DNA of 14,159 nt from Neoechinorhynchus agilis (taxonomy: Eukaryota > Animalia > Acanthocephala). Below the pieces are notes generated by a model. It saw only the letters and a list, made by a program, of their open reading frames with translations, had not been told where the DNA came from and did no database searches. The stretch lies in the NCBI GenBank assembly GCA_051530055.1, contig JBMGUZ010000071.1, forward strand, positions 1 through 14,159. Direction: 5' to 3'. Numbering within the stretch: position 1 is the stretch's first letter; each line of letters begins with the position of its first letter. Shown one piece after another: positions 1 to 14,159 of this stretch. The position numbers and the translations under genes were made by a program.

Positions 1-608
1 CCTTCATTTTTGTGAAAGTTACCCAGTGTGATTTAATTCCCCTACCCGAACCGCCCACATTCTCCGCCACTTCCAGTGGTGCCGAGCAAAGTAGGGCATA
101 CGGTTGTGCATTAGAATGCTTTTTCAAGTATTTAATCGGAGTAATCCCAATCTCTGTCTCAATTTCTTTGAATTCCTCTTTTGACAAATCTGGCGGTGGA
201 TTAAATATTAATAGAGTACTTTTTGAGGATAGGTCGGTGTATTTTATTTTCAAATCATTTAGCACAAAACACGTACTTGATTGCAAATTTAGTTTCGAAA
301 TTACTTGTAATGTTGTAGCTCATGACATTTTCCTTTTCTCTAGGCTTTAAAAATTTGAAAAAAAACATTTTTGCCAGAGAAGCCGGGGTTTCCTCTTTCA
401 ACTGTTCTTTATCGATTTTGATGACAAAATTTTCTTTTTTTTGTAGGTCTTGTAATTTTTTCATAATTTTCAGATGAGGAGCTTTTTGGGAGGACACTAT
501 CACACGAAAAAAACGTTCACTAACACACGGGGGAAAACTAACCGTTCCTGCATCTTCCAAAGCAACAACCTGCTGAACATCCGGAGGGTCCGTATATCTA
601 TCCATCAT
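1..608 (-). mobile_element. Probable frameshifted remnant of a LINE ORF1 (gag-like/RRM-type) protein, running off the left edge
   Basis: ORF 608-255 (..FVIKIDKEQLKEETPASLAKMF..) overlaps a +1 frame open from 319 to position 1 (..STLLIFNPPPDLSKEEFKEIETEIGITPIKYLKKHSNAQ..). Both segments resemble I/Jockey-group ORF1 patterns by eye. No zinc knuckle or ORF2 is visible in the window. Confidence 0.4.
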
Positions 609-1451
609 TTTTAACGCAAATTTTTTTTAACTAACTTCGCGCTTTTACAGATGAAGGGTGTATAGAAAAGTAATCCACGAATCAAAAAGTTGGCGGTTTG
701 ATGAACAGTAAAAAGCCACCGAATGGTTCTGAGTTTTCTGCGTTCGTATGAAATCAATGGAATACTAACGAAAGTACATGGTAATAGTTTTAAAAATGAA
801 AACATCGAAAAAGGGGTTGATTTCGATTTTTCATTGGTGCAATAAAAAGATGAACTGCTAACATAAATGCTCAATATCAACTCGAACTACCTTAAAATAA
901 ATTTATGTAAAAAGCTCATTGATCAGATATCCACCGAAGGACGTGTAATAATGAATGGGCTGGCTTATGAATTTAAACTTAGGATTGCTTAGATGTTATC
1001 GACAATGCCAAAGTTACTTTTTGCTAAGACTTCCAAAAAAATATATTCCAGCTGATACGACTAGCGGCTTCCAGCTCAAAAACGCACCTTTCTGCTTGCG
1101 ATTCCTGGAAACCCAACAGGACCAGATTCCCCGCTTATTGATCACAGTTAGTTGATAATAAACTTAGTAGTTAGCTAATTGAGTTCTTTTGCTTGACTTA
1201 AACACGGGAATTTCCTTTAATTTGGAAAATATCATCTGACATTGGTGCTTTTATTTAATCGCAAAATTTCTCGCGCTTTCACTGAGCATGCAATAGTGTG
1301 GGTATTGTTTTAAATTTTGCACTTATGCTTAATTTTCAGGTATATTTTTCTTTACATTTTAAACATATTATCACTTACTATATTCCTCTTTAAAAAAACG
1401 TTGTCAAACATTCTTGCTATAAGACGCCTTATTTAGTAATCAACTCGTTAG

Positions 1452-1494
1452 TTTGCTACCATCCCAAATCGGATAAAGTAGAGCAATATAAATA
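1452..1494 (+). promoter_or_regulatory. Putative core promoter of stefin-like gene A (TTTGCTA, GGATAAAG, TATAAATA)
   Basis: TATAAATA at 1487-1494, 28 nt before the ATG at 1523. TTTGCTA (1452-1458) and GGATAAAG (1471-1478, GATA-type core) recur in the same order upstream of paralog B. Confidence 0.4.
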
Positions 1495-1522
1495 TCTTAG
1501 GTAATATTTCATTCCTGGCGAA

Positions 1523-1935
1523 ATGAGTATCTCTCTCGAAACCGTAGCCACGCCAGCTATATTCTCCGCGGTTAATGCGGTAAATTTTGGCTTTCCTTTA
1601 CAGTATTCTATCACATTTATTTTCATTAAAACAGATCCATGAAGAGGTTTGCCATGCTTTGGGATTGGGTTGTTGCATTATCACACCAATCAGCTACAAA
1701 TCACTCGGCCTAGAATCTGATCCGACCATTTATTTAGTGAAGGTATGAGGTTGTTTCACCTTTTAGCACTTTAATTTTATTCTTATAGGCTATTGTGACC
1801 AAACCTGGATGTCCACCGGAGGACACTGTTTGCCTGTTTAGGATTGCAGTCAATCTCAATAATGCGGAGAACTTATACACTCTTGTGTCCGTCAAGTGCA
1901 ATGTCCTTCTTGACGATGAGATCATTGCATTCTAA
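1523..1935 (+). CDS. Cys-rich stefin (type 1 cystatin)-like protein A, 103 aa; join(1523..1579,1635..1742,1789..1935)
   Basis: Two phase-0 GT-AG introns (55 and 46 nt). MSISLETVATPAIFSAVNA|IHEEVCHALGLGCCIITPISYKSLGLESDPTIYLVK|AIVTKPGCPPEDTVCLFRIAVNLNNAENLYTLVSVKCNVLLDDEIIAF*. Length, intron positions (after codon ~20 and after Y-x-V-K) and the DDEIxxF tail match stefin A/B architecture (human CSTB introns follow codons 22 and 56; its tail is HDELTYF). Two paralogs in the window confirm the exon model. An in-frame TAA lies upstream of the ATG. Confidence 0.85.
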
Positions 1936-1975
1936 AGAGTAGCAGCCGATTAAGAGCAGATTAGTTTAGAACCTA

Positions 1976-2011
1976 TTATCGCTCTATAGATTATTAAATG
2001 CATTAGCTAGC
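1976..2011 (+). terminator. Putative polyadenylation/3'-end element of gene A (TTATCG ... ATTAAA-N5-TAGCTAGC)
   Basis: TTATCG 1976-1981, ATTAAA 1993-1998, TAGCTAGC 2004-2011. The same arrangement follows paralogs B and C. Confidence 0.6.
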
Positions 2012-3302
2012 TTTTCTTGGTATGTGAATTGAGACACTAACCAGCTAAGGACATGTCCAAAATCATTGCTATGGTCAAAATACAAATTTAAGCTCAACTT
2101 CTCATTTCTACCCCTTCCAATGTTTTATCCGACAGTGGATATTGACGAGAGTGGATCTGGGCTTTTGTCTGATAAAAACACTTCTTAGCAAGTCAATGAA
2201 CCTTGACATAAAAACTTGAGCAAAAAACTTAAGTGTGGCTGCAGGCACTTATGTCGCTTTCTGCTACTGTTTCAATCAAAATTTTATAACAAAATTCTTA
2301 AGTCACGTTCTTATGAATTTATCTTTTTAAAAAACGGAGGGAATAATAGAGTTTGTCCATTCAGTTCCAAAATCGTACAAAAATATTATTATTCCAACCA
2401 GTTATTGATAATTGCATTCACTAAATAAATCTTTGTTCGAAGCCAAACGGATCAATATAGCAAAATCGCCGTGATTATCAGCTCCTAACTGCCAGGCAAC
2501 CGCAATAAAATATTTCATGTGTGATTATTATTGTTAAAGCCGCATAAAATTAGGAAAGTTCTCTAATGTTTCCTCTCACATTGGAAACATCATAAAAAAA
2601 GAACAATATGCAAATTGGATGGAGCATGTTTTGATATCGGAAAAATCAGTGCAATAAGACCACATTCCTAGCTTTGGCATTGATTTTGAATGTTTTGGAA
2701 GCTATAATCTCGTCAATTCTGGTTGGAAACTTCAAGCCTAGTGTATCTTGCAGAAGGAATTCCTGAAGAAGTGGGGAAAAAGGAAGGCCAGAGTATGATT
2801 TCCTAAATCCCCATTTGAGAATTATCACTTGCTGCGGCATTCTGGATGGTACTTTGCCAATGGTGTGACCATGATTTTGCGTCTGGATTCGGTGCGTTGT
2901 TAAGAATTATGATAATTTCAAAGCATGGCTATTCTTTTACGGCACGGATTAAGATACCAACTGAAATCCGTGACCTGATTAACTTTGAAACGCAAATTGA
3001 GAAACGACAGATAATCCCATATTTTGTCCTGCGGCATCTTAATCCCACCGGTATGATCCATAGAATTCAACCTCCTCTTCTGCTTACAATTTTATCAACG
3101 CATTTGGTGAGCGGGGGGAAACCAACTATTCAAATTTTAGAGGATCTTCTATGAAACGTTTCGAAAAGGCGGATTTGTGATTTGAAAAAGTTGCAAAAGA
3201 CGAGATAGCCGCAGGTGAACGAAGGGAAGTCCGATTGACCACGCTTTCAAGCGAAGGTCGAAAATCGATTTGCAATAGCGATTGCTCCACTGTATTTCAA
3301 CC

Positions 3303-4054
3303 TTCTTTGACTCTAGTATGGGAGCAAAGATGGACAATCTTCAACCGTAATTTTTGGTGTTTTGCGAACGGCTTAATGAATTACCCTCAAACGAGGCTCT
3401 GTTCCTGATCAAGGACACCTTCTTTATTCCAAAATCGCTTTATAAGCTGCGTACAGCACGGCTGGAAAAATAAGACGGACCTCTCCCGAAAAAATTTAAA
3501 AATACTCAGCGGTCGGACGAGGCGCGGCGTCAAGCGTCCTTGATGTGTGGTCCGACGGTTCGGATATCCGAAAAGCTGCCGATATTTCTCTGCCAACTTA
3601 TTTGGGATCGTGTGAAGCAGGTGGTAAAATAGTGCAGTCTTTTCTTGGCGATGATTACACTTTGGATGAAGATTTCGTGGAGGCTGCTAGTTTTTTATGT
3701 GAACATTGTGGTAGCGAGTAAGTAACCATCAATGGTTGTAACCCTCGTAGCGAAATTCATAACTCTTTAATTTCAGATTCTCGTGACCTGGTGAACCGAA
3801 CTCGATTGGCGGCGGTCTCTACAAGAGAATCAGATGCTTGGCTCAACACAATCCTAATCGCTTCGGTAGGTACCCTTCTCTCTAACGAGACAGTAAGGAT
3901 TGGAGTGTCCTTGAGACTTGGGTACCGATGTGCACATCTTATGGCTGATGATACGGAGCAACGGTGGAACCATCGGGACGTCATGGTCTCGTCTGCCGGC
4001 AGTCAAAAGGAAGGTACTTACGACACGCCGAAGTGAACGCATTTCTTAGTCGTG
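3303..4054 (+). mobile_element. Decayed CRE-clade non-LTR retrotransposon fragment (copy 1): post-RT region and zinc-knuckle region, endonuclease missing
   Basis: With stops and frameshifts it reads CERLNELPSNEALFLIKDTFFIPKSLYKLRTA, DIRKAADISLPTYLGS, RTRLAAVSTRESDAWLNTILIASVGTLLSNETVRIGVSLRLG and GATVEPSGRHGLVC, all typical of CRE/RLE elements. It aligns in inverted orientation to ~11240-11930, and homology stops at about 4054. Confidence 0.85.
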
Positions 4055-4156
4055 AAGCTCCTTTGGTTCAACTGCAGCGTATAAAAAATTAAACGACTAT
4101 TTAATGTGAATACTAATAATTTACAACTATTGCGAGTTACTTTTTTAGTCAGTACC

Positions 4157-5784
4157 CTAATGCCACCGCGTTTTATGCCAATTGAAGTCAAATGGCCGTT
4201 TTTTTGCTTTAGGCTCTGCGATCTCTATTGATTGTTTCTCCTCCTCATTTTTCTCGTCTTTTGTCCGGTTCGTAATGTGCAGCATCGTAACGTAATCCAC
4301 TTGAGCGGGGGTTAAGTTGTCTTTTGGTCCTCCGTACGGAACTCGATGTTTCGCCATCAGTGGAACCAATTCGATCCACACAAAGCGCCTAACTTGATTC
4401 AGCTCCAAAGCGTCTATTGGTGACCTCTCTTTGAATTTCTCTACTATTTCATATGATCGAGCAACAAGATCTTTATCAAGGTCTAAAAGGAGGAAAATTG
4501 AATATTGCTAATTTGGATAATAACATTTCGAATTAAATATCTTTACAATATCTTACCTTTAATTTTTCCTTCGTTCGCCATCCCGAGGAATCTTTCAATT
4601 GTAGGAATAATGGATTCTATATAATGATATTGCCTCCATTCACGTAGATCATCCGGCACCACCTCTTCATTCTTTCCTTTTTTTGGCCGTTTAGCTGGCG
4701 GCGGCTCATTATCAGTGGTTTCGTCGGCGGCCAAATCAACCTTTGGTCTCCGGCCTCGTTCTTTGAGTCTTCTCTTCAGTTCTCGCGTTAAATTGCAAAT
4801 GAATAACTCAGACAGTCCATGATAGTCTGACATGCTTGGTGAAACTCTGAACATCTCCGCTTCAATGGACTCAGGCGAATTCTGTAAGCGCAAAAAATGC
4901 GTAATCATTAACTTTCTCCTGCAATGATTAGAATTTATGATAAAAACAACTCTCAACCTTACCTACATGGCTTTTAGGGTTCGTTGACGAGCTTCAATAT
5001 ATTCCGGATCTAATGGCTGCTGATCAAGCACTGATTGCTGCTGACTTTGCGGCATCCTTTGATCTCTATTAATCATTTGGTACGGGGCGACATTTACATG
5101 TTGCATTGGATTGATTTGTTCGTTTCTGGGTTGTTTAGCAGTTTGTTGTATTTCAATTATAGAACGACGTTCACCCAACAACGCTCTATTGACCATTGTT
5201 CTTTTAGCTGCCTGATGTTGTTCAAGGACTGATTGCTCCTGACTTTGCGCTATTTTTTGGTTCTCGTGTCCAATGACCATTTTCTGTTGACCTCTATATA
5301 TGTTTTGCATCGCAGCAGCTTGCTGTTGATCGTAAACTGCCATTTCCATTGGATATATTCGCTGATACATCGGATTGTTGATCATTTTTTTCTGGTCATG
5401 TACTAAATTCTGCATTGTAGGTAATTGTTGTTGGACAATAACCGACTGCTGCATCAATGGCATTCGTTGGTTCATCGGATTGTTCGTCATTTGTTGCTGA
5501 TCAACCAATGGTCGCGATCCAAACGGCAGTGGGCCTTGCTGAGAACAATGCCCTATTGGAAGTACCTGCTCAGATATTTGACCCTGCTGTCCATTATTAA
5601 TTGCTGGACATTGCGGAATTCGGTGTTGAAATTTGTTGGCCGCTGGTACGCTCTGATTATTGCACGAGTATTGCCGTTGATTATAAGTTGCAATAAATGG
5701 CAGTATGTCACTTGGTTGAACGTTTTTAGCTGCAGACCCGCGTAGAATATTTTGCATTTGTTCATGCTCCCATGTCTGTTGCAT
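4157..5784 (-). CDS. Uncharacterised 501-aa protein with Gln/Met/Asn-rich repetitive N-terminal half and NLS-like motifs; complement(join(4157..4482,4557..4918,4967..5784))
   Basis: Three track ORFs (4963-5784, 4543-4956, 4157-4408) join in frame through GT-AG introns 4919-4966 (48 nt, GTAGGT..TGCAG) and 4483-4556 (74 nt, GTAAGA..TTTAG). Total is 1506 nt with no internal stop. Basic motifs PPPAKRPKK and PKAKKRP are present. An additional upstream exon cannot be excluded. Confidence 0.8.
5016..5505 (-). repeat. Imperfect internal coding duplications in the Q-rich gene
   Basis: QSQEQSVLEQ (~5215-5250) versus QSQQQSVLDQ (~5016-5052), and DQQQMTNNPMNQRM (~5460-5505) versus DQKKMINNPMYQRI (~5356-5400). 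The similarity is also visible at DNA level. Confidence 0.7.
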
Positions 5785-6586
5785 GGGCGCCCGGTCGCTA
5801 AATAGAAGGATCCCTTAGATAAAAACGAATGGTATGTCAAAGATTGACGAAATTTTGGAGATACTAGATTTTAGCTACCCTTCTCGATGCTGTGATATTA
5901 ATTCTTGAATGATATGAACATTTTTGAACGACGTCAAACGACATTTGTGTACATGTCAATATTTTTAACAATTAAGTCGATCAACAATGCTAGTTTTTGT
6001 CATAACCCCAAATATTTTCTAAAAGTCCAAGAGTCCGACATTTGACCTCATCGTTTAGCGCATGTATTTAAAATAGATTTTAAATGAAAATTCTTATCGC
6101 AGTAAATTAGTTCGACAAGTTGGTTCATAAAGTATCGAATTGTGTAATTTCCTTTTATCGATTATTTATACAATTTAGTTCGACAATCGTAAGTTGAATG
6201 CTTTTTCGTAGTTCTCCTTTTTGAATTCGTATTATGCATCAGTAAATCTGAATGATTCAATTCTCGACATTATGATTTTTTACAATCGGTGTACGGCGAT
6301 CTCAATGTCGTATATTTAGTTTCGATAAGACTGCCGATTTAATAAAATACTTGAAAAGTAGAAAATGCTGTTTTTTATATTTAATGCGTAGCCGTAAAGG
6401 TTCATGGAGCATATTGGTATATGTTTTTTTAATTTTAACAAAGATGAAATTTCAGTGTCTTCATTTAGCTCAGATGATGAACATAATAAGCTTGACAATT
6501 ATCGGCAATGTATAGATGCTTGTTGCACAAATATTTATAACTCGTATATTTAATAATGTGGTTATTATGTACACCTGATTGCTCAA

Positions 6587-6604
6587 TTTGCTAGAAGGAT
6601 AAAG
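6587..6604 (+). promoter_or_regulatory. Upstream motifs of stefin-like gene B (TTTGCTA, GGATAAAG)
   Basis: TTTGCTA 6587-6593 and GGATAAAG 6597-6604 appear in the same order as upstream of gene A. Confidence 0.35.
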
Positions 6605-6661
6605 CGAGAGGTTTCAAATCTTAAGAACGTATTGTTTCTCCCTGAATATCCTGAAGAGAAA

Positions 6662-7071
6662 ATGAGCAACATTAGTGGGGAATTAGTTATATCCTCGACC
6701 GTCTATGACGCTATTACTCAGGTAAACTGAAAAATTAATTTCATTGCGCTCTTTAATGCTCTTAATAGCTCAAGAACCAGATCTGCAACGAGCTCAGTAT
6801 GTGCAACTGCGCACTTGCACCACTTTCTTATAAGCAGGAAACTGTCTCAGATGTCCCGGTCATGTATTGGGTTAAAGTATGTATTTTCTTTGCTTTAAAG
6901 ATTGATCAACTCTTCTTTACTTAGACTTCAGTTTATTATCCAGATTCGTGCAATGCAAAGTGCATCTGCATCTTTAAAGTAGCAGTGGATCTAACTAACG
7001 GAATAAATCCCTATACTCTAGTGGCCATCAAGTGCAATGTCAGACTTGATGATGAAATCGAAACTTTCTAA
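6662..7071 (+). CDS. Cys-rich stefin-like protein B, 104 aa; join(6662..6721,6769..6876,6925..7071)
   Basis: Phase-0 GT-AG introns of 47 and 48 nt; exon 2 is exactly 108 nt as in A and C. MSNISGELVISSTVYDAITQ|LKNQICNELSMCNCALAPLSYKQETVSDVPVMYWVK|TSVYYPDSCNAKCICIFKVAVDLTNGINPYTLVAIKCNVRLDDEIETF*. The last 36 aa align without gaps to the end of human stefin B ([36 protein letters not shown], recalled). Confidence 0.88.
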
Positions 7072-7099
7072 GTAGTGAGCACATTAGAGTAGTTTAGCT

Positions 7100-7134
7100 T
7101 TATCGGATTAACCACAATAAACTCATTAGATAGC
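7100..7134 (+). terminator. Putative polyadenylation/3'-end element of gene B (TTATCG ... AATAAA-N5-TAGATAGC)
   Basis: TTATCG 7100-7105, AATAAA 7116-7121, TAGATAGC 7127-7134. Confidence 0.6.
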
Positions 7135-8083
7135 AGTGAATGTAAGTGTTTATTAAAATCCGTACACGGGTTACGAACTCCAAGATGAATTGTACGCATA
7201 TTGCATTCAAGTTCTTATTGAGTACTTAATGTTTTGCTTGAAATATAATACGGAATGGTCTTTGGAATTTTTAATAACAACGTAGATAAGTCCCAACATT
7301 GAACTATGGACGCCGTTGAAATTATTTGTCACAATTGCTATTTCAGGACTGATTTAACTTCTACCATTATTCATGTTTTATTTTCAACGTTTAATTTATC
7401 GTAAACCCATTGTCAAGAATAAAAACAGATAAATGTATTAGCTTCGTGCTTAAGCATTTAATTATGAGCTTATTAAAAAAAATTATAAGTGTGCGAGGTT
7501 ATCTCTGTTTTCAAAGCTCTAATTTCCAATCAGATCTCACATGGCACAACTCAATCTCAAAAATATTAAAGGACTCGTCAATTAATTCGACCAATAACGT
7601 AATGACATCTTCTGTGAAAATTCTTTAGCATTATCTTGCAAGAATTCGATTTTAATAATGCCAAAAGTTGACACATCAAAAATGTGTAGTATAAATTTAA
7701 ATTGTGCAAAGTATCTGGCGAACGAAACTACACGTTTCTTTAAAATTTCTACCTTACCTTTATTTCAAATCACTTTCATTCATTTATCTTTCAGCATAAG
7801 CGTTCATCTATTATTTGATTCGTTGTTTAAAGTAAATTCATAGCAGGATCAAAATCTATCTTGCCGTGCAAATCACGAAACCAACAGAACAGCAAAGAGT
7901 CATTTAGGCCCAATATTTTGGAAATTATCGCAAATTTTTTAGCTTGTATATTCGCTAATTAAAAATTAAAACCTATGCGTATTGATATATGCAGAAGTTA
8001 GTGGAAAATTTTCTGTGTTTTTAATTTAAGTATAAATAAAAAATTCTATCGATAGAAAGTCCTTCGGGACAATAAAATTGCAG

Positions 8084-8197
8084 TTTCGGTGAGAATAATC
8101 CCGGTCATTACATATTTTATTTATTCGAAATATTTCGCGAGATATCCTCGCCTCTTCAGTCATCTAAAAATAGGTATTCCATATTACGATTTTTGCT
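8084..8197 (-). repeat. 3' pseudo-LTR of the Penelope-like element
   Basis: Reverse complement of 10248-10361, with 111/114 positions identical by hand count. It starts about 40 nt after the endonuclease stop codon. Confidence 0.93.
8126..8162 (-). ncRNA. Minimal type I hammerhead ribozyme motif (sense to the PLE ORF)
   Basis: UGA-CUGAAGA-G-GCGAGG(AUA)UCUCGC-GAA-AUAU-U-UCG. It has the CUGANGA and GAAA core, a 6-bp stem II, a palindromic AUAU in place of stem III, and a short stem I (UGA/UCG). This architecture is known from PLE pLTRs. Confidence 0.7.
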
Positions 8198-8237
8198 CGA
8201 GTACGCGGGATCGCCAAACCCGAAGTTCAAGGACCAA

Positions 8238-8990
8238 TTATCCGCTCGAACCCCCTGAGCTGTGTTTCGTTTTTTGTTTTTCCATTGATTTTTTTATATT
8301 GATTTTTATCACGTCGCTGGCTGGAAGTTTCGAGCTAAAATTAGCTTTATTTCCCTCCATTGTGTTTGACGCAGCGATGTGTAAAGCCTCTAAAACCAGG
8401 CGTCTTTTTAAGATTTGTTCCTCTTCCATGAAGTAGGTGCCATTAAAATCAGCGCGATGCTTAAAAGTCTCTTGATGATTTGAGATTGCCGATGAATGCT
8501 CAAATCGAATGTAAGCTTGCTTATGTTGCGAGACCCTCTTCTTAATGCCCTTCATCGTTTGTCCGATGTAGACTTTATCACACTGTTCACAGTGCATTCT
8601 GTAAAACCCATGCATCGGCTCAGTTTTACTCTTCCTCTTGAATGTGCATCTGAGGGCGATTCCTTTATTGTTATAGAGACGAGTTCCAGCCTTCTTACTC
8701 ATAATGGAGTAGATCATTTGATTTGTTTCATCATTAATGAAGTTCACTTTTTCGAAACATATAAGCTCTGTGGGCGATTTTTGGTTGTGGTTGTTGTGTG
8801 GATGGTACTTCCTGCTTTTGATTCCGCGGTCTATAATCCATTTGGGATATCCCATCATTTTTAGCTTCTGGACTATCTTCTCCCTTTCTTTACTCCACGC
8901 CAATCGAGTGGATGAGATAAGAGAGGCTCTTCGGAAGTATGAAGAGACCGCCGAGATTTTATGCCTTATCGGTTGGTGACTTGACCAATG
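8238..8990 (-). pseudogene. PLE ORF, C-terminal part: RT thumb/linker and GIY-YIG endonuclease, out of frame with the RT core
   Basis: The frame reads HWSSHQPIRHKISAVSSYFRRA..KLKMMGYPKWII..HGFYRMHCEQCDKVYIGQT..KRVSQH..SAISNHQETFKH..RRLVLEALHI. This includes the GIY(GFY)-CxxC-YIG arrangement and His residues typical of PLE endonucleases. Confidence 0.9.
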
Positions 8991-8992
8991 TG

Positions 8993-10247
8993 ACGAAAAA
9001 GTGAGGTGCTAACTTTGCCTTGTGATGAGCGCTTAACAAGGACGTCCAGGAACGAGACCTCACCGTACATGCCCTCTTCATTGACTGTCCACTGCATGTG
9101 TGAATCTTGAATATTCAGATCAGCATCTAGTGAATCTTCGTTGTGGTTTGAATCAGTTAGAATGAATGCATCGTCTACATAACGCCAACATCGATTTACA
9201 TAACTATGAAAATCCAAGAAAGTGGACTCCCAATCCCGCATGTAAATGTCGCACAAAGTCGGAGCTAGTGGAGATCCCATGGCTACACCATCTTTTTGAT
9301 CGTAAAAAGAACCCTCGAATTCGAAGGCTGTCATACTCGTGCACCATTGAATTAGGGAATACCACGTACCACGGTCCAAACGTGGTTCACTGCAATTCTT
9401 CGATAGTAAATCAGCTGATAGTTCGATCGTTTTGGTCAACAGGACATTGGTGAAAAGAGCATTAACATCGGCCGTAAACATTCTGTGGAGCTTAACGTTT
9501 ATTTTCCTGATCTCAATCGCAAACGTAGGTCCATCCTTGATGTGCGAGGCGGAAGTTGCTACAATCGATCTTAATAAAACATTAATCCTTTTGGATAGGC
9601 GATGGTTGAACGACATGTAACTGGCTATAATTGGACGGTACTGCATGATTGGCTTGTGAATCTTCGGAAGGAGATATAGAAACGCACACTTAGCCGATGA
9701 TGATCGCGTCGCGTTGTAAAATTGAAGACTGATCAGAGACCTGTTCAACAAGTTCCTTAGGAAACCGTTAAATTTAATTTCTCTGCTTCGCATGGGATAT
9801 TTCGCCAGCCTCACGAATTTGTCAGAGTAAAGAGGATCGATAGCCCCCTTTTGATAACCTTCCATGTCCACAGCTACTAAAGCGCGTCCTTTGTCAGATT
9901 TGCAAATCATTATTGATGCCACATGCTTCACAGACTTCGCGATTGCCATTTCATCATTATCGTTGCGAACGTTCCGACTACGACCTTTCCTGTCATAGGC
10001 CACAATTGAACTCATCAGATCTGGATGTGAGTTTATGAGCAGCTCTGTATCACATCGGATTTTAGTCGATCGAATCTTATTCTTAATAATATAGTCGGGT
10101 CCCTTGTTCAGCAAATTCAGTTGCCTTGAGGAGATAGTGCGTTTTGATTTATTTACGAAGTAGCCGCGCTCTTCCCATGTTTTCGGTCTTAATTGTTCCA
10201 GCTTCCATAAGTGGCTCGTGGCTGTATGATCTTCCTCGATTGATACT
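8993..10247 (-). pseudogene. PLE ORF, reverse transcriptase core (part of track ORF 8966-10393)
   Basis: Motifs LLNKGPDY, KSDKGRALV, YLLPKIHK..RPII, ADVNALFTNV, QKDGVAMGSPLAP, RYVDD and SFLDVLV are present with no internal stop. A frameshift occurs at 8991-8992. Confidence 0.93.
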
Positions 10248-10361
10248 AGCAAAAATCGTAATATGGAAAACCTATTTTTAGATGACTGAAGAGGCGAGGA
10301 TACCTCGCGAAATATTTCGAATAAATAAAATATATAATGACCGGGATTATTCTCACCGAAA
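10248..10361 (+). repeat. Inverted 5' pseudo-LTR copy of the Penelope-like element
   Basis: Inverted copy of 8084-8197 (3 mismatches in 114 nt). Confidence 0.93.
10283..10319 (+). ncRNA. Minimal type I hammerhead ribozyme motif (antisense to the PLE ORF)
   Basis: CUGAAGA 10286-10292, extra G, stem II GCGAGG/CCUCGC (10294-10299/10303-10308, fully Watson-Crick), GAA 10309-10311, AUAU 10312-10315, predicted cleavage after U10316. Confidence 0.7.
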
Positions 10362-10795
10362 GTGTAATAAAAAATTCTTTTATTGATACTCAATACATCT
10401 TTAAAGTAAACTTAAAATTTTCAATACAGATGTATATTTTTCAACATTTGGGAAATCAATAGGCAATTTAGAAAGCTACAAATTTGAAGAATATATTAAT
10501 ACATAAATTTAAGATCAATGGCATTGTGCTTTAAGGTAATAATTTTCATATTCTTGTGTCTAATCGGATTCTTATTTATGGTCACTCATATAAATCTTGG
10601 TTACAAAAGATTTCTATAGAACTTTAATCCATCAAGATAAATCGATGATTTTAAACCCAACAGACGAGCAGAATTTTATCGTTTCGATTATCAATCTACG
10701 AATCGCAATAATTTTAATAGATAAGCTGATTTATTGTAATTCTTATTATTTAAGACAAAAGTTTTTGTACTTATATAACACGTTGATCATTCACA

Positions 10796-12720
10796 TCACC
10801 GCTCTGGACCACTCAGCTGCCGTCCTGGTGTAACGGTCGAAAGGACTGATGCAGCGTTCCACCGTAGCACAGCCAGACTTATATTTTGTTTGAAAAATGC
10901 TCCTGATCTCGGATCGCCAGTGATTCGTCTCAATCTCTTAGACAATTGCTTCACCAGGTCTTGCGCCGTAGTACCGAACGACCCACGTGCTTCGACGCCA
11001 AAGGGAACAAAATAATGATTTCGACCCAAGTCCCGGTATTTGGCCTTTTTGCGTTCTTCAGCGACGATTGCTGCTCCACCTGTTTAACAGCGGCGAATTT
11101 TATATTGTTGGCTGCGATTGGCGTCCCAAAGAAGGCATTTTCCTTCTCGCCACGGGAATACTGCAAGGCCGTCCGTTGTACGGCTATCGAGTTAGCCAAG
11201 ATTGCTTGGCTTTCGGATGTTGGCCGCATTCACAGTATTCAGGGCATGACTAGTAATTGCGTTCACTTCGGCGTGTAGTAACAACTTTCCTTTGGTTGCC
11301 GACAGACGAGACCATGACGTCCCGATTTTTCCACCGTTGCTCCTTAACGGTTACCATAGGATGTGCACATCGATATCCCAAGTCTCCGGGACACTGCAAT
11401 CCTTACTGTCTCGTTAGAGAGAAGGGTACCTACCGAAGCGATTAGGATTGTGTTGAGCCAAGCACCTGATTCTCTTGTAGAGACCGCCGCCAATCGAGTT
11501 CGGTTCACCAGGTCACGAGAATCTGAAATTAAAGAGTTATGAATTCTTGCTCCGACGATTGCAACCATTGACGGAAGCCTGTTTGCTGTCTGAATCTCCA
11601 CATCACAGATTAAGAGCATCCACGAAATTTTCATCCAAAGTGTTATTCTCGCCAATAAAAGACTGAACTATTTTGCGATGTGCTTTATAAGGCCCCAAAT
11701 AAGTTGGCAGAGGAATATCGACTGGTTTTCGGATACCCAAACCGCTGTAAGACCGAGGTTTAAAATATTCTCGAGAGAGGCGCGCAGCTTATACAACAGT
11801 TTTGGAATGAAGAGGGTGTTTTTGATAAGGAACAGAGCTTCATGTCAAGATAATTCATTAACTCGTTCGCACAGCACCGAAAGTTGCGGTTGAAGATTGG
11901 CAATCTCTGTTTCAACATTAGAATCAAAAATGCAGTTTCCTAGAGAACTCAAGCGGTCTTGAGTTATAAATTCTATCGCGGGTGCCAGGTTCTAATATCT
12001 CTCAAGAAAGTTTGCCTGGCCGCCTCATCTTCCACGTTCATCACTAAAGTCTCGCATTTCGCAACATTCAATTCAATGCCAATTTTCGCCGACTCCTTCA
12101 CGAATGTACAGGGGAGTTGAAGTCCCGTGGGCATTAGCGAAATAGCGAAATGCTTCTGGTGCGTGATCTCCAACTAGTTCGAGCAGTTCTGCTCGGTGAA
12201 CAGTGTTGAATGCATTTTTGAAATCACATTTCGAGATCACGCGCGGCTTTTAGTTTCCGGTGATGAAAGTTCGGAGTGAATGAAATGCATTTTTGAAATC
12301 AAATTTCAAGATCACGCACAGCTGTTAGTTTCCGGTGATGAAAGTAGCAGCCAAACTGAGTAGGACGAAGCAGCATCAAAATTTTTGCTGTTAAGCGTCG
12401 CAGAGTTGTTCCGATTACAATGTGGCGAATCCCACCTTCCTTTTTCGCGAGGGCACACAAAGATACGCCGAAAAAAAACTTAATCGCTTTCGAAATCAAC
12501 TCTCCCGCTGCCAATTGGTCGATTAAGCGTGCCAATGGATCTTCAAGGGACTGAGCAGCGTCACCTACTTAAAAAGAAGTCATATCCTTTAGGTGTTGGG
12601 GCCAGAGCCCGTGATCTGATCCGTTAGCATCTGAGGATATATCGTCTTCACTTCTGATTTCGATGATAAAACATAAGGAATCGTATCGAAGGGGGAATAT
12701 TTCACGAAATACTACCGACC
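10796..12720 (-). mobile_element. Decayed CRE-clade non-LTR retrotransposon (copy 2): partial RT plus restriction-like endonuclease
   Basis: RT motifs GLWPQHLKD, FFGVSLCALAKKEGGIRHIVIGTTLRRLTAK, DFKNAFN and IGIELNVAKCE. Then EALFLIKNTLFIPKLLYKLR, GRHGLVC, and endonuclease DGLAVFPWREGKCLLWDA..AEERKKAKY..FVPFGVEARGSFG..ISLAVLRWNAASVL. Many stops and frameshifts. The 5' boundary is approximate. Confidence 0.9.
12209..12345. repeat. Tandem duplication (62-bp units, 75-bp period) of the RT motif A region in CRE copy 2
   Basis: 12209-12270 versus 12284-12345, 57/62 identical. Each unit encodes KxDFKNAF on the - strand. Confidence 0.9.
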
Positions 12721-13383
12721 GCAGTCACTGAAATATTGCATATGTTTTTCATTCGTGAAACATTGGTGTCATCTCCGCCCCTCCGTAGCGATCACAGTTT
12801 AAATTTTCCCGAATGCGATTTAAAACAGCTAATCTAATTTTACTACAATCGAATCCATCTCATGAACAAGTTCTTTTGTTTCATGGATGAGGCGTAAATA
12901 GTTACATATTTTCAAGACATACTTTCTAAATAAGCAAATATTTAAATTCATTTCAAAATAAAATATTCAAAGTCATAATTAATTAAATTTAGCTCCAGAA
13001 AAATCACAGGTTTTTAAACATTAATGCCGACAAGTATCGGAAAAAAATTATGTTCGTTGATATCCTCAATTCTGATTTAATTAGGAGCCTCCAAACAAAA
13101 ATGAGCTGCAACTAAGCTTTGATAGGACTTTATTGTTGTTAAAAGAAAAATCAATGCAAATGGAGGCTTGGATTTGTGCACATAACAAAAAATTCACATT
13201 GAAATTGTTTAGACTAAATGTAAAATTGGACATCATACGAGGCTTTAGCTTATGTTTACCAATAAGCTATTTTGATATCGTGGTTATTGATTCTTCATCA
13301 ATTTGTTCCTCTCTAAAACCGGTTATATCGATGTGAATCGTAATTCATACATGTCAATTGTGTAATACTATCCTACTGACGAG

Positions 13384-13791
13384 ATGAGCTACACCAGCGA
13401 AGCTTTGCCAATCAAACAAGTTTTCACCGCAGTAGAGACGGTAAATATACTAATGAAACTTTCAATCGAATTCGAGTTTTTGTATTTAGCTCAAGGATGA
13501 TATCTGTAGCATCCTTTGTCTCCCAGAGTGCGCTCTTACGCCACTTAGCTTTAGACAGCTCATGATTAATGGAACTCCAATCAATTACTTGGTCAAGGTA
13601 AATTACTTATTAAAGCAGCTTTTATTCTAACATCTCCTTTTAAATAGACGAGCGTGACCCAAAAGGATTGTTGTGATCATTCAACGATTTGCATTTTAAA
13701 GATTAGAATAGTCAGTGTTACACCCGCAGAGTATTCGTTCATATCAGTCAAATGCAACGTTCCTTTAGAAGAGGATATTATTCCATTCTAA
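13384..13791 (+). CDS. Cys-rich stefin-like protein C, 102 aa; join(13384..13440,13490..13597,13648..13791)
   Basis: Phase-0 GT-AG introns of 49 and 50 nt; exon 2 is 108 nt. MSYTSEALPIKQVFTAVET|LKDDICSILCLPECALTPLSFRQLMINGTPINYLVK|TSVTQKDCCDHSTICILKIRIVSVTPAEYSFISVKCNVPLEEDIIPF*. An in-frame TAA lies upstream of the ATG. Confidence 0.85.
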
Positions 13792-13835
13792 ATTTAGAAT
13801 GGCTCGTAGACATGAGTAGTAGAACGAACTAGAAC

Positions 13836-13862
13836 TTATCGCTAATAAACCCAGTAGCTAGC
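13836..13862 (+). terminator. Putative polyadenylation/3'-end element of gene C (TTATCG ... AATAAA-N5-TAGCTAGC)
   Basis: TTATCG 13836-13841, AATAAA 13844-13849, TAGCTAGC 13855-13862. Confidence 0.6.
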
Positions 13863-14159
13863 TTGTTTCCGTAATTGTGAGCCGTGAGATGAAGGCAGGG
13901 AAAAGGAAATACTTGATTTGCTTAGTCGATATAAAATAAATGGACAGGCACACAAAATAAAGAATTTGTGCTTTTTAAAAAATGTTTTTTTTTATTAGAT
14001 AGCTACTTTACGCTACAAAATCAGCAACATGTATTTTCCATTGCAAAAACTGCTTTATAGGTTTCGTTGGTCAAAACCTAATTACAAATATCATAAGCTT
14101 AGAATTATAGCGCAGCATAGCTAAAAACGCATTGAATAAATGCGAAATTATTAAGGTGT

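Follow-up and report, generated by a model that had tools for sequence, protein, structure and literature searches.

A five-gene, lineage-restricted family with a predicted stefin fold and a remodelled protease-binding wedge in the acanthocephalan Neoechinorhynchus agilis

The 14,159-nucleotide stretch analysed here (the window) is a minor contig (JBMGUZ010000071.1, assembly GCA_051530055.1) of Neoechinorhynchus agilis (Acanthocephala), a parasite of the fish gut, and carries three members of a five-gene, lineage-restricted family. We consider it fairly probable that this family is functional and derived from stefins, that its protease-binding wedge has been rebuilt and cysteines have been gained, and that its members are probably not ordinary inhibitors of papain-family (C1A) peptidases.

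Gene models and extent of the family

The initial annotation had placed three spliced genes (A, B and C) on the + strand between 1523 and 13791, with a second exon of 108 nt in each, and both points were borne out. The genes share a three-exon layout of 57–60, 108 and 144–147 nt, as follows:

1523–1579, + strand: gene A exon 1, codons 1–19; N-terminal trunk and first half of the helix; ATG start; donor GCG/GTAAAT
1635–1742, + strand: gene A exon 2, 108 nt, codons 20–55; end of the helix, β2, first loop (L1) LGLESDP, start of β3; acceptor ..AACAG/ATC, donor AAG/GTATGA, phase 0
1789–1935, + strand: gene A exon 3, codons 56–103 and stop; β3–β5, second loop (L2) NLNNAENL, tail DDEIIAF
6662–6721, + strand: gene B exon 1, codons 1–20
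6769–6876, + strand: gene B exon 2, 108 nt; L1 ETVSDVP; acceptor ..TAATAG/CTC, donor AAA/GTATGT, phase 0
6925–7071, + strand: gene B exon 3, including stop; L2 DLTNGINP, tail DDEIETF
13384–13440, + strand: gene C exon 1, codons 1–19
13490–13597, + strand: gene C exon 2, 108 nt; L1 RQLMINGTP
13648–13791, + strand: gene C exon 3, including stop; L2 VSVTPAE, tail EEDIIPF

The introns of all three genes are GT..AG, phase 0 and 46–55 nt long, and a poly(A) signal follows each stop codon (ATTAAA at 1993 for A, AATAAA at 7116 for B and at 13844 for C). Upstream of the gene A ATG, an in-frame TAA can be read from the sequence 7 codons away. The products are acidic proteins of 103 (A), 104 (B) and 102 aa (C), with masses of 11.1–11.6 kDa. 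The hand-spliced protein of A is identical to GenBank ACOME3_004828, the full model of B to ACOME3_010775, and the product of C to the chromosomal ACOME3_004824. The N. agilis gene models were made by BRAKER with mRNA-Seq guidance (PMC12690905), and those of A, B and C are named "hypothetical protein", so the genes, earlier described as hidden, are hidden only from a prokaryote-style list of open reading frames. The GenBank models differ between the two genomic copies: the chromosomal model of B (ACOME3_004826) is shortened to 74 aa and starts at an internal Met, and the contig's own model of C (ACOME3_010777) is a partial one of 76 aa. The coding sequences of the contig and chromosomal copies differ at two positions, both synonymous, namely 1899 C>T in Cys92, the sole difference in A, and 13767 A>G in Leu95 of C, and the two copies of B are 100% identical. 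Because the junctions are canonical, the layout is common to all, the mRNA-Seq-guided models are identical, poly(A) signals are present, haplotype differences are synonymous only and pN is below pS (see below), A, B and C are real, functional, spliced genes.

The cluster of three turned out to be part of a larger family. On chromosome CM121342.1, D-A-B-C lie in tandem, with D (ACOME3_004829) directly upstream of A, and E (ACOME3_004838) is located ~47 kb away on the opposite strand; D and E have the same layout as the other members (57/108/147 nt). Although the family members are only 35–52% identical, none of the five reading frames or ten splice-site pairs is disrupted, and 18 alignment columns are invariant. 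The computed pairwise identity of A, B and C is 35–40%, in agreement with the earlier estimate by hand of about 30–40%. No member was found in any organism outside N. agilis, for which the poor sampling of Acanthocephala may partly account; the family is lineage-restricted and has five members, unlike stefins, which are usually single or few. The surroundings of the genes are transposon-rich, and the N. agilis genome is compact (46 Mb) and has lost many genes.

Predicted fold and the protease-binding wedge

AF2 models were made for paralogs A and C from input alignments of only 3–4 sequences and are of moderate confidence (pLDDT 74 for A; pLDDT 80 and pTM 0.74 for C). Both predict a single helix that packs against an antiparallel sheet. 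In Foldseek searches against the PDB, stefin B was the top match for both models (TM 0.70/0.78 and 0.72/0.80), followed by Dictyostelium cystatin A2 (TM 0.71/0.73, 24% identity) and, at lower ranks, by stefin B from the papain complex, stefin A, Fasciola type-1 cystatin and phytocystatins; the Foldseek E-values are only 0.01–0.03. Type-2 cystatins reached TM values of 0.53–0.57, and NTF2-like folds only ~0.4. Two independently modelled paralogs (TM 0.70–0.80) thus support the stefin-like fold that the initial annotation had proposed. Like stefins (MEROPS I25A; CSTB, stefin A, Dictyostelium cystatin A2 8gqq), the family proteins are acidic and leaderless, with ~100 aa and 11 kDa, and share the [YF]-K ... 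Y-x-[IV]-K block and the D-E-[LI]-x-x-F tail.

The wedge, which comprises the N-terminus, L1 and L2, differs from that of stefins in all three elements. The N-terminal trunk falls 3 residues short of that of stefins, and no Gly aligns with G4 of stefin B; a Gly nearby is found in B only (G6), as had been noted. L1 reads SLGLESDP, QETVSDVP, QLMINGTP, ALIVDSKP and ELTASSLP in A to E, respectively, exceeds the stefin B loop by two residues and closes with an invariant Pro. QxVxG is absent from all five members, and so is LP or PW in the second loop. The first loop of C is the most stefin-like, since its Gly, the only one kept in L1, aligns with G50 of stefin B and its M-I with V47-V48. The loop strings first read by eye in A, B and C (LGLESDP, ETVSDVP and LMINGTP; NLNNAENL, DLTNGINP and VSVTPAE) are exact, the greater length of L1 and the loss of QxVxG were confirmed, the loss extending to the N-terminal Gly and the L2 LP, and the scaffold motifs P-x-S-[YF]-[KR], P-x-x-Y-x-V-K, KCNV and acidic-I-x-x-F hold in these three proteins.

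The binding loops had been thought to diverge most. This applies to L2, the most variable element with a mean pairwise identity of 19%, but not to L1 (31%), which carries the invariant Pro and does not exceed the helix (30%) or distal loops such as β3-β4 (26%) in variability. The three wedge elements together show 31% identity, against 31% for the distal loops, and only L2 stands out; a permutation test gave p=0.05. Values of pN are 0.29–0.46 and of pS 0.65–0.87, with dN/dS of 0.15–0.27 where computable; pN stays below pS for each pair compared, and also within the wedge (10/10 pairs), a weak test with synonymous sites saturated. This pattern suggests that the coding sequences are under purifying selection and not loop diversification. 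A natural hypervariable-loop binder scaffold is not supported by the identity of the wedge (31%) relative to the distal loops (31%) and helix (30%), and by pN below pS. The predicted fold is the same as that of the engineered binders SQT (6qb2, TM 0.66/0.70) and Adhiron/Affimer (4n6t, TM 0.54/0.67), where, as in the family, other loops stand in for the inhibitory ones while the scaffold is conserved. The family loops, however, are not hypervariable relative to other loops, and because nothing points to diversifying selection, the proposed likeness to engineered stefin-based binders remains a conceptual analogy.

With none of the three canonical contact elements left, the family proteins probably lack the tight C1A inhibition typical of ordinary stefins, to judge from their sequences. 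Paralog C retains a degenerate Q-L-M-I-N-G loop, which counts against lost inhibition. It is also conceivable, if rather unlikely, that the proteins are still cysteine-protease inhibitors, whose loops have been re-tuned to C1A peptidases of the parasite or of its host (mullet gut), or to another protease class, a mode of action found in further parasite cystatins whose motifs are atypical. The wedge geometry is preserved along with the predicted fold and the C-terminal tail, L1, which has hydrophobic residues in C (QLMING) and D (LIVDS), is still a hairpin, and purifying selection would act over the whole protein; in addition, atypical binding sites are on record in parasite stefins such as that of Eudiplozoon (PMC5727476), and SQAPI is a cystatin recruited against another protease class (PMC2784779). 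Such re-tuning is countered by the absence of the three contact elements from 5/5 members and by an L1 that is two residues longer with an invariant Pro, by the restriction of the legumain-type Asn in the helix-β2 loop to B, and by the lack of a match to any inhibitor family model.

Probable stefin ancestry and gain of cysteines

Sequence similarity to stefins, taken alone, is not significant. The Pfam cystatin model PF00031 misses the family, with none of the five members matching it at E≤10, and the hhalign score of the family against stefins (P≈0.016) was equalled by 5/300 column shuffles and by the reversed-sequence control. Across the whole PDB, the family profile gives only one near-significant match, and this is to a stefin (8gqq, E=0.037).

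The gene structure is more telling. As given consistently by hhalign, the joint MAFFT alignment and HMMER, exon 1 ends at CSTB Q22 and exon 2 at CSTB K56, with which the last residue of gene A exon 2 aligns. Both phase-0 introns of the family therefore coincide with the CSTB junctions Q22/V23 and K56/V57, in alignments built without intron information; for each intron, the probability of coincidence by chance is some 1/100 to 1/300. The first intron of CST3 falls within QIVAG. Human CSTB has exons c.1-66, c.67-168 and c.169-297 (PMC10814315), and a planarian stefin gene has three exons of 66+84+132 nt (PMC4390278), while the type-2 cystatin genes listed in the same paper are laid out differently, e.g. 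102+72+246 and 207+151 nt (PMC4390278 Table 2). The stefin-type C-terminal tail is kept as D-[DE]-[EDG]-I-x-x-F. The N-terminus does not resemble a signal peptide (maximum 10-residue Kyte-Doolittle mean 1.2–1.8; net charge of residues 1–8 of −1 or 0), and the start codons of the spliced proteins match the GenBank models. Descent from stefins is supported because both CSTB intron positions are exactly conserved, together with the predicted fold, the absence of a signal peptide and the C-terminal tail.

The most distinctive derived feature of the family is its cysteines, a gain that was not noticed in the initial annotation. Each protein contains 6–8, four of which (C25, C33, C70 and C92) are invariant, while stefins have neither disulfides nor conserved Cys, and the β3-β4 loop carries a 6-residue, Cys-bearing insertion relative to stefins. 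Cystatin C has two C-terminal disulfides, Cys73-Cys83 and Cys97-Cys117. C70 and C92 align with the latter pair in three modes of MAFFT, a program that favours Cys-Cys columns, and are in cross-strand register in AF2 model C; they may thus lie opposite one another on β4 and β5, where type-2 cystatins have a disulfide. C63 aligns, ambiguously, with Cys73 or Cys83, the only Cys column to do so. The remaining conserved cysteines appear to cluster at the pole opposite the wedge, and the conserved set may brace the fold as disulfides or a metal site. Disulfides are odd for a leaderless, presumably cytosolic protein.

The cysteine pair and the β3-β4 region, longer than that of stefins by 6 residues and Cys-carrying, resemble type-2 cystatins (I25B; human cystatin C, chicken cystatin), and together with the alignment of C63 they would fit an origin from a type-2 cystatin that was once secreted and whose signal peptide has disappeared. 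QxVxG and PW are absent from the family. We regard this origin as improbable: unlike type-2 cystatins, the family is leaderless and small (~11 kDa), both introns lie at CSTB positions, which the listed type-2 genes do not share (PMC4390278 Table 2), the tail is stefin-specific, and the best structural matches are stefins (TM 0.7–0.8 vs 0.53–0.57). A convergent resemblance, in which an unrelated orphan family adopted a helix-plus-sheet roll, is still harder to sustain; the insignificant sequence similarity, the hhalign controls and the missing Pfam match would agree with it, but two phase-0 introns fall exactly at CSTB positions in an alignment blind to introns, the top PDB sequence match and the top structural matches are all stefins, and the DDEI..F tail is in common. 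Decaying duplicates or annotation artefacts without function, as the transposon-rich setting and the inconsistent GenBank models might suggest, are scarcely credible given five frames and ten splice-site pairs intact despite 35–52% identity, pN well below pS, 18 invariant columns, mRNA-Seq-guided models and a compact 46 Mb genome that has lost many genes.

Proposed history and comparable uses of the fold

In the stefin-derived history that we favour, a type-1 cystatin (stefin) gene would have duplicated and diverged strongly to yield the five-gene family. The stefin architecture has been kept (~103 aa, leaderless, a predicted helix and antiparallel sheet, the C-terminal tail and three exons), while the wedge has been rebuilt, with a shorter trunk without Gly, a longer L1 ending in Pro, and an L2 without LP or PW. 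The fold has also gained the β3-β4 insertion and 6–8 cysteines, the latter possibly as a disulfide or metal brace, and proteins with such a conserved fold and remodelled wedge would more likely bind something else. A more speculative version, which we put forward only tentatively, is that a stefin became a Cys-braced, leaderless family that has no papain-type inhibition, binds a new target and has re-invented the β4-β5 disulfide. The target might, for instance, be a factor of the host's gut or immune system, to which the proteins would gain access through unconventional secretion by the tegument; a metal is another candidate, because acanthocephalans are noted metal accumulators. If true, this would be a natural case of stefin neofunctionalisation and a convergent origin of the type-2 cystatin disulfide.

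Monellin, SQAPI, fetuins, latexin and cathelin domains likewise keep the cystatin fold with canonical inhibitory motifs lost. No sequence relationship of the family to any of these proteins was found, and monellin, SQAPI and fetuins come from the cystatin (type-2 or plant) lineage, unlike the probably stefin-derived family. These cases demonstrate that the cystatin fold can be re-used.

Gene models and extent of the family

Mechanical splicing of the proposed exons yields three genes on the forward strand of the window, which encode the stefin-like proteins A, B and C.

Stefin-like genes in the window
1523–1579 / 1635–1742 / 1789–1935, + strand: gene A, 103 aa
6662–6721 / 6769–6876 / 6925–7071, + strand: gene B, 104 aa
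13384–13440 / 13490–13597 / 13648–13791, + strand: gene C, 102 aa

The six introns all follow the GT..AG rule, lie in phase 0 and measure 46–55 nt; exon 2 is 108 nt long in each gene, and a poly(A) signal follows each stop codon. The junctions are independently supported, since the spliced proteins are identical to deposited models (A, ACOME3_004828; B, ACOME3_010775; C, ACOME3_004824). The open frames, introns and matching GenBank models bear out the three spliced paralogs with a common exon layout described in the initial annotation, and its hand estimate of roughly 30–40% identity agrees with the 35–40% found. The genes are hidden, as it had called them, only in the sense that an ORF list of prokaryote style lacks them; as hypothetical proteins they are already in GenBank. 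The contig and chromosome CM121342.1 show two coding differences in all, both synonymous. Annotation differs by copy: for gene B, the chromosomal model (ACOME3_004826) has 74 aa, starting at an internal Met, and the contig model (ACOME3_010775) all 104 aa; for gene C, the chromosomal model (ACOME3_004824) has 102 aa and the contig model (ACOME3_010777) is partial, with 76 aa.

The cluster of three holds for the window, but the family has five members. Paralog D (ACOME3_004829) lies directly upstream of A on the chromosome, and paralog E (ACOME3_004838) about 47 kb off on the opposite strand; both have a 57/108/147-nt exon layout. Searching the window with the family by tblastn revealed neither further copies nor pseudogene fragments between its genes. 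No members outside N. agilis appeared when 1.84 billion representative proteins were searched exhaustively with HMMER, or when 5.8 billion proteins were screened in two word-indexed searches. We conclude that A–E form a lineage-restricted, tandemly expanded, stefin-derived family.

The protease-binding wedge and selection

Stefins are described as conservative, usually single- or few-copy intracellular inhibitors, which are disulfide-free and keep the G and QxVxG motifs throughout eukaryotes, even in flatworms (PMC2784779, PMC4390278). In contrast, the A–E family lacks all the inhibitory motifs, carries invariant cysteines and counts five copies. Specifically, all three elements of the protease-binding wedge, namely the N-terminus and the first and second hairpin loops (L1 and L2), are altered. 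Relative to stefin B, the N-terminal trunk is shortened by three residues and its conserved Gly is gone; QVVAG of stefin B is replaced by LGLES, ETVSD, LMING, LIVDS or LTASS, followed by two extra residues ending in an invariant Pro; and L2 is devoid of LP. Additionally, the β3–β4 loop exceeds that of stefin B by six residues. The loss of QxVxG reported in the initial annotation is confirmed for A–C and extends to D and E, and the loop strings it quoted are exact.

With none of the three contact elements left, A–E appear unlikely to inhibit papain-family enzymes in the ordinary stefin manner, judging from the protein sequences. The main rival explanation, that A–E are re-tuned inhibitors, is conceivable but rather improbable in our estimate; L1 of paralog C is the most stefin-like, reading Q-L-M-I-N-G with its Gly aligned to G50. 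If A–E were ordinary inhibitors after all, the stefin wedge would be far more tolerant of sequence change than has been assumed. Inhibition of the legumain type, which would rely on an Asn of the helix–β2 loop, was rejected as a family trait, that residue being present in B only.

The paralogs had also been held to diverge most in the binding loops, as a conserved scaffold with variable, binder-like loops.

Mean pairwise identity of structural elements in the five-member family
L2: 0.19
β3–β4 loop: 0.26
Helix: 0.30
L1: 0.31
Helix–β2 loop: 0.37
N-terminus: 0.44
β3: 0.46
β4: 0.47
β2: 0.50
C-terminal tail: 0.59
β5: 0.69

L2 is indeed the most divergent element, but L1 is close to the helix, and the three wedge elements pooled equal the distal loops (both 0.31; column permutation p=0.05). 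By the Nei–Gojobori method, pN is 0.29–0.46 against a pS of 0.65–0.87 across family pairs, with dN/dS of 0.15–0.27 where computable and synonymous sites largely saturated; for the wedge only, pN (0.37–0.65) stays below pS (0.70–1.04) in 10 of 10 pairs. The excess of pS over pN, wedge included, and the synonymous-only differences between copies therefore point to purifying selection on the family, with L2 as its least constrained element. Neither the element identities nor pN against pS in the ten pairs gave any sign of a diversifying, binder-like regime, and the variable-loop reading is only partly supported. That the copies are in decay is a minor alternative beside this constraint.

Probable stefin ancestry and conserved cysteines

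The cystatin fold proposed from the sequence escaped Pfam, whose cystatin model gave no match at E≤10 for any of the five spliced proteins. Matches of A–E to VERL, DUF2703 and DUF7748 at that threshold were attributed to chance, as were the ubiquitin-variant matches of protein A, the sole yield of phmmer against PDB sequences. Against the whole PDB, a five-protein profile gave a single near-significant match, the Dictyostelium stefin cystatin A2 (8gqq, E=0.037), with an alignment spanning the helix–β2–L1–β3 block and the C-terminal tail; a clostridial neurotoxin chain at E=1.6 was regarded as chance. Comparison with 2 or 24 vertebrate stefins by hhalign produced a sensible end-to-end alignment (P≈0.016–0.02), but the real score was reached by 5 of 300 column-shuffled controls and by the reversed alignment of the family. 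Sequence similarity alone therefore proves nothing, and the hhalign score was rejected as stand-alone evidence for stefin homology.

AlphaFold models, obtained from input alignments of only 3–4 sequences, reached pLDDT 74 for A and pLDDT 80 with pTM 0.74 for the more divergent C, and both predict a single helix and, after it, four long strands in antiparallel arrangement. In Foldseek searches of the PDB, human stefin B ranked first for both models (TM 0.70/0.78 and 0.72/0.80, rmsd 2.7–3.0 Å), followed by cystatin A2 (0.71/0.73, 24% identity) and then by papain-complex stefin B, stefin A, Fasciola type-1 cystatin, phytocystatins and engineered scaffolds (SQT and Adhiron). At the level of predicted structure, the stefin fold of the initial annotation thus holds. 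An NTF2-like fold was rejected (TM ~0.4 versus 0.7–0.8 for stefins).

The exons of the human stefin B gene CSTB (c.1–66, c.67–168 and c.169–297; PMC10814315) place phase-0 introns after Q22 and K56. In alignments made without intron information (hhalign; MAFFT of the five proteins with 25 stefins; HMMER to 8gqq), exon 1 ends at the residue paired with Q22 and exon 2 at the one paired with K56 in all five genes, and the 6-nt excess of exon 2 over its 102-nt CSTB counterpart is exactly the 2-residue L1 insertion. The planarian stefin gene has the three-exon plan too, while the listed type-2 cystatin genes differ (PMC4390278, Table 2). The family proteins have no signal peptide and end in a stefin-type tail, D-[DE]-[EDG]-I-x-x-F. 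A signal-peptide exon hidden before A was rejected: an in-frame stop lies 7 codons upstream, and the "MS/MN" start is conserved, as in the GenBank models. Structure, as modelled, and gene structure are two independent lines that carry the stefin case. Together with the missing signal peptide and the tail, they make descent of A–E from a stefin gene well supported. Convergence, for which the hhalign controls leave room, is a minor alternative beside the shared intron positions.

The cysteines, on which the initial annotation was silent, number 6–8 per protein; C25, C33, C70 and C92 are invariant, an extra Cys occurs at position 63–65 in every member, and one further "floating" Cys is found somewhere from position 22 to 32. 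C70 and C92 share columns with Cys97 and Cys117 of human cystatin C in three MAFFT modes, with agreeing flanks, and the strand boundaries of model C put them in direct cross-strand register. In type-2 cystatins, Cys97–Cys117 forms the conserved disulfide between β4 and β5, and the family may thus resemble these proteins in having cysteines at that position. A type-2 origin, which this likeness would suit, is a minor alternative beside the stefin-like exon plan. Judging from fold topology, the remaining conserved cysteines would lie at the pole opposite the wedge, at the helix C-terminus, the β2 start and the β3–β4 loop; the conserved set probably braces the fold.

We conclude that A–E have kept the ancestral stefin fold, dismantled the canonical three-part wedge and acquired conserved cysteines. 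The family is not a new kind of system relative to known stefins, and a motif-less stefin-type family would represent an unusual stefin neofunctionalisation. The well-known function changes among cystatin-fold proteins arose in the cystatin lineage, type-2 or plant. The analysis also assigns a predicted fold to five "hypothetical proteins" of a parasite relevant to fish aquaculture.

Genomic setting of the cluster

N. agilis is an acanthocephalan of the gut of thin-lipped mullets. Its assembly comprises 46.2 Mb in 102 contigs, with 94% of the sequence in three, and was annotated with BRAKER and mRNA-Seq (PMC12690905); the genome and transcriptome paper makes no mention of cystatin, stefin or cathepsin. 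The expansion to five copies sits inside this very reduced 46-Mb parasite genome. The window (14,159 bp) is one of the minor contigs and is eukaryotic in character, with 30–49% G+C and short introns. Its sequence from 1148 onwards runs collinear with CM121342.1, at 97.7–99.4% identity.

Collinearity is absent from 1–1147. Positions 657–997 correspond to sequence beyond the window's own end on the chromosome (17176–17517 of L003, a stretch of the chromosome; 98.5%), and 1004–1133 match the body of the adjacent C1q-like gene at 83% identity; a C1q-gene fragment therefore takes the place of D upstream of A in the contig. This arrangement is either the point at which a duplicated A-B-C unit is joined or a loop in the assembly. 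Positions 1–656 had no match in the sequences compared, and their ORFs had no Pfam match. On the chromosome, three tandem C1q-domain genes (PF00386; L003 17423–20273) lie downstream of C, and a 224-aa protein without Pfam match, a 2OG-Fe(II) oxygenase gene and a carnosine N-methyltransferase gene lie upstream of D.

Between B and C the window carries a Penelope-like retroelement (8077–10368, minus strand), and the chromosomal copy has it too.

Parts of the Penelope-like element
8966–10393, minus strand: reverse-transcriptase ORF (PF00078)
8238–8903, minus strand: GIY-YIG nuclease ORF (PF01541)
8077–8197 and 10248–10368: bounding 121-nt inverted repeats, ~96% identical

Between A and B, glutamine-rich ORFs of 273 and 137 aa (4543–5784, minus strand), without any Pfam match, are included in a GenBank model of 501 aa. 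Dispersed repeat copies, 78–88% identical and some inverted, flank the stefin-like genes (window 3335–4054 and 10785–12277; 5665–6863 of L001, another stretch compared with the window). The chromosome alignment breaks at 12108–12277 / 12278–12546, with ~270 nt in the window versus ~75 nt in the chromosome. A local near-duplicate at this break, '...tgcatttttgaaatca[ca]atttc[ga]agatcacgc...gttagtttccggtgatgaaagt...', occurs twice in the window and suggests a small tandem duplication polymorphism.

Follow-up and report, generated by a model that had tools for sequence, protein, structure and literature searches.

Stefin-fold proteins of Neoechinorhynchus agilis with a decayed reactive centre and conserved, possibly paired cysteines at the opposite pole

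The window analysed here, a contig of 14,159 nucleotides from the acanthocephalan Neoechinorhynchus agilis, contains three genes, designated A, B and C. Each of them consists of three exons on the + strand, and all introns have GT-AG borders and are in phase 0. Gene A codes for a protein of 103 amino acids. Its exon 1 (1523-1579, from ATG to the GT donor) covers Met1-Ala19, comprising the N-terminus and the first half of the helix. Exon 2 (1635-1742) covers Ile20-Lys55, with the C-terminus of the helix, a cysteine-bearing loop, beta2, a degenerate L1 hairpin (LGLES followed by DP) and the start of beta3, and carries the codons of Cys25 (1650-1652), Cys32 (1671-1673) and Cys33 (1674-1676). Exon 3 (1789-1935) covers Ala56-Phe103 and the stop codon and includes the end of beta3, a lengthened beta3-beta4 loop, beta4, L2, beta5 and the C-terminal strand DDEIIAF, with Cys63 (1810-1812), Cys70 (1831-1833) and Cys92 (1897-1899). 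The span 1635-1935, to which the sequence-only reading was attached, corresponds to exons 2 and 3 of this gene.

Gene B codes for 104 amino acids, distributed over exons 6662-6721 (Met1-Gln20), 6769-6876 (Leu21-Lys56) and 6925-7071 (Thr57-Phe104 and stop). Cys26 (6784-6786), Cys32 (6802-6804) and Cys34 (6808-6810) lie in its second exon; Cys65 (6949-6951), Cys69 (6961-6963), Cys71 (6967-6969) and Cys93 (7033-7035) in the third. The product of gene C is 102 amino acids long and is encoded by exons 13384-13440 (Met1-Thr19), 13490-13597 (Leu20-Lys55) and 13648-13791 (Thr56-Phe102 and stop), with Cys25 (13505-13507), Cys29 (13517-13519) and Cys33 (13529-13531) in exon 2 and Cys63 (13669-13671), Cys64 (13672-13674), Cys70 (13690-13692) and Cys91 (13753-13755) in exon 3.

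The protein of gene A is identical to NCBI model P0001. Model P0002, corresponding to gene B, is truncated, beginning only at the internal Met31, while the chromosomal copy of gene C is annotated with a 102-residue product whose translation is identical to that of the contig. Two further paralogs are present on the chromosome: D directly upstream of A, and E (P0004) about 40 kb away. Identity within the family is 35-52%, and pN (0.29-0.46) is lower than pS (0.65-0.87) in all ten paralog pairs. Comparison of the contig with the chromosome haplotype revealed two synonymous and no non-synonymous changes in genes A, B and C taken together. One of them, the sole difference within the span of gene A, is a TGC/TGT exchange in the Cys92 codon (position 1899); the other is the only one in gene C (position 13767). 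Intact reading frames, canonical splice sites, pN far below pS and exclusively synonymous haplotype differences rule out a pseudogene or an annotation artefact.

The sequence-only reading had assigned these proteins to the stefin/cystatin fold, and AlphaFold models together with Foldseek matches bear this out. Built on three to four sequences only, the AF2 model of B has pLDDT 88 and pTM 0.82, with a predicted helix at 12-28 and beta2 at 35-45, and the model of A has pLDDT 74 and matches stefin B with TM 0.70/0.78. Top Foldseek matches of the B model are stefin B (1STF, TM 0.76/0.80), CsStefin-1 (0.78/0.81), Dictyostelium cystatin A2 and stefin A. About 40 of its top matches belong to the cystatin superfamily, with type-2 cystatins placed lower (TM 0.52-0.64). 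Taken over the models, the top structures are 1STF, 4N6V, 8GQQ, 5ZC1 and 1DVC, with TM of 0.70-0.82. NTF2-like proteins (G3BP1 and others) share a partial alpha+beta likeness with the model of A at TM of about 0.4 and were rejected, as stefins reach TM 0.7.

Sequence comparison points in the same direction with marginal significance. A profile of the five paralogs found stefin 8GQQ as the best match in the PDB (E = 0.037, marginal); the runner-up (E = 1.6) was treated as a chance match. Alignment of the family to human stefins A and B by hhalign is collinear over 83 columns, with a likewise marginal E = 0.02. The Pfam cystatin model PF00031 did not match even at E <= 10, and single-sequence Pfam and PDB phmmer searches returned nothing for cystatin; their matches to VERL, DUF2703 and designed ubiquitins were dismissed as chance. 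A word-indexed search of 5.8 billion proteins matched the N. agilis paralogs alone. The same outcome was obtained by an exhaustive HMMER search of 1.84 billion representative proteins, with no orthologues from other acanthocephalans or rotifers. The N. agilis transcriptome paper (PMC12690905) contains no mention of cystatin, stefin or these loci.

All five paralogs are interrupted after residues 19 and 55 (20 and 56 in B), in phase 0, and both positions align to the exon limits of human CSTB, between Q22 and V23 and between K56 and V57 (PMC10814315). Two introns are conserved in stefins (PMC7913475). We place the family among stefin derivatives because its models match stefins A and B (TM 0.7-0.8), the best PDB profile match is a stefin and the introns occupy the CSTB positions. 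Very probably, then, the genes form a lineage-restricted tandem family of at least five members on chromosome CM121342.1 (D-A-B-C plus E), descended from a classical stefin (type-1 cystatin) gene. Like classical stefins (I25A; CSTA, CSTB; PDB 1STF, 1DVC), they code for single-domain proteins of about 100 amino acids with no signal peptide and the same fold (TM 0.71-0.80), composed of an N-terminal strand, a long helix, four long antiparallel strands and an extra C-terminal strand that ends in D-E-(I/L)-x-x-F, and they share the three-exon structure, in which the two phase-0 introns occupy the same places in the alignment. Relative to the stefin C-terminal motif D/E-x-L-x-Y/H-F (definition from PMC9986714), the C-terminus of the family, D/E-E/D/G-I-x-(A/T/P)-F, keeps the acidic, aliphatic and terminal Phe residues, while Tyr/His is gone. 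They differ from stefins in a beta3-beta4 loop longer by six residues, in an L1 longer by two residues with an invariant Pro, and in having six to eight cysteines, compared with none or one in human stefins; identity to stefins is 16-21%. Type-2 cystatins carry a signal peptide, the PW motif, QxVxG and introns at different positions. The family has neither signal peptide nor PW, and its beta4-beta5 cysteine pair is the only feature analogous to type-2 proteins. Descent from a type-2 cystatin was ruled out by hhalign (E = 0.52), by TM values below those of stefins and by the stefin-type introns.

The inhibitory wedge named in the sequence-only reading is not intact in these proteins: neither the N-terminal Gly trunk nor the QxVxG loop, with which stefins bind papain-like proteases, is left, and L1 is longer. 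The residue aligned to stefin Gly4 is the initiator Met. At the position of QVVAG the five paralogs have LGLES, ETVSD, LMING, LIVDS and LTASS, and in L2 the Leu is retained in four of five, with the Pro absent. Because the motifs of the reactive centre are lost, canonical inhibition of papain-like proteases is predicted to be weak or none.

The cysteines show the opposite tendency. Protein A has six (25, 32, 33, 63, 70, 92), B seven (26, 32, 34, 65, 69, 71, 93) and C seven (25, 29, 33, 63, 64, 70, 91); these counts and four invariant cysteines, as read originally from the letters, were recovered in gene models and translations. The agreement is exact in exon coordinates: the invariant residues occupy positions 6 and 14 of exon 2, position 15 of exon 3 and the KC(N) motif, a shifting third cysteine is found at position 13, 12 or 10 of exon 2, and the beta3-beta4 loops contain GCPP, SCNAKC and DCCD. 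D and E, with eight cysteines each, retain the four invariant ones. Six conserved slots can thus be described in A numbering: 25; one of 29, 31 or 32 (22 in D); 33; 63/64; 70; and 92. Apart from the initiator Met, no residue type is as strongly conserved as Cys, with 56% of its occurrences in invariant columns compared with 17% of columns being invariant (one-sided Fisher p = 0.008-0.03 per sequence).

Model topology places all cysteines of A, B and C in strand ends and loops at the pole away from the L1 and L2 hairpins, as had been anticipated. In A, B, C and E all of them fall within 23 of 103 positions, spread over three segments: from the final helix turn up to where beta2 begins, from the beta3-beta4 loop up to where beta4 begins, and at the end of beta5 (P from 1e-4 to 6e-6 per sequence, with segments chosen post hoc and paralogs not independent).

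Cysteines at this pole are not new for the fold. Type-2 cystatins and the trematode protein FhCyLS-2 (PDB 6I1M) have disulfides there, and in FhCyLS-2 of Fasciola hepatica the bonds at the pole opposite the reactive center were established by a 1.6 A structure and mass spectrometry (PMC9986714). Four of the six conserved slots (33, 63/64, 70 and 92) correspond to the FhCyLS-2 disulfides C39-C66 and C69-C95. Cysteines occupy the corresponding positions in all five paralogs. In alignment with the sequence taken from 6I1M, C33 falls exactly on C39, C92 is aligned with C95, and the loop and beta4 cysteines agree within one to two residues and stay within one loop or strand end. The layout is shared by region: C39/C33 before beta2, C66/C63 or C64 in the beta3-beta4 loop, C69/C70 at the start of beta4 and C95/C92 at the end of beta5. 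The loop has no unique placement in the MAFFT alignment, where PGC63 of the family falls on PGC69 of FhCyLS-2; a C-P motif in this loop is common to both. The beta4 and beta5 cysteines are also placed symmetrically about the L2 hairpin, at +/-11 residues (C70/C92), +/-13 in FhCyLS-2 (C69/C95) and +/-10 in cystatin C (C97/C117). Given this L2-symmetric register, C70, F72, I74 and V76 together with T86, V88, V90 and C92 would form one hydrophobic face.

Both FhCyLS-2 and the present family are thus parasite proteins in which a stefin scaffold has gained cysteines at the pole opposite the reactive centre (TM of FhCyLS-2 to the B model 0.61/0.67). Cystatin-like (CyL-) stefins, of which FhCyLS-2 is the prototype, have an obligatory signal peptide, are devoid of the C-terminal motif of stefins and possess a reactive centre that is still competent (GG, QVVAG, Leu78), whereas our family has kept the C-terminal strand, lost the reactive centre and acquired a third conserved cysteine pair (C25 and its partner) as well as extras. 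Its C-terminal extension runs for 11 residues beyond the beta5 cysteine, ending in Phe; FhCyLS-2 stops one residue after C95. Sequence similarity between the two groups is absent beyond the level of fold, and the gain of cysteines in them is likely of independent, convergent origin. With type-2 cystatins (I25B; cystatin C, chicken cystatin, cystatin E/M) the family shares the cysteine pair joining the start of beta4 to the end of beta5 (C97-C117 in cystatin C) and a longer, cysteine-bearing beta3-beta4 segment. Cystatin C C73, a few residues after beta3, was aligned to C63 by hhalign, in an alignment that is not significant. In cystatin E/M, the legumain-binding loops at this pole constitute a second functional site.

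We propose that the six slots represent three intramolecular disulfide pairs stapling the pole opposite L1 and L2, and assign to this reading a probability of roughly 0.45. The first pair would join Cys33, the residue preceding beta2, to Cys63/64 in the beta3-beta4 loop, as a counterpart of the first FhCyLS-2 disulfide (D1, C39-C66). The second would link Cys70 at the start of beta4 to Cys92 at the end of beta5, putative cross-strand neighbours, and would be the counterpart of D2 (C69-C95) and of the type-2 C-terminal disulfide. The third, formed by Cys25 in the last helix turn and its movable neighbour, would be new; the partner (29, 31, 32 or 22) is present in all five paralogs. Full pairing is possible in A (6), D (8) and E (8), which have even numbers of cysteines, and the two unique cysteines of D, 9 and 40, occur jointly. 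B and C have one spare cysteine each (68, or one of 63/64), and E has both. Such staples would rigidify both loops of the pole, the surface used by type-2 cystatins as the second, legumain-binding site. Alternatively, the pairs might serve in the cytosol as redox switches that open and close reversibly. Cytosolic proteins seldom contain stable disulfides, which counts against staples in proteins with no signal peptide. The odd cysteine numbers of B and C also speak against them. Moreover, the movable cysteines would suit metal-thiolate binding as well, and so would the CC, CxC and CxxxC motifs, which lie in loops with abundant Pro, Gly, Asp, Asn and Lys.

According to this second explanation, which we regard as unlikely, the cysteines at this end of the protein would coordinate Zn(II), Cu(I) or Cd(II) in the reducing cytosol, and the stefin fold would serve as a scaffold for a small metallothionein- or copper-chaperone-like cluster, possibly tied to heavy-metal accumulation by acanthocephalans. 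Cytosol is the default location of a protein with no signal peptide. Cysteines make up 5.8-7.8% of residues, and thiolate-cluster motifs are found in every paralog: CC in A, C and E, CxC in B and E (two each), CxxxC in B, C and E, and CxxC in D, in loops containing also His besides the residues named above. Positions of cysteines drift while their number per region is constant, and odd counts are tolerated. Metallothioneins and Cu(I)-thiolate proteins are likewise cytosolic, have no signal peptide and carry CC, CxC and CxxxC in Pro/Gly/Lys/Asn/Asp-rich segments, a likeness of functional analogy only. Metallothioneins contain far more cysteine than 6-8%, and the family differs from them also by several Tyr, Phe and Trp residues, large hydrophobic residues and an independently folded, confidently predicted alpha/beta domain; there is no homology, and the Pfam metallothionein model does not match the family proteins.

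Further points against a metal site come from geometry and regulation. The four invariant cysteines lack knuckle spacing (x7, x21). According to the models, C33 next to beta2 would be two to three strands away from C70 and C92 in beta4 and beta5, so that one tetrahedral site composed of all four is improbable. The metal-response-element core TGCRCNC is not enriched (4 occurrences against 7.8 expected), and none lies in the promoters, a weak argument, as the regulator may differ. Pairwise disulfide geometry is favoured over a single metal site because the conserved slots match the disulfide positions of FhCyLS-2 and type-2 cystatins. Metals do accumulate in acanthocephalans, for which little is known of metal-binding proteins and only doubtful metallothionein candidates have been reported (PMC12274423; PMC12690905). 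A broader version, in which the family would consist of cytosolic Cd/Zn/Cu/Pb thiolate binders that substitute for metallothionein through tandem expansion and contribute to metal hyperaccumulation, is in our opinion distinctly unlikely.

The cysteines could also be reduced thiols with no special chemistry, the invariant ones serving as small hydrophobic core residues and the loop ones being tolerated or acting as general redox buffers, with the function residing elsewhere, for example in the altered L1. The models suggest that C70 and C92 lie on the hydrophobic beta4/beta5 face and C25 beside the buried stripe of the helix, which together with the reducing cytosol and known stefins with unpaired cysteines (PMC9986714) would fit this explanation. 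Nevertheless, Cys is the most conserved residue type at 35-52% identity, while core Val, Ile, Leu and Ala vary freely, so there is a constraint specific to cysteine. The extra cysteines, too, come in spatially plausible pairs, namely 9 with 40 in D, the C25 partner in every paralog and 63/64 with 68 in E. We consider plain thiols improbable.

A role in intermolecular cross-linking is very unlikely. In that case, exposed loop cysteines, chiefly the unpaired ones of B and C, would form disulfide oligomers or a cysteine-rich matrix such as a tegument surface coat or egg envelopes; in a low-probability variant, S-acylated loop cysteines would anchor the pole to a membrane. Stefin B forms Cys-dependent dimers and oligomers, which counts in favour of cross-linking; its oligomers are mentioned in PMC6357131. 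The odd numbers in B and C agree with this explanation, as does the location of variable cysteines in solvent-exposed loops with the lowest model confidence (pLDDT about 75 at residues 61-70 of B). Against it stand the even numbers in A, D and E, which permit internal pairing, the absence of repeat, low-complexity or matrix-type sequence, and the position of invariant cysteines in strands and helix, not in an exposed tail.

Absence of a signal peptide, noted already from the sequence alone, was confirmed by a heuristic check: the reading frame of every ATG is closed by a stop 21-108 nt upstream (21 nt in gene A), and the N-termini are acidic, non-hydrophobic and have no h-region. A signal peptide on a hidden exon was rejected on account of these nearby in-frame stops, and in A and D there is no acceptor AG between stop and ATG. 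Proteins released by unconventional routes mostly retain free thiols, a further point against staples. Precedent for non-classical release is provided by EnStef of Eudiplozoon nipponicum, detected in excretory-secretory products despite having no signal peptide (PMC5727476). Like our family, it is a fish-parasite stefin with no signal peptide; unlike it, EnStef has no disulfides, its GG, QVVAG and LP motifs are intact and it is a proven inhibitor of cathepsins and legumain (PMC5727476). If released independently of a signal peptide, as reported for other helminth stefins, a stapled protein might keep its stability and function under oxidising conditions with abundant proteases.

Because the pole carrying the cysteines is conserved and elaborated while the wedge has decayed, our results suggest that the working surface of the family has moved. 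The family would represent the third, apparently independent, gain of cysteines at the same end of the disulfide-free stefin scaffold, after type-2 cystatins and the cystatin-like stefins of trematodes and myxozoans. Here the gain is accompanied by loss of the protease-binding wedge and has taken place with no signal peptide, which implies that acquisition of cysteines and acquisition of a secretion signal are separable in cystatin evolution. The family escapes Pfam as well as searches across 5.8 and 1.8 billion proteins, and illustrates that fold prediction and intron positions can place such an orphan. Its members are candidates for new binding modules at the parasite-host interface and for natural templates of disulfide-braced, stefin-based binder scaffolds; were the metal explanation true, they would give molecular access to the way acanthocephalans accumulate metals. 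The legumain complexes of cystatin E/M, 4N6N and 4N6O, are among the fold matches.

The contig studied here, 14,159 bp from the acanthocephalan Neoechinorhynchus agilis (assembly GCA_051530055.1), carries three genes on the + strand, A, B and C, defined by sequence reading and a splice-site check. Each is composed of three exons, separated by GT-AG introns that are both in phase 0. Gene A (1523-1579, 1635-1742 and 1789-1935; 103 aa) encodes a protein that NCBI also models, with no difference in sequence, as "hypothetical protein ACOME3_004828", and the stretch 1635-1935, to which the sequence-only reading referred, corresponds to its exons 2 and 3. Gene B (6662-6721, 6769-6876 and 6925-7071; 104 aa) is shortened in public annotation (P0002, region 6769-7071) to a 74-aa product whose first residue is the internal Met31, and gene C (13384-13440, 13490-13597 and 13648-13791; 102 aa) is annotated on the contig (P0003, region 13384-13720) as a 76-aa "partial" product running into intron 2; the three-exon models restore both to full length, and for C the chromosomal annotation itself gives 102 aa. 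Window positions 1148-14159 match chromosome CM121342.1 (~0.996-1.016 Mb) at 97.7-99.4% identity. On the chromosome, A is immediately preceded by a paralog, D, and the order D-A-B-C is followed by three tandem C1q-domain genes immediately downstream of C. Another paralog, E (P0004), is located ~40 kb away on the chromosome in opposite orientation; a homologue of CutA1 (divalent-cation tolerance) lies 4.3 kb from it, probably by coincidence. These neighbours of the cluster are at 17423-20273 of L003 and 14728-15081 of L002 (chromosomal stretches outside the window).

The family formed by A-E is very probably derived from stefins, as indicated by three independent lines: fold, sequence profile and introns. 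Single-sequence searches of Pfam and of PDB (phmmer) gave no cystatin match, and searches of 5.8e9 and 1.84e9 proteins returned only N. agilis paralogs. AlphaFold2 predicts for B (pLDDT 88, pTM 0.82; the structure models rest on 3-4 sequences) a short beta1, a helix (12-28) and strands 35-45, 51-60, 68-77 and 86-93. The Foldseek matches of this model are nearly all cystatin-superfamily structures: human stefin B 1STF (the best match, TM 0.76/0.80), Clonorchis CsStefin-1 (0.78/0.81), Dictyostelium cystatin A2 (0.74/0.77), stefin A (0.71/0.75) and type-2 cystatins (0.52-0.64). The model of A, weaker than that of B, has the same top match. Searching PDB with a five-sequence profile gave stefin 8GQQ first, in a match that takes in the C-terminal ...DDEI..F (E = 0.037, marginal alone), and hhalign produced a single collinear alignment of 83 columns to human stefins A and B (E = 0.02, likewise marginal alone). 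In this alignment the family introns, after residues 19 and 55 and in phase 0, coincide exactly with Q22|V23 and K56|V57 of CSTB, whose exon limits are c.66/67 and c.168/169 (Table 1, PMC10814315); two introns at conserved positions are found in stefins across Metazoa (PMC7913475). It is the introns and the fold that carry the assignment, the sequence-level homology statistics being marginal.

Absence of Cys and presence of QxVxG are features of classical stefins, and the family departs from both. The QVVAG position of the wedge hairpin loop L1 is occupied by LGLES (A), ETVSD (B), LMING (C), LIVDS (D) or LTASS (E), the loop is extended by two residues with an invariant Pro, and the initiator Met takes the aligned position of the N-terminal Gly4. 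The Leu of the second wedge loop, L2, is the sole surviving wedge feature (4/5 paralogs). Because the wedge motifs are so degenerate, canonical papain-type inhibition seems unlikely. That the proteins lack a signal peptide, as had been stated earlier, was borne out: in-frame stops occur 21-108 nt upstream of each ATG, and the N-termini are acidic, without hydrophobic core, and align to stefin N-termini. No acceptor site is present between upstream stop and ATG in A and D, and in A, D and E TATA-like boxes can be read 40-95 nt ahead of the start codon.

The gene-model translations contain the previously reported numbers of cysteines (6 in A, 7 in B, 7 in C), D and E have 8 apiece, and the conserved positions agree with the pattern described before. 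Cys 25, 33, 70 and 92 (A numbering) are invariant in 5/5 paralogs, all five have Cys at 63 and/or 64, and all five have one further Cys near Cys25, at 32 (A), 31 (B, E), 29 (C) or 22 (D); additional ones are at 68 in B and E and at 9 and 40 in D. Apart from the initiator Met, no residue type is conserved as strongly as Cys; among these five, mutually non-independent members, invariant columns hold 56% of Cys occurrences vs 17% of all columns (Fisher p = 0.008-0.03 per sequence). Every Cys of A, B, C and E falls within 23 of 103 positions. In the models, the last helix turn holds C25, 29-32 lie in the helix-beta2 loop, C33 immediately precedes beta2, 63-68 lie in the loop from beta3 to beta4, beta4 has C70 in its first turn and beta5 ends with C92. 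Since L1 connects beta2 with beta3 and L2 beta4 with beta5, the starts of beta2 and beta4, the ends of beta3 and beta5 and the helix C-terminus, which leads into beta2, make up the opposite pole, so that the proposed location of the cysteines away from the wedge holds at the level of topology in the predicted models.

The decisive reference among Cys-bearing cystatin folds is FhCyLS-2 of Fasciola hepatica (PDB 6I1M), a stefin fold with signal peptide, whose disulfides C39-C66 (D1) and C69-C95 (D2) have been demonstrated by mass spectrometry as well as in a 1.6 A structure (PMC9986714). Its sequence, taken from PDB via published peptides, was aligned to the family with MAFFT. C39 corresponds to C33, both 10 residues ahead of the QVVAG position, and C95 to C92; C-P in the beta3-beta4 loop is common to both. 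Loop placement is ambiguous (PGC63 of the family falls on PGC69 of FhCyLS-2), and the correspondence of loop and beta4 cysteines is therefore good only to 1-2 residues. C69/C95 are symmetric about the L2 hairpin (+/-13), as are family C70/C92 (+/-11) and, similarly, C97/C117 of cystatin C (+/-10). In this register C70, F72, I74, V76 and T86, V88, V90, C92 form a single unbroken hydrophobic face, as would favour direct pairing of C70 with C92 across the strands.

We tentatively propose, with a probability of about 0.45, that the six conserved slots represent three pairs: 33-63/64 would be D1-like, 70-92 D2-like or type-2-like, and Cys25 with its movable neighbour would be new. Such pairing uses up all 6 Cys of A, all 8 of D (22-25 as CxxC, 9-40 as co-arising extra pair) and all 8 of E (63/64-68 as extra pair), and leaves one spare Cys each in B and C, at exactly the two positions that E has together. 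Partners that co-occur and shift position are what pairwise chemistry predicts. Our confidence is no higher because the proteins have no signal peptide and stable disulfides are seldom found in the cytosol. A helminth stefin without signal peptide, EnStef of Eudiplozoon nipponicum, does reach secretions (PMC5727476), but this precedent has no Cys pairs. Reduced cysteines acting as ordinary core residues are, in our estimate, quite improbable, and intermolecular cross-linking or acylation very much so.

A metal-thiolate site is a less likely possibility. It would suit the CC, CxC, CxxxC and CxxC motifs in loops rich in Pro, Gly, Asp, Asn, Lys and His, which are reminiscent of thiolate-cluster proteins, and also the notorious accumulation of metals by acanthocephalans, whose metal-binding proteins are poorly known (PMC12274423). 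However, the cysteines match known disulfide positions, the invariant ones are spaced x7 and x21, C33 lies two to three strands from C70/C92, Cys content is modest, and metal-response elements number 4 against 7.8 expected, with 0 in promoters.

The "new function for the fold" suggested earlier is overstated for the disulfide reading, since type-2 cystatins and the cystatin-like (CyL-) stefins already have Cys at this pole. CyL-stefins possess a signal peptide and a reactive centre and lack the stefin C-terminal strand, whereas the family has no signal peptide, has lost the reactive centre and keeps the strand. Novelty lies in the combination of features: descent from classical stefins (introns, C-terminal strand, absence of a signal peptide), lost reactive centre, a third conserved pair of Cys as well as additional ones, a longer beta3-beta4 loop, and a tandem array confined to one acanthocephalan lineage. 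The paralogs share 35-52% identity, with pN of 0.29-0.46 vs saturated pS of 0.65-0.87 in 10/10 pairs, and are old duplicates under purifying selection. Between two haplotypes, A, B and C show only two differences, both synonymous: TGC/TGT at 1899 in A, in the codon of the invariant Cys92, and TTA/TTG (Leu) at 13767 in C. A pseudogene interpretation was rejected, as pN is below pS in 10/10 pairs and haplotype changes are synonymous only.

Window 1-1147, upstream of A, is not collinear with the chromosome (compare 9186-9603 of L001, a stretch beside the window). Homology begins at 1148, which is 23 bp past the stop codon of D on the chromosome; D is therefore absent from the contig. Positions 657-997 are 98.5% identical to L003 17176-17517, a chromosomal segment starting exactly at the window end, which suggests either a structural variant (perhaps a further A-B-C unit in tandem) or that this unplaced contig contains a mis-join. 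Between A and B lies a two-exon gene (4156-5783, - strand, ORFs 4963-5784 and 4543-4956), annotated on the chromosome with a 501-aa product in which Gln, Asn, Met and Pro are very abundant and which has no Pfam match. A retroelement occupies 8077-10368 between B and C, with - strand ORFs 8966-10393 and 8238-8903. It encodes a reverse-transcriptase domain (PF00078, E = 6e-9) and, in the downstream ORF, a GIY-YIG endonuclease domain (E = 1e-4, equal to the gathering score), and carries at both ends an inverted repeat of 121 bp (8077-8197 and 10248-10368, 96% identical), the arrangement being that of a Penelope-like element. Degenerate copies of one repeat family (3335-4054 and 10785-11936, mutually inverted, and L001 5665-6646) are 78-85% identical and contain many stop codons, at least three of them being inside 20 kb around the stefin-like genes; judged by reading the sequence, they resemble the Cys/His region at the C-terminus of a non-LTR retrotransposon ORF2. 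An indel at 12278-12546 comprises 269 bp in the contig vs 76 bp in the chromosome, and a ~65-bp motif (…gaatgcatttttgaaatca…tttccggtgatgaaagt…) is tandemly repeated at ~12205-12345.
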